Assembly: GCA_010093995.1 (NCBI GenBank)
Contig: ML992507.1
Coordinates: 202,781 to 266,780 of the forward strand
From: Elsinoe ampelina
Taxonomy: Eukaryota
Length of the DNA: 64,000 nucleotides
Direction: 5' to 3'
How positions within the stretch are numbered: position 1 is the stretch's first letter; every line of letters begins with the position of its first letter. The notes under the pieces are model-generated. The model saw only the letters and a list, made by a program, of their open reading frames with translations, did no database searches and had not been told where the DNA came from. The position numbers and the translations under genes were made by a program. Of the stretch, positions 1-64,000 are shown in pieces.

Positions 1-892
1 TCAAACACCAACCCCATCTCCCCCTCACTCCCCTCCACCGTCTCCATCGCCCCCTCCATCATCTCCAACCACCCATCCCTCCCTCCTCTTTCTCCTCCCC
101 CTTCCTCTCCCCCCCTCCCCTCCCCCTCCACAACCCCATTAACCACCACCCCCGCCCCAGCCCCATCCCCAAACAACGCCCCCTCCACCCCGGCCCTCCC
201 CTCCCGTTCCGCGTCCCCCAACACCTTCCTCACAGCAATGGTACACACCTCCACCGCGAAAACCAACACCACCGCCTTCCTCCCCCTCGCTTCCTCCGCC
301 GCCGCGACATCCCTCGCCACCCGCAGAACACTCATCCCCCCCGCGCAACCCACGCCTTGGAGGAAGACCCTCTGCACCCTCGCGCCAAGGCCCAGGGTGC
401 GCGCGACGTGGAGATCGATGCCCGGGCAGGAGGAGGTGGTGCATGTTGCGCCGACGAGGTGGGTGATGTCTGCCGGGAGGAAAGGGGTGGCGGAGAGGGC
501 GTTGAGGCAGGCGGTGGTGGAGAGGGGGATGGAGTGGGTGAGGTGGAGGGCGTGGAGGGTGGGGAGGGGGGGGGGGAGGGGGGAGTGCAGGATTGGGTGG
601 GACGGGGGGAGGACGGTGGGGCGGGAGGTGATGCCGGTTTTGGTGGAGAGGTGGAGGAGGTGGGCTATGCTGGAGGGGGAGGTTAGGAGGGGTTCAAGGG
701 ACGGAGATGGGGGAAAGAAAGGGCTTGCCCTGGGTTGGATAGGTCGTGGAAGCGTGCGGCTACGGCTTCGAGGTCCGCGGTCGTGAGGGTGTGTGGTGGG
801 AACGCTGATCCTAGGCCTGCTATGTACGCCTTGGGACGTGCAATAGGGGTCTTTGATGGTGGTGTCCTGTAGTCCACTGCGTGAGGCGACAT
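1..892 (-). CDS. Type III polyketide synthase (chalcone/stilbene synthase-like); 3' part runs off the window edge
   Basis: ATG at 892 (MSPHAVDY...YIAGLGSAFPPH). After a 59-nt GC-AG intron (728..670) the frame reads LLHLSTKTGITSRP...ITHLVGATCT...PGIDLHVA...GVGCAGG (catalytic Cys)...VLVFAVEVCT...ALFGDGAGA, all type III PKS hallmarks. Open to position 1. The ORF track missed it. Confidence 0.9.
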
Positions 893-2753
893 GCTGAGGG
901 ATGCTGCTTACAACCACATGTCTACACCTGCGCCCCTGGTGCTTTTAATCATTCCACAGGTAAGACATGCTGCACCACCACCATATTCTTCATTCAATCT
1001 AATCCATGCCGCTAATCGACCATCTGGGGTCGGGAAGGGCCGCACTAAAGCCGTCGGCGCTCTGGGAAGGGGATTCTGGGTGCTTATACGGGTGGCCTTA
1101 CAGATTTGGCAGCGCCTTTTTGTCGGGAAGCGAAGCAGGTCGGTCATGTCCGGCCAATTGGTGAGACTTGCGAGGACCGCGGAAGATACATGTCATATAG
1201 CTCCGTCCTCGGGTGTGATGTCGCGTCTTGGTATGTTCTGCTTGTCTACACAATCGTGCTGCAAAGAGAAGGTCCTCACGTGTTTGGGCCGGGTTTCTGC
1301 TGCCTGGCTGCTTGTCTTTGGGGACAGCTCGACTTGTGTGACTCGTCTTTCCAATGGCGTACGCGGTCTAAGCCTCATATTTGTCCCCTCGAGTCATGGC
1401 TGCCCGTTCGACTTGTGCTCAATGATCGTATGGTGTGAGCTATGCTGGGTCCGAAAACTCCATCAAAGTATAAAAATCGATCCGCCATCTTCTTACCTAC
1501 CAGACTTTGCTGAGACATCCTGTAAGCCCGCCCTGGCGCAGGAGCTGGCTGGTTCCGATCGTGACGTGGTCATGGACCCCTTCAGGCCTAGACAGCTGAA
1601 GACATGCCTTGATCGCGCGGCAAGCAGTATGCCTTGCATTACCTGTCCATACAAGTCATCTACTTGTCAAGACTGACGCATCACAAGACTGTCATTGTAT
1701 AACTGGGACAGGTGAATGAAGATCCAAACACTGAGGAAGTCGTGTCTTTGGACCGGTACAGTGGGTACGCTAGCCTGTTGAGGTTGTCAAAAGTGTTGGT
1801 TTTTGAACCGAAGACATCGACCACGATGACTCGTCGACGAACGACACTTTTTGTGTCTCTTGGTCAGTATGTTTGCTGTACTATTCAATGACCGAGAATA
1901 ACATTAGCTTCGCAACAGTGATGAAAGTTGTCGCGATCAAAAGGTGAGAGGTGACATTTCAAGATATCCCCCAACAAGATCAAAACTCATCTACCAACTT
2001 CATACGGCCACGGGCAAGACCATACCATGTCTACAACGGCATCACATAGCCAACATCAAGATGACGATGAGGTCACATTTAGACTTCTCGCTTCCCCTCG
2101 GACCACGAGATGTTGCAAACCGAGGAATTCTGGTTAAGCATGGATTTGCCGAACGTGATCGAGGCGTGGCGGACGCAGTATGGGAAGCAGGCAGGCAGGA
2201 GGGAGCTGGAGGTGGAGTGGGCTTGTGAGGCGGGGGAGGAGTGGGAAGCGGGGATCAAAGGGCAGATGAGAGAGGCGGGATGGAGGGTGTATGGGGAGGA
2301 GAGGTATAGGATGGAGGTGGGGTGTGAGGGGATGGGGTGCTGCCATGAGAGGAGGAGGTGGAGGATGAAGCTTTGTGCGCATGAGGGGAGGGTTGTGGCG
2401 GCGAGGCCGAATCCGTGGGTTTAGCTAGTATGGAGGGGATGTATGGATTGTGCACTGGTTCTGGTGATGAGATGGTTGTGTTGGGGTGCAGCCGAGTGAT
2501 GCGAAGCCGTGCTCCTCGCGAAGTACAGGCTCCCATAATTACGGAGTTTATATTGACGCATTGTGACCATTGTACCAGATACGGCCACAGACAGTTGAAA
2601 GCAAGGCATCCCGTCAGATCTGCCATATTTAAGCAACTGATCGCCTGATTAGTAATGCGGTGGGTGACCACGTGTGAATCCCAGGTGCTGTATCTTTTGC
2701 CTTTTGCCCATTCCATCCCACTCGCAATGAAAATCTCGTTTTGCTTCTGTGTT

Positions 2754-4664
2754 CTAAGCTGTTCTTGAGTCGTACGATGCGAGAATCAAGTCACTTGCCC
2801 TTTCCGCCACAGCATAAATCGTGCTTGTAAGATGAGCATCAACCTGGAAAGGCAAGACGCTAGCATCAACAACTCGGACATTCTTAGTGCCGTATACTTT
2901 GAGGTTGGCATCGACTACTCCACCGAGCTCTCTGGACATCATGGCGCACGTTCCGACTGGATGGTAGTTGGAGTTGACTGAAACTGTCAGCAGCTGTTGA
3001 GTAATACAAGAGGATAACGCACAGTTCGCCTTCAAGAACTTGCTCCAGGTCGCTACATCTGCATCCACTGGTACCGTCGTCGTGTTCGGCGTAATCTCTT
3101 GACCCAGCAGATCAGCAAGCGGTGCTTGTCCGGCAATCTCCCGCACTTTGCGAGCAGTGGCGACTTGCAACAGCTCATCCCATTCAAGCATAAAGAAATT
3201 GGGATTGATGCGTGGCTCTGGACCCCAGGACGAAGCCTTCGAGGAACTGAGATGTACCGAACCGCGACTGAAAGGGAGCATACCCCAGAATACGCCCAGG
3301 AAGGCAGTCTCGAGAGGTATGAGGAGAATCTCGGCTACGGGCACGGACTGGTTGAAGATGAGGTCTGCCTGGATCTCGAGTTGTCGTTGCACTGCGCCTT
3401 GAGGATAGGCGTAGTTGGATTCGTCATCGATCTTCTGTGCGTAGCTCGGGATGCTCGACGCAATGTCTACAGATACCGCAGTGGTGTTGTCGCCGAAGAG
3501 ATCTTCGGCAGTCACAAACACCACGAAAGGTGTGTATCCGGTGTAGGTTGTGTTTGCAGCAATTATGATCTGTGAATTTGGCTGGTCTTGCAGGTTCTCG
3601 CCGACAGTCGGCAGAGCTATTTGTACCGGAATGCCCATTACATTGAGCAGTCTGGACTGAGTTAACAGAGTAAGATTGAGCGAATGCCGTACCCACTGCG
3701 GATTACCAACACCAGAGTTCTCGAGAATGATGGGGCTTTTGAGCGAGCCGGCACTCAGAACAATCTCTCGCGATGCTCGTATAATGGTCGTCTGCGTCTC
3801 GTTGACTTCATGGACAACTACTCCAGTAGCCAGACTGTCCCCTTCGACGTCTTCGTCCAATAGAAGCCTGTCAGCGATCGTGTTCAGATACAAATGTAAG
3901 TTCTGTCTCTCCTTGATTGGCTGGTAGTAAGACCGCGCTGCGTCGGCCCTGATACTGATATTGCCATCTACAGTGCTGGGGAACAAGCTGAATCCACGGA
4001 TATCGCCTCCATTCATATCCTGGTTCCAAGGTATCCCAAGTGCTTGCGTAGTCGCGTTAAGCACGTCATGTGCGTTGTTCTGCATCGTGATGTTAATGAT
4101 CCCGACACCCACATATCCAATATCGCTGTGGAGGTCCTCTTCGAATGTGAAGCCTGTTGCTTCAAGTTGGTCCGCTGGCGGTTCGAAGAACTTCTCACTT
4201 TTGAGGTAGTACGGCCAGAGAGTTTCCCAGTCCCACCCATCGTTACCTAACTGCCCCCAAGCATCGATCTGAGCTTTTTCGGCTCGTATGTAGGTGGCGC
4301 CATTGATCGTGCTAGTTCCTCCCAGCGCCCGACCTGAGCTGTACACCAGTGATCGATCACCCGAGAAGATTTGTGGAGAGCTCGGATAGGCCCAGTCGAC
4401 ATCCGTGAAGAAGCTGGTGAAGTAATTCGCTGTTTGCGCTATGCTCGCATTGTCAAGTTGGGAGCGGCCTGCCTCAATTACCGCCACAGAAATGTCTGGG
4501 TTTGCAGAGAGTCTGTTGGCCACTGCCAGGCCTGCGGTACCCCCTCCGACAATCACATAGTCGTATGTAGCGTGTGGAGGATCACATAGCAATCTCGCTG
4601 AAGCTGCTGCGGAAAGACTGAGCAATGACACCAGCAGTTGCTTATATATGCTTGACCACAGCAT
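2754..4664 (-). CDS. Secreted GMC oxidoreductase (AA3_2, glucose oxidase/dehydrogenase-like)
   Basis: Signal peptide MLWSSIYKQLLVSLLSLSAAASA; FAD motif DYVIVGGGTAG; GRALGGTSTING; catalytic His pair NYHPVGT and AHLTSTIYAVAE; two 45-nt introns (3696..3652, 3022..2978). Confidence 0.92.
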   Translation of the reverse strand: MLWSSIYKQLLVSLLSLSAAASARLLCDPPHATYDYVIVGGGTAGLAVANRLSANPDISVAVIEAGRSQLDNASIAQTANYFTSFFTDVDWAYPSSPQIFSGDRSLVYSSGRALGGTSTINGATYIRAEKAQIDAWGQLGNDGWDWETLWPYYLKSEKFFEPPADQLEATGFTFEEDLHSDIGYVGVGIINITMQNNAHDVLNATTQALGIPWNQDMNGGDIRGFSLFPSTVDGNISIRADAARSYYQPIKERQNLHLYLNTIADRLLLDEDVEGDSLATGVVVHEVNETQTTIIRASREIVLSAGSLKSPIILENSGVGNPQWVRHSLNLTLLTQSRLLNVMGIPVQIALPTVGENLQDQPNSQIIIAANTTYTGYTPFVVFVTAEDLFGDNTTAVSVDIASSIPSYAQKIDDESNYAYPQGAVQRQLEIQADLIFNQSVPVAEILLIPLETAFLGVFWGMLPFSRGSVHLSSSKASSWGPEPRINPNFFMLEWDELLQVATARKVREIAGQAPLADLLGQEITPNTTTVPVDADVATWSKFLKANCALSSCITQQLLTVSVNSNYHPVGTCAMMSRELGGVVDANLKVYGTKNVRVVDASVLPFQVDAHLTSTIYAVAERASDLILASYDSRTA

Positions 4665-5187
4665 GGTGAAAGGATGTGCCGTAAGATACGGGGTGGCATC
4701 AATCGCGGTCAAACAAGTGAACATGGAAAAGCACTACTCGCCTGATGACACAACAGCAAAAATTCGCTCCCATGATCACCGCAACTATCGACAGTGATGA
4801 GTGGATGCTCGGGACGGATGTGCACTTGTCCGCTCCTTTCAGACCCCGCATGTTGGATGATCATCTTCTCTGTGCATTGACACGGCACGAGTCGTCCGGC
4901 CTGGTTTAGATCAGTCATCCCAATGTATGGTGAACATCTGAAGTAGGTCAGCGACATTTGATGTCCATACCCGCTTTGATGCTGCCTGGATGAGGCCCCT
5001 GCAAATGATGTACGTCACGGCCAGCCTGGAAGTTATCAAAGGCTGCTACACTTTGCCGAGGCACTTGATGACCCCGCCCCCACTTCCAACCCCCGGATAC
5101 AGTATCTCGGACATTAGTACCATGGACGACGGTATTTACTCTGCAGTCTGACCTCCCAGGTCTTTTCCCATCTTGCATGTCTACACG

Positions 5188-6375
5188 ATGGCTGCGACTG
5201 AGCAATTCCCTACGCCGGAGTCGGTGTCAGCTCTTGCGAAGGACAAACACCCTTCCTACCAGAAAGTGAGTCCTCATGGCTATCTAGTCGGCACAACCAT
5301 TGACACTTCCAGATCGAAGACCAGGCAGTGAAAGATGCCGCCGAAGGAAAGATCCCAGACTTCAAAGATCCCAAGGTCCTCGCATTCGTCCGACACACCC
5401 GCAAGACTGCTACAGATTCGACGTATGGGACCTCCCCAGCCGGCGTAAAAGAGAGTACAAAGAACATCCCCATGCGAGATGGCTACGAGAGTGAGCTTCG
5501 CATCTTCCAGCCTGAGAAGCCAGACGCCGATGGATCCCCCTTGATCGTTCTCATCTACGGCGGTGGTTTTGTTGTACGTCTCCTCCCCTTCCCCTCCACA
5601 CCCTCCCTAACAACTTCCCAAGATGGGCGAAAACCGCCAACTCGGCCCCTACGCCCGCGGCCTCGTCAAGCTCTACAACGCCGTCGCAGTTTGCATCTCC
5701 TACCGACTGGCCCCCGAACACAAATTCCCCACCGGCGTCAACGACGCCTGGGACTCCTTCCTGTGGCTCACGCAAAACTACTCCTCCCTCTCCGCCTCCC
5801 CCAACAAAGGCTTTCTCATCGGCGGCATCTCAGCAGGGGGCAACCTCTCCCTCGTCCTCGCCCAAAACGCCATCGAACAATCCATCTCCCCACCCATCAC
5901 CGGTCTCTGGCTCTGCGTCCCCCTCGCCTTCCCCACCAAATCCCACGTCCCGGAGGCGTTCCAACCCTTCTACCTCGCGCGCCAGGAGAACGCCAACGCC
6001 GCCATCCTAGGCGAAAAAACCATCGAGGCATTCCACCACCACTGCGGACAGGACGAGTCGTCGAAGTGGTACTCGCCCTCCAACTGCAGCGCGCCGTACG
6101 ACAATTTCCCCCCAAGCTACATCGAGGTGGACGGTTGTGACCCCCTGCGCGACGATGGGATTATCGTCGAGAAGATCCTGCGGGGCAAGGGCATCAAGAC
6201 GAAGTTGACGGCGTGGCCGGGCCTGCCGCATGCGCATTTCGCGTTGGTGCCGGATCAGGAGCTGAAGAGGAGTGCGGCGAGGGATACGATGCGGGGGTTT
6301 GCGTGGTTGTTGGGGAAGGAGGAGCCGTCGGATCAGGAAGTGGATGCGGTGGTGGTGGCGCCGGAGTCGGGTTAG
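5188..6375 (+). CDS. Alpha/beta hydrolase fold-3 (HSL-family) esterase/lipase
   Basis: ATG 5188; introns 5266..5312 and 5574..5622; oxyanion YGGGF, YRLAPEHKFP, nucleophile GISAG, DPLRDDG and GLPH (Ser-Asp-His triad). Confidence 0.9.
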
Positions 6376-6937
6376 ACGGGGGGGATTGTATGTAAGGGGT
6401 GGGAAGGGGGCAATGTTGATGGATAGAGGAGCGGGAAGGAGAATATTTGTAGATACCACTTTGAAGACGCATCTGTGACAGTCGCGAGTCTGGACCCTCA
6501 ACGAGTTCGTGGTCGTGATAGCCTTCCATCTGGACGACGTCGGAAAGCCGACCTAAGCTGTGTGGGAATCGACCTCGATGGCTGCAATGTACTTACCATT
6601 TACTCGATATAGCAAAGCTTCCTCACCGGTGAGAAGGATCACCGGTCGTGCAACTGACCGGAAACAGCAACCACACCTCCTCCTCCCTCACCCTACCTCA
6701 CATCAAAAACAAAGCAACACCACGACAGACCACACCGCAAACATGCACGCATCCATAAACAGTAAAAACAGACTTCATTACAAGCATCCTCCCCAGACCG
6801 CTATCCACCCTCCCATCAACGCCCGCTAATACTCCCCCCCCCCCTGCCTCCCAAACCGGTATCAAGTATCCCACGCTATATCCTACACTGACTCCAACAT
6901 ATCAGGTATCAAATCATGACTTTTTTTTTTTACCTCC

Positions 6938-8349
6938 CTAGACATTCTCCGGACTCCCCCTCCCGGGCCTCACCCCCAAATGAGCAAGCGGGACATCACT
7001 CCCCTGCCTACCATGCCCGTGTCCGTTGGCCGCATAGCCCGGCCCAGGCCGATGGAACGCTCCAAACTGGGTATTCCTCGGGCTGCGGAACTCGTCCCTG
7101 TATCCTTGGCCCTCGACGCCTCCTTCGCCCTGCACGTTGACGTTGACCGTCTTGACGATGCAGTCCTTGTCTTGCACCGTGATGCCGCCGCGGGTGACGT
7201 CTGCGCCGCCGCTGTCTTGGAGGATGCTTCGCTCGGAGCTGGAGTCTTCTTGTGGCGCCGAGGCAGAGGCGTTTACGCAGACTCGTTTGTTCATTTCAAA
7301 GGAGCGGCCGTAGAGTTGGTGGGTCTTGGAGCGGGAGCCGGTGAGGGTGGTGGGGAACAGGCGGCGGAGGAGTTTGTTGAAGAAGGAGCGGAGAGGAGGG
7401 AGGCAGGCGGCGAAGATGCCGATGCCGACCTCGGCGACCGACCAGAGGGTGAGGTCGACTGCGTCCCAAAGGAAGTCGGATGAGGTGGAGAGGAAGTGGA
7501 GTTGGGTGAGTTTGGCGATGGAGCAGCCTGTGCCTCTGGACGGAGGTTAGTGGTATGAAGAGGTTGAGAGTGGGGTCACATACATTAAGCCAAAGAGAAA
7601 TACTGCCCGCAATCCCCATTGTGTAGATTTGGGAAGCTGGACTGACGAGAGGTAGACCAGAGGTGCGGCGGAGTAGACAACGTCGGTGATGATGTTGGCC
7701 ACAGACTGTTGGTAACCGGAGATAGAGTCGACAATGGGAGGCCAGCATTGGCCGTCTTGCATCTTGTTCCATCGGTGGGAAATAGGACGACATGCGCCGA
7801 AGAGGGTAATTGTCGGGAAGATGAAGTTGCAGACCATGATCATGGCAACACTACACCAGATGATGGCGCGATACTTTGGCGAGAAGTTAAGTTGGAGCAG
7901 ATATGCTGAGATACTGGCTTTGAGGAAGAACATGGACCAGATGTTACCCCATTGTGCGTACCAGATCAGCCTGAGACACTCGACAAGGTCTTCGTATGAT
8001 ATCGTTGGGTCGTATGAGTGGAAGCCCTGGCCATGGTATGTCGATAGTATCGTATGTATGTTGGCCGTAATGTTCAATGCCTATTTCTGTGAGCTTTGAC
8101 TCTGCGATTGTCTGCGACATGACCTACCATCGCTATCACAATCAACCCATCCGAGAGTGATCCCCGCCTCTTGATGTAAAATGTCACCGCTAACCGCCAG
8201 ATGACAAAGATGAGTGTGAGAGCAGAGAAGAAAATCATCATGGCAATCAGAATGTGTTGCCGGTCTCCAAGATTGTTCAAGTCCACGCCTGGAGGTATCA
8301 CAGACGGTGGTGGTCCCGAGGGAGCAGCGCCAGATCCAGAGTCGGCCAT
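6938..8349 (-). CDS. PTH11-like (fungal rhodopsin-domain) multi-pass membrane protein, no CFEM domain
   Basis: MADSGS... followed by several hydrophobic helices; family-type motifs SDGLIVIA, GQGFHSYD, FFLKASI, CRPISHRW...GQC, NIITDVVYSAAPL; introns near 8127-8085 and 7583-7538; polar C-terminal tail. Confidence 0.82.
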
Positions 8350-10793
8350 GGTCACCAGCAAGGTAGGATTCCTTCGCAGTAAGATCCTGTGTAGTAGTGT
8401 CGTCGGCGCAAGGAGCCCGGCTCTCTCACATATCGTGTGCGAAAGGACGTGGTTGGATCCAAGGAAGTCGAAGTCTAACGTACGGCAGGCACGACGAACT
8501 ATCTTAGTCCAAGACCAAGCAAAGAGCCCCTCTAACAAGGCGGGTCGAACTTGTTCCTCGGGCAGGACGATGGCCGACAAGAGTAAAGTACTAGTCGAGT
8601 ACCTTTGGCTTGCCTTGTGGACAGAGGTAGAGGTGGACCGTGAAGGCTTCATTTCACGGTACGAGCTACAACTTACACAGCACATAGTTTGGCAGGCGCG
8701 AGTCAACTCTGTCAAGATGGCGAGATGCTCATGTCGCTTGGGGCGGTCGTGGAGCGTGCAGGAGTCGTGGCGGGCTCGGAAAGAGTGCTAGCGTTCCCAT
8801 TGGCACGGGAATGGCAGAGATCGGTCTTCGGACCACGAGATGGAGTACGCCTCTGCCCAGATTTACCAGACTTTAGCCTGGCTGAATCATGTGTTGATCG
8901 GCAGGGGGGTGAATATGGCAACAGTAGATGATTGGCAGTGCTCACGCGGCAGAAATAATAGCCAGGCATGGCAGCATGAACCAGTCGCCGTCCACGTGTG
9001 GCAGCACTTGCATGAATTGTCGATACCCTCAGCAAAGGGCAAGTCAAAAGTGGAGTGAAGTCGTATGGGTGGCTGAAGGTTCCAAAGAAGTTGGTCGGCC
9101 TGTCCCAGCAGACTGATACGCTACCAGTGGTGCAAAGCACAGAGGGCACGAGAGTACTGTACCCGCTCCAGGACCGTGCTCCTTTCGACAGCTTGTCAGG
9201 ATACTACTGTACCATCTCGAGTCGTATGGAGCTCTGGTGCCTGTGGTGGATTTGTTGGTTTGCCCCTTGTGCCTGTCACTATACGACAACCACATGTCCG
9301 CACACCACACTCCGGACACTACTCGGAAACCACAATACCGTTGTAGGTGCTCATATCTGATTTGTTACCACCAGGGACACATTTTTGCTGTCACCTTGCC
9401 ACGAGCATCAGACTTTCGGTGCTTGTCTCAGTTCAGGCCAGTTACTGGGCGACGCCAACCGACATGCACGAATCCTTTTCATTATACCTCACTGCAAAAA
9501 AGACCTGCCACCAACCGTCCGCGCGGGACGAAGATGGTACCTGGATCTGGTCATGATCGGAGAGGTCTGGACACGGCAGGCCCAACACTCTCCACTGGTC
9601 TGTGCCAAAGCGACGAGGGCTGCTTTGCGGGAGAAGGCCTCATGTCTCACACTGACTAGTGCACATCCGACCTGCACGCTGTATCGACGCTGTACATGAG
9701 TCTTTGTCACTCGCTTGCTTGAACCTTTTGAGACAGGACAAATTTTGTCCGATCGGTGCCCGACCTGCCCCTAGTGGGACTACTCACTACGTGTCATTCT
9801 ACCCCCCTTGGCAGGGCAAGGCATCTTGACTCTTGGTGACGACCATCGCCCATCAGTCCCCAATTCTTGCTGGTGGCAGTGGTGTCCCTTAAGCTTGTCT
9901 TCACTGTATACAGTCAAGCGTGGTCATCATGGACGGCTCTACGTGATGAGCCTGATCTAGTGGTAGATCATTGGCTGGCACGGATGTGAGACACGACATC
10001 CATCGCCTTCGAGACGTGGGAGAATGTGGGTTGGGACAGCAAGATTTTATCTGCTCAACTTGTCCTCCGAGGCTTGACACCAGCGAACATGAGCGGAGCC
10101 ACCGCGGTGGGGGATGTTTGAGACTGATTGGCGCCATTCGACAAACCCTTTCTTCTCTGCATCCACTTCCGACTCGTGCGGTATCACAAGTATCACCGAG
10201 GTGACCTCTAAAGTTCTACCACTTCGAACACTAATCACGACCGAACCAGGCGGCTCTCTGCACTCACTCAAAAAGAACACCACACCCGGGAACGTGTCTC
10301 TCAGAGCCCTAAGACCTTCTCCACTCGAGATACCGCACATACCATCGCTTAGCTCTTTTAGCATCAAAACTCAATTTCGCCTGCGACTCGTCAGGGACCA
10401 CTTTGCTTAGGCCTGTCAAGCCCATCTAATCTCGGACGGCCCTTTTCCTGCACAGAAACATGCTCGAAGTATGCATGTCGCCGCTTTTGCCGCCTGCCCG
10501 CAACTGCCGACCATTGAACCACGACGCACCAATTTGACTTGGTAAGGAATCGCCTGGTACAGTATTGCCACGATCGTCTTTTCGCCTCCGTCTGCGCCGC
10601 AATGGGTTCTTTGTTGGACATGGCGCATTGTTTGGTCGGGATTCCTCCGTCCGTGCTAGAAGGTAGGTCTTCTTCATATACACCCCGAGGGTCTGTATAG
10701 CAGACACTTCTGGCATCCTTACCACTTTCCTCCCCTGTCATTCTTACCCCCTTGTGGTATTTCGAGTGTGGTTGACACTACTCATCCGCCATA

Positions 10794-12730
10794 ATGTATT
10801 CTCAAAACTTCTTGGCTTCGGCCGTCCAGCTCGTCAGCGTTGCATCTTTGCTTAATACTGTTACTGCCCTGCCAGGCCATGGCAGATACATCCCTCGCCA
10901 GGTCACGGATGAACAGGCGCGCGGACAGACTTACGACTACATCATCGCTGGTGGCGGTCTCAGCGGTCTGGTTGTCGCCAACCGCTTGACTGAGAATCCT
11001 CGTGGTAAGCACGACATCTTCATCCACACGTTTATACATGCTAAGAACGTGCAGTCAAGGTCCTTGTCATCGAATATGGTGGATTCGACAACTCTCTTAC
11101 TGCAAGTGTACCATACTTTGCCAATGGCCTCAACTTTGCCTCCATGATCCCCACCACATCTGCCCCTGATGCGGGTCTCAACAATGCTTCCTTCCCCGTC
11201 CTCATCGGTGGTGTTGTCGGAGGCGGAACTGTCGTCAACGGAATGGCATACAACCGTGGTGCTGCATTGGACTACGACTCGTGGGAGGCACTAGGTAACG
11301 AGGGCTGGGGCTTCTCCTCTCTCCTCCCGTACTTCCGCAAGAGCACGACCTTCCAAGCTCCTTCGCCTGCTGCCGCAAAGGAGTACGGGCTCACCTACGA
11401 CCTCAAGGCATACGGCAATGGCCCCGTCAAGCCCGCTCTCACCAACTTCCAGTTCCCCGACCTCAAAAAGTTCTGGCAAGCATGGAAGGACTCCGACGTC
11501 CCACTCCCCAAAGAACACGGTCTCGGTGGTGCCGTTGGCGCCTTCTGGATGCCCAGCGCCATCGATGTCAAGCGTGGTCGCCGCTCCGACGCTCGCGCCG
11601 ACTACTACGACCCTGCCGCCGACCGCACCAACCTCCAACTCCTGATCAACACCGAAGTCACCGAGGTCCTTTTCCAGAACGGCCTGACCGCTTCCGGCCT
11701 CTCCTTCACCAACCGCCTCAACAACCGCACCTCCCGCGCCTACGCCAGCCGCGAAGTAATCCTCGCCGCCGGCGCCATCAACACCCCCAAGATCCTCCAA
11801 CTCTCCGGCATCGGCCCCCGCGCCGTCCTCAACGCCGCCAAAATCGCCGTCAAGCTCGACCTCCCCGCCGTCGGCGCCAACTTCCAAGACCACCCCGTCG
11901 CCTACCTCAACTTCAACCTCTCCAACCAAGCCTCCCCCAACAGCAACACCCTCGCCGTCGACCCCGCCTACAACGCCAGCGCCTGGGCCGAATACGACGC
12001 CCGCAAGACCGGCATCTACGCCTCGGGCCGCGGCAACGGCGTCGCCTTCCTCTCCCTCCCGCAAATCTCCACCACCGAGTTCGCCGAGTCCATCTCCGCC
12101 CGCGTCGGCAAGCAAAACGCCCCCTCGTTCCTCCCGGCCGCCTACGCCGACCGCCAACTCCTCGCCGGCTTCCTGGAGCAACGCCGCCTCCTGTCCGAGC
12201 AGTACGGGGGCAACGACGCCGCCGTGTCAGAGTACCCCTTCTCCGGCGGCGGGGGCTTCGTCGCGGCTGCCTTCCAGAAGCCGCTCTCGCGCGGCACCAT
12301 CACGCTCGACCCGGCCAACCCCAAGGCGCAACCCGTGATCCAGTACAACACGCTGCAGAACCCGCTCGACGCAGAGATGGTGCTGGCCGTCGTGCGCAAG
12401 GCGAGGGCGTACTTCAAGCAGCCGGCGTTGGCGTCGCTGAACCCGGTGGAGACGAGTCCCGGCGCGCAGTTCGAGACGGACGAGGCGTTGTTGGGCGCGT
12501 TGAAGCAGGGGGTGCTGAACCCGAGTTTCGCGCATCCGGCGGGCAGTTGCGCGATGAGCCCGAGGAGGTTGGGGGGTTGTGTGGATGCGCAGCTGAGGGT
12601 GTATGGCACCCAGAGGTTGAGTGTTATTGATACGAGTGTTATCCCGATGATCCCGGCGGCGCATTTGCAGGCCAGTCAGTATGCGGTTGCGGAGAAGGCG
12701 GCGGATTTGATCAAGGCGAGGACGAGGTGA
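10794..12730 (+). CDS. Secreted GMC oxidoreductase (AA3_2, aryl-alcohol oxidase/choline dehydrogenase-like)
   Basis: Signal peptide; [12 protein letters not shown]; intron 11005..11054; [24 protein letters not shown]; His pair FAHPAGSC and [13 protein letters not shown]. Confidence 0.92.
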
Positions 12731-13022
12731 GGGATGAGTTGGCTGGGGAAGGAGGATGTTGGTCAATGGGGAGTGGATCGTTGTAACTCTTGTGTATAGC
12801 TTCTGAATCTTACTGTTGATACTACCAGCTTGATGGTTTCCCAAAGTGCATGAGCGTTGATTTGTGCGAATGTGGTAGTACATGGACACCAAAGGGCCAA
12901 TTGCTGGCTCTCACCTGGTAGTATTCGAGCGCCAGGAACTATCAGGATAGTCTCAATGCATAGAAGCCCTGTCATCGATGTCGTGCACTTCTGGTAGTTT
13001 GCTACAGACTTCCTACCAGACC

Positions 13023-15326
13023 TCACGCCCTGACCCCGAATCTCCCCTTTAGTCTCTCGTACCTCTCCATGCCACCCACACTCGGCTTAACCTCACCCAC
13101 GGCCTTCTCGAAATCCTCCAAAACCACCTCCCCACTTCTCCTCCTCAGCGCCATCAACCCTGCCTTGCGCGTCAGACTATCCAGGTCCGCCCCGCTGTAC
13201 CCATCACAACTACTCCCTCTCGCCAGGGCCGCCAACTCCACCTCCCCAGGCCAACGCCCCCTCTTCCTCTTCGGACCAACCAACGCCTCCAGAATCTCCG
13301 CCCTCTCGTCCGGCCCCGGCAAATCCACAAACAACAACGTCTCCAACCTCCCAGGCCGCAACATCGCATCGTCAATTATGTCCGGCCTATTCGTCGCAGC
13401 AATCACATATATCCCTTCCCTACTACTCAACCCGTCCAACTCCGTCAACAACGTATTCACCACCCTCGCACTCGCCTCGCTCCCCGCTTCATCCCGCCGC
13501 GGCACCAACGCATCCAACTCGTCGAAGAAAATCACACACGGCACCGACGACCTCGCTCGCGTGAACACAGTGCGCAACGCCCTCTCCGACTCCCCCACGA
13601 ACTTGTTCAACAGCTCCGGCCCCTTGACAGAGATGAAATTGGCTTTACTCTCGTTCGCGACCGCCTTGGCAAGTAGCGTCTTGCCACAACCAGGTGGTCC
13701 CCAGAGGAGCACGCCTGCGGGCGCTGTGAGACCGAGACTGGCGTAGCGGTCAGGGTAGCGGATGGCGTCGACGATGGAGAGTTGGAGTTCTTCGCGGACG
13801 GCGCGGAGGGCGCCGATGTTGGTCCAGGTCGTGTCCGGGATGGTGGCGAAGCCTTCGCGTTTGGAGGAGGGGATGATGAGCGGGAGGACGGAGAGGAAGG
13901 ATTCCATTGTTACGAGAGGGGAGGAGAAGCCGGGTGGTTCAGGGAGGGTGGTGTTGCGGAGGCGGCTGGTGAGGAGGCGGTAGGAGTGGAAGATGGGGTT
14001 GGTGGAGGAGGAGGAGGGAGCGGGTTCGTCGAGGTCCATGGCTGAGGATGTGGTAGTTTCTGGCGCTTCACTACCAGGTTGTTCATGATTGCTGGTAGTA
14101 ATTGCAAGGGACCCATTCTGTTCCAGCTCCAGTGCTTGCTGCTTGAGCGCCTTGGTGTAGAGCCTGGTTGTATATGCGCCGGCTTTTCCTACCAGATCGC
14201 GTAGATCCGCGCCGACGAATCCAGGGGTCATCCTCGCTAATTGCTCAAAGTCAACATCTTCTGCTAGCGGTGTGTCTTTTGTAAGAGCTTGTAAGATGAG
14301 CGCCCTCGTCTTTTCATTCGGCACGCCCATGTTGATCTCTGTATCGAACCGTCCTCCCCGTCTGAGAGCCGGATCGAGACTATCCGGTCTATTTGTTGCA
14401 GCTAGCACAATAACAGGCTTACAATCTTCATTCTTGTTCTCCATTTCCAGACCATCCATGGAGATGAGCAATTGAGCGACTATGCGCTTTTCCATCTGAC
14501 TTTGCGAGGACTCTCGCTTGGGTGCAATGACATCAATCTCGTCGATAAAGAGTATACATGGTGCTGCCCGACGTGCCTCTTCGAACGCGTCCCGGACTTG
14601 CTTCTCGCTTTCACCAGACATTCCCGAGACAATGGACGGACCGAGGATTTCCACAAGAGGCACGCCAGTTTCGGCAGCACATGCCCGAGCAAGTTGGCTC
14701 TTACCTGTCCCTGGTGGGCCGTAAAGGAGTACACCACGAGGTAGCGGCAGCGACATTGAGGCGTACAAGCTCGGTTTGAGCATGGGGAGCGCAATGATCT
14801 CTTCCATGCGCTCAACAATCTCGTCCACGCCGCCGAGATCCTCGAAGCGGACAGAGGGAGTCGGGGGCACCACAGGACGAGGCTTGCTTTCTTCTTTGTC
14901 GTCTCGCTTGCGCTTCTTGCGGGTCTCATTACTACCAGGCTTTGGTGATCCTGGTAGGTTTAGGGTACCATTAACTACCACTTCCGGTGTCTGCATCTTC
15001 TCCGCAGGCGTTGTGGTCTTCCAGGCTTTGGTCAGAGATTTGTTCATGAGGTTGATCTCTTCGGGTGGCTGCGACTTTCTCTGCTGTGCTTCGATTTCTG
15101 CTTCCGAGTCTGCTTCGTCCTCGGCTAGTGCATCCAGTACTCGTTCCAAACTATTCTCGACCAGCTTCTTCGGCCTTCGTCGCAGATTCGAATTCGATTT
15201 TTGTATAGCGTTCCACAAGCTCGGCACTGTGGCTTCCAGCTTAGAGTCATCCAGGAGTCTGACCACAATCGTATACACCTCGCTGTCCAGGCCAGCGGAA
15301 AGTCCGCCCCCTCGTCGAGCTGGCAT
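13023..15326 (-). CDS. RIX7: Ribosome biogenesis AAA+ ATPase Rix7/NVL
   Basis: Two AAA modules (GPPGTGKS...FIDEID and GPPGCGKT...FFDELD), PSSKREGFATIPD linker, basic NLS RKKRKR. Start taken at MPARRGGG. Confidence 0.92.
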   Translation of the reverse strand: MPARRGGGLSAGLDSEVYTIVVRLLDDSKLEATVPSLWNAIQKSNSNLRRRPKKLVENSLERVLDALAEDEADSEAEIEAQQRKSQPPEEINLMNKSLTKAWKTTTPAEKMQTPEVVVNGTLNLPGSPKPGSNETRKKRKRDDKEESKPRPVVPPTPSVRFEDLGGVDEIVERMEEIIALPMLKPSLYASMSLPLPRGVLLYGPPGTGKSQLARACAAETGVPLVEILGPSIVSGMSGESEKQVRDAFEEARRAAPCILFIDEIDVIAPKRESSQSQMEKRIVAQLLISMDGLEMENKNEDCKPVIVLAATNRPDSLDPALRRGGRFDTEINMGVPNEKTRALILQALTKDTPLAEDVDFEQLARMTPGFVGADLRDLVGKAGAYTTRLYTKALKQQALELEQNGSLAITTSNHEQPGSEAPETTTSSAMDLDEPAPSSSSTNPIFHSYRLLTSRLRNTTLPEPPGFSSPLVTMESFLSVLPLIIPSSKREGFATIPDTTWTNIGALRAVREELQLSIVDAIRYPDRYASLGLTAPAGVLLWGPPGCGKTLLAKAVANESKANFISVKGPELLNKFVGESERALRTVFTRARSSVPCVIFFDELDALVPRRDEAGSEASARVVNTLLTELDGLSSREGIYVIAATNRPDIIDDAMLRPGRLETLLFVDLPGPDERAEILEALVGPKRKRGRWPGEVELAALARGSSCDGYSGADLDSLTRKAGLMALRRRSGEVVLEDFEKAVGEVKPSVGGMERYERLKGRFGVRA

Positions 15327-15628
15327 CTTGACGAATTTCTGATAGAAATTGCTTGCGAAACTACCAGAATTCCCTGTTGGGTTTCTCAAACATACGTATG
15401 AGTCACCAGCAGCACATTCGATGTTTCTGTGGTGAAAAGCTAAGTGTCGTAGTCGAAGCATACCAAAAAATTATATCGCACGAATCAATTTTCCTGCCCG
15501 CAATGTCCAACCTGACTCTCCACAACGTCACCACGCATGCAGCACGGCAGCCCAAACATCCCACCAGCACGTGCCGTCCTCTCCCCCCTCCACCCCACCA
15601 CCACACCGCTCCCCACCCCGGCACAAAG

Positions 15629-16276
15629 ATGGGCAACAATGGCTCCACCCCCAAAATCACCGCTCAAGACAAAGCCATCCTGGATATGAAAAACCAACGC
15701 GACAAGTTACGCCAATATCAACGCAAAATCACGCTCCTCGCAGACCGGGAAACCGAGATCGCCCGGCAATGCCTGCGCACCGGCGACAAGAAACGCGCCC
15801 TCCTCGCCCTTCGCAAGAAGAAATACCAACAATCGCTCCTGCAAACCACAGACGCGCAGCTGGCGCAGCTCGAGACTCTCACCTCCGACGTGGAGTTCGC
15901 GTTGGTGCAGAAAGACGTGCTTTACGGCCTGCAGCAGGGTACGAGCGTGCTGAGGCAGATCAACAAGGAGATGGGGAGCATTGATAAGGTGGAGCAGTTG
16001 ATGGCTGATAACGAGGAGGCGAGGGCTTATCAGAGGGAAGTCGGGGAGATGTTGGCCGGGCAGATGAGTAATGCTGATGAGGACGAGGTGGAGGATGAGT
16101 TGGCGGCGTTGGAGAAGGAGATGGGTGCGGGGAGTAAGGAGGAGGTGGAGGTCAAATTGCCTGGCACGGAAGGGTTGGTGGATCCCATGCCTGATGCGCC
16201 GAGGGAGACGCCGAGGCAGAGGGCGGAGAGGAGGCAGAGGGAGAGGGAGGAGGAGAGGCAGATGGTTGCTGCGTGA
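15629..16276 (+). CDS. VPS20: ESCRT-III subunit Vps20/CHMP6
   Basis: MGN... myristoylation-type start; KITAQDKAILDMKNQRDKLRQYQ; Snf7-family coiled coils; acidic C-terminus. Confidence 0.92.
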   Translation: MGNNGSTPKITAQDKAILDMKNQRDKLRQYQRKITLLADRETEIARQCLRTGDKKRALLALRKKKYQQSLLQTTDAQLAQLETLTSDVEFALVQKDVLYGLQQGTSVLRQINKEMGSIDKVEQLMADNEEARAYQREVGEMLAGQMSNADEDEVEDELAALEKEMGAGSKEEVEVKLPGTEGLVDPMPDAPRETPRQRAERRQREREEERQMVAA

Positions 16277-16306
16277 GAGGTCATGGCTGTTTGGATTCTA
16301 CTGGTT

Positions 16307-19270
16307 CTACAGGAGGGCGAGCTTCACTTTGCGCTTGCCGGTGCTTTCTTCCGCCTCGTCGCTGATTCGGACGGTCACCTTCGCGAAGAGGTCGATTCTA
16401 GCCGTCTTGCTCCCGCTGATGGTGAGCACGTAGTTCTCTGCGTCGAACTCGCCGACTGGTTCTGGCTCTCCTTGGGGCGCCAGATCTCTCAAACGGATCA
16501 AGCCTTCGATGCCAAATCGCGGGACGAACACGACAAAGCCGTTCGAGAACACCCGCATGACGAATGCCTCCTCGTCGATCACCCTACCTTTGAGCGCCTG
16601 TCCAACGTAGTATTCGACACTGGCCCGACCTGCCATCTGAGCATTCCTGTGTCGAACGTTGATGTTCTTGCACACTCCCTCCAGTTTCTGCTTCGACAAC
16701 AGACTAGCATCAAGAGGCTCATACTCGATTGCTGCGGCGAGCTGTCTGTGAGCTTCGAGGTCGGCATATCGTCGGATGGGCGACGTGAAATGGGTATAGA
16801 TCTCGCTTGCAAGACCGTAATGTCGGAATTCAGGGTACGTCTGGGTTCCCGAGACGAAATATTCTGCCGACATCATGCATCGGGTCGCCAAGATACGGAC
16901 CAGAGTGTTAAAGAAGGGCTGCTTGGGATCGACACAAGTGTCGAGACTATCTGCCAAGGCCTTACTGCTTTCCGATCTCAGCTCCATATTCTTCTTGACA
17001 CGGAGCTGGTTGGACAATTCTTCGAAGTTTGTCTTTGGCGGTGCGGCGTGACGGCGGAGGAGAGCAGTTTGGGGGAAGGCTTCATAGTTGCGACCAGCGA
17101 CCGAGATGTTGGCGAGCAACATGAATTCTTCGACAAGTGAGTTCGTGTCAAGCATACGCTTGGTCTTGACGTCCACTGGATCGGATGTCTCCGATTCAGT
17201 CTCTACACGGACTTCAGGGCTGGCCAGATTCAATGCACCGGCATCCATGCGTCCTTTCTTGAGCTTCTTCGATAGCATCATTAAAAGGCGCATGCCCCTT
17301 GTAAGGTCGTCTTGTTGCGATGCGTCATCGATGCGGAGCTGGGCCTGTTCGTAGCTGAAAGCTTCTCGCGAGCGAATGACAGACTTTGTGAAATCTGCCT
17401 TGACAATCTGAGCATCCTTGGTGATCTCCCAGATGACTGAAAATGCGTAGCGTTCGACGTAAGGCTTGAGCGAGCACAGATCCGTACCAAGCAGCATAGG
17501 CAACATGTCAATTCGCTTGTCCACGAGGTAGACCGTCGTTCCTCGCAGACTCGCTTCGTGGTCCATGGCATTGTTCGGCTTGACAAAATGCGAGACATCC
17601 GCAATGTGCACGCCCACTTCCAGATTGCCGTTTGACAGCTCCCGAGCATGCAAGGCGTCATCGATATCCACACATCCAGGAGGGTCAATACTGCAGACCA
17701 GCAGATCGCGCAGATCTCTTCGCTTCTCCCACCCTTTGTCCGACTTATCCTGAGGCACCTTCCAATCGTGACCTTCCGAAGGTAAGCAGTCAAGTACGAC
17801 TTTCGGGAACGGTCTGTATTGGACATCCCATTCCAGCAAAAGTGCTTCTGTTTCCGCCCCTTTTGATTCGAGCTCTCCCAACGAGCGCACGAAATGACCG
17901 ACCGGATAGCGAGACTCTCTATCCCAAGAGTCGATCGTGCAGAGAAGACGTTGACCAAGTAGCTCTCCGGCTTGCCTGGTGCGAATGCGGATCTTTGGTA
18001 TCTGCTTGTTCATGGGCACTAGGAATACAGTTTGGGGAGCTCTCGAGCCCTTTGACGAAGATCGGACAGAATCTCTGTCGACGTGTCCGACATACTGGCG
18101 CCAGTTGCGCTTGATCACTCCCACGATTTTGGCTGTGGGTTGAGCACGTCCTTCGGCGTTCTTGCCATGCGTCCGCTTGACTTCTCCTTGGAGAGCTTTT
18201 CGTTCTTGCTCGGTGATTACAGCCTCGTCTTGCTCAGCTTCAGCGTTGTCATTCTTGCTGACGATCTCTTCTTCCAGTATTTTTGATGAGGGCGGTTTCC
18301 ATTGACTCTTAGGCAAGACTTCAACGACTACAACATCGCCAGACACTGATCGATTGCTGTTCTCTCGGCCGAGGATGAGCAGTGGCTTGTCGAAAGCAGG
18401 TACAAAGACCGACCCTTCGAGGTAATTGTATTGTGAAACATTAAAGGTCCCTTGGTGCAAGGTACCCGCTTTGATCCCTGTGAGCATCTTTGACATGGAA
18501 AAGTATTCCGGGAAGAGCATGTCTCCTGGCTTGGTGTCACGTCGCTCTTTGGCTTCGCTCACCATATCGAGTAGACGATCTGCGTCCGGCAGCCCTTCCA
18601 CGTACGTTCGGAGCGAGGCACCTTCGATACCTTCTGCCTTGGCCTTCTTCAGATTGTCTCTGTCATCGCTGAGCATTACTATCGTCGGGCATCGTCCCGA
18701 CCCCCGCTCGCTGACTGCGGCTCGGATATGATTCTGGTACCATGCTACCGCACTACGGACCGCTCTGTCGTTCCTGTCGTTGATAGTCTCTCCAGCATTT
18801 CGTAATACATGCGTCTCTCGCCGAAACTCGTTGAAAAAGATATAGAAGCGTTTGTCCTCGTTCTTCGTCAAGCTGATCAAGCGATGGTAGAGAGGTAATG
18901 ATCGATTCTTGACTTCTTCGAGCACAGTCTGGAGAACTATGACATCTTTGAATGCAGTCTCTGACTCGAAGAGGTCCATGCCGTTTAGAAATGCGTTCGT
19001 GTCGGGAACCAAATAGTGCCCCCCATCGTAGATCTTTGTACCCGCTGGCGTTTCTGAGAGGACGAAAGGAGCAGTACGATTGTGAAAGTCGGCTGGTGCT
19101 ATCGTCAAGCATGCCCTGCATAACCTCGAAGAGCAAGGTATATCATCACGAAGATAGACCTCCCGCACGATCTTTTGGACTTTTCCAGATTTGGTTGAGC
19201 GAACGAAGACCTTTCCGGTGAGAGCTTGACCAGTGTGATTGGGATCTAAAGATCGCTTGAGACTCGTCAT
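16307..19270 (-). CDS. DIS3: Exosome catalytic subunit Dis3/Rrp44
   Basis: CR3 motif (YLRDDIPCSSRLC), PIN domain (PDTN, ETINDRNDRAVR), RNB domain (SIDPPGCVDIDDALH, HYGLA..IYTHFTSPIRRYAD), S1 domain. Confidence 0.96.
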   Translation of the reverse strand: MTSLKRSLDPNHTGQALTGKVFVRSTKSGKVQKIVREVYLRDDIPCSSRLCRACLTIAPADFHNRTAPFVLSETPAGTKIYDGGHYLVPDTNAFLNGMDLFESETAFKDVIVLQTVLEEVKNRSLPLYHRLISLTKNEDKRFYIFFNEFRRETHVLRNAGETINDRNDRAVRSAVAWYQNHIRAAVSERGSGRCPTIVMLSDDRDNLKKAKAEGIEGASLRTYVEGLPDADRLLDMVSEAKERRDTKPGDMLFPEYFSMSKMLTGIKAGTLHQGTFNVSQYNYLEGSVFVPAFDKPLLILGRENSNRSVSGDVVVVEVLPKSQWKPPSSKILEEEIVSKNDNAEAEQDEAVITEQERKALQGEVKRTHGKNAEGRAQPTAKIVGVIKRNWRQYVGHVDRDSVRSSSKGSRAPQTVFLVPMNKQIPKIRIRTRQAGELLGQRLLCTIDSWDRESRYPVGHFVRSLGELESKGAETEALLLEWDVQYRPFPKVVLDCLPSEGHDWKVPQDKSDKGWEKRRDLRDLLVCSIDPPGCVDIDDALHARELSNGNLEVGVHIADVSHFVKPNNAMDHEASLRGTTVYLVDKRIDMLPMLLGTDLCSLKPYVERYAFSVIWEITKDAQIVKADFTKSVIRSREAFSYEQAQLRIDDASQQDDLTRGMRLLMMLSKKLKKGRMDAGALNLASPEVRVETESETSDPVDVKTKRMLDTNSLVEEFMLLANISVAGRNYEAFPQTALLRRHAAPPKTNFEELSNQLRVKKNMELRSESSKALADSLDTCVDPKQPFFNTLVRILATRCMMSAEYFVSGTQTYPEFRHYGLASEIYTHFTSPIRRYADLEAHRQLAAAIEYEPLDASLLSKQKLEGVCKNINVRHRNAQMAGRASVEYYVGQALKGRVIDEEAFVMRVFSNGFVVFVPRFGIEGLIRLRDLAPQGEPEPVGEFDAENYVLTISGSKTARIDLFAKVTVRISDEAEESTGKRKVKLALL

Positions 19271-19764
19271 TCTGCTGTGCGAGGCTATGGTTCCGTGGTA
19301 ACAGATTGTGCAGGGAGTGAAACGAAAGTGCAGACTCGTCACTGCATAGCGAAGCTTTTAGTTGTGGCGGGCGGGATGGGAGGCGAAGCCGAAGAGAGAT
19401 GGTAGACTTCGTGCGAGGGCAGCGTTTCCACTGTCGATAGTGGATCTGGACAAATGCTGGACTGTTGGCTTCTTCACGTGTAAGGCGTACCTCTTCAAAA
19501 AAAACCATGTATGGTAGGGCAGATGAAAGTGAATAAGCAGCATCGACGACGACAGCATGCAGCATAAAAAAATGTTGGCCAATCAGAGTTGGGCGGAGCA
19601 GAGCCGCAAGGCTGGTTTGGAGATGGGAAGCTTGACCCATGACATCGTCGTTCAACAACCTCGTCTCTCTGCACATTGAGTGATCACATTGCCAACCTCA
19701 GAACCACACGGTATACTGACAAAGGCGACGCTATCTACATTCCATATCTCTTGGGTCGCCCACC

Positions 19765-21293
19765 ATGGATCCTCCAGCGTACATCTTGTCGCTGCAAAAC
19801 AACATTCGAGCTCGGCCGATATCATGGGAGGGAGCCATGCGAGCAAAGACAATCACAGAGCACGATCTGAAGAGAATCAAGGCGATTGATAAGGTCCGCA
19901 AGGAACAGCGACGGCAGACTATCGAGAGCGACACGGATGACTACTCGTCATTACTTCTGGGAAGCAATGATTCTCCGAGCATATTTGAGGCTGCGTCGAA
20001 GCGGACAGATATCATACAGTATATGCTAGTTCTGACCGGGGACCTGATAGATGGTATGATGAAAATCTCAGAATCATTTCCTGTCACTGACCGTGCCAGA
20101 TATTCCTGCATTCGTCGACAACCTCATCAGCAAGCCAAATCCATATGCGCCGTTCCTCCCATTGCTCAAGCAATCTACAAACGTGGAAGACCCGATACCT
20201 TTACTTACATCCTCGGTCCTCTCTTCCTTATTGTCGAATGGTATCAGCGCCCAGCCAAAGCAGAACGACGCAATCAATGAAGCTCTACCTCAGCTCTACA
20301 CATATATTTCGAAGCTCGTCAAGAGTTCAGATTCTGGTCTACAAGACATTGGTGTACAGGAATTCTCTGCGCTTCTCCGAGGTAAGAAGGCGCGGGAGGC
20401 ATTCTGGAGGCAACGCAACGACACCGTCAACCCACTTATCGACGTCCTTCGCAGCGCAACCGGCGGCAAGGATAGCGACTCGACCCTCCGCAACGGCAGC
20501 TCCACCATCCGCAGCGTAACCGAGACCCATCTTGGCGGCGGTGTAGGTCTCCAACTTCTCTACCACGTCCTCCTCGTCCTCTGGCAACTCTCCTTCGAAG
20601 GCGCCACTGTCGGCCCCGGACTCGAAAGGTACCTCCCCCCTCTCCCCCCTCCCTATTGCTCTCACTAACTCCCCTCCCAAAAGCGACCACGACATTCTCC
20701 CCCTCTACACCACCCTCCTCCGCATCTCCCCCAAAGAAAAAACCACCCGCCTCCTCCTCTCCACCCTCCTCAACCTCCTCAACGCCTCCCCCCAACTCAA
20801 AGCCAGCGCCATGACCGCCCTCCTCCCCGGCGTCCTCACCAACCTCTCCTCCCGCAAACTCTCCGACCCCGACCTCCTCCAGGACCTCAAAGACCTCCAG
20901 GAGCTCCTCGACGAGTTCACCCGCACGCAGACCACGTTCGACGAGTACGCGGCCGAACTGCAAAGCGGGCACCTCCGCTGGTCGCCGCCGCACAAGAACG
21001 AGGCGTTCTGGAGGGAGAACGCGAAGCGGATCGTGGAGGAGGACAAGGGGGCGCTCGTGCGCAAGCTGGCAGAAGTGCTGGGGAAAGAGTGGGAGGATGA
21101 CAGGGCGGTGTTGGCGGTGGGGTGTAATGACGTCGCGTGGTTGGTGAGGGTCTGTCCGGAGAAGAGAGGGGAGTTGGAGAAGTTGGGACTCAAGGCGCGG
21201 GTCATGGGGCTTATGGGGAGTGCGGATGAGGGGGTCAGGTGGGAGAGTTTGAGGGCTGTGGGGGAGTGGTTGAGGTATAGCTTTGAGGGATGA
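19765..21293 (+). CDS. VMA13: V-type ATPase V1 subunit H
   Basis: DPPAYILSLQNNIRARPISWEG; VGLQLLYHVLLVLWQLSFE; TTFDEYAAELQSGHLRWSPPH...FWRENA; introns near 20053-20099 and 20629-20683. Confidence 0.93.
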
Positions 21294-21668
21294 GGGACGT
21301 GTTCCATAGCAGGGGAGATATAATGGATAAGCTGGTACAGAGAGGGTCACAGATGCGTATGGTGAGAGGATGTGGTGATTGTATGCATTACTATCTACAC
21401 CTTGCTTGCTAGGTTCATCTCGCGTAGACATCTATTCGAGCCACGCGAGCTGTTCGCCTCTCCAAACCCCCGTAGCGCCAGCGCAGAGCTCAAAGATTAT
21501 ACGCGAATAGTATTACCGGACTGTGGAGCCGTTGAAGTGGAAGACGCTCCTATCCAGACCGGGTCCATTTGTCCCCCTCCACATGTCGATACTGCAGAAC
21601 CATACTGCTTTTCTGAACTGACCGTTCCACGGTCCTTGAGCGAATGTAGTTTTGATTTTGCCCATCGT

Positions 21669-22229
21669 CTACAAGAACGCAACGAAGAACGCGCCAGCAC
21701 CCACGAGCGCGCCGCTGGCCATGTATACCTTGTTCGCGGCCGCCGCACCGCTGCTGCTTGACGGGCTGGCGCTGCTTGTGCCGGACGCGCCGCCCGAGGT
21801 ACCGGAGGCACCGCCAGTGGTCGCGCTGCCGCCGGACGAGGAACCTGAGCTGCCGGACGCGCTGCCGGTGGCGCTCACGGTGCCAGAGGTGACGGTGCTG
21901 CCTGCGCCGCCGATTACGACGGTAGTGGAGGAGCCGACGGAGACGAGGATGGTGCTGTTGTTGATTGGGACCGAGTTGATTCCCGAGGGGAGACCGGCGG
22001 GGATGGTGGCTACTGCGGGCTGGGAGGTGACGACGCCGGGCTGGACGGGGATGCTGGTGACGACTGCTGGCTGGGTAGGAATGCCGGTCACGACGCCGTT
22101 GGAGTCGGTTTGGGTGAGGAAGGTGGTGAAGGAGTTGTCGGGGATGGAGATGGAGGTGATGCTGGAAGCGCTGTTGGTCACTTGAGCGGCCGCGAGGGCG
22201 GCGAGACCGAGGAACGCGAAAGTCTGCAT
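21669..22229 (-). CDS. Predicted GPI-anchored Ser/Thr/Gly-rich cell-wall protein
   Basis: Signal peptide MQTFAFLGLAALAAA; QPAVVTS-type repeats; S/G-rich linker; omega-like SGAA followed by hydrophobic tail GALVGAGAFFVAFL. Confidence 0.85.
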   Translation of the reverse strand: MQTFAFLGLAALAAAQVTNSASSITSISIPDNSFTTFLTQTDSNGVVTGIPTQPAVVTSIPVQPGVVTSQPAVATIPAGLPSGINSVPINNSTILVSVGSSTTVVIGGAGSTVTSGTVSATGSASGSSGSSSGGSATTGGASGTSGGASGTSSASPSSSSGAAAANKVYMASGALVGAGAFFVAFL

Positions 22230-23243
22230 TTTGACGGTGGTGATTAATGGTATTATTGAGTGGTTGAGCGAGTGAATTGGGATTGTCTGGTGGTGATTGT
22301 GAAGCTGAGAGCTGAGAGCTGGGAGCTTCTGTGGGTAGCGACTGGGTCTTGTGCGGTGCACAGAGAATTTATTATCGATTATAACGTCTGGATTGCCGAA
22401 GGGTGGCGGAAGGAAAAGCTTCTGCGACGGGTTTTGAAAAGTGTGGTAGAGAGAGACAGGAGGCAATGGGCAAGAGTTCTTTTGGTATTTGGATGGGATG
22501 GATGTGGCTGAAGGCAAAGGATGAGGACGCGTACTGAGTTTTCTGCAGGAGAGCTTGGATGCAAGATTTGGCCGGCGCCTTCGAAGCTTCCACGATTCAC
22601 GGCCAGGAAACCGCAGGAAGCTGCCAGGAAATCTGCACTTTAGCCTGGCAGGCCAACGGCGAAGGTAGGTAGCGCACAGACCGTCCGGAGAAGGATCGCC
22701 CTCTCCCACCATTTTTGACCTTTCCCGCCGTTGTTCTCCCCGATCCACGGCTCATGAAGCTCGAGGCTGTTCCCAACGAGTGCCTCAAGCGATCTCGAGC
22801 CATGGACGACAGTCGAGCATCTTTTATCCTTGGCCACGGCGAGGGGAGCAAAGTGAGACCTGCGCCCATTTTCATCCGCCGCAGTTGATCGCACTCTGCT
22901 TTGATTGCACAATATGCTGCAAATCACGCCAGCGACTAGCATCCCGTCCTGCATAAACGAGCTGAGCCGTCTTCGCTCCCGTAACGTCCTGCAACTTGGA
23001 CCCGCCGTCATGCAGTGACGTTGAAAGAGCTACATCCTTTCGCCGCATTCTGGCCTGGCCTTAAGATGTCGCCCACTATCCACAGCTGCATAATGTTCTG
23101 GCCGACCAGTGGGCCCCTGACGCAGTTCTGTGGCACGCATGACAGGTTCCGCCTCGTCGTCCACGACGACAAGAGATCCTGCGACGCCCCGGAAATCTGG
23201 ATGATACACACTTGCGGCTTGTTACATCTAAATCTGGCCCTAT

Positions 23244-25468
23244 TTACCTGCTCAGCTTGTAATAATTCGGTGCGTACTCGGTCAGCCACGACTTTTCAAT
23301 CTTTGTGATGTCCCGGATGAAAATTTTGTCCCCCGTCTCCATGACTTCGTGGAATATGACCCAGTCTGCTTTCCGGTTCTGTGACTGCGTCAGTGTCTGC
23401 CAAGCTATACCGCGCGTCAGGTACTCACAAACATGAGCGAGCTCGGATGAGCATGCATTGTGGTTCCCCCATCGACAGTCTTAAAGGTCCCATCTGGCTG
23501 CATCCTTGCCGCGTTGGCAAAGTAACCAGTTGTGAGGCATCGCCGGATCTTTTCGGTCTTGCTGTTGAGATCTGTGTCGCCGCTCTGTTCGCGTCTTGCC
23601 AAAGTCTCCTCCACGTTGATGCCAAACCGCTCAAGGTATTTACGCAATTGGTTCCGCACGCTCACGGCTTTGCTCAGACTCTTGAAGTTCAATCGATGAT
23701 TTCTGCACCAGCTTGCATCTTTCTTCCCTGCCGTCACGAAGGCCTGATAGACATTGAGAAGTGTCATGTGATCCCCTTCATCTACCGCGAACTTCCAACG
23801 AGACGTTTCCATTGCCTTCTTCTCGCCCTCGTGCTGCACCCACACGGCGCCCTGCAGCGTGGTCATTGCCGCAATGGTAAGAATTTCGCTCAAGCAGCCA
23901 AACGTCGAAGCCGACAGTAGCACCTTGGCCATCATAGGCTCAACAGCCAATTCTGCCATGCGCACTCCCAGTGGCTTGGTCAATCTCGCGTAGTCATCCA
24001 ACGCACCCAGCGAGTACAGCAACTCCAATCCGCGCACTACTAGACTTGATGGTGGCGGTGTTAGGTAGGGAAATTTGGCGATGTTGTCGATTCCGAGACA
24101 CTTGAGCTGCAGGATCACAGGCGCCAGATTGCTTCGACGTGTTTCCGGGATCGACGCTTCGTCCAATGACTTGTAGTCGTCCTCAGTGTAGAGCCTGAAG
24201 CATTTGCCAGGCTTCATACGACCTGCCCGTCCAGCTCGCTGCGTAGCTGCGGCTTTCGAAACCGGTCTTGCCGTCAGCGTCTCGATTCCTGTATCTGGAT
24301 TGTACGCTCGCAGCTTGACGAACCCGCTATCAATGACGAACACGATGCCTGGTATTGTGACGGAAGCTTCCGCGATGTTGGTCGAGACGATAACCTTCCT
24401 CGTGTTCTCGGGAGTCTCTTCAAAGACGTACATTTGCTGTTCTGTGGACAGTCCAGCGTAGAGTGGCAGAGGATAGAGACTGTCCTGATCTTTTGGCAGG
24501 GAGGGTAGCCGATCTGCAATCATTTCGATGCAAGTCTCGATTTCGTCTCGTCCTGTCAAAAACACGAGTATGTCGCCTGTGCCATCTGTGGTATGAATGT
24601 CGAAAATGGCTTGCACAGCTCGTTCCACATAGCTTTCTGCTGGCGACATGAGATATTCAATGTCGACTGGATACATTCGTCCTTCCACGCTTATGATAGT
24701 CGAGCTCTTGGGCTCATTGGCACTTGATTCCTTGCTGGCGGCGCTGTTCGTGTCTGTTATCTCTTTGGAGCTCGTTTTGCCGACAGACTCCTCGTCTTCC
24801 GCGAAGAATCCCAGGAAATCTTCCGCTTGCAATGTCGCGCTGCTCACGATAATTCGTAGATCCTTTCGTCTCTTCTTGATCTTCTTCAAGATGCCAAGCA
24901 GGACATCCGAGCTTAGTGACCGCTCATGCGCTTCATCCACCATAATCACGGAATATCTTGAGAGGAGCGGATCGACCAGTGCTTCCCGTAATAGCAAGCC
25001 ATCGGTCAAGAACTTGATCTTTGTGGCCGCGCTTGTCACATCTTCGAACCGGATCGAGTATCCGACCTGGATGAATCAGGATTTTGGCATTGTGTGATTG
25101 TCGAAGCACATACCTCTTGACCCAATTGAACCCTCATCTCCTCCGCCACTCTCGCCGCCACCGTCGTTGCTGCCACTCTTCTGGGCTACCAATCTATGAG
25201 GACACTGTCATAATCTCACAACCTACCGTGACTGTCTCGGACCTACTTGAGTTACGGCAATGACATGCCCTTCAGAAGCCCATCCTGCTTGTTCTAAAAA
25301 CTGAGGAACCTGTGTAGTCTTGCCACTACCGGTTTGACCGACCAGGATCAACACCTGGTGCTTCTCTACAGCGTAAAGAATGCTGTCACGATGCTTTGCG
25401 ATAGGCAGAAGCGCTGATGGCTTGTGCAGAGCTGCAATGAAAGTATCGGCAATCAGCTGGTCGCCCAT
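23244..25468 (-). CDS. DEAH-box RNA helicase, DHX35-like
   Basis: LLPIAKHR, GQTGSGKTTQ, DEAHER, SAT, STNIAEASVTI, QRAGRAGR, HA2 and OB-like C-terminus. Last exon NRKADWVIFHEVMET...YYKLSR* ends at 23244. Three introns. Confidence 0.9.
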
Positions 25469-25894
25469 CTTGTCCGCTCGTATGCGACCTCAGCCACGTA
25501 TGTGCGCTTCAATCGTCCTCATGGCGGTGATGACATTGTAAAATGCATTCGGACGTTGTCAGAGCGACGATGTCACAGCAAGAGAAGAAATTATGGTATC
25601 GAGGCAGGTGAGCATGGCGTTTCGGCCTTGTTCAAACTCATCATGCGAGGTCGGCACGAGTCATGCATTTCAACATCTCGACGAGCAGCCAGTCATTCTT
25701 CCAGTACCGCCAGCATACAGCGATAGCTACGAGTGCTCTATCTAATTACACAATTGAACATTATCGACGGGTACGGAACCCTTGGCTGCGGTGGTCCCAC
25801 ACGGAATAGTTGTCCGAACTCCCCGGTATACATCTACCATAATCAGCTGGAGATGCGACCCGATTGATGATAGAACGAACACCCCTTGGAGACC

Positions 25895-28792
25895 ATGTTC
25901 TCATCGGCACTCAAGTCTTTCTCCTCGAACATCTCCTCGAACTATAGTCTTTCGCCTCAGCCAATCTCACACTGTGGACCATGGAAGATCTTCGACGCCA
26001 AGCGGAAGTCTACTGGAAAGGCTGCCTCGGTATTCGTCTTTGATAAGAAATCGTTGGAACCGCAAGGAGGTGGACTTGGTGGAAGATCTGGAGGGTCCTC
26101 AGTGAAGGCCGCGCAGCAAGAGGTTTTTGACAGATTGAAGAGGGAGGCGTCGTCCCTGGCAAGACTGCGGCATCCCAATATTCTGGAGCTCGCCGAACCG
26201 GTTGAGGAGACACGAAATGGAGGTCTTATGTTCGCGACTGAGCCGGTGACGGCCTCACTGGCTGCGCTGCTGGCGGACCAGGATGACAAAGAGCTTTCAG
26301 GAGGTGCCCGAGGACGGTCAAGCAGGTATGTGGTCAAGGAGTCAGAGGAGGGTGCTGCAGCGAAGGAGTTCGAGCTGGATGAGCTCGAGATACAAAAAGG
26401 CCTCCTTCAGATTGGTAAGGGACTGGAGTTCTTGCATGAAAGCGCTGGTCTTGTCCATGGAAACTTGACGCCAGATGCGATCATAGTCAATTCGAAAGGA
26501 GACTGGAAGATCACTGGCATGTCCTTCACAGGTGCTTCTTCGGACTCGAATAAACCAGGCTCTACTCCTTCCATCTATCTTTCAGAGGTGCTCAACCATG
26601 ATCCGCGATTGCCACAAGCTGTCCAGCTCAATCTGGACTACACCTCGCCAGATTTTGTACTGGACAACAATCTCACTTCTGCAGCTGACATGTTCTCACT
26701 TGGACTGGTGATCATAGCACTGTACAACTCTCCTCACAAGAGTCCTGTTGAGTGTCATGGGAGTTTATCGTCCTACAAACGAACATTCGCTTCTTCATCC
26801 ACGGTACCCTCAGTAAACAACAACTTCTTGTCCAAAGGAAAGTTCCCGTCCAATCTAGCAACCGACTTGCTTCCCAAATTAATCACCCGTCGACCAGCAC
26901 AAAGACTTAGCGCAAAGACATTGCAAGAAGCCCAATATTTCGACAACATTCTTGTATCGACGATCAGGTTCCTTGACTCTTTACCCGGGAAGTCAGCGAG
27001 CGAAAAGAATCAATTCCTCAAAGGCCTCCCAAAGATTATGCCCCAATTTCCAGGATCTGTCCTCGAGAAGAAGGTTCTACCTGCTCTGCTAGAAGAAATG
27101 AAGGACCGCGACCTGCTCGCGCCAATCCTGCAAAACGTGTTCGCCATTGTCAAAGCCTCTACTGACGGCAAGCGACCTTTCATTGACAAGGTAATACCAA
27201 AGTTGCGTGAGGTCTTCATTCCAAGCGGCAAGTCAACAACCTCGGAGAAAGATCCCAGCAAGGAAGCTGGGCTTATGGTCGTGTTGGAGAACATGTCGAC
27301 TGTCGCGGATAGCACTTCTGGAAAAGAGTTTCGAGATGGTATGTCACTCCTAGTGGACTGTGAGAGATTGGCGCTGACTGTTGCAGATATACTTCCAATC
27401 ATCGCCGTGGGCCTAAGCTCGTCAACGCACGCAGTTGTTGATGCTGCTCTATCGACACTTCCGGCGGTCACCCCGAAACTTGACTATACCACGATCAAGA
27501 ACGAGCTGTTTCCGGTTATCGCTGGTGTCTTCGCTCATACAAACTCCTTAGCCATAAAAATTCAAGGGCTTGAGGCGTTTTATACCCTTTGTGGAGGTAC
27601 TGAGGACGCTGAATTGCCGATGGGAGACGGGCTTGACGGCTCTATTGTCAACCACGACCAGGGCAGAGCGAGTACCAGCGCCGTTCTAGACAAGTTCACC
27701 ATCCAAGAGAAGATCATCCCACTGATGAAGGGCATCAAGACTAAAGAGCCCGCTGTCATGGTAAGCTCAATATATTTTTCGTCAGTATCCCACTGACACC
27801 AGCAGATGGCTGCCATGAAAGTCTTCAGGCAAGTTGGGAAAGTTGTGGACACCGACTTCATCGCAACAGATATCCTGCCAGTCTTATGGAGCTTCGCACT
27901 CGGACCTCTGCTCGACCTGCAGCAGTTCCAGACATTCATGACCCTCATTAAGTCCCTCTCGGCACGGATTGAGCGCGAACATAGCAGGAAGCTACAAGAG
28001 CTCTCATCGAGCAATGCATCAGCTTCAATACGATCAACACGAACAGCAAGTGCCTTCAAATCTGGGCCAACAGCTACGAATGGGGACGATGTTGACTTCG
28101 AATCGCTCGTCAGCGGCCGCAAGGCAAACGGCACGCCAGACATCATCAACGACTGGGACGGACCCGCCAAACCAAATTTGCCAACCAATGGCACATCCCC
28201 GTGGGCCTCGCAAGTGTCCGCCAGGACCCCAGCAATCAATTCCCTACGCCCACAACAAAGCACATATCGCTCAGTGACACCCGACCAATCTCTGAACGCC
28301 TTCACATCCCTCACACCTGCAAGCGCCTTCAACGCGCCCTTACAACCAAACCGAGCCGGCTCCGTTTCCTCCACCACCTCCATCCCCTCCCAGCCCGCAC
28401 AACAACCGACTGTCGACTGGTCCTCCGCCATGTCGCCCACAGCCAACATTTGGGCTCAGAACTCCGCCGGAACGTCCGCAGGCAATAGCCCAATGGCCAC
28501 TCGTCAGCCCTCGAATAGCTTCACCATTGCTCCACCACCCAAGAGTCCACCGATTGGCGGGATCAACTACGGTGGCTTGAACGGCATGGCCGGCACAAAT
28601 GGAATGGCAAGTAGACCTGCAGGGCAAGCGCTAGTCCAGCCGATGCGACCAGTAACGCAGCAGCGGACGCAGTCGATGGGGCAGACAATGGCGCAGATGC
28701 AGCAGCCTATGATGCAACCTCAATCGCAACACCAACAACAGCAGCAGCAGCAACAGATTTCGGGGTTGGATAAGTATGAGAGCTTGCTTTAG
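25895..28792 (+). CDS. SCY1: SCY1-family pseudokinase with HEAT repeats
   Basis: MFSSALKSFSSNISSNY; LKREASSLARLRHPNILEL; VHGNLTP; C-terminal GLDKYESLL; introns near 27339-27386 and 27761-27805. Confidence 0.92.
28730..28757 (+). repeat. CAA/CAG poly-Gln tract in the SCY1 C-terminus
   Basis: caacaacagcagcagcagcaacag, encoding QQQQQQQQ. Confidence 0.7.
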
Positions 28793-28904
28793 ATGTGGAC
28801 GATCATAGATACCCTAATGATATCATGAATCGCATTACTTTGGTCATTCGCCGAAAAACGATCACATGTTCAGAGAACTCCTCCAGATCATCCACTACCG
28901 TTGT

Positions 28905-30572
28905 TCAATCGAAGAAATTCGGATCCGGTTCCGGCTCACTCTCGTCCCCCGACGACTCACTCGGGGCCATCTCATAGTCCTCGATATGATCCCACGCACC
29001 AGGAAAAGTGTAGCTGGTGTTGAATCTGGCGTTCTTTCTGAAATAACGATGATTTTTCACCTCGTCGGAGGTGACGACGCTTGCGGCTGTCCTGGAAAAA
29101 TCATAATCATGCCCGTCGTACATTTTGACTCGTGAATACCCAAAGTAAGTATCGGCATTGAGGTCTTTCGGCGGGAAGTGAGGAAAGTGCTCTCGCATCT
29201 GCTGGATTGGTAAGGGGCATATCTCGCGCTCAATGTCGAATTCTCGGAGACGGGTCTCGACTTGTTTGCCTTGCTCGGTGGCGAGACGGTGGAGCTCTTC
29301 TTTGAACCAAGGGTTAGAGCTGGCGTCTGCTTCGAGGTAAAGGAAGCGGTCGGTGGGATCGGGTTGTGCTTCGGAGAAGAGCAGCGTGTAGTTGATGACG
29401 ATTGCGGCACGGGCGACTGCCTGTCGCATGGATGGGCAACGACGGAGGACCTCTTGATATGTGTCGCTTTCGGCTTGCACGGGATACCAGATTTGGTATG
29501 CAGTTGTTTCGGCTGTCACACGAGAGACGTCGCCGCACATGATATAGCGGGCGGTGATAGCGTCTTGTATGGCGGGGACGGAGAGGAATTCGGTTTGAAG
29601 GGAGCACCACTTTGCGAAGAAGGGATGGTGGTAGATACCTCGTACGACAGCACATATCTCTGAACGGTTTTCCGGATCCCAAGGTCTTCGAAGGCTGGCA
29701 TAGCGGTCGATATTTCCCTCTGCTGCAGCAGTGAAGATGAGCAGATCCTTGTTCTTGAGATTCGGGAGATGACGGGGAAGGGGCATGTATAGCAATGGCG
29801 TGATGTCGGCCAACTTTCTCCTGTCCTTGACACGAAATGCATCAATAGACTGGTCTTCCGTTATGTTGAATAGCTGTCGATGGAAACCTTGAGTGTAATG
29901 AGGCTCAGAACCCCATTCTTTCAATGCCCATCTGCCGTCTTTTGTGATGTCGTTGAGTCTGAGTAGTCTCTGTTTTATGTCAAGCGAAGAGCGGACGGCG
30001 GTGTCGCAGTTGAGACCGCGGACAGGTTTGGGATGTTCCAATTCGGTATGCCCGGTGTAGTCGTCGAGTACTCGATACAGCACCGGCTGGCTCGTAACAG
30101 CTTCGTAGATCTCCATACTCCCGCTGTCCTGAGCTTCCTCCCCAATCGAAGCATCCGGCAGAAGATCCAGTTCCTTGTACAAATCGGCGTAGCCAGCTAC
30201 TGCGCAAGCACGACCGACCTGGTATCGGAGCGAAGGATACTTCTGCGCAACCTGGCGGTAGGTGTCTTCGCTCGCTACCTCAGGGTGCCAAATGCAGTAA
30301 GCACATTCCGAGAGAGGATCAGACATCTCAGGTATTCGGTTGCTCATGATCGCTCGTGCGTTCAGTGCTCTGTCAAAGTCGTTGGCCGTGCCTCGTAGTT
30401 CTTCGGCAAACCCATCATGATATCGTATTCCGCGAATGACACATAGTCGGGCAACTTCTGGCCCTAGAACTTCTGGTACTTGCTCGCCGCGCATCGCAGC
30501 TTTGCAACGATCTTTGGTCAACTTCGCCATGCCCTGGCTTACGAGCGTCTTGCTATCGACCCAGAGCCCCAT
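28905..30572 (-). CDS. Fungal hypothetical protein with an internal two-fold domain duplication
   Basis: Intronless 555-aa ORF. Module RGIRYH..ARAIMS..YCIWHP..EDTYRQ..PSLRYQVGRACAVAGY recurs as RGIYHH..ARYIMC..YQIWYP..SDTYQE..PSMRQAVARAAIVINY. Confidence 0.8.
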   Translation of the reverse strand: MGLWVDSKTLVSQGMAKLTKDRCKAAMRGEQVPEVLGPEVARLCVIRGIRYHDGFAEELRGTANDFDRALNARAIMSNRIPEMSDPLSECAYCIWHPEVASEDTYRQVAQKYPSLRYQVGRACAVAGYADLYKELDLLPDASIGEEAQDSGSMEIYEAVTSQPVLYRVLDDYTGHTELEHPKPVRGLNCDTAVRSSLDIKQRLLRLNDITKDGRWALKEWGSEPHYTQGFHRQLFNITEDQSIDAFRVKDRRKLADITPLLYMPLPRHLPNLKNKDLLIFTAAAEGNIDRYASLRRPWDPENRSEICAVVRGIYHHPFFAKWCSLQTEFLSVPAIQDAITARYIMCGDVSRVTAETTAYQIWYPVQAESDTYQEVLRRCPSMRQAVARAAIVINYTLLFSEAQPDPTDRFLYLEADASSNPWFKEELHRLATEQGKQVETRLREFDIEREICPLPIQQMREHFPHFPPKDLNADTYFGYSRVKMYDGHDYDFSRTAASVVTSDEVKNHRYFRKNARFNTSYTFPGAWDHIEDYEMAPSESSGDESEPEPDPNFFD

Positions 30573-31219
30573 TTCTGTTGTCTACTGATAAGCTTCGAAT
30601 AGATATACTGGAATGTAATCGGACATTAACAAGCACTGTAATGAATCTCACTATATCAGGATTGAAGACGCAGATGAGTCACATCACTGGTCCTCCTCTG
30701 GCAATGTCGGTGGCCTCGTTGTGGCACGGCAAGCCACGTCTTGGCCTCACCTACCAGTGATTGTAGAGGGGGTAAGACGAAGAGAACTGCCTGCCCATGG
30801 CGATTTTGTGTGGTACTTGTACTGGAGTGTGACGGCACTTATTCGTTGATGAAGGAGCAAGCCATTGTGGCCACGGACAGCCGATCGGCGATAGGGTCAA
30901 GAGCTGGCCAGTCAGGCAGACTGCTATTATTTCTTTCCCGTCTCGATTGTTATACGTGGTCCAATGCCGACATGCAGAAGTCGAGCTGTGATAGCTCTGA
31001 TATAAGTGGACGAAATTGTGATGATGCGATGTGATTGGGTGATTGCAACCTCCACCATACCGGTAATTACGCATCCCCGAACTTCGGAGATGTTTTATTA
31101 CAGCACTTATACACAGTTCTCTCTTCTTCGACAATCGAACATCAGGTTAGGCTCCTAGGAAATCTGGGATATCTGACGTGACCGGCGATGGGCGTGTCCT
31201 GAGCGAGGGTACTCACAAA

Positions 31220-32777
31220 ATGATACATGAGCGCCATGCTAGGGTCGGGAGATCTTCTCTCGCTGGCGATGGGCTCTTTGCCAATCGTGACATAGAAGAG
31301 GGAGAGCTCATCGCTTCGCTCCCACGGCCTTTGATCGCTGTACTCAGTCTCGGTTTCACACCCAAAACCTGCGGTAACTGCTTCAGATCGACCCACGAGC
31401 CCGAGGGCCTTGAACCAGTAGAGAATGTCAACTTCTGCACCGGCTGCAAAAGGATCAAGTACTGCTCCAAGACATGTCAGGCGCAAAGCTGGAAGCGTAG
31501 CCACAAGCTGGAATGTAAAATCTACCAGGCACGCAATCCACCGCCGCTGCCAAGTGCGGTGAGACTTGCACTGCAATTGGTGTTGATGAAAAATAATAGG
31601 ACATTGACAGACGAAGAGTCAAAAGCAATTGACAAGATGGCAAAGAACGAGCTAGTCCTGGACGATGGATCCGACGACATCCTGATGGGAATGGATGCTG
31701 TCTACGACCTGCTCAGATTCGATCCAAAGAGCCGTAACGTATCTCGCGGCGAGATTGAGTCCATATTTTCTCTGGTAGGACTGTGTTCCATACCCCGATG
31801 AACGGATGCTGACAAGATTCGAGATGCTAACAAATACCTTGACTCTGGTACATCCCATGATGGAGGACATTGGTCTGGCATTGGATCCGTTCATCAGCAA
31901 AGCCAATCACTCCTGTGATCCAAATGCTATCGTGGTATTCGACGGGTGTGTACCTTCCATACGGTCTGTTCGACCGATTGCAAAAGACGAGGAGATCTGC
32001 CAATCTTACATTGACTTCACCCTTGATCGGGCGACTCGGCAGCAACGACTTGCTAGTCTCTACGGCTTCAAATGCATATGTCCGAAATGTGCTTCGGAAG
32101 ATCCTGAAGCGCCACCCCAGATCATAATAGACCTCCACAAAGCCTACGAAAGGGTGAAGGCCGCCAACAATCCTACCGTGGCGATCCCTCTGTTGAAGGC
32201 CATCCTGGTCAAAGCCCAGGCGCATAAGGTCCCTGCCACATGCCAGCCCATCCCGGATACCTACCAGCTTCTGGCTACCTGCAGCAACATCGCTGGAGAC
32301 TACCGAACATCATTCCTGATACTCATCAAGCTTTTCTTCACCATCGATCCCAAATTATACAAGAAGCGTTTCTTCGTCACCCGCGTGATCCACACTTGGA
32401 CTCTGGCTTTAGTTTTGAACGAATACTCAGCGAAATACAAAGATCTCAATCAGCCGGAGGGCTTCAAGAACGAATGGGGTATCGACGACATCATGATACC
32501 AATGTTCAACATCACGAACATCCTGAAGAAGGATATACTGAGAAGTCATGGCCCAGGAAGATTCGCAGATGTGGTTGATAAGATGGCGTCTCAGTTCCAT
32601 GAAGTCTTACAGTCTGGACCTCAATTTATTGGGCAGTATATCAGGGACGACCCAGGCAATGTGTGGTTGCAATTCGAGAGGCTGAAGCATAACAAGATCG
32701 ACCTTTCGGGCGCAGCACCGTCGATATATGAAGATCCGGCAGTAGCTTTGGGATTGATTGCAGAACCAGTAGATTAG
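31220..32777 (+). CDS. SET and MYND domain (SMYD-type) lysine methyltransferase
   Basis: GDGLFA (SET-N); MYND CGNC..CTGC...YCSKTCQ..W...HKLEC; NHSCDPN; EEICQSYID; post-SET CICPKC; intron 31775..31823. Start codon uncertain. Confidence 0.88.
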
Positions 32778-33046
32778 GTGACCTTGGAAGGTCTGGAGTG
32801 TACAAGTTCGACAAGGGAGAGGTGTTGACCAAAGACCCTTCGAGGTCGATGGGAGTAATAAAGCCCGCAACTAGCCGCTGTGCCGAGATCGGACTTTGTA
32901 GAGAGACTCAAATGCACTTCATCCTAGAAACAACCAATACAGCACGCGAGGAGTCATACGGCCAATTGTTGCTGCACAAAACGTCCCTAAAAGTGTTACC
33001 TTAGCATACGGCCTAGAAACATCATCGTCCTTGATTTGCAGCATCA

Positions 33047-34343
33047 ATGGCACGCACAGCGCTTGCTAGAGCTCTCTTGCGCCAACGTCCTTCACATACA
33101 CTCACACAGTCACTCCGAAAGAGTCTTATACCATGTCGCCCCTACAGTCTCGCAGCAGACGATGCGTCGGATCCGAAACTCCGAAGACTGGACACGGCAG
33201 CCCTCACTGTGCAGAAGACCACGACACCGAAGGAAATCACACCGAATGAAGAGCTTGTCTTTGGCCGACACTTTTCAGATCACATGCTCACAATCGAGTG
33301 GACGGCGTCAGAAGGATGGCTCGATCCGCGTATTACACCGTATCAAAACTTTTCGTTGGACCCGGCAACATGTGTGTTCCACTATGCGTTCACTTGCTTC
33401 GAGGGGTTAAAGGCATACAAGGACAAGCAAGGGAATGTGAGATTGTTTAGACCGGACAAGAACATGGCGAGAGTGAACAAATCGGCAGCGAGGATTGCAT
33501 TGCCTACATTCGAGGGCGACAAGATGATCAAGCTCATCAAGGACTTTGTTAAGACGGACGAGCGTTTCGTACCTTCGTAAGTTCAAGGACGATTGTTTCG
33601 ACGTGACCAGATCACTGACCAAGAACAGAACAAAAGGCTACTCCCTATACCTCCGACCAACCCTCATTGGCACCCAACGCACCCTCGGCGTCGGCCCACC
33701 TGGCTCCGCTCTCTTCTACTGCATCGCCTCCCCGGTGGGCCCATACTACCCCACGGGTTTCAAAGCCATCTCCCTCGAGGCAACCACCTACGCGGTCCGA
33801 GCATGGCCCGGCGGCGTCGGCAACGCAAAGCTCGGCGCCAATTACGCCCCGTGTATCGTCCCCCAGATGCAAGCTGCAAAGCGTGGTTACCATCAGAACC
33901 TCTGGCTCTTCACGGAGAATGGCGAGGAGTACGTCACGGAGGTCGGCACGATGAACCTCTTCACCGCGTGGGTGGCGGAGGATGGCGTGAAGGAGTTGAT
34001 CACGGCGCCACTGGACGGGACGATTTTGGAAGGTGTGATGAGGGATAGTGTGCTTGAGCTTGCGAGGGAGAGGCTGGTGCCGGATGGGTGGAGGGTGACT
34101 GAGCGGAGATTCACAATGAAGGAAGTCGATAAGGCGGCGAGTGAGGGGAGGATGCTGGAGGTTTTCGGGTCGGGTACAGCGGCTGTTGTCAGCCCTGTGA
34201 GGAACATAGGTTGGAGGGGGAAGACGATTGATTGTGGTCTTGAGCCGGGTAAGGAGGCTGGGCCTGTGGCGCAGAAGATGTGGGATTGGTTGGCGGAGAT
34301 TCAGTACGGGGAGATAGAGCATCCGTGGAGCTGGAAGATATGA
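33047..34343 (+). CDS. BAT1: Branched-chain amino acid aminotransferase, mitochondrial presequence
   Basis: Arg-rich N-terminus; [43 protein letters not shown] (PLP Lys); EVGTMN; intron ~33577..33628. Confidence 0.95.
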
Positions 34344-34672
34344 TGCGAGGTAGATCAGCGTATGGAGGTATGTATATACGCTGCAGATGATTTGCTATCA
34401 CGCTGATTCCCGTTGTGAGCATTGTCTCACTCTGTCCCTCTAGATTGTGCTTGAGGAACCATGTGATTACCATACATGCCCCGGAGCCCCGGTGCGAGGC
34501 AGGCCCAAGATTTTCCGAACGCCCCAAGGGCACAGCATGCCTCGCGCACCGGCCGGTTTGCAAAGAAGATTGATGTTATACCATGCTCAGATTTTCAGAC
34601 GCCGAATGCCTTTTGAGGGCACCATCCAGGTCCCATCCTTCTTATTCATACCCCGATACCACAGCACTATGG

Positions 34673-35122
34673 TCATCCTAGAACGAAAGCAGCCATTGCC
34701 CCAAACCTTTTCGATACATGTACCGGCTCGACTGTCTTCTTCCCTCTTAATTTCTCTTTGTGTCGTCTTTCTCTTACAAGTCGTACATTCTCGTAGTAGC
34801 CTGCTCGCTTGTCGGATATGAGATAATTTTTTTTGCTGCCCCTGCCAGCTACTGCTACGATATCAGCAGCTGCCAAAGCAGCTCCACGTACCGGCCAAGG
34901 CGGCGTTGTATCAATGGAGCCTCGCGAACGAGTCGACCTCACCGATTCGTCGTCAGAGGAGTCCGTTGATCTTGTGAGCTGCGGTAGTATCTGTGCCACG
35001 ATAGTAATGGGGGAAAGGCGAGGCCACCCGGACTCGCCGATGATGTCGTGCGTCGAAATCGGGATAGTGATGATAGGAATGTCTTGACCGTTGACTTTGG
35101 CGTATGACGAACCGCGACTCAT
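34673..35122 (-). CDS. Possible small hypothetical protein (~149 aa)
   Basis: ATG-initiated ORF MSRGSSYAKV... filling the gap between BAT1 and the NLR; no recognisable domain. Confidence 0.3.
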   Translation of the reverse strand: MSRGSSYAKVNGQDIPIITIPISTHDIIGESGWPRLSPITIVAQILPQLTRSTDSSDDESVRSTRSRGSIDTTPPWPVRGAALAAADIVAVAGRGSKKNYLISDKRAGYYENVRLVRERRHKEKLRGKKTVEPVHVSKRFGAMAAFVLG

Positions 35123-35690
35123 CTTGAAGGTGATCCGGTTTGACAAAGTTCATTCCGCTACTGTGCAGAACTGTGATCAGTGCTGTCCCATGGTGGGTCC
35201 GCTCCGGCGTGGGTGAAGCCTGCCTTGATATGCTGCAAGCGGGGTTCCTTAAGACTTGTTCGCTTGATATCTTCGGGCTATTGAATGGCCCGTCGACAGA
35301 TTAATGCTGGCCACGAGGACCATTATCGCAATCGAGGCAACGTCCTTTGCCGTCAGGCAAACGCTAATGCAAGCCAGTCGTATATTTGGGCATGCAGGAC
35401 CCCGCGCTAATGCATCACTAGCTGCACCAAAATATAGATGCACTCTCGTCTCAGTATTATAAGCGCATCAAGGAACGCAGACACCGAAGCAATTCAAGAC
35501 TGTCCCGAGCTATGGAATGCGTCAGACTGAGACTTAGCTTCTTGCCCCCATTGCATCGTCTCGCTCACGAATGACTGGCGTTCTGGATCAGGCCAATGCA
35601 CGACTGAATAATGGTTCCAGGGGAGGTGTCGTGCAGACGCTGCAGGATTCGAGCGTCAGATTCTGGAGATGCAAGTGTGAACAAGCGGAA

Positions 35691-38600
35691 TCATGGTGCG
35701 GTCCGTGCTGTATCACTCTCGACTCCAGCACCCAGATGGGTCATTGACGCCGCCAAATCGCAGCGACCGTCCTGCTCATAAGCTACTGCCAGTGCTTGTC
35801 GTGTCTTGAGTCGAGCCGAGGCATTTTGTATTGGAGCCTTCTCTTCAATACGGTCAATATGCTCCAGCAATTCAATGGCATCTTTGCAAAGTCCTAATGC
35901 CCTTTGAGCTTCTGCTAGCTCGCGCTGGGAGTGTAGACGGGAAGGATGGTCTTCGGGCAGAGTTTGCTTTTGGATCCTGACAACTCTCTGGAGGGTCTCA
36001 AGTGCCAATTTCGATCGCCCAGTCTTGATGTACACACGTGCAAGACTTCGTTGAAGCACTAGTCGCGGTTGGTCCTCGTCCGCCCAGATTTCGCGAGAAG
36101 TATGGCTCACGTAGTCGAGTATTCCCTCCGCGTCCGTGAGCTGGTCAATATCAATGTAGCAATCAGCGAGTTCCCGCTTAGAACTCAGCAAAGAAGGATA
36201 CTCTGGTGCTTGCTGCTGACTTTCAACCCTGATGACTTCCAAGAGCAACTTTATCGCACGCTCCGGCGATTTGGCCTGCTGATATGTCAACGCGAGTTGA
36301 TGCTGAGCTTGTAATCTTGATAAATCGTTTTTTGGAAGATTTGTTGCCGCGATGTCTACTATACTCTTGAGCATTGATATCGCTAGCTCATCTCGTCCAC
36401 AAGATCTGTACATGATTGCCAGCATGTACTCCGAGATGAGTCTCGATTTGTGATTCTCTGGTAGTTTCGCGCTTTTGCTGCGGACTACAGACTCCATCAG
36501 ATTAATCGCCAAATCTAGACGGCCTTGCTTGTCGTGTGCCTCGGCAAGTCGATGCTGGGAGTCGAGCAGTAACAAGCCATCATCAGGAGGTAGAGCGCTT
36601 TCACACTTGCGAACAACACTTTCCAGTATTCTTACGGCATCTGCGGCTTTGCCATTTGCAAGGTGAACGCTTCCTAGGAGGTACTCAAGAGTAAATTGCT
36701 TTTTCGGGCTGGGGCAACAGGACTTCTTGCGGCCGTCACAAATTTCGAAGCAGTGCAAGGCCTCCTTACATTTGCCGTCGTCCAGAAATCGCTGTCCGGC
36801 ATGCAGGACGAAGTCAAATGCGTGTCGTACGGGCTCGTTCTTTGCGTCCTGGAGGACATAGAGCGCATGAGGAAGGTACAAGGTCGTAACGGCTTCTTCT
36901 GCCATCGATAGGCGCGAGAAGATAGAGTCTAAGCGCCGGAGAAATTCCGCACGCTTCTTGCTTGCGTCTTCTCTCATCTTCAGCCATCGTCTCGCAGCGA
37001 CATGCACTAGCCGGTGCATTGTTAGTGTCCTCGGGGTGGAGGTGGAGTCCCGCTCAATGAAGTAGTGTGCAGCGAGCAATCCTAGTGCCGTATCTAAAGA
37101 CAGCCGCTTACCAGGTAGTATCGACTCGGGAATAGCTTGGTGGTTGATGACAGAGATAGAAAGTATCAATTTAGCAGCGTTCCGATCGTATGCGAGAATT
37201 CTATCGAAGGTAGCGAGCCAGGTCCGCATCAGACTTCCGCTGAAGCTTGAATGGCCAGCCCAGAGGTCGACAAGAGCATCTGAAACATCTCTTTCGTCTC
37301 TGTGAGATTTCAATAGAAATCCAGAGTATTCTTCGATGGACCTGTTGCTGCGCTTTGCGCATTTGGCAGCTTGCACGATTGCCAAGGGGATGAAGTCAAG
37401 TTTTTCGACCAGTGCCTGCTGTGCAGAAGTGGAATTGCCGCGTCCTATTGTACCATACACGGACTGCAGAAGGTTCAGGGCTTCGTCGGAGTCCATTTGC
37501 TCGACCTTTAATCCCTCACAACCAAGTTCAACCGCCACTTGGAGATTCTGAGTCGTGATCAGGATCTTGCTATACTTAGTGGACCGGAGGAGATTGGTGA
37601 CAAGCGAGCTACCGGGCACATCGCAGTGATCCTCGTAGACAGTGCATTCGTCCAAGCCGTCTAGTACCACGACCCAATGGCCAGCTGTACTGAGGGATGA
37701 ATAAGTATTCACTGCCTCGTGGATGGTTTTGTATGTATCACTGGTGATGTGATCCGTGTGAAAGCCCAACGCAGTATAGGCTTGATCATAATCCCTGACA
37801 CGTTTGACTGGTACCCACAGGATACGCAGTTCAGGAATGCGGCTCAGCATGTCGTACACGAATGCAAGAGCAATTTGTGTTTTACCGATTCCACCAAGTC
37901 CAACCAATGCAACTCTGTTGTCTTCCTCCGTCTGTTGAAATCTGGCATACAGACTCTTCAGGATACTTGAACGACCGACGAAGTGGCGATTCTGCGCTGG
38001 CGGTACTCCTAGGAGACGAGACTTAGTAGGAAGGATACTGTCTGGCGAATATTAGTAAGTGAGAGAGGCAAGACCGGCAAGCTTTTAATGACTAGCCTTT
38101 CGACTCTCTCTGCGTCATGGAATCTGCTTGATCAGACATTTTCTTCAGAGATTCAAGGACCAGCTTGAACGACTGGTCTTCTGGCCCGGAATATTTGTTC
38201 AAGGTCAAGTGATCTGCGGGTAATTGTATGGAGTCGTATCCGTCAATGTATGCCGATGATTCAGAGACAATCTGTAACCGGTCAGTTGGGGTTGCTTCAC
38301 GATAGCTGAGGGCAACAGACTATGGCACTTGTCCATCCGCCCCATAGGCCGCTTTTAGTCACATCCACTGCGTATTGTTCGAAGAAGCAGTTGACCAAGA
38401 TGGGGTAAGTCTTGATCAAGCTGCAGAATCTTCGATGTTTGTCTCGGAGCACGGTCCCATCATCTTGTAACTCGTCAATGATATCCCTGTGGGAACCCAC
38501 AGGTTGCATGACAGCAGCAAGAAAGGACGCCAGCGGTTGGACTTTGGTGCCTCGCAGAGGCGAACCAAGAAAGATAATTCCAGCCACTAAATTGATCAAT

Positions 38601-39144
38601 GGCTTGAATTTTGCTTCATCGCTCGCGAACAGGAGTGCCTGATGCAATGTAAACATTCATACATTCCGTTCGGACATAGTATAGATGACTGAGAAGGTGT
38701 ACTGAACACCCGCTGCGTAGAATTGGTTGTAAAGGACCTGACTTACCTGCTGAATGACATTGCCCCCCAAGCTATGGCCAATGAATATGATCGGACGACG
38801 ACCATGCTCTTCATGGAAGATGCTGATATTGCGTATCAATAATTCCGCTATCAATGAAAGTCGAGTGACGGGGACATCTTTCCCCAACCACCGCGAATCA
38901 TGGCTGTAAGCGACTACACGCGCTTCGGGTATCCTGCCGGGTAACATGTCTGGATGCTCCAGCCAGTTTACTTCTCGATCTTTGTCCATCCATTTCCAAG
39001 ACCAGTTCCGGTTTGCACCGAGACCGTGTACGGCGAATATGCTTACATAGTCAGCGATGAAAGGATTGCGTGGAAAGGTCTACACTACTCGACTTTGGCT
39101 TCTCCCTCGGGCTCGTATAAGACGTGGTAGGCTGCATTTTCCAT
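35691..39144 (-). CDS. Fungal NLR: N-terminal SesB-like alpha/beta hydrolase + NB-ARC + C-terminal TPR array
   Basis: Spliced N-terminus KVDIFAVHGLG..W..VNWL...ARV...RPIIFIGHSLGG (Ser nucleophile)...GIIFLGSPLRGT...DHLTLNKY. Then RHFVGR, Walker A GLGGIGKT, Walker B WVVVLDGLD, ILITTQ, FIPLAIVQAA, MHRLVH. About 7-8 TPR units of the HPSRLHSQRELA type. Four introns. Confidence 0.88.
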
Positions 39145-39525
39145 TGGAGGTGACAGAGCTATCCTCCAGGAAGTGAGTTGTACATTGCCCAGCGCAAGAT
39201 CGACGAAGACTGGAGCGTACAATAGCGACAGTCGGCTCAAGCGTAAGCCTTGGTGACCTGCGGTCAGATGACTTTGAGGTCTTTCTTCAAAGTCTGCGAA
39301 ACATCAGCTCAGCCATGCCCCAGAAATTTAGGCAAATTAGTGACGGATAGCTGCGCGCTAATGTAGTGACCATAGTATAATGCATTAGTGGGAAGTGATG
39401 TAACATTGTATCTTTTACCGATCCTGCTGCAGCGCGTAGAGCTGTCGTGCTGGCGGCTGATAAAGTCGTTTTCTTCTCGTGTGATCGTATGCGGCATTTT
39501 GAGGTCGTCGTCTTTTCTTGAAGCC

Positions 39526-40497
39526 ATGCCGCCAGTCGCCAGTGGAACGATCTCCATTCCGTTTTCCTCGCGGGTCGCCCTGTGTAATAGAGTGTCCGGC
39601 GATCTCCCCGGCCATCCAGGTTTACAAATTAAAGAGACCGAATCAGCCGACATATGTCCGTCTACTCTCAGCTTTGTTGGGCAGGATTTGGACACAGAGC
39701 AACTGGACTCCGTGGCGCACAAACTTTGGATCTTGACAACGCCCAAGGCTTCCAACATCAGCCCGTTGCATCAGCAGCTTCTCAAGGGTAGGAGGATCGT
39801 TCTTACAGAAGCTGCTCGCCTTCATCTCACTTGGATTCATGACAGAATCTTCATCAAACCACTCCCGGAGTACTTGCTATCACATTCTTTCTGGACACAA
39901 CTCAGCGTCGCTCATGGCGAAGACGACCGAAGACACAAAATCTCCAACTCCGCGAAAGGCATCTTGCGGAGCTACGCGCACTTGATCCGCCACCAGTCTG
40001 ATTTTGAGATTGCAATACGCAAGGAACATCGATTGCTTCCTGCCGATGTGACATGGCCAGACTTCCGCTATTTCGCCCAAGAAGTGGAGGTCATTCAAGA
40101 CTCCCAGGTGGCGGATAGATACAGGTGCGGCGAACTCCGTTTGTCGCGGTTGAACCTCTATGCACCATTCCTATTTGGATGCTTCTACTACGAGCAGATC
40201 CACTGGGAGTACGCGGACTACTTCGCCAGGTTTTTCGGGCCACTCGCTTTCGTCTTTGCTGTGTTGTCAACTACCATAGGGGCGCTGCAATTACGACTGG
40301 CAGCGGACAATGCATCGCCGATAGTCACGGCCAGCCTGCGTTCGGCTTGTCGAGGGGTGAGCTGGTTCATCTTGAGCGTTGTGGCAACAGGTGTAGCAGT
40401 GCTGATTTTCCTATGGCTGTGGATGCTTCTCGACGAAACGATATATGCTGTGCGGTTGCGCTGGAATCACAGAAGGACCAGATGGAGCCTGACATAG
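39526..40497 (+). CDS. DUF6601-like fungal protein with two C-terminal TM helices
   Basis: Motifs LWIL...ISPLHQQLLKGRRIVLTE..LHLTW..RIFIKPLPEYLL..FW, GILRSYAHLIRHQSDF, RYRCGELRLSRLN; two hydrophobic segments (PLAFVFAVLSTTIGALQL; WFILSVVATGVAVLIFLWLWML). Family recognised from memory. Confidence 0.78.
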   Translation: MPPVASGTISIPFSSRVALCNRVSGDLPGHPGLQIKETESADICPSTLSFVGQDLDTEQLDSVAHKLWILTTPKASNISPLHQQLLKGRRIVLTEAARLHLTWIHDRIFIKPLPEYLLSHSFWTQLSVAHGEDDRRHKISNSAKGILRSYAHLIRHQSDFEIAIRKEHRLLPADVTWPDFRYFAQEVEVIQDSQVADRYRCGELRLSRLNLYAPFLFGCFYYEQIHWEYADYFARFFGPLAFVFAVLSTTIGALQLRLAADNASPIVTASLRSACRGVSWFILSVVATGVAVLIFLWLWMLLDETIYAVRLRWNHRRTRWSLT

Positions 40498-40628
40498 CAT
40501 GACTCAATCATAATTCTTCGCACCCCTCTTCTGACTCGCGAGAAGCAGTCCGTCCTTGTGCACGACGATGACATGTCAACACTACTGCCAGAACACGCAT
40601 TCCTGCTCTGTTGACTCTTGCCTGCAGC

Positions 40629-41373
40629 ATGTCTCATTGTCACAGTGAGCATGAGGGGCATGGTCATGATCATGGTCACGACCACAACCACGGTGCTCAC
40701 GACCACACGGATGACATTACTCCTGCTCTACAAAATCACATCTATCAGCAGATCGACTTTAGCGCTATCAATACGCTGAACGAGTCCCAGTCACGCACCG
40801 GCGCCGCTATCTGTCAAAAGGCATGGGACGAACGACTCAATCCAGATCCCGAACTATGCAGCGACGCAGACGAGCAGCTACTGATGCACATTCCGTAAGG
40901 TCCCAAGACATAACCGGCGAAGGACAACTGCTAACAAACCCAGCTTTACCGCCCAGATCCGTCTTCACGCCATGTATATTCGTACCTCACCCACTTCGTC
41001 CGCTCCTCAAACCCTCAAAGTCTTCATCAATCGAGACGATCTCGATTTCTCCACAGCCGCAGACTTGCAACCCATCCAAACCTTCTCGCTCTCACAGACT
41101 TCGGACGTCCAGGAGGTACCCGTCAAAAGAGCATTGTTCAATACTGTACGCTCACTCGACCTCTTCTTCGAGAACAACTGGAGCAACGGTGAAGAGGACG
41201 AGACCAGGATCAGCTACATTGGCTTCAAGGGTGAATGGATGCAGTTGAGCAGAGAGCCAATCAATTTTCTCTACGAAGCGGCGGCGAATCCTGGCGACCA
41301 CAAGATGGTTGCGGGGGTGAAGGGCGAGGTTGGGAGTAGGCTTGGTGGTGCTGGAGGGAGGGATGGCATGTGA
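40629..41373 (+). CDS. PITH domain protein (PITHD1-like) with His-rich N-terminus
   Basis: MSHCHSEHEGHGHDHGHDH; ELCSDADEQLLMHIP/FTAQ; LFFENN; ISYIGFKGEW; YEAAANPGDH; intron 40895..40943. Confidence 0.9.
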
Positions 41374-42488
41374 GGGTGATTGGTATGCCATCTTATACCA
41401 CCACGGACCTCCAATAACATGCAATTGTAATACATGTTACAGTCATGCTAGATCAGACTAGGCCTGGCCAGGAGGTCGAACACGCTCGTACATCAGGTCA
41501 TGGTCTCGAACACGGGCTGCCTGCAGCAATGCCGGTAAAGGACACCACGAGGACTGTGACTGGCAACTGGACACGAGATAGACAGTACAGCCGCCTCTCC
41601 AGAGGCGCGAGCTGGACTGTTGACGTCCTCTCGAGCCTGGTAGCCTCGGCTATGACGAGGGCTTTAACGACTACCCGCACCGTTGAGATCTGATACAAGA
41701 CCTCTTGAGGACCCTGCACTCACTACTCGAAAGGGTCGACCGTGGTACCCCTGGAGCAGACGTCCATGGAATTAGGTCATCCATCACAGAAGGATTCATC
41801 TACAAACTAGAGACCTCGTCAGTGGGATGCAAAAGCAGGCCGTCATCCCGCGGCTGGATCTCGAGATAACGTAGTTATCAGCCTAAGCAATAACCTTGAA
41901 CTGGGAATACGGATGGGACTTCAACTTTGTCAGCAAATGTATGATACTTCATTCACAGCTCTTCGACGTCAAATTGGAGTACACTGCGTCGGGACAGTCG
42001 CTATCGAGTGCTATTGTCGCTGCAGGACCACCGTTGACAACAAGTGTGGTCCAACGGTCTGCGGACCGTCCCTTGACTTGACACCTGACACATGTCTGTC
42101 TTGCTTGGCTGCTGTTAGTCTGTCATTTGTGTTCACCATTTCCGTCAAATACTGCTCGCAGTGAGCACTCATACTCGGATCCGCCTTGAGATTTCTGGAC
42201 TGCTGTCACCTGGTCTCAACATGCTTCACTGAGCTGTGACACATGGGACGCACCTACGACGCCCAGCAGCCGGGAGCGGCATATGTCATAATATCAAAGC
42301 TTTCCGTGAAATGTCTGAATAAGTATGCAGGCAAGTCCGCTACACTATTCCTCGGTCATCGACATATACGTTCCTTGCAGCTTTTCCTTTCGCAGGCTGG
42401 TCCTGTCCCTGTTTTTAATCTTCTTGTCGTTTCACTCTTTGCATTCTCTTATCACGGTGTACTCTCCTAATCACGTTCTACGATCAAT

Positions 42489-43838
42489 ATGCGTGCTACT
42501 ATCATTTTGTCCGCCGCGTTTGCTGGCCTGGTCGCCGCATCGCCAGCTCCTATCCCGCAGGATCTCGACCTCGGCCAGCTAGAAGCTGCGCCCACAGTCG
42601 CTACAGGACCGACAACTGGTGCTTTGAATCAAGATGCCGAAGTCGTCTCGCAGGTCGAGGTGAAGGAGGTCGCGACAGTTGGTTCTTCACGCAGACTCTT
42701 TCGCCGGGGCTGGGATGTCATACCTGGGTACAATAACACCTGGTTCTGCCAAATTTATAAGACCTGTACCACCTCGGCAGCAGCCCCTGCCGCAAAGACA
42801 ACCAAGAAGAAGCATCCGAAGAAGACCACGACAAAACATGTAGCAAAGACGACTCCCATACGAGGTTATGCAGCCACGACACAGAAGCCGTCTGCTAAGA
42901 AGACTGCTGTCGTCCAAACGACCACGAAGAAGGCGAAGAAGCCAAAGAAGACGACCATGGCAACCTCTACTACTAAGAAGACAAAGAAGCCCGCAAAGAA
43001 GACCTCGTCTGTAAAGAAGGCTGTATCGACCAAGAAGACTCGTTCACGCAAGACAGTCAAGACGACTGCTTCATGGGCTTCTCCCATCCAGCGACACACC
43101 TCAGTTGTCTCTCCTGTGATCAGGCACACTTCCTCTACATCTCTTCCCGCCCCAGTCAGCCCGATCATCAGACACACCACCGCCAGCTCCCCAGCATCCA
43201 TCTCACGCGGCATCAAGAACCGCAAAACCACCACCCAACTCCCAGGCTACAACGTAGCGACCGGGTACGGTGCCGCGCCTACCGCTGCCAGCTCTCCCGC
43301 CTCATCATCACCGACCACCCCTTCATCAGCTCCAACAACACCCTCCTCCACCCCTACCACCAACCCCTCGCCCTCCTACGCCACCAACAGCACAACCCCA
43401 GCCTCCCTCACCTCATCCTCGTCCACTACCCCAACCTCCCCCCGCTTCCTCGGCTCAACCTTCATCCCCGGCTCCTACAACCCCCAAGCCTGCAAAGACT
43501 ACGCCTCATCCCACCCCGCCACTGCCTCTGAAACCTGCCCGACCGTCGAGCAGACCACCCCCATCGGTTCGGGCAACACATACACCAGCCAGTCCTCCAC
43601 CAGCCAGTCCTCCTCGAACCAATCCTCCACCAGCCAGTCCTCCTCAAGCCAGTACGCCCGACGAGGGGAGGAGTCCGGCGAGACCAAGTCCGTGCACGCT
43701 TACTACCTGAACAGAAACGGGCAGGGCTTCGGCACCATTTGCGCATTGTACAGTAGACAGGCAGGGGAAGGGGAGGTGTACTCCGACGGGGTGGAAAAGG
43801 GGGACATGTATGAGGTTGTGGAGAGTGAGAGGCTGTAG
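42489..43838 (+). CDS. Secreted Thr/Ser/Lys-rich mucin-like protein with a Cys-containing C-terminal module
   Basis: Signal peptide, SPAPIPQD start, dibasic RR sites, KKxKKTT-rich segment, S/T/P tract, C-terminal YNPQAC...GTICALYS. Confidence 0.78.
   Translation: MRATIILSAAFAGLVAASPAPIPQDLDLGQLEAAPTVATGPTTGALNQDAEVVSQVEVKEVATVGSSRRLFRRGWDVIPGYNNTWFCQIYKTCTTSAAAPAAKTTKKKHPKKTTTKHVAKTTPIRGYAATTQKPSAKKTAVVQTTTKKAKKPKKTTMATSTTKKTKKPAKKTSSVKKAVSTKKTRSRKTVKTTASWASPIQRHTSVVSPVIRHTSSTSLPAPVSPIIRHTTASSPASISRGIKNRKTTTQLPGYNVATGYGAAPTAASSPASSSPTTPSSAPTTPSSTPTTNPSPSYATNSTTPASLTSSSSTTPTSPRFLGSTFIPGSYNPQACKDYASSHPATASETCPTVEQTTPIGSGNTYTSQSSTSQSSSNQSSTSQSSSSQYARRGEESGETKSVHAYYLNRNGQGFGTICALYSRQAGEGEVYSDGVEKGDMYEVVESERL
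43587..43652 (+). repeat. 15-nt tandem repeat (about 4.5 copies) encoding SQSST/SQSSS
   Basis: agccagtcctccacc agccagtcctcctcg aaccaatcctccacc agccagtcctcctca agccag. Confidence 0.8.
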
Positions 43839-44237
43839 GAAGGGAGAGTATACACGGGAGGTGCAGAGAGGAGTGACGCACGAGGTGGACAGTCGTGAGG
43901 GGGAGGGGGAGGGAGAGATGTAGGAGGTGAGGGAGAGGGAGGGGGCGAGGGAGAGGGAGGGATGCAGGCTGCGAGGGCTGCGGGAGGGCGCGGGATGTAG
44001 GAGAGGAGGTTTACGAGTGGATGATTCTTCGCTTGAGGGTTGAGGTTGGAGGGGCTTGGGGGAGGCGGATATGTCGCTGCCAATTTGGACGTGTCACTGT
44101 CAAGTGGGCAGTGAGCGAAGGGAAGCTCTGCTGCATTGCACCGTTAGTAAGACAGACAATTGCATCTGTGCAATTACATCTACACAGAACCATGACTGGC
44201 TTCATATTCGATACCTGTCTCCCCCATCCCCAAGCAC

Positions 44238-46504
44238 CTAAACATACCCCCTCTCCGCAAAACTCGCAATCATCCCCTCCGGCGTCGCCTCATACTCCCT
44301 CAACCCCACCTTCCCACCCTCCTCCAACACCGTGTTCGCCTGCACATACACCTTCCGCGGCTGCGCCCTCCTGAGCACCTCCGGCCTGACCTTCTCCGCG
44401 AACCACTCATCCACCGCGGTGATGCCTTCATACAACTCCTTCCCCGCCTTCAGATCCGCAGTCGCTTTATACACCTGCAGTTTCTGCAAAAACCCCTCCA
44501 CCGCCGGGCGTCCATGGGTGGGGATCTTCGCCGCGTCGATACGGATAGTCAGGTCAGCGATGCTCCCGTCCGCGTTGGCCTTGTGGTCCAAACGGATAAA
44601 CTCCTCGCCCGCCGACAGGAAGACTTTCAGTATAGCGTGGCGCGCCTGCATGTGCGCCTGGCCCCACTTCCGGCTCGTGGGGTCCCAGAACTGGAGCGCC
44701 GCGATGCCGGCGCGGGCCATCTGGAGGTACGCGGCGTGCAGCACCTGGCCTGCGGGGGAGGAGGGGTCTTCTGTGCCGTCGCCTAGCCCGAAGATGGAGA
44801 GGATGCCGTAGTCGCAGCTCAGCGCCATGGCGACGCATTCGGCGCGGCATTCTTCGTAGCTGGGGCCGAGGCCGCCGAAGACGCTGCCCCATGTTTCGCC
44901 CGGTTTGTACCAGGTCGTGATGGGTTTGTTGGTGATGGGGCTGGTGGGAGGGTTGTTGACGTCGAAATTGTACTTTCCCGGTTCCGTCTCTTGGAGTAGC
45001 TTACCACAGCCGTGACCTAGAAGTTCGTGCAGACCGACCTGCACTTCGAACGCCTGGTCGCTGTACTTCTTGTACATGGCCATGTCTTCGTCGCTGATAA
45101 AGGGGACTTTTTCGTCGGGTGGCTTTGCGCTGAGAACGTTGCCTAGGCTGACATTCTTGAAGCCTTCGGTTTGGCGGATGCTGTCGTAGTTGGGGATGTT
45201 GATGCCGGCGGGAATACCGGACCCGGCAAAGGTCAAGACTTCCAGACTCGTAAAGTCGGGGGACAAGAACTTGTCCTTCTCAAAGTCGGCAGACCATGGT
45301 AGTTTTGGGATCTGAGAGGGTGCAGACTCGACCAGCTTTCCAAAAGCCTTTGTTCGTTCCTTGTTGACCATGGCTGCGAACCCCTCCCACTCGCCTCTGA
45401 TACCGTGAGGATCACGATACGTCTCGATGAATCCGATATTGCACTCCACGTTCGGTCCCTTGTCCCGGATCCAGTGACGCTGAGAATCAAGATGCGCCTC
45501 CATCGACCCAGTCGAGAAAGTCTTGACGTACTCGGCCTGCATCTTCGCCTCGTGGTCATTCGCAGCATTCTTCTCCGCCTCTGCCAGATTCTCCGCGATC
45601 TTCGCCATCTCAACCTGATGGTCGCCGTACACCAACTTGAGCGTCTTTCCCGCCAGTTGCCCCTCGAGCTTCCACTCAGTCTGCTTCACGTCCCGATCCT
45701 TCTCATCCGGCGAGGTTTGACCAGACGCAATCAGCAGTTCAAAGTTCCCGTCGTTCGTCTTCTTCAGACGAGTGTTCTCGGGCAGTAGACCTGGTTCTTT
45801 GAGCAGTGTGGCTATAGTCTCGATCTCCTCGGCAGTAATGTCCGGTGAGTCGGGGTAGTAGGTCGACAAATGCCCCTTGTCCGGGTAGCCAAGGTGCATG
45901 CCCCCGGCACTGCTTGTCTCGTACAAAGCCGGTGCACCACCAGCAGCTCCGAGGTGCTTCGCTGCATCAGCGTCTGTCTGGGCGAGGGCGATGAGCTTTT
46001 CTGGAGCCAGACGTGGGATGAACTTGGAGTCGCCAAAGGACTTGTAGTTGCCACCGTTGCCTAGGAATTGGGCCGCGTAGCTGAGGTAGTGCTTGAGGTC
46101 TTCATCGTTCAGGTCAGCCTTCTTTGCGAGGGCTTTGTAGTCGCCTGGTAGTTGTCAGTTTCATGTTTGCGGTCGTGTGATCAAGAGTGACTCTCACCGC
46201 CAGCTGCCTTGTGGAGGGCAATGATAAAGTCGTATATGGGCTCAGATTCAGGGGAGACTTGGCGCAGCACTATCCTTGTGCCACTGAAAGCTGCGCGGCT
46301 GATATAGTGGGCATATCTCTGCTCCTTGGGGGTGAGAGCTTCAAAGTGTGGCTTGATCGAAAGTGGCACGATGGTGGGAGGGTCGTCCGCGAGATACTGC
46401 TGTCGGGTGGATGCATCCATGTTGTGGAGATGCATCTTGGGAATCACGAGTGATGTGACCTTGGGTGTTCGTAAAAGGACACGCTGCAGGGTTCGTGCGA
46501 ACAT
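44238..46504 (-). CDS. Dipeptidyl peptidase III (M49 metallopeptidase); alternative in-frame starts at 46504 and 46420
   Basis: HELLGH and EECRAE zinc motifs, GFIETYRDP, AGINIPNYD; intron ~46196..46146; typical N-terminus MDASTRQQYLADDPPT at 46420. Confidence 0.93.
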
Positions 46505-46538
46505 ATACTGATCACGCCAGCAAGCAGGCAACAAAATG

Positions 46539-47218
46539 GGTATCGTTTATAGGAGTACCAAGTTCCAAACTTTAAAATTTTTAGCGTATTGCTTGGCGGG
46601 CTAAATCCAGCCAATTTGTTAATAAAAAACCCTAGCTACAATTCTTACCTACCTCTTACGTCATAAGATTCCCTCGGTTAGACTTTCTATTTTATTATAT
46701 AATCATTTTCTTACGTAGCAAATTTAGCCGAGCATAGCCTATCGTCGCCTATCGTAGCTAAATGTAGCTATGTTCTTGCGCATGTTGAAGCTCTAATTCT
46801 GATAGATTATACATTTAAATTTTCGGCGCGCTAAATCTGGGCGCCGTGGCTTAGTGGGTAGCAACTTTTTGCACGTCTACTAATTTCTATGCGCCTTAAC
46901 CTCTACGTCCTAAAGGTTCTAGGTTCAACTCCCGACCGTGTCAATTATTATATACAGTCTTTTTCTACTTAATTTACTCGAGGTAGTAAATCTAACCGAG
47001 GTCTTTTACTTAGTTAGAGCTATATATCTAGCCGAGGTAAGTTAATAGTCGAGGTAGCTCTATAACCGAGGTAACTTAATAACTAAGATTACAATTATAA
47101 AGACATATATAAACCAAAATCAGGCAAATTACATATAATTTGGCTGACGCACGCCAACTTAAAGTTCGGCCAAGTCTAAAATAAGCTTTGCAAACTTGGT
47201 ACCCCTATAAACGATACC
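46539..47218. mobile_element. Non-autonomous DNA transposon (MITE-like), 680 bp, 26-bp TIRs, 8-bp TSD
   Basis: Left end GGTATCGTTTATAGGAGTACCAAGTT (46539-46564) matches the reverse complement of the right end GGTATCGTTTATAGGGGTACCAAGTT (47193-47218) at 25/26. Flanked by ACAAAATG at 46531-46538 and 47219-47226. AT/TpA-rich interior with no ORF. Confidence 0.93.
46840..46943 (+). pseudogene. Degenerate tRNA-like Pol III unit inside the MITE; anticodon not assignable
   Basis: Acceptor-like stem GGCGCCG/CCGTGTC-A (6 of 7 pairs, including G-U); A box TGGCTTAGTGG 46847-46857; B box GGTTCAACTCC 46922-46932; T5 at 46960-46964. Anticodon arm disrupted, with ~30 nt extra and an internal T5. Confidence 0.7.
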
Positions 47219-47439
47219 ACAAAATGGAGGGGCAAAGGGGAGCGGCTGGCCGCGGGGTTGTTCGGGAAATGCACTAGTCCTGATTAGGGCATATCTGAAT
47301 GGCAGCATCAAGAATAAGGTAGCCACGAAATTGCGTTGTGAATGTTTGAACATATTTCTCTGTTTGTCCTACATCTCTCGGGCTAGTCCCAAGACCATCA
47401 AGAATCCTCGCCATGCTAGCTATGCGATGCCAGACCTAC

Positions 47440-50400
47440 TCATCCATAAATCTCCCAGATCCCCGAACTCCTCCTTTCCTCCTTATTCCCCCGCCGCTCC
47501 CTCTTCCTTCCCTGCTCATTCAACTTCAACATCGTCTTGCTCACCTCGGCAAACATAACAACCAGCTCCTTCATCCTTCCACTATCCACAAACGCCTGCG
47601 CAACTCCACTGCTCTCCTCGCCTGCAACAGCATTCGCGACCTCCATGGCGATGACCAGCTCGTCTCTGCTAACCATGTGGCCCGCTGTGCAGAGCGCCGA
47701 GACGTAAGCCAGGATAATTTCCGGTAGGTAGAGGGATTTGATCTTCTTGAAAAGGGCGGCTTCTTCTTCGTCTTGGGAAGTGACGAGGATGCCGGCGAGG
47801 AGAGGCTCGACAGCGGCTTGGACTTCTTCGATTGACTTGCGGATCTTGGTCGGCGTGGTGTTTGGGCGAGGAAGCTTGGTGGCAAACTCGTTGGAGACTT
47901 TCGACCAGGAAATCAGCGCTTGGACTGCTCGACAGAGGAGAGAGACGTCGTAGTAGGTCTGAGCTTCGGATTGCATTCGATGGAGTTTCGGGGCGAGGGT
48001 TGGGGAGCTGGTCTCGATCATGGCATTGTGCTCTGGGTTGGCGATGTTGATCGGACGTCCGACGATGGACTTTGACTTGCCTAGGGATAGCTGTTCGAAC
48101 AAGATCTCGCTTGTTAGAACTAGCGCCGCGGGAAAGTTGCCGTTTGCTGCACACGGTCAGTGCATGTTGAATGTCAAGCAAATGAAGAACTTACCTAGCA
48201 GCTTGCTGCAAGCCGACGCAAGAGCAGAGAACGTAACAGTCCAGTGTCCCTCCACCAGATGAAAAATGGAAAGACCAGAAATAAGCCCTTCCTCGTCCTC
48301 GGTAAGATCAGTCGAGATGTCGGCGACCTTGATGCGCTTCCCAGGGAAGAGGTCATCCTTGGTGGGCTCAAGAAGTTCCAGTGGTTGCTTGGCTGCGTTC
48401 GACGATGCAAGCACACGATCGAGCTGATAGATATACTGTCCTTTGATGACAGCAATAGCATCGATACCGTACCTATTCATGATCTTGATGAACATCTGGC
48501 TGTCCTCCGCATCCTGATCGTCTGCCATTACTTGAGACAAGGAATCAATGCATCTCTCCTCTGCCATGAGCGAGCCATACATTGGTGTCAGGTCTCGCTT
48601 GCCAGTGACGCGTAATAGCTGTATATAGCCCGCGATGACATTGTCGAGCTCGTCACTGCATGACTCTGAGAAGTGCGATTGGTCCAGTGCTCGCAGGATG
48701 ATCAACGTGTGCGAAATAGTCCTTAGGGCATCTGGGTCGTCGCTGATAACAGCTTCATCTGGTGATCCTCTCCCATCCTTCATTTTCGTGCGGTGTACCG
48801 GCCTGATGACCGTGGATGGCTCATCCTTCCACGCAGTCTCAGCGATAGCACATCCAACATTCCTGCACAAATCGCCGACGGTGCCCCCAATCAGGCTTGC
48901 CTGAAGCAGCTTGAATGGATTGTGAAGCTCCTTGCTCAGTGATGGCATCTTGGCTAGGTTCGCGACCAGTGACTTTGGCGACTGCAGAAGGTTGTTCGTT
49001 GCGTCCGTACCCACTCCATGTTTGCGCACCAGGTCCAATGGCAGCTGCAGCGGAACAAATTGCAGCACAAAGTTGTCGTACTGCGCCAGAAGCTGAGCGT
49101 TGTAATGCGCAAAAGCGTGGTCGTTCCAAGTCCGACAGACACGCTTGACAGAATCCAGATCACCACCCAGTAGTCCATACACCGCTGCCTCGAACTCGTC
49201 TGATGTACCCGTCCGGGCTGCGATCAGACACATTCTTCTCCAGAGTGCTCCCTTTGCCGGGCCAGCTGAGCCAACAGGCAATTTGTGCGCAGCTGCAATG
49301 CCTAAGCTTGCTGCCCTCCAGTCTTGATTCCTCTGAGAGATCCATTCGCAGACTTCTTCCCATGTCTGGCCCTTCCTCAACATCCAGAAACAAGCCTTCC
49401 ACAGATCCCTTTCCTTGATCTGATCGCCCTTCTCCAAAGCCTTGCCCTGTCTGCTCACAGCATCCGGATCAAGCTGAGTGACCAGCACCTCCTTTCCACT
49501 CCTCACCTCAAAGTCACCCTCGGCATTAATCCTCATCCTCTTCGCGCCCTTGATCCTCTCCCTCGTCTCCATCCAGCCATTCACCCACACCTCCTTGCTC
49601 TTGCCCTCCTCTTCATCCCCACCAGCCTGCTCTAGCCACTTCAACACCAAATGCCTCTCCCTCGCCACATCATCCCCAAGGACAAAACCCTGCCACACCT
49701 CCTCTGGCTTCGAATACCGACACACCTCTCCCAAGCTCCTCAACCTTTCTTCCCTCTCCTGTGCCTCGCCATCACTGGGGTACCTCGCCATCAACACCAC
49801 CTTCACCAGATCCCACGTATCCGCCTCAGCAACCCACCTCTTGACCTCCTTCCCCTCCTTCCTCATCCCATACTGCCCTTGTCTCAGCCCCTTTGCCTTT
49901 CCCTCCTGCCTCAACCGCCGGACCTCATCGACAGCATAGTCCCGATACCGCGTCACCAGCTCCAGTGCAGCGTCCCTCGCTTCTCCCCCAGAATGTAAGC
50001 GGGTGTGGAACTGATCCAGCGTTTCGGCGAAGACGTCCACTTCCTTGCCAACGCGGGTGGCGATGCTCGCTAGATCCGAGACGTCGATGTCGTCGTCCTC
50101 GTCTATGTCCGTCTCGGGCCGGTCCTGGGCATACTCTTCCTCGGCGTCATGTTGGGTTTGTGTGCGTTTGCCCAGCGACGCGAACGGGTTGGCAGCGGCT
50201 GTGGTGGGCTGGAGTTGCGTGAAGAAAGTGCTGCTTACACTGGTGCTGCTGGGGCCGAGGGAACGGGGTTTGAAGAGCTGGGAGGTGGTGGATTGCGGGC
50301 CGATGAGATCGTCAGCGGAGTCGGACTCGGAGTCGCTGGAGAGGTCGAGGGGGCGGGAGGTTTGGCGCTGCTGTGTATCAGTTCATGGTCTTTGGGAGTG

Positions 50401-50486
50401 ATGGGAGGCAGGGCTTCAGATGGAGAGGGACTGACCTTTCGCGTTATGGGTTTTGTAGGGGCGCGGGACTTGGTGATGGGCGCCAT
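47440..50486 (-). CDS. NUP84: Nucleoporin Nup84/Nup107
   Basis: EVDVFAETLDQF; EADTWDL; ARERHLVLKWLE; LVTQLDPDA; WRAASL; FEAAVYGLLGGD; LYLPEIILAY; C-terminal IWEI; introns near 50455-50390 and 48194-48148. Confidence 0.88.
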
Positions 50487-51094
50487 TGAGACTTTAGAGA
50501 CCCGAGAATTGATAGCGATTGATTGTCCGGAGAGGCTTGATTTAGTATACGTGGTCGTGGTCAATCGTGTCGGACGACCCGACGTTTGTGTTGACGCGAA
50601 GTTTGGGATGGAGCTTTGAAGCTTTAACCATGCAGCAGCAAAGTCTTGGCATTTATTTTCACCCAGCTGAAAAGTGAATGAATTGCAAGCAATAATTATT
50701 GTGTGAAGAAGCTTGATATGAAGTGATCCGAGATGGTGATGCTATTTGATCATATGACAAATCTTGCAGGGCAGTTGTTACTGTGCTGTAAGTCTCAATC
50801 GGAGTGTTAGGGCATTCACATCAAACTCAAGCACCATGAGGATCAGCGGGCATAAATATATCAGATCCAATTCATTTTCAAGCCTCGGTGGAATGCTCTC
50901 GAGCTATGAATAGCCTCACCTCCATAACACGGGTCGTCATACGCAGCTCTCTCTGCTTTCAGTCCCTTTCGCTTTCCAAACTCCGTGGCTGAAATGCGCA
51001 CTTTGTTCTTCTTTTCGCTGCTCGTCTCGTAAACATGATTCCGTCGTTCATTGTGTGATTCGGTAATGTTTTGCGACGCTTGTCCTCGTTGCTT

Positions 51095-52215
51095 CTAGTA
51101 GACCTTCTTCTTCTCGTCCATGCTGAATTGGCCTGGTCCCATGTTGACGAGGAGGAGGAGACCACCGCTGCGAACCACGTTAGCCAATGTCAGTCGCAGG
51201 ATGGACAGGTCCACTTACACAATCGACAGAATCTGGAAGAAATCGTACTTGGCAAAGTCCTTCTGCGGGTGGCTGTGATGAAGCGTCCAGAAGTTATTCG
51301 TGAGCAAGTTGAAGACGCTCAAAATCATAACCAGCATGACAGCCGAAGCCTTTGCCTTGAATCCCACCACGACCATGACACACGCCACCGCGCCGAGAAG
51401 AATGACCAACACCCTCCAGAAGCTCCAGTCTCCAGCGAAGACGAAGCCAACAAACAGGAAGATCAACAACACCCTGCCCGCGAGCTGGAAATACATCTTG
51501 CGATCCTTCTCGTCGAGCTGAGGCAGACCAGCCGGGGCGAACTTCTTGCGCACCCACGAGTCGCTGAGAACCATGAGAAGACCGCCCATGACGGAGAGAT
51601 TGCGGAGGAAGAAGTTGAGGTCGAAGATGAGGCCATAGCCGAGCGCCTGTGTGACCACGACGCCGAAGAGACCGGCGACGGCGTATTCCGAGTAGCGGCG
51701 GAGGATGATCAACAGCGACGAGGAGGTCATGGCGATGACATTAAGGATGAGGAACAAATGGGTGATGCCGGCCGGGACTTTGAACGTGGTTAGCTAGCTG
51801 TCCGGTTGTCCTGCCTCTTGCCAGCCTCGCTGGGGAAGTGCTTGTGCTTACTGTGTCTGTAGTCCCGTAGATACGTGAGCTGGTCGGACCATTGCGTGAT
51901 GATGCGCAGGGCGTCTTCGAGGAAGGTCACGACGATGAGGAAGCGGCCAATGGCTGGCACATATCTGGTGGCCGAGGTCAGTCGGGAGCTCCGTGATGCC
52001 AGGTGGAGCTTGTACAGAGCTTCTTTGCTCGATGCTCAGGGCACGTACGGTTTGACAGGCTCGCTCAACGAGTCTAGTATGTCCTCGATCTTGCTGGTTT
52101 GCTGTCTAATCGCATCTAGCGGACTTGGATCATTCGTGGCGCTGTTGTTGTTCGAGTTCCCAAAGCTGCTCGTCGATCCGAGGCCATAACCAGCCGTCCC
52201 CCGTATTTGCGCCAT
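51095..52215 (-). CDS. ERV29: SURF4-family COPII cargo receptor Erv29
   Basis: DPSPLDAIRQQTSKIED; AIGRFLIVVTFLEDALRI; FFLRNLSVMGGLL; KYDFFQILSIV; C-terminal DEKKKVY dilysine signal; three introns. Confidence 0.94.
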
Positions 52216-52916
52216 TACGGTCTTGTATCGCGAGCGGTGACCTCGATCTAGCCGGCGATGATGGAAAGAATGAAAGGAGAAAGGGCACGCGCTGGACAGG
52301 GAGTGTAAGGTGTAGGTCGGATAGAAGGTCAGGCTTTGGACAGTAATAATAGAGAGGCCGAGATGGGGACCCTTGATGTCGACGTTGCAGCTCGGCCCAA
52401 AAAAAGGTGCCTCCCTTGTTCTTGTGTGGGGTTGATTCCAATCTGGACACGCTGGCCAGAAAGCTACTTGACTTTCTACACTTGCATCGTGACCTGCCGC
52501 TTTAAGGGCTCTCAACGAGGACAGTCGAGACCAATCTCGATACGCCTTGTCCCATACGATTGATGCTTCACCATTCTTTGCGACGCACAGTAAGCTCTTC
52601 TTGAATCTTACCTCCTCGGGCCTCGACTGGTGAGGCTGACGGGATCTCCTGAGCTTATTTCAACGAGGCTCGGCTAGCCCAAGCGGCCGCAAAAGTGGCC
52701 ACTTCCCCTGAGCTGTCACATCTGTAGTAGTTTCTTGCATTTCATACCATTCCGTGTCTGTCTAATGTACACTACTGTCGCGTGGAGACACCGTTCGTCC
52801 GCGGCTTATTTGCTCTTGATATATCGTACACCTTCGTTGGGCCATCCACTCAACAGCTTTGACACAGCCCTGCCACAAATCCTTCAATGACATCCCCGTG
52901 GCCCAGTCTTTGGGCT

Positions 52917-54371
52917 CTACTCACCATCAGTGAGCATACGATCATCTCCGGTCTCTGCCTCAGCAGCCTCCTTTGCCATCTTGTCCTTCCAGAAGCGCAC
53001 AAAATTACGCTGAGTCGACCTGTCTCCCATCTGCCCTCCTGCCCTAGCACGGCGAGTCTTCCCGCGATGCTCGTAGGTGTAAGGCTTGTTCGTGTCATCG
53101 GGAACGTCCTCGAGATGATTGCTGGCATAATGGAATAGCTTCTCTGCCCTTGACATCTCGTGCGGTTCTGCGTTCTTGGGCGCAGCAGCGCACTTCTTGA
53201 CATGCCCAATACTCTCCACCATTTCGGGATGGTCGATCTTTCCAGTACCGCTCTCCTCCTTAGATGCAGCATCCTTCTTCTCTTCTTCCAAAGTCGCCTT
53301 CCACTCTGGATCTCCTTCCCAGACCTCCTGCAGTCCAAACATGTTGTAGATCTGATGACGCTTCGTCCCGTAGCTGCCAGCAAAGGCCGTCTCCTTCCAT
53401 CCCGGAACGTGGATCTGACCGGAACTGCTGACGGCGTCCCTCATCTCACCAGGCATGAGAGGAGGTTCGTCCTCATCATCGTCGGCAAAGTCGCGCTCAT
53501 CATCGGAATTGTAAGGCTCTTTAGAGACGGTGGTGATGACTTGGCCAGTCTTTTCGTCGAGGGTCCAGATCTCGTGCTCCTCCGGCAGGCGGATGGTGAC
53601 TTTTCCCTTGTCCTTGGGGCGTCCTTTGGTACTCCTGCTGTTGCCGGCAAGGATTGGTTGAAGCTTTGAGAGCTTGGGCTTGATTTTCGGGGCCGCTGTC
53701 TTCTGTGTATTGCTACTGACGAAATCGACAGCGTTTGCATCGTCGTTGTTGATATTGCCGTGAAGTACGTCGATAGTATCGAGACCATGAGCTGAGACTG
53801 GAGCTGCCTTGTTGGTCGCACGATTGTGGTCCACAGGCGATGTCTGAGTGCCAGCGTTACGGAAGGCAAGTTCGCTGCCAACCGGAAGAGTTTTCGCATT
53901 CGTAGCAGCACCAGTATTCTTCTTCACCGCAGCAGGTGTGGAGATGGCCTCCAACATATCGCCGTCCGATGTGAAGTCGGCCAGTACGTCTGTGCCGTGT
54001 GGGATATGCATGGAAGTCGCACTGGCGTTGTCGTTGGAAGTGGAATCCAGCTGGTCTGACTTGCGCTTCTTGGACCTAGCCATCCTGCCGGTAGGGGTAG
54101 GCGTCAGCGCAACAGCGTCAGTCATATTGACGTCCGGAAGTGCAGAACTATTCTCACGGCTGGCTGGTTGGTCGGCCTTGTCGTCCTTCGGGTCTGGGTA
54201 AATGCGACGATAGCAGAGGATTTTTTCGCCACTGTCAAGAAGAACGAGATCCTCAATCTTGATTTCCCACTTGTAAGGAGGCGTGCGATACTCTTCTCGG
54301 TGGATTGGAGAAATTTCGTGGTGCGTGTATTCGACGGATTCGTAAGGCGACTGGGAGCGTCCGCGCATCAT
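52917..54371 (-). CDS. Hypothetical protein, 484 aa, largely low-complexity/disordered
   Basis: Long ATG-initiated ORF in its own gap; basic patch RSKKRK; no recognised domain. Confidence 0.65.
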   Translation of the reverse strand: MMRGRSQSPYESVEYTHHEISPIHREEYRTPPYKWEIKIEDLVLLDSGEKILCYRRIYPDPKDDKADQPASRENSSALPDVNMTDAVALTPTPTGRMARSKKRKSDQLDSTSNDNASATSMHIPHGTDVLADFTSDGDMLEAISTPAAVKKNTGAATNAKTLPVGSELAFRNAGTQTSPVDHNRATNKAAPVSAHGLDTIDVLHGNINNDDANAVDFVSSNTQKTAAPKIKPKLSKLQPILAGNSRSTKGRPKDKGKVTIRLPEEHEIWTLDEKTGQVITTVSKEPYNSDDERDFADDDEDEPPLMPGEMRDAVSSSGQIHVPGWKETAFAGSYGTKRHQIYNMFGLQEVWEGDPEWKATLEEEKKDAASKEESGTGKIDHPEMVESIGHVKKCAAAPKNAEPHEMSRAEKLFHYASNHLEDVPDDTNKPYTYEHRGKTRRARAGGQMGDRSTQRNFVRFWKDKMAKEAAEAETGDDRMLTDGE

Positions 54372-54765
54372 CTTGAGGGTAAAGCGCGCGGCTTGACGCG
54401 ACAGCGAGGTTGGGTACCTGCGGAGCTATTCCAACGTCGACAGAGGCAATATTGCGCCCCGAAGTGCTCAATTGTCCAATTGCCTAAGCGTAATTGTTAG
54501 CAGTTGCCTGGCTATACGCAAAACATCCAAGCAGCAAGCAGCAGGCGGCGCGACAGTGGTATGACGAGTCTGATGTTGTTTTGTGAAAGTGTATTACAAG
54601 TGCTATGTGCATATTACAAGAGTTTCAGGTGGCCAGCATCAAAAGTGGGAGCGGGAGATCGGCGAGATGTCGTGTCGACGATTGGATCTGGTTAGCCCAG
54701 TGTTCGCCAGGAAGCTCGTTGAAGGAAGTGGAAGCATGCATGTGACAGCACGAGCCGTCGGGGTA

Positions 54766-57700
54766 TCATCGTGTTTGGGCTTCCGGGAAGATGATCGAAA
54801 TGATCTCGTCGAATATGGTCATGATTAGATGGGTGCTGTACAGGTCAGTGTGGTCCTTATGTGGCTTCAGGGGCAGACCTACTTGAGCCGCTGATTGTTC
54901 AGCAGCGCAGCCAATTTCCTGCTCGCCCCTTGTGCATTCGCTCTTCCAACTACGCTTCCAGCCATGTCAGGTATCAGAGACATCAACACAAGATTCGCCT
55001 CCTTCCGACTCCGCAATTTCTCTGCCGCCGTTCGAATTGGCGGAGACTGCCGCAATTGTCCGCCAGGCCACATCAGATCCTTCACCATGTCGAGATACCG
55101 AACGAGAGATGCCTCGTCTGTCATGCTCCTGACTGTATCACGAACCTTACGCTCCACCGTTCCACCCAAGAGCTGATGCAGTACGACCACGACAGCTCGA
55201 CCCCGCAGCCAGCTATTCCCTTTCTGTAGCTCGAATGTCTCCAGGAACAAGTCACTGATCGGCTTGACGAAAGGCTCCGCCTCTCTATCCTCAAAAGCGT
55301 TAATCTCAGCCTCGGCTTCTGCTGACACCACGGGACTTGACGATGATAAAGGTGCGTCAAGTGTAGCGGGGATGGAACCATTGATCTGTGCAGATGCTGC
55401 CGATATCAAGTTCTGACCCGCAACAGTAAGCTGATCCAAGACCGGCAAGTTGCCCAAAAACTCTTCCATCCCATCCGACACTGAGTTGTAGATTCGGGTG
55501 ACAAAGTCTCCTTGGTCCATCTTCGTGCCATCCCCGTTGCTTGTGGTGATCGCAGACTGTGATAGGAACGCTCGTAGCTCTCTACTTCTGCAGATCGCCG
55601 GGATCAGGAGCAGTGATCTCAGGTACCGCTCCAATGCGACTCGTCTTCGCTGCAAAAAGTCCTTCTGTAACGTAAATAGAGTTTGGCGTCGTGGAAATTC
55701 CATATTGCGGACAGACTCGAATCTTGCTCTCAGTCGTTTGTTGAGCTCGTGGAACTCGCTGTACCGCCGTGCTACAGTCCATGCTGCGGCAGGCATCTGG
55801 TCACCGGCTTGCTTTCGCACCTCGATCACATAGATGGCATACTCGTGCCCGTCCTCCTCCTTCCCCACCATGATCGATTTGATGCTGATAACTGCTCGGC
55901 CGAACAAGCTGTTATCGCTCTCTTGAATGACATATTGTTGTTTCTGCATTTCTTTGCGTCTGATTTCTCTTTGCAGACTTTGTTTCGACTTCCTGAGAAT
56001 TCGGAGCTCTGCAGCATTATTGGTGAGCTCGGCTTTCTTCGTCAGCGAGTCCACGATATTCTCCTGAGCGATGAGCCGGTCAATGTCATTACTTAGTACA
56101 TCGATAGCCTCGGTCAAGCCAAGATCGCCCGGAGCCGCTTCGTGGATGTCGTCTTCGATCGGCTTCTCACCAGGATCTTCGCGCTCATCCTCAAGGTAGT
56201 GTTCCTGTTCATCAGCGAACAAATCCTGCGTAAAGACACCATTGTTCGATGGTCCAGCAATGAGACCTAGCGAGGCAATACTGGGCTTCACTCCGCTTCT
56301 GCTAGAGTGAGGTTGGAACATGTCGAGGGATGGCCGCGGCGAATCCTCTGATCTTGTACTGCGTATATTAGGATCGGATACAGCAAGATCTTTTTCCGGC
56401 TCATCCATGATGTCATTTAACTCCTTCTGCAGAGCATCAACCACTTTCGACGAATCCTCTGGTCTGGTGTCCACAGAATCATTGTCCGATTCAAAGCCTG
56501 TGAGTGACGGGACCGATCTTGTCATGCGCTCATCTTCCACATCGTCATCGAAAAGGGGTCTGGATGCATTATCATCGACTGATCTCCTTGCGAGATTTTC
56601 CGACAAGGATTGCTTGGCCCGCGATTGGAGGTCACTTGAAGACATGACCGCTCTTCGTAATTCTGGTTCCTTCCGATGAGGGTTGGTATTGGCACTGGAA
56701 TGCCGTTGAGGTGGTTGAAGCGGTACTTTGCTGAACTTGACCCGTTCCGTGTTGGCCTCACTGCTCTTGCGAGATGGAAATGGCGATTGCGGCGCCTCGG
56801 CGGCTGACCATTTGTAGAACAAGTCTGATCTCTTGAATGCTTCGAAATGTTGTTCTCGCATCTCTTCATATGCCGCCGTCTGTGCTTTGAGGATCGCTCG
56901 TCTTGCCCTGACGTAAAGATGGATATCTGATGCTTTGCCTGCGTCAACGTAAGCATCGACGGCTTGCTTTGAGGCCGGCAGCATCTTCAATTCGGGCGAA
57001 TTCAGATATGTGTCTCTGATTACTCGGATGTCCATGCGATCGGATCCTTCGTAGGACGTCTTCTCTTGTAAAGTGACACTTGATTCGTGAGTATCTTCCT
57101 CGAGAGGGTATCTGAAGCCATCAACGATGATCCAGAATTGCACAAGACGCATTTTTTGTCTTCGATCCATAAATTCCATGAAGTAGGACAGCCCAGAGGC
57201 ATTGTGCAGGACATCTTTAAGCGTGGCTTGAGCATGGATGTTATGGTCATCCAGGCTGTTCGTGGATCCATGCGATGTGACTGCAGGTCGCGGGACAGAT
57301 GCGTCATGGGTCGAAAGGAGAGCTATCCTCTGGTCCAGGATTCGTCTCCCAGCATCTAGTCGTCTCAGATACATGGGATCCTGCTGCGCCTCACTATCAA
57401 CTCCCTTGCGGATCTGGCTCGTAATATCGCTACGGTGCCGGCGAGCCTCTGCCAGCGTTGGTGTCTTCCGCAGTGCTCGAATAAAGCGCTCGAATTGCCT
57501 TTCGTTGTCGTGCGGTCTCAGTCGAGGGTAGTCTTGTCGTCGTGGACTCTTTGGAGAAACAGGGGCATGTTCGTCCAGCGCAGCTCTGAGCTTTCTAACG
57601 TTCTTCCTGTCCTGCAAGATCGACCGACCAAAATTCTCAAAGATCTGGTTCCACATGTCCGGGTCTGCCAGTACATTAAATACGTTTGCTAGAACAGCAC

Positions 57701-58484
57701 ATGATACGATCTCCCGGATCAGAGTCGTCACAGCCGGACTTGTCTGCATATCCTCTGCCAGCACCAGAGGGAGAATCTTCTCTATGCATTTCCGCACATG
57801 CGCCTGCTGCATGAGCTTGGTGTCCGAGAAAGCCAGCGCCGCAGCTTTGTGCAATCTTCCATCCTTGTACTTTCCCGCAATCGCGAGGTCCAACTCTTCC
57901 GACTCAGTCATGTCTCGAGTCAAGTTCTTTCCACGTACAAGTCGCTCCGCAGTGTAGAACTCCTGCATGTGATCCGTGATGATAGGGACGATTCTCATGA
58001 CAACAATCTCAATGAAGTCAAGCTCCACCACTCGTGCCTGTATGTTTGCGACTGCATCTCTGATCGCGCGATCCACCTCGTTCTGGAAAAGCGATTTGCT
58101 ACTGATGTGGGTGAACCAAGTGCTGATGAAGGTGTCTGTTACCAGCCCGAGGAGGACGTCTATGCGGTCCGACAGCTTCTTTTGCTTCGGAAGGATCTTG
58201 CGACTGTTATAGCGTGACCTTCGCTCCAATTCGGCCTTCTCTTTCTTCCACGCAGTGGTTGCGACAAAGGCGGGTATTGCTCGTGGTGCCGTTCGTGAGA
58301 TTCCATGGTCGATTGTCCGGACCGTCGTGAAGACAATATATGCGACCAGTAAGATAGATGCCAGGAAGCCAGTGAGGAATGCGTGAGGGATCCAGCGAAG
58401 AGATGGTAACGCCGACGTGAGGAGCAGCCAGCTCACCAGAATGGCTATACCAGCTCCAATGACATGTTTACGCTCAAGGCCCAT
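54766..58484 (-). CDS. MDM1: PXA-RGS-PX-Nexin_C sorting nexin (Mdm1/SNX13-14-25 family)
   Basis: N-terminal TM helices; PXA (FISTWFTHIS); RGS (SGLSYFMEFMDR..LVQFW); PX (WTVARRYSEFHEL); Nexin_C (WLRGRAVVVVLHQLLGGTVERK); last exon after an intron at ~54881..54838. Confidence 0.9.
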
Positions 58485-58760
58485 GATATTTTCGACGGAA
58501 CTTCCTCGTCCTGCCCCCACCTGACATTTTGCAGCGTCCAAGTATCAGTTTGTGATGTGTTGATGGTACAGCTGCAAAGAGGATGTCGCAAATGCACATG
58601 ATGCGGTCTCAGACCTCCGAAGCTAGCGAATCCTGCCGCAAACTTGGGAGATGAGGTCCTAAGAGATTACAACATGATAAAGATTTCACCTTGACTTGAA
58701 AAGGATTCAAAAGACTTTTGAATGTCTCTGCATGATCAGATTTGTACTATATGGGTATCT

Positions 58761-61458
58761 TCAATAGTCATCAGGCTCATCTGCGAGCAATTTAGCGTAA
58801 TCGTCCACGGAAGCAAAAGTGGGCAAATGCTTCAACTTCCTCCGCTTCGCCCGCTTATCGTTCTTGTCCGCTTTACCCTTTGCTCCCTCTTCCTGCTCCA
58901 TCGGCAATCCTTCGAAATCAGAGGGGAGATCGGCATCGTCTCCCATTAGAGCATCCTCGTCGTCAAAATCGAAGTCAGCCGAAGCATCGTCCGCAGCGCC
59001 TTTAGCGTCACCTTCCTCTTCGTCGGGAAAGTCCGCAATTTGTACACCCTCGTCCCCATCCGCGTCAGACTCCATGTCCTCTGCTGCGATCTCACTTCCA
59101 GAGTAATCCTCGAGATCGCCCATGCTGAGATCGTCGTCATCGTCGGCGTCGATCTCTGGTCTCGACTTGACAAGTGCATTCCAGATCTCATCCTCACCAG
59201 ATTCCTCAGCATCGCTCTCATGGTCCTCTACAGTCTTCGACTTCTTCTTCTTGGACGTGACCTTGCCCTTGTTGGTTTGATTGAAGTAGCTGTGGAAGAA
59301 GACCTGGTCTGCTGGAATATCCTTGACGTTACGTGTCCAGAATCCTTCGGTGTTGACCGGTTGGAGAGCCCGTGCGGTATCACTCGTCTTGATCAGCAGA
59401 TCTGACGCTGCGCTGCCAATAAGAGGCTGCATGATTGAGGAGCCTCGAGGAGCAGCTTGCTTCGACTTTGCATTCCGGTAAATAAATCGATCCAAGAAGT
59501 GCATGAGCGAATGCGTGGTCGGATCAGGTTTGGGTGGCATTGCTCTGCGTTCCAATAAGCACTCTGCGAACAGAGATACCGAGGGATGGTAGTGTGCGAC
59601 CAGTGGTAATAGGTCCCACAGTGCGCTACGATCGGCATTGCTGTATTCTGGATCTCGTTTCCGTGGATCGTAGACATTCTTGGAGAGCTTTACTTTGGTC
59701 GACTGAATGTTGCGGCCATTCGTGACAGCTTCTGGCGAAGATTCATCCCCTTCAGGAACATCTACAAAGTGCTCGTCTTCGTCCTCGGGGTCCAATTCAG
59801 CATCACTGATCATGCTTCGTATGGAGGGGAAAGTTGATTGCAGCTCGCTGATCAGGTACAGGACACCGCAGACGAACGGCACCTCATGTAGATTCATGAC
59901 CTGCAACAGTCGCTTGACGAAAGCCTGCACCCTCTTGATATTGATGTCGGATTTCAAAGATTTGTACAACAAATTCAGAAACATGATTTGCTTTGACGAG
60001 TGGATGAGGCGAGGGTCCAGTAGAGACTCGTAAAGTGTTCGGTAGTAGCGGTCGACTCCGTGGTGCTTGCGAGATGTAAGCTTTTGTAACAGCATCAATG
60101 CTTGGATGCTCGTGTTAAAGTTCGACGAATGTGTGATGCGGAAGATGGTATCGATCTGTTCAGCGAAATCCGTGCTGGCTGTATCGGCGAATGGAAAGGC
60201 TCGATTCACGCCGGTGAGGACTTGTGCAGTCATCTTCTCGCTCAGCTCCACGTCTGCTGCGTCTGCCCGCTCCCGAGCTTTAGCTTTTTTTGCTGCTGCT
60301 TTCCCGGCTTTGCCGCCGCCTCCCTGCTGCTTCATCGGTGGTTTCAGTCCCAGTCTAGCAGCCTCCACAGGTTTTAGTAGCTGTATGAACAAGCTGAAGT
60401 ATATACGCAGCAGTTCCGAGGCCGTTTCTTGGTCGCCTTTGCCCAGGATTGTCTGATTCAGGGTGATGATTGAGTAGTATTTCGCGTGAATGCTCTGGCT
60501 GGGTCGGAACAGGCACTCATTCTCGATGGCGTCCACGACAATTCGCTTCATGGCGGGATGCGTGACTTGGAGTTGGAGAAGCAAGTATGATGTCCTAGAT
60601 GCGATCTTTCTGTCCGTATCACCAAGCTTGTTGACCAGAAGTCGCAAAAGGTTTTCCTCTTGCTCCGGTTTGTCCTTGAGTAATTCCCAGACGTACGTGA
60701 TGGCTCTGCTCCGAGCATAATCTACCTCATCCTGACACCATGTCTCCAACACCTTGATGTACTCGAAGTACTGCTTCTTCAACCAGTCCTCGAATGCCCA
60801 CGCGATCAGATGAGCTTCTGTTAGTCCGCCTGGCAAGGGCTTTCCGGGTGACCAACCCTGCGATGAGCTCTGCAAAGCCGATAGAAGTTCCGGCTGCTTT
60901 GCGAAGGTCCGTAATTTACGGTCAGGAAGTACAGATCCCTGACTCAACAAGTCCTTGATCGCCACAGCCGCCATAAGTGCTTGATTCCTGCTCCTCTTGG
61001 CTGCAAGTCCAATTAGATTCTCCAAAGGTTTCATGCCGTGCAGTGGGGACTCTTGTACCAAAAGAGTCAAAGCAGATATCTTGTCCTCCAGAGTTCCCGC
61101 AGACATGATTGTAGAAGCAAACTTTTGTGAGGACGACTTCCCATCGTTCGAGGCGCTGTAGGCTTTGTTCTCGGCCTCGAGAAGACTGGTGGCATGCTGG
61201 TGAATCTTGTCGGTGATGTGAAGTGGTATGACCGCTGACTTCTTGCTCTCGGGTATTTGGGGGAGCTCGGTGACATGCCAATCGGCTCTTGGTGTTACTT
61301 TCTACAATCGTCAGTACAAGTCATTTCCTGACCCGCTGCCCACTTACTAGTTTGACTTTCTCGCCATCTTTGTGCTTTAGAGCTACATGATTGTCCTTGA
61401 AGTCATTCCTATGACCGCCATAGCCCCGCGCCTCCGAGGCCGTTCGTTTCACGCCCAT
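58761..61458 (-). CDS. MAK21: Ribosome biogenesis protein Mak21/Noc1 (CBF domain)
   Basis: GTLEDKISALTLLVQESP; KPEQEENLLRLLVNKLGD; YDPRKRDP; HYHPSV; C-terminal KLKHLPTFASVDDYA; intron 61347..61303. Confidence 0.93.
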
Positions 61459-61626
61459 TTCTCAGCCACTTGGTCTGATATGTTCATCGATGCGAGGAGT
61501 GAAGTCCTCGGCGGAGTGGGAGACAATTTTCTCCCGCATGCAAAGTCCGCTAAATCCGAATGCGAGCACATCACGTGCCATCCACAGCATAAACCTCCGT
61601 TCTATCACAATGCGATTGCAATATCA

Positions 61627-63471
61627 ATGAATCATGCACGGAGAGGTATTGGAACAGCTGTGATCATAGCGTCTAATTGTCGAACATCTATTGCCTCCAA
61701 ACCTTTGCGCGTCACGAGATGGTACACCATATCCCGGGCTCTTGCACAGAGCGGCGCCATTATACATCGATTATCTAAATCATGGATCCCTACGCTAGCT
61801 AAAACAAAGAGCACGACTGGTACAGAGGACTCTCACTCGCTGTTAATACGTGGAGGGTTTCTGCGGCAGGTGAGTTAGAAACCACACAGCGTTCAACCAT
61901 CCATTGACACACACGAGACACATGCAGGCATCTTTCACCTCCTGCCCCTCGGTCAAAGGGTGCAGAGCAAGCTCGAAAATGTTATAGATCACCATATGGA
62001 AAGTGTTGGTGCCAGCGAAGTCTCTCTGTCCAGCATCTCATCAGAAGCGCTGTGGCGTCAGTCAGGCAGGCTGGAAGGCAAAGACTCTGAGCTCTTTCGC
62101 TTCAAAGACCGAAAAGACACAAAGCTGCTGCTATCTCCGACGCATGAAGAGGAGATCACTTCGATCGTCAGTGGCTCTGTTCAATCGCACAAGGATCTCC
62201 CGCTCCGGCTCTATCAGATATCTCGGAAATACCGAGATGAGCAGCGCCCCCGGCAGGGTCTGCTTCGCGGTCGAGAATTCCTCATGAAAGACCTGTATAC
62301 CTTTGACGCCAGCGAAGAGGCTTCTAGAACGACATACGAGGAAGTAAGGTCAGCTTATGAGCGGATTTTCAAGCAATTGACCGTCCCTTTCCTGACAGCT
62401 GCCGCTGACTCCGGGTCGATGGGAGGCAAGATCAGCCACGAGTATCACTACCCTTCACCGGACGGCGAGGACAACATCATCCAATGCTCAAATTGTAGAG
62501 AAACAAGGAACGACGAAGTCGCGGTCACTCGTACTGCCATCGAGGAGAAGGACATGATCCAGGACCGTAATGACATTCATCCGCAGTACGTCGCCACCGT
62601 AGATGGAAAAACGCTCATTCATGTGTGGCTGCCGAACAAAGTCTCGAACACGGCGTCGCCACGACCTCCTACACTCAATCTGAACGCTGTCAAGGCGGCT
62701 TTGCCTGATTTGGACGTCAAGAAGGAATTGGTGATCAATTACACAGACTCACGAATTTATGATCGATCCATATTCCTTCTCGATCCACGAGTGTCCCCGA
62801 GACTCCTGGAGGGTGCCGGTTTCGAGGTTCGGCAGGCCGAAATCGACGGTATTCCCCTCTCCCTCACGACCGTACTTCCTGGCGACCTTTGCATCAGCTG
62901 TGGAGAAGGGCGAGTGAACGTCATCAAAGCCATCGAAGTCGGACACACCTTCAACCTCGGAACCAGATACTCCAAGCCCTTGAAGCTGCAGGTTCGCACA
63001 TCCACGAATGAGCTTGTCGATGTGCAAATGGGCTGTCACGGGATCGGAGTCTCGAGATTGATCGCTGCAATTGCATCGGTCAAGGCAGACGACAAAGGCT
63101 TGAATTGGCCTGCCGTCATCGCTCCGTACTCAGTCCTTGTAATCCCACTCAAGGATCGAGAGGACGATTCGATAAGAGCTGCGACGTCCATCCAGGCTGC
63201 CATCGAAGAAGGATGGAATGGCCTAGCAAAGTTCATGCCCGATGTGGCTGTCGACGACAGGAATAAGGCCGTAGGATGGAAGCTCCGAGACGCTGAACTG
63301 ATCGGCTACCCAATCGTGGTGGTAGTAGGAGACGGTTACTCCAAAAGCAACACAGTGGAGGTCCACTGCCGTCAACTCGGCCTCAAGGAGAAAGAAGTTA
63401 TCCTCGACGCCACCACGCTACAAGACATATTCGTCGCGCTCGAAACCAAAGGCACAGCCTCAGTGTCATAA
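61627..63471 (+). CDS. AIM10: Mitochondrial (bacterial-type) prolyl-tRNA synthetase
   Basis: Basic presequence; SHSLLIRGGFLRQ; PTHEEEIT; YRDEQRPRQGLLRGREFLMKDLY; EVGHTFNLGTRYS; MGCHGIGVSR; intron 61870..61917. Confidence 0.92.
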
Positions 63472-63491
63472 TACTGTACATTATCTACATT

Positions 63492-64000
63492 CTACTCCAT
63501 CCCCTGCATGAATTCCACTTTATCAAGCACCATCCCTCTCACTCCCGCCCATTCTCGCAGCTCGTCCCATTCTGCCCCTTCCTCGTCGCCCCACTTTACG
63601 CGGTTCCTGAAACCCCATGCCTGCGCTATTCGATCCACTGCCGCTCGTTCTTCTTCCCTCACCCATCGCTCCCAGAGTGGCATCCCGCTCGACCACGTCA
63701 CGCGCACCATTTGGTCATTGGCCGTCGTCACGGCAATGTACCCCATGCTGCCTACGACGGCGATGTAGGTCATGATGCCCGCCATAGCGACGGTCGTGGC
63801 GTGTCCAGTGTCCATTGTTGTTTGGATCAGGGCAAACTTGTTCGCGAGGGTGTAGGCTGCGATTGGAGCTATGAATGTGCCGGCTATGGGCACGATGGCG
63901 CTCTTGATGATCTTGAAGCGTGCGTAGGATTTGTGGCAGTAGGTGGAGTCGATGATGGAGAGGGCGAGGGGCAGGGAGTGGTACTTGATTGCTGCTGAGA
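63492..64000 (-). CDS. C-terminal part of a conserved-looking fungal membrane protein; starts beyond the window
   Basis: Frame open from the window edge: ...LALSIIDSTYC...two hydrophobic helices...TANDQMVRVTW..GMPLWERWVREEERAAVDRIAQAWGF...LDKVEFMQGME*. Confidence 0.75.
   Translation of the reverse strand, partial: SAAIKYHSLPLALSIIDSTYCHKSYARFKIIKSAIVPIAGTFIAPIAAYTLANKFALIQTTMDTGHATTVAMAGIMTYIAVVGSMGYIAVTTANDQMVRVTWSSGMPLWERWVREEERAAVDRIAQAWGFRNRVKWGDEEGAEWDELREWAGVRGMVLDKVEFMQGME

Follow-up and report, generated by a model that had tools for sequence, protein, structure and literature searches.

The window analysed here, a 64,000-nucleotide stretch of Elsinoe ampelina DNA, contains two divergent genes which, on balance, we consider to be one copy of a widespread and conserved two-gene module of filamentous ascomycetes, in which an NLR with a sesB-like hydrolase head has a DUF6601 protein as its membrane partner. 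The genes of this module usually lie head-to-head, 0.4-1 kb apart, and the adjacency of NLR and DUF6601 genes goes beyond chance. Its recurrence in many distantly related fungi points to an undescribed two-part defence or cell-death module, and no publication of the NLR-DUF6601 pairing was found.

The NLR gene (35691..39144, minus strand) is a sesB-like hydrolase/NB-ARC/TPR gene with introns. Its exons (39144-39089, 39041-38747, 38638-38321, 38271-38097 and 38041-35691), which come from a gene model corrected by contig joints, encode a 1064-aa product, identical in a protein database comparison to the recorded E. ampelina protein P0122. Three of the four introns (1, 3 and 4) are backed by joints of spliced contigs, and intron 2 is without contig coverage. 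Intron 4 (38042..38096, minus strand) is of the GC-AG type, with ends CT..GC on the plus strand, and the joint 38041/38097 in run X1 shows that one transcript carries both the hydrolase and the NB-ARC exon. A 1060-aa model with the other choice of intron 4, otherwise equal to P0122, was ruled out by the same joint.

The N-terminal alpha/beta-hydrolase of this protein, a sesB-like effector domain of the DUF676/PGAP1/SERAC1 type, covers residues 19-281 of P0122 (38098..39090, minus strand) and was matched by a self-built hydrolase HMM with E 7.7e-72, while the Pfam search gave an Abhydrolase_6 match in exon 2 (E 8.9e-6). Comparison with the ESM Atlas yielded feature matches of 0.88-0.91, to be read as leads only, to DUF676/PGAP1/Abhydrolase_6 clusters; the leads comprise DUF676/PGAP1/SERAC1 and a DUF676 cluster with NACHT_sigma in 15% of its members. 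The NB-ARC nucleotide-binding switch (37374..37940, minus strand) is defined by PF00931 together with Walker A GLGGIGKT and Walker B VVLDGLD, the Pfam match being marginal, at 25.7 bits for a cut-off of 23.5. The presumed sensor is a TPR repeat region (35859..36683, minus strand; TPR_12 E 1.1e-25, TPR_10 E 3.1e-15). The first-pass annotation had described a hydrolase-NB-ARC-TPR gene that keeps GHSLGG, Walker A/B and MHRL. This gene is present (Pfam Abhydrolase_6, marginal NB-ARC, TPR_12), and every motif was located in the 1064-aa protein, with GHSLGG at residue 107, GLGGIGKT at 329, VVLDGLD at 406 and MHRLV at 623. By the features that Dyrka et al. (2014) used, namely NB-ARC with Walker A and B, a hydrolase with nucleophile elbow, and TPRs, the window NLR has the sesB-like/NB-ARC/TPR architecture, the hydrolase being judged here by Abhydrolase_6, GHSLGG and the Atlas leads. 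This architecture is catalogued, for example as Podospora Pa_2_10340 (Dyrka et al., 2014, PMC4986451), although the catalogue entries in that source treat the NLR alone, whereas here it is considered with its neighbour.

The neighbour is a single-exon gene (39526..40497, plus strand) that encodes a 323-aa protein, 100% identical to P0001. Its DUF6601 domain (PF20246, residues 49-284, 39670-40377, plus strand) matches model positions 3-238 of 240 with E 1.2e-74, and because the score of 251.5 bits far exceeds the cut-off of 27, the partner first annotated as DUF6601-like is a full member of the family. Hydropathy places a membrane hairpin at the C-terminus (40222..40437, plus strand), made of hydrophobic segments at residues 233-258 (40222-40299) and 274-304 (40345-40437), so that the protein ends in a transmembrane helix and a 19-residue basic tail. 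No hydrophobic segment was found by hydropathy upstream of residue 220, in agreement with the soluble N-domain and two C-terminal TM helices that had been proposed. The build is typical of the family (~330 aa, two C-terminal hydrophobic segments): among 204 DUF6601 proteins, 196 have the two segments, arranged as a hairpin with a basic tail and without a signal-like N-terminus, with a net charge of -0.75 in the loop and +4.2 in the tail. Judged from its sequences, DUF6601 is a conserved domain of ~230 residues that is tethered to a membrane through two C-terminal helices forming a hairpin and is predicted by the positive-inside rule to face the cytosol. Plant DUF247 (PF03140) was compared as a potential distant relative; the Atlas structure row has TM 0.41 over 182 residues, under 0.5, and a Pfam search of 34 DUF6601 members with E up to 10 gave no DUF247 match.

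Both genes are real and transcribed. Contigs span 39552-40459 of the DUF6601 gene, where a plus-strand joint is absent. The pair had been described as lying between BAT1 and PITH genes, and the flanks do match a branched-chain aminotransferase-type gene (Aminotran_4, 33047..34343, plus strand) and a PITH-domain gene (40611..41373, plus strand), whose intron 40895-40943 is backed by the joint 40894/40944 in 4/4 runs.

The first-pass annotation had also proposed measuring the frequency of NLR genes beside DUF6601 genes. The frequency was taken from the DUF6601 side, as the share of DUF6601 loci with a hydrolase neighbour, in 80 metagenome loci that were retrieved by DUF6601 patterns alone. Clustering at 90% nucleotide identity reduces them to 54 clusters, 32 of which, with an upstream flank of 1.5 kb or more, form the informative set. 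Hydrolases in the flanks were detected by the self-built HMM, because Pfam missed the hydrolase of L026. In these metagenome contigs, whose clusters are partly non-independent, a hydrolase gene lies head-to-head within 1.1 kb in 17/32 informative clusters and anywhere in the flanks in 24/32. The density of hydrolase N-termini is ~14x higher close to DUF6601, with 27 in 241.6 kb at a distance of up to 3.6 kb versus 2 in 253 kb farther away. In a further four clusters the head-to-head genes stand more than 1.1 kb apart, and in three of these (L027, L054, L065) the gene lying between them was identified; the rest consist of one tandem downstream, one tandem upstream and one distal weak match. When the loci are grouped at 70% amino-acid identity, 14/27 are head-to-head and 21/27 include a hydrolase gene; the corresponding values for grouping at 60% are 10/22 and 16/22. 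Wherever the contig is long enough, the hydrolase neighbour runs on into an NB-ARC or NACHT NLR. For the remaining 8/32 informative clusters, no hydrolase gene was found in the flanks with the self-built HMM, which makes the pairing frequent but not obligatory. Three of these eight show visibly broken DUF6601 reading frames, and intact DUF6601 genes without hydrolase neighbour occur at L040, L042, L056 and L066. In Coleophoma crateriformis, the fused gene model P0121 comprises DUF6601, hydrolase, NB-ARC and TPR, and a published table for Curvularia clavata has DUF6601 and NB-ARC/TPR_12 genes in consecutive rows.

The flanks of DUF6601 genes also hold other NLR, HET, SesA and RelA_SpoT genes as well as transposases, and DUF6601 loci tend to neighbour other NLR/HET genes (L019, L040, L055, L057, L059). 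Part of the pairing signal could therefore reflect immune-gene islands. Carried to its end, this would mean that the two proteins have no direct interplay, that their genes share fast-evolving NLR/het-rich islands and regulation, and that DUF6601 serves an unrelated membrane function. The shared flanks, the unpaired clusters and the origin of the counts in metagenome contigs would suit such a reading, which we nevertheless hold to be quite unlikely. Over all 54 clusters, 20 are head-to-head within 1.1 kb versus three tandem downstream and one tandem upstream, and this bias of orientation and distance, like that of density, argues against islands being the whole explanation. The enrichment is, moreover, limited to the hydrolase-headed NLR class, and adjacency outlived a local rearrangement, the NLR of L013 having switched to the opposite side of DUF6601 relative to L016.

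Adjacency and orientation of NLR and DUF6601 are kept across deep divergence. No major clade of the DUF6601 tree lacks paired loci, and the 11 rows without a pair require 10 changes and thus represent scattered events. It counts against the module reading that the pair analysed here sits on long branches, with an identity to others of at most 46% for DUF6601 and about 26% for the hydrolase. The paired NLRs belong to an NB-ARC-TPR class (L001, L003, L008, L016, L019, L023, L032, L037, L077), a NACHT/NPHP3_N-ANK class (L009, L026, L028, L038, L071) and a NACHT-WD40 class (L051, L054, L065). At least five switches of NOD class are required on the DUF6601 tree, and the hydrolase head is common to all three classes. 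The constant partner of DUF6601 is the hydrolase head, whereas NOD and repeats are swapped. DUF6601 and hydrolase also diversify together, as their distances gave a Mantel r of 0.81 with 0/5000 permutations as high, in a test of 26 pairs (median amino-acid difference 59% and 71%) in which a correlation is also expected from linkage or shared descent. The catalytic His is invariant in 26/26 paired domains and a nucleophile was located in 24 of the 28 scanned loci plus the window, from which the paired hydrolase looks like an active enzyme.

Since DUF6601 tracks the N-terminal hydrolase and not the sensor repeats, it is better seen as a partner of the effector head than as a guarded target of the TPR sensor. 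In the guarded case, the NLR repeats would watch DUF6601 as a cellular membrane protein, linkage would co-inherit compatible alleles and the hydrolase would kill alone. This has a precedent in Neurospora crassa, where SEC-9, a t-SNARE, is bound by the lipase-headed NB-ARC-TPR NLR PLP-1, which reacts to it, and where a guard relation has been suggested for the pair (PMC12881547), and tight linkage and co-diversification would fit it too. We regard it as unlikely, because a guardee should follow the sensor, whereas DUF6601 keeps to the hydrolase head through TPR/ankyrin/WD40 and NB-ARC/NACHT changes, and because the DUF6601 family is multi-copy and evolves fast (1857 clusters at 50% identity), unlike the conserved single-copy housekeeping SEC-9. 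The two systems do share a lipase-type head on an NB-ARC-TPR NLR and a membrane-acting partner, and PLP-1, which has a patatin head, interacts physically with SEC-9 (Heller et al., 2018, cited in the review PMC12881547). They differ in that the head here is sesB-like and not patatin, and the partner is a multi-copy DUF that tracks the head and not an essential SNARE; no Patatin or SNARE family match was found in the window proteins by Pfam.

The layout of the two genes invites another explanation. Their ATGs are separated by 381 bp (39145..39525, without strand), which matches the shared region of ~380 bp first reported, and GGCTGA/TCAGCC sites occur in it at 39309-39314 and 39455-39460. This hexamer is found in 20/21 head-to-head spacers versus 7/18 downstream control stretches, and in 200 shuffles the best hexamer of any kind reached 15/21 spacers. 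DUF6601 might then be an immunity or inhibitor protein, co-expressed via the shared spacer as in an effector-immunity pair, that shields the cell's own membranes from the lipase head. The head-to-head layout and the conserved motif would suit such matched expression, and pairing with the enzyme domain would be expected of an inhibitor too. However, the effector heads of NLRs, as STAND proteins, are normally held off by auto-inhibition through NOD and repeats, which would make a separate antidote superfluous, and the four loci with intact DUF6601 and no hydrolase neighbour speak against it as well, so that we consider an antidote very unlikely. The inter-ATG region is probably no simple bidirectional promoter, because a minus-strand GT-AG intron (39749..39806) lies within the DUF6601 coding region. 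Its joint 39748/39807 was seen in runs X1 and X3, with a shorter side of just 30 bases, in unstranded contigs and beside an unspliced form. The 5' UTR of the NLR gene, or another antisense RNA, would accordingly overlap the 5' part of DUF6601.

Two kinds of NLR-controlled membrane modules are known in fungi, amyloid/HeLo and protease/gasdermin. For the latter, a survey of 1,884 gasdermin genes found a protease gene no more than 10 kb away in 80% of cases (Clave et al., 2022, PMC8851545), a clustering rate close to the 24/32 clusters counted here. In het-Q1/het-Q2-like clusters, as in our pair, the gene of a small membrane-targeting protein adjoins a multidomain gene, and the enzyme of the neighbour can be an N-terminal NLR effector, there in an S8/NACHT/WD40 protein; in gasdermin/protease clusters the functional link joins the enzyme domain and its neighbour (PMC8851545). 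By contrast, the enzyme here is an alpha/beta-hydrolase of the esterase/lipase type and the partner a DUF6601 protein with a C-terminal hairpin, and a Pfam sequence search found no Gasdermin, Peptidase_S8 or CHAT match in either window protein. An NLR gene adjoining a partner gene is likewise the layout of the NWD2/HET-S and sesA/sesB/het-eN clusters, and SesB is the founder of the lipase-like domain family seen in the window NLR (PMC9815663, PMC4986451, PMC3321046). In the amyloid systems, however, the NLR bears a short amyloid motif that replaces the effector and the partner bears a matching C-terminal motif, whereas the window NLR bears the effector itself. Its hydrolase begins at residue 19, and neither window protein has a Pfam match to HET-s, NACHT_sigma or other prion-motif families at E up to 0.01. 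Together with the synteny counts, this supports the earlier proposal of a non-amyloid two-gene NLR module. The neighbour analyses reported in PMC9815663 are confined to NLRs with short N-termini, and the head-to-head pairs examined in PMC12258605 are NLR-NLR pairs only.

From the sequences, we infer that DUF6601 may be a membrane dock or substrate of the lipase-type head. A signal would cause the TPR sensor and NB-ARC switch to oligomerise, oligomerisation would cluster the hydrolase heads, and the clustered heads would work at the membrane via DUF6601. In the slightly favoured version, DUF6601 would dock or activate the soluble lipase/esterase at its lipid substrate; in the other, it would itself be the substrate, modified by the enzyme to set off membrane damage, following the logic of protease-gasdermin pairs. 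Regulated cell death or membrane remodelling on non-self would be the expected outcome of both. More speculatively, and in our view less likely than not, DUF6601 (~1,850 clusters at 50% identity) might add a third class to the NLR-controlled membrane executioners of fungi, or be an obligatory membrane co-factor, with sesB-like heads acting on or through it and not on bulk membrane lipids. A sesB-like head could, for example, strip an acyl group from the DUF6601 hairpin protein; Cys is often the nucleophile of the paired hydrolases, and about a third of DUF6601 proteins have a Cys at the C-terminus, two features that would suit a thioester chemistry.

The sesB-like hydrolase heads rank among the commonest effector domains of fungal NLRs, and in Sordariales they make up 964 of 4613 NLRs from 82 genomes, so that a genome carries about 12 of them (PMC12258605). 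The conserved, oriented pair offers a testable hypothesis for both these heads and DUF6601, as the membrane partner of lipase-type NLR effectors, and PF20246 beside a hydrolase-NLR gives a simple genomic marker for annotating such modules. If the hypothesis is true, the rule that a death effector is encoded beside its controller would cover enzymatic 'all-in-one' NLRs in addition to amyloid and gasdermin systems.

The NLR gene of the window is encoded on the minus strand by five exons (39144-39089, 39041-38747, 38638-38321, 38271-38097 and 38041-35691), modelled from ORFs, sequence and contig joints, and the resulting protein of 1064 residues is exactly P0122, an Elsinoe ampelina entry that NCBI lists as a hypothetical protein. 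Contigs of four public sequencing runs were aligned to positions 35500-41500, and their splice joints at 39041/39089, 38271/38321 and 38041/38097 support introns 1, 3 and 4, respectively, intron 2 being without contig coverage. Because joint 38041/38097 shows a GC-AG intron (38042-38096, minus strand), the last exon was set to 38041-35691; a GT-AG choice for intron 4, giving a protein four residues shorter, was overruled by the same joint. Altogether, these runs, which we guessed to be RNA, contain five joints whose ends are those of splice sites (four GT-AG and one GC-AG), as expected of spliced transcripts; the joint of the PITH intron 40895-40943 is seen in all four runs. Pfam places Abhydrolase_6 on exon 2 (E 8.9e-6), NB-ARC barely over the cut-off (25.7 vs 23.5 bits) and strong TPR_12/TPR_10 matches. 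The first-pass annotation had described a hydrolase-NB-ARC-TPR gene with GHSLGG, Walker A/B and MHRL motifs at this place, and all of them were recovered (GHSLGG at residue 107, GLGGIGKT at 329, VVLDGLD at 406 and MHRLV at 623).

The partner, reported as DUF6601-like, is a full member of Pfam DUF6601 (PF20246, E 1.2e-74), a single-exon gene at 39526-40497 on the plus strand that encodes the 323-residue protein P0001. Its two proposed C-terminal membrane helices correspond to hydrophobic segments at residues 233-258 and 274-304, with none N-terminal of these. The start codons of the divergent genes lie 381 bp apart, as the annotated gap of about 380 bp had it, and the genes bordering the pair match Aminotran_4 and PITH, in keeping with the proposed BAT1 and PITH flanks. 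The sole difference listed over the contig-covered stretch is 40180 T>C in contigs of the runs X2, X3 and X6, which changes Cys219 of DUF6601 to Arg; K/R is commoner in this column of the family.

The two mRNAs seem to overlap 5' to 5'. Joint 39748/39807, present in runs X1 and X3, defines a minus-strand GT-AG intron (39749-39806) inside the DUF6601 coding region, the shorter side of the joint being only 30 bases and the contigs unstranded, and an unspliced contig also spans this stretch. One contig of X1 extends from exon 2 of the NLR, across intron 1, as far as 39748. This joint and this contig suggest that transcription of the NLR gene, or of some other antisense RNA, begins within the DUF6601 gene. 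The spacer itself carries the hexamer GGCTGA/TCAGCC at 39309-39314 and 39455-39460, as found by a k-mer count of spacers. Of 21 head-to-head spacers, 20 contain the hexamer, often as CAGGCTGAG and tending toward mid-spacer, against a top count of 15/21 for any hexamer in 200 shuffles and 7/18 control stretches downstream of DUF6601. Going by these counts, it is a candidate for a shared promoter element.

The pairing extends far beyond the window. Metagenome contigs with flanks of up to 10 kb per side were fetched with an alignment of 34 DUF6601 proteins, and since only DUF6601 patterns were used, the resulting 80 loci are unbiased toward NLR genes. In most of the closest loci, tblastn with pieces of the window NLR and of P0121, a Coleophoma crateriformis protein, revealed a hydrolase homologue just upstream on the opposite strand. 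For counting, six-frame ORFs were scanned with our own HMM built from the loci (exon-level hits stitched), and the loci were collapsed at 90% nucleotide identity into 54 clusters, 32 of which extend upstream of DUF6601 for 1.5 kb or more. A hydrolase gene accompanies DUF6601 in 24 of these 32, which answers the neighbour-frequency check proposed in the first-pass annotation. In 17 the orientation is head-to-head and the hydrolase domain starts no more than 1.1 kb from DUF6601, and four are also head-to-head but across a larger gap, three of them with an intervening gene (DAO in L027/L028; MFS in L054 and L065) and L038 with a gap of 2 kb. The others comprise one tandem downstream (L049), one tandem upstream (L057) and one weak distal match (L046). 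With this HMM, eight clusters have no hydrolase gene in their flanks (L040, L042, L055, L056, L059, L064, L066 and L070). Across all 54 clusters, the arrangement is head-to-head within 1.1 kb in 20, head-to-head with a gap in four, tandem downstream in three, tandem upstream in one and distal in one, and 25 have none, most of these being short contigs. Grouping DUF6601 at 70% amino-acid identity leaves 14/27 informative groups head-to-head and 21/27 with any hydrolase gene; at 60%, the figures are 10/22 and 16/22.

Mere co-location of the two genes would be one reading of these counts. To give the scale, 82 Sordariales genomes contain 4613 NLRs with 624+287+53 sesB-like heads, about 12 per genome, in the available text of a survey (PMC12258605). 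Among our loci, 27 hydrolase N-termini fall in the 241.6 kb within 3.6 kb of DUF6601, versus 2 in the 253 kb farther out, and we regard simple co-location as distinctly unlikely. A lenient Pfam scan of the ORFs beside unpaired DUF6601 genes found no hidden hydrolase or NLR, its sole matches there being CHAT (L046), a weak NPHP3_N (L057) and a MULE transposase (L059); in the same scan, the L026 hydrolase ORF gave a weak DUF6842 match. Another instance of adjacency comes from Curvularia clavata, where a DUF6601 ORF at the side of the KK-1 cluster is directly followed by a 1014-aa NB-ARC/TPR_12 ORF, as tabulated in PMC10512319.

Two candidates for natural fusions were set aside. The gene model of P0121, the sole long DUF6601 relative found by word search, runs from DUF6601 through hydrolase and NB-ARC to TPR. 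Since DUF6601 breaks off after the first helix there, the model probably joins two tandem genes into one, and it agrees with the pairing seen in the metagenome loci. P0252, a model of 1106 aa in which a CPAF-like PDZ and Peptidase_S41 precede a complete DUF6601, is a single case of possibly merged genes and was not counted as proof.

Across the loci, the hydrolase head is the constant element, and the modules behind it vary. According to Pfam scans of the larger ORFs flanking DUF6601, the head is followed by any of three combinations of NOD and repeats: NB-ARC/AAA_16, in some cases with DUF7779, plus TPR_10/12 (L001, L003, L008, L016, L019, L023, L032, L037 and L077, and tandem L021); NPHP3_N/NACHT plus ankyrin repeats (L009, L026, L028, L038 and L071); or NPHP3_N/NACHT plus GPIID_WHD and WD40 (L051, L054 and L065). 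In L025, L033, L058 and L057 the NPHP3_N/NACHT NOD alone was seen, and in L004 the ORFs after the hydrolase had no Pfam match. When 58 DUF6601 sequences are placed in a maximum-likelihood tree, none of the major clades lacks paired loci, and the NOD classes are intermixed, which requires at least five switches between NB-ARC and NACHT. This pattern bears on a guard model of the kind described for PLP-1/SEC-9 in excerpts of a review (PMC12881547). DUF6601 here follows the hydrolase head and not the sensor, unlike the guard arrangement, which we consider unlikely for this pair.

The same tree shows how the pairing is inherited. The 11 unpaired rows require 10 changes and are thus scattered singletons that form no clade, and the close relatives of the unpaired L059, L044 and L080 are paired. 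DUF6601 frames are broken by stops or a frameshift in three of the eight unpaired clusters (the L055 group, L059 and L064) and in one of the 17 informative head-to-head clusters (L030/L032). Across 26 pairs, DUF6601 distances are correlated with those of the adjacent hydrolase domain, with a Mantel r of 0.81 that was reached in 0 of 5000 permutations, at median differences of 59% and 71%, respectively. DUF6601 and the hydrolase have been inherited as a unit over deep divergence, physical co-evolution being unproven by the Mantel test alone. The near-identical pairs L013 and L016, from different samples, have the NLR on opposite sides of DUF6601, yet adjacent in both; in L013, the NLR moved into tandem orientation and left a TPR-repeat remnant upstream.

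Several other genes lie in these neighbourhoods. A Fructosamin_kin gene is located beside DUF6601 or the NLR in L028, L051, L054 and L065, which belong to two clades of the DUF6601 tree. Flank genes of the non-self-recognition type occur in L019 (10621-14465, plus), L057 (13215-13739, plus), L040 (13077-14555, minus), L055 (4298-6403, plus) and L059 (11233-13401, minus), the kinds being a NACHT-WD40 NLR, a SesA ORF, a RelA_SpoT ORF and HET-domain genes. Transposase ORFs of the MULE and DDE_1 kinds are additionally present in the L059 flank.

By ESM Atlas features, the hydrolase head is similar to DUF676/PGAP1/Abhydrolase_6 clusters, to SERAC1 and to a fungal DUF676 cluster with NACHT_sigma in 15% of members (scores 0.88-0.91, taken as leads). 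This likeness fits excerpts of PMC4986451, in which the sesB-like domain is described as a lipase/esterase related to SERAC1. PDB sequences gave no match to the L026 hydrolase ORF at E<=10. The catalytic His is invariant in all 26 paired hydrolase domains, and the nucleophile motif was found in 24 of 28 loci scanned, with Cys (AHCFGG) in 14 (L001, L003, L004, L008, L016, L021, L023, L025, L028, L029, L032, L033, L037 and L077), Ser in nine and Asp in one (L010); the window hydrolase has Ser. A mini-exon of roughly 50-60 bases, skipped in the P0121 gene model, contains the motif, and an apparent loss of the nucleophile in paired hydrolases was rejected as an artefact of a 35-aa ORF filter.

The DUF6601 family is large, and nearly all of its members are stand-alone proteins. 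Its profile matched 1857 of 1.84 billion representatives at E<=0.001 and 1469 at E<=1e-10, and nearly all of the best 150 are 200-450 aa long. Exactly two hydrophobic segments close to the C-terminus are a feature of 196 out of 204 members with lengths of 300-400 aa, and none has a signal-like N-terminus; the loop between the helices is about 15 residues with a net charge of -0.75, and the tail about 21 residues with a net charge of +4.2. Positively charged flanks orient to the cytosol by the positive-inside rule, so the N-domain and the tail are both predicted to be cytosolic on a hairpin anchor; NLRs reside in the cytosol as well. The invariant polar residues of the N-domain include, in P0001 numbering, H82, Q84, R89, E95, H100, R107, D159, R198, Y199, R205 and R208. 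In 61 of the 204 full-length members, the window copy not among them, the very last residue is a Cys after the basic tail, a position that may be a lipidation site.

Comparisons outside the family gave few leads. In 34 members scanned, no other Pfam family matched more than three and no peptidase family matched at all; UniRef calls many DUF6601 proteins (P0006, P0019, P0022, P0030 and others) 'Subtilisin-like serine protease', a name that looks like a propagated error. No PDB sequence matched the DUF6601 profile at E<=10. The ESM Atlas model of P0001 (pTM 0.67) has plant DUF247 as its only notable structural neighbour outside the family (TM 0.41 over 182 residues), a lead only and one without sequence support in the Pfam scan of the 34 members. 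In grasses, genes of the DUF247 family show linkage to self-incompatibility loci.

NLRs carry their effectors as N-terminal domains, which become active when the NOD drives oligomerisation. For the present pair, we infer that clustered hydrolase heads would act at the membrane via DUF6601. In one version, DUF6601 would be a docking or activating subunit for a lipase/esterase; in the other, it would be the substrate, whose modification would cause membrane damage, by analogy with the logic of protease-gasdermin pairs. Of 1,884 fungal gasdermin genes, 80% lie no more than 10 kb from a protease gene, and these proteases include heads of NLRs, as stated in excerpts of PMC8851545. An antidote role for DUF6601, by comparison, seems to us very unlikely. 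A complex prediction for residues 1-300 of P0122 with P0001 scored 0.00 and, being without controls, is neither support nor counter-evidence for DUF6601 as a membrane partner.

The NLR architecture of the window is already catalogued. In the literature text searched, DUF6601/PF20246 was found only as a table entry in PMC10512319, and the pairing of sesB-like NLRs with a transmembrane protein is untreated in the excerpts of the review PMC12881547. As far as their available text goes, one survey limited its neighbour analysis to NLRs that have a short amyloid N-terminus (PMC9815663), and another considered only NLR-NLR head-to-head pairs (PMC12258605); DUF6601/PF20246 is absent from 9 of 11 and 12 of 17 of their supplementary files, respectively, and the rest could bear on novelty. 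The DUF6601-NLR pairing thus appears undescribed, and we rate it as a variant of the known fungal NLR two-gene modules, one in which the hydrolase head of the NLR would have DUF6601 as its membrane dock or its substrate.

Follow-up and report, generated by a model that had tools for sequence, protein, structure and literature searches.

The 64-kb stretch of DNA analysed here (the window) contains a whole non-autonomous TIR element of 680 bp on the + strand (46539..47218; 37% GC), at whose centre lies a decayed tRNA-like cassette. Our overall reading, to which we assign a probability of about 60%, is that of a low-copy MITE with RIP-like decay that transduplicated a tRNA gene and is now transcribed by Pol II.

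The element has sharp boundaries. Its left TIR comprises 26 nt (46539..46564, + strand) and is 96% complementary to the right TIR (47193..47218, − strand); the two form inverted repeat I1, and an inverted-repeat search of the window found 25 of the 26 arm positions to be complementary. Directly outside the TIRs, the direct repeat D16, ACAAAATG, occurs as left TSD (46531..46538) and as right TSD (47219..47226). The termini of the element read GGTAT...ATACC. The TSD repeat extends one further base, a G, leaving 8 versus 9 bp formally ambiguous; at both copies described below, the base following the right TSD is a G, the same as the first base of the element. We prefer the 8-bp TSD because symmetric termini arise with this reading only, and a 9-bp, Mutator-like TSD would be a conceivable alternative reading of the G-extended repeat.

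A TSD of 8 bp, as in hAT elements, is found at both copies. The GG...CC termini do not fit the hAT terminal consensus, and no autonomous relative with a hAT transposase lies within the 64-kb window. The ORF list of the window holds no ORF of at least 80 aa inside the element. At 37%, the GC content of the element is the lowest of the window, against 54–55% in the flanks, and the 1-kb bin 46001–47000 has the lowest GC among 64 bins. The features of a MITE are present as TIRs at both ends, a TSD that differs per insertion, a small size and the lack of a transposase gene; a high copy number was not seen in the window, in the flanks of DNA run X1 or in metagenome contigs. The TIR 15-mer was absent from the literature searched.

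DNA run X1 reveals a second copy. Its contig graph breaks precisely at both element ends, and 46539–47218 forms a contig of its own, exactly 680 nt long. These data bear out the preliminary description of this DNA, which had reported a cleanly bounded 680-bp element with a 25/26 TIR match and an 8-bp TSD. Both flank contigs of the window end 30 nt inside the TIRs, and the same element ends are adjoined by another pair of flank contigs, one on the left and one on the right. The loose ends of this second flank pair share a different 8-bp repeat, CGACAGGC, before and behind the element. The 680 bp have thus transposed as a unit at least once. Since the two copies collapse into one 680-nt contig, both carry the central cassette. 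In X1, the element contig has a depth of 374 and the four flank contigs have depths of 150–164, which agrees with a collapsed repeat but is not a copy number; the count of two comes from the flank pairs.

Between the X1 contig and the window, six differences are clustered within 46796..46839: A>G at 46796, C>T at 46799, 46812 and 46824, G>T at 46826, and G>A at 46839. Five are transitions and one is a transversion, and two of the six lie in a CpA/TpG context. A contig joining 46538 to 47227, corresponding to the empty site, was found in none of the runs, which does not show that the insertion is fixed. The preliminary description had envisaged a MITE family spreading Pol III promoters around the genome. 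The element did move as a unit with the cassette inside, but a spreading family is not supported, with only two flank pairs in X1, one copy in the window and no TIR match in the metagenome contigs.

Inside the element, inverted similarity between the arms is patchy and extends to ~90 nt from each end. A subterminal inverted repeat, I2 (46672..46689, − strand; 18 nt), is 89% complementary to 46984–47001. The right arm carries an array of five (C/T)CGAGGT motifs (46978..47073, + strand; tandem family D1, spacing 17), with steps of ~17–18 bp in three of four cases, and the left arm has a single copy of the CGAGG motif (as CCTCG), at 46672 inside I2. The array is a candidate for subterminal repeats bound by the transposase. 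The asymmetric core, ~46690–46983, houses the tRNA-like stretch. Upstream of this stretch lies a TATA-like heptamer, TATACAT (46808..46814, + strand), which reads TATATAT in the other copy owing to a T at 46812. The + strand of the element contains three T5 runs.

The tRNA-like segment spans 46840..46943 on the + strand and combines a tRNA-Thr(AGU)-type 5′ end with a non-canonical middle of 50 nt. Its A box, TGGCTTAGTGG (46847..46857, + strand), matches the textbook consensus exactly, and neither strand of the 64-kb window contains another exact A-box match. The B box, GGTTCAACTCC (46922..46932, + strand), has one mismatch to the textbook consensus; it is the sole + strand match with at most one mismatch in the window, and the − strand has none. 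The mismatch is a G>A change at a position occupied by a purine in tRNAs. The two boxes are 64 nt apart. The acceptor GGCGCCG/CCGTGTC forms six of seven pairs, including two G:U pairs, in the exact tRNA register, the T arm reads CTAGG-TTCAACT-CCCGA, and the discriminator is an A at 46943. A downstream T5 run (46960..46964, + strand) follows 16 nt past the discriminator. The heptamer at 46877–46883 would be one transversion away from the anticodon loop of tRNA-Thr(AGU).

A strict test for A box, B box and acceptor gave no match in 5.12 Mb of Markov-1 simulated sequence, with the proviso that the textbook consensus strings of both boxes and the statistic were chosen after the sequence was seen. 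A loose version (at most two mismatches per box, at least four acceptor pairs) gave 3 matches in the window versus 129 in 5.12 Mb of simulated sequence and is not discriminating. Rfam RF00005 aligns end-to-end (model 1–71) to exactly 46840–46943 in a 146-base query. The E value of this alignment is 1.6 for 146 nt × 2 strands × 4227 families; recalculated for the tRNA family alone, it becomes ~4e-4 on the 146-nt stretch, ~2e-3 on the element and ~0.17 on the whole window. ARAGORN passes the segment at 87% of its threshold or lower, with the same coordinates as the Rfam alignment; when these 104 nt were shuffled 5000 times, between 1 and 6 of the shuffles attained the 87% level. Together, the observations support the conclusion that 46840–46943 is tRNA-derived.

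As to the parent, the first 15 bases of the segment matched one paper in the literature searched, bioRxiv 10.1101/554634; there, the forward primer for fly tRNA-Thr(AGT) has 17 bases, 16 of which are identical to 46840–46855. The identity would point to a Thr(AGU)-type parent rather than to Ala, an assignment drawn from 16 bases of one insect primer. Relaxed ARAGORN calls the segment Ala(TGC) with a 30-nt intron. At these settings (ps90, ps85 and ps80), the program reports 19, 64 and 113 matches in the window and 33, 324 and 1586 matches in 1.02 Mb of shuffled elements. Given the 113 window matches at ps80, relaxed ARAGORN was dropped as evidence for being unspecific. A metagenome scan for the parent tRNA gene, using a tRNA 5′-half pattern that allowed Y/R wherever RIP could have acted, yielded 94 loci, which were GC-rich fits to the pattern; none of the 94 was a tRNA by ARAGORN.

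The cassette is a pseudogene and cannot make a tRNA. Its Rfam tRNA score of 14.2 bits is under half the gathering score of 29, no Rfam tRNA match at the gathering threshold was found in the whole window, and an Rfam search of 951 bases at E ≤ 10 did not list tRNA. ARAGORN at default settings found no tRNA in the window and none in the core. The anticodon arm is unrecognizable, with a 50-nt insert in its place in the Rfam alignment. The minimum free energy (MFE) fold of the segment is not a cloverleaf (z = −1.27), and 24 of 200 shuffles fold at least as well. Reversing possible RIP changes, with each TpA turned back into CpA or TpG in every combination, produced 19,683 variants, none of which passes ARAGORN at default. 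A best-case reversion of six transitions, circular by design and without a matched control, attains 98% of the ARAGORN threshold and still fails the default.

Nor does the cassette resemble a sound Pol III unit, in which no T-run should precede the intended end. A T5 run (46866..46870, + strand) separates the A box from the B box within the tRNA-like segment and equals the proposed terminator at 46960–46964 in length; whatever terminating power the latter has, the former has too. The A box, B box, acceptor, T arm, discriminator A and downstream T5 named in the preliminary description are all present, but the internal T5, the missing anticodon arm and the non-cloverleaf fold had been overlooked. 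A working Pol III unit is not supported, in view of the internal T5, the sub-gathering Rfam score, the lack of a cloverleaf and the spliced read-through transcript described below.

Transcription of the element is visible in runs X3, X4 and X6. In the M49 gene next to the element, all three runs show a spliced joint of 53 nt. X1 lacks this joint, and we therefore regard X3, X4 and X6 as RNA-derived, a status that follows solely from spliced joints. The first exon-like block extends over 46846..47036 (+ strand), with X3 covering it from 46846 and X4 and X6 covering 46864–47036. It is followed by a 66-nt intron, GTAAGT...AG (47037..47102, + strand; X3 joint 47034>47101, skipping 66 nt, GT..AG with the cut at +2), and by a second exon-like block (47103..47218, + strand), which leads through the right TIR into the flank. 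The X3 contig, 765 nt long, comprises 46846–47036, the 66-nt skip, the remainder to 47218 and then 458 nt of the other copy's flank; the splice is visible in this one contig only, which derives from the other copy and not from that of the window. Contig coverage in X3 excludes 46488–46792, 47037–47097 and 47220–47402. X4 and X6, which come from two different studies, each contain one 174-nt contig covering 46864–47036 with no loose 5′ letters. This clean 5′ end at 46864 is a weak hint of a real end; contigs cannot define RNA starts. In addition, X4 and X6 each have one contig that bridges 47218 into the flank of the window, at a depth of 2.4–2.9.

The spliced exons have stops in all three frames, and the RNA-type contigs read through both T5 runs (46866–46870 and 46960–46964). 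Given this read-through, the splicing and the stops in every frame, the product looks to be of the Pol II type; a spliced, non-coding + strand RNA fits Pol II better than Pol III. The TATA-like heptamer lies 32–56 bp upstream of the RNA contig starts. In the other copy, the C>T change at 46812, in a CpA context, makes it a consensus-type TATA. The motif may serve as the promoter, and the change at 46812 may help expression of the other copy.

The dinucleotide indices of the element are RIP-like. The TA/AT ratio is 1.55 in the element versus 0.52–0.57 in the flanks, and (CA+TG)/(AC+GT) is 0.625 versus 1.32–1.46. Within the cassette, G>A changes account for both T-stem mismatches, and C>T or G>A changes account for the two G:U pairs of the acceptor. 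Such indices are suggestive of a RIP history of the element, and its low GC could also be intrinsic instead of a product of RIP. The copies differ at just six known sites, and most of the decay is thus older than the last transposition.

The element is flanked by ordinary intergenic spacer between two genes on the − strand. To its left lies a gene for an M49 peptidase (1.2e-239), whose mRNA contigs end at 46450–46492, 47–89 bp from the left TIR. To its right lies a Nup84/107 gene, whose last exon ends near 47440 and whose X3 contig begins at 47412. Without the element, the spacer would measure only about 240 bp. The host sequence is eukaryotic and fungus-like, with short introns and a RIP-like signature.

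From these observations, we propose the following course of events. A transposase encoded elsewhere would mobilize the element in trans, recognizing the 26-bp TIRs and probably also the subterminal (C/T)CGAGGT repeats, and would cut with a stagger of 8 bp, a TSD length like that of hAT elements. The core at ~46690–46983 would be host DNA in which a gene of the tRNA-Thr(AGU) type was accompanied by its 5′ flank and its trailer. This piece was presumably acquired at the DNA level, most likely by template switching during gap repair (transduplication). Capture of DNA, not cDNA, is favoured because the segment contains an intron-sized insert and has no CCA end, and because the T-run lies 16 nt past the discriminator. 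The captured gene would then have decayed into a pseudogene through RIP-like C>T and G>A changes and indels. Transcription of the + strand probably begins within the tRNA-like stretch, downstream of the TATA-like motif; we infer an exact start site in the region of 46846–46864. The transcript is spliced and non-coding and exits via the right TIR into neighbouring DNA. In this way, the element may provide a Pol II promoter and donate an exon as a small mobile unit.

The tRNA-like stretch could have entered the lineage earlier than this scheme supposes. The 680-bp element would then be an internal-deletion derivative of an autonomous element that already carried the stretch, an ancestry that we consider unlikely. 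The same holds for its corollary that the stretch lay in the promoter and 5′ leader of the autonomous element and that the MITE itself captured nothing. Such an origin would agree with RNA-type contigs that begin within the tRNA-like stretch, some 300 bp away from the left end, and contain a canonical intron, as expected of the stump of a transposase transcription unit, and with an arm symmetry limited to ~90 bp. However, an autonomous relative is absent from the window and the metagenome contigs contain no TIR match, the spliced exons carry stops in all frames and no coding remnant, and the stretch still needed acquiring, so that capture is merely shifted earlier. Insertion of a tRNA-derived SINE into an existing MITE, with the composite later moving as a unit, had been offered as an alternative in the preliminary description. 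SINEs are usually recognized by a tRNA-type head that contains A and B boxes, and a 7-bp repeat, TAAATCT, occurs at 46832–46838 and 46987–46993. One fungal SINE has been recorded with a tRNA-Ser head (PMC3538342). Against this, a shared flank 7-mer, the sole candidate flank repeat, appears in 422 of 5000 shuffles, and the downstream TAAATCT falls, at least partly, within I2, a portion of the symmetric arm of the element itself. This downstream copy is not preceded by an A-rich or simple-repeat tail, and the two T5 runs inside the putative SINE would stop a Pol III transcript. We regard a nested SINE as quite improbable.

Continued function of the cassette, as a working Pol III/TFIIIC module distributed as a promoter or chromatin boundary, appears very doubtful. 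The boxes match the consensus with a spacing of 64 nt, and the two copies do not differ in them. For TFIIIC to bind, the A and B boxes suffice, and the start of the Pol II-type contigs at the cassette would fit a patch of open chromatin. Yet only two flank pairs were seen in X1, the T5 between the boxes matches the supposed terminator in length, and the RNA-type contigs are spliced and cross both T5 runs; with two copies and six known differences, the identity of the boxes says nothing about selection. That the core still binds TFIIIC through its A and B boxes, as a portable tDNA-type boundary that seeds the Pol II start at 46846–46864, is a long shot. If this were true, a cut-and-paste transposon would deliver a combined TFIIIC site and Pol II promoter beside genes: the site in the window would lie 47–89 bp upstream of the M49 mRNA contig ends, and the module of the other copy would drive the spliced read-out transcript. 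A resemblance to tRNA that arose by chance in an AT-rich, repeat-laden element is barely credible to us. An Rfam score under half the gathering score, with ~0.17 such tRNA-family matches expected per 64-kb window, the lack of specificity of relaxed ARAGORN and a fold that is not a cloverleaf (z = −1.27) would all be consistent with chance. By contrast, the combined box and acceptor geometry has no match in 5.12 Mb of simulated sequence, 16 bases are identical to the 5′ end of a real tRNA-Thr, and the Rfam alignment runs end-to-end at the same coordinates as ARAGORN.

We next compare the element, read as a transduplicating MITE, with known systems. It resembles hAT-type MITEs in being 680 bp long and non-coding and in having 26-bp TIRs, short subterminal repeats and an 8-bp TSD that differs between copies. 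In contrast to MITEs, which occur in tens to thousands of copies, only two flank pairs were seen here. Unlike in hAT elements, the termini depart from the terminal consensus, and the likeness to hAT lies in the TSD length. Gene capture (transduplication) by DNA transposons is exemplified by the Pack-MULEs of plants, and a transduplicating non-autonomous DNA transposon is in itself a known kind. As in such elements, host-derived sequence is enclosed by the TIRs and copied along with the element, here in the shared 680-nt contig; in contrast to them, the cargo is a Pol III gene (tRNA) and not a protein-coding fragment. A fungal precedent for capture is a hAT element with a histone H3-like gene in Pyrenophora tritici-repentis (PMC3538342).

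Literature listings and abstracts, searched outside subscription journals, Repbase and supplements, yielded no TIR element with an internal tRNA gene, and this type of cargo may be unreported. If the capture is true, the element would be a clean fungal case of a DNA transposon taking a Pol III gene to a new site and would widen the known range of transduplication cargo. With two copies seen and the tRNA part dead, its practical weight is limited. Under the capture reading, it would also illustrate how a decayed transposable element can supply adjoining DNA with a Pol II start site, a first exon and an intron.

SINEs move through RNA, carry tails and variable TSDs, and have no TIRs. Like tRNA-derived SINEs, it is a short mobile element whose tRNA-type head contains A and B boxes. 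It differs from them in being bounded by TIRs, with an 8-bp TSD, a central tRNA-like part and a T5 within that part. Dada transposons, as presented in PMC3706591, insert into tRNA or snRNA genes and have TSDs of 6–7 bp and no TIRs. By that account, both are DNA transposons in physical association with tRNA genes, and their topology is inverse: Dada elements lie inside tRNA genes, whereas here the tRNA-like piece lies inside the element.

The element, a 680-bp non-autonomous TIR DNA transposon (46539–47218), has two copies that are known to differ at six positions, all of them confined to 44 bp at 46796–46839. This cluster lies just upstream of the tRNA-like stretch, a decayed tRNA-derived segment in the centre of the element, and of the starts of the RNA-type contigs. 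Along the contig path, the 680-nt element contig of a DNA run, the remaining 636 bp showed no inter-copy differences. Such clustering could reflect a local tract of RIP or of gene conversion, or could be an artefact of the path chosen by the assembler.

The element is flanked by two protein-coding genes, both on the minus strand. To its left, a peptidase family M49 gene (44238–46500; Pfam, 1.2e-239) contains a 53-nt intron at ~46144–46197, confirmed by RNA-type contigs from three runs. Its reading frame is open as far as the edge of the element and includes ATG codons at 46504, 46435 and 46420, all in frame. To its right, a Nup84/Nup107 nucleoporin gene (47440–50382) was identified by a profile match divided between two reading frames, with profile positions 2–520 at 48157–50382 and positions 521–717 at 47440–48156, indicating an intron or frame change near 48157.

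At the left edge of the window, the bin spanning 1–1000 has the highest GC content of all bins (0.644). Across the entire 64-kb window, the sole Rfam match reaching the gathering score is a dispersed, full-length 5S rRNA gene on the plus strand (2577–2696; RF00001, 85.3 bits, E = 9.1e-17).
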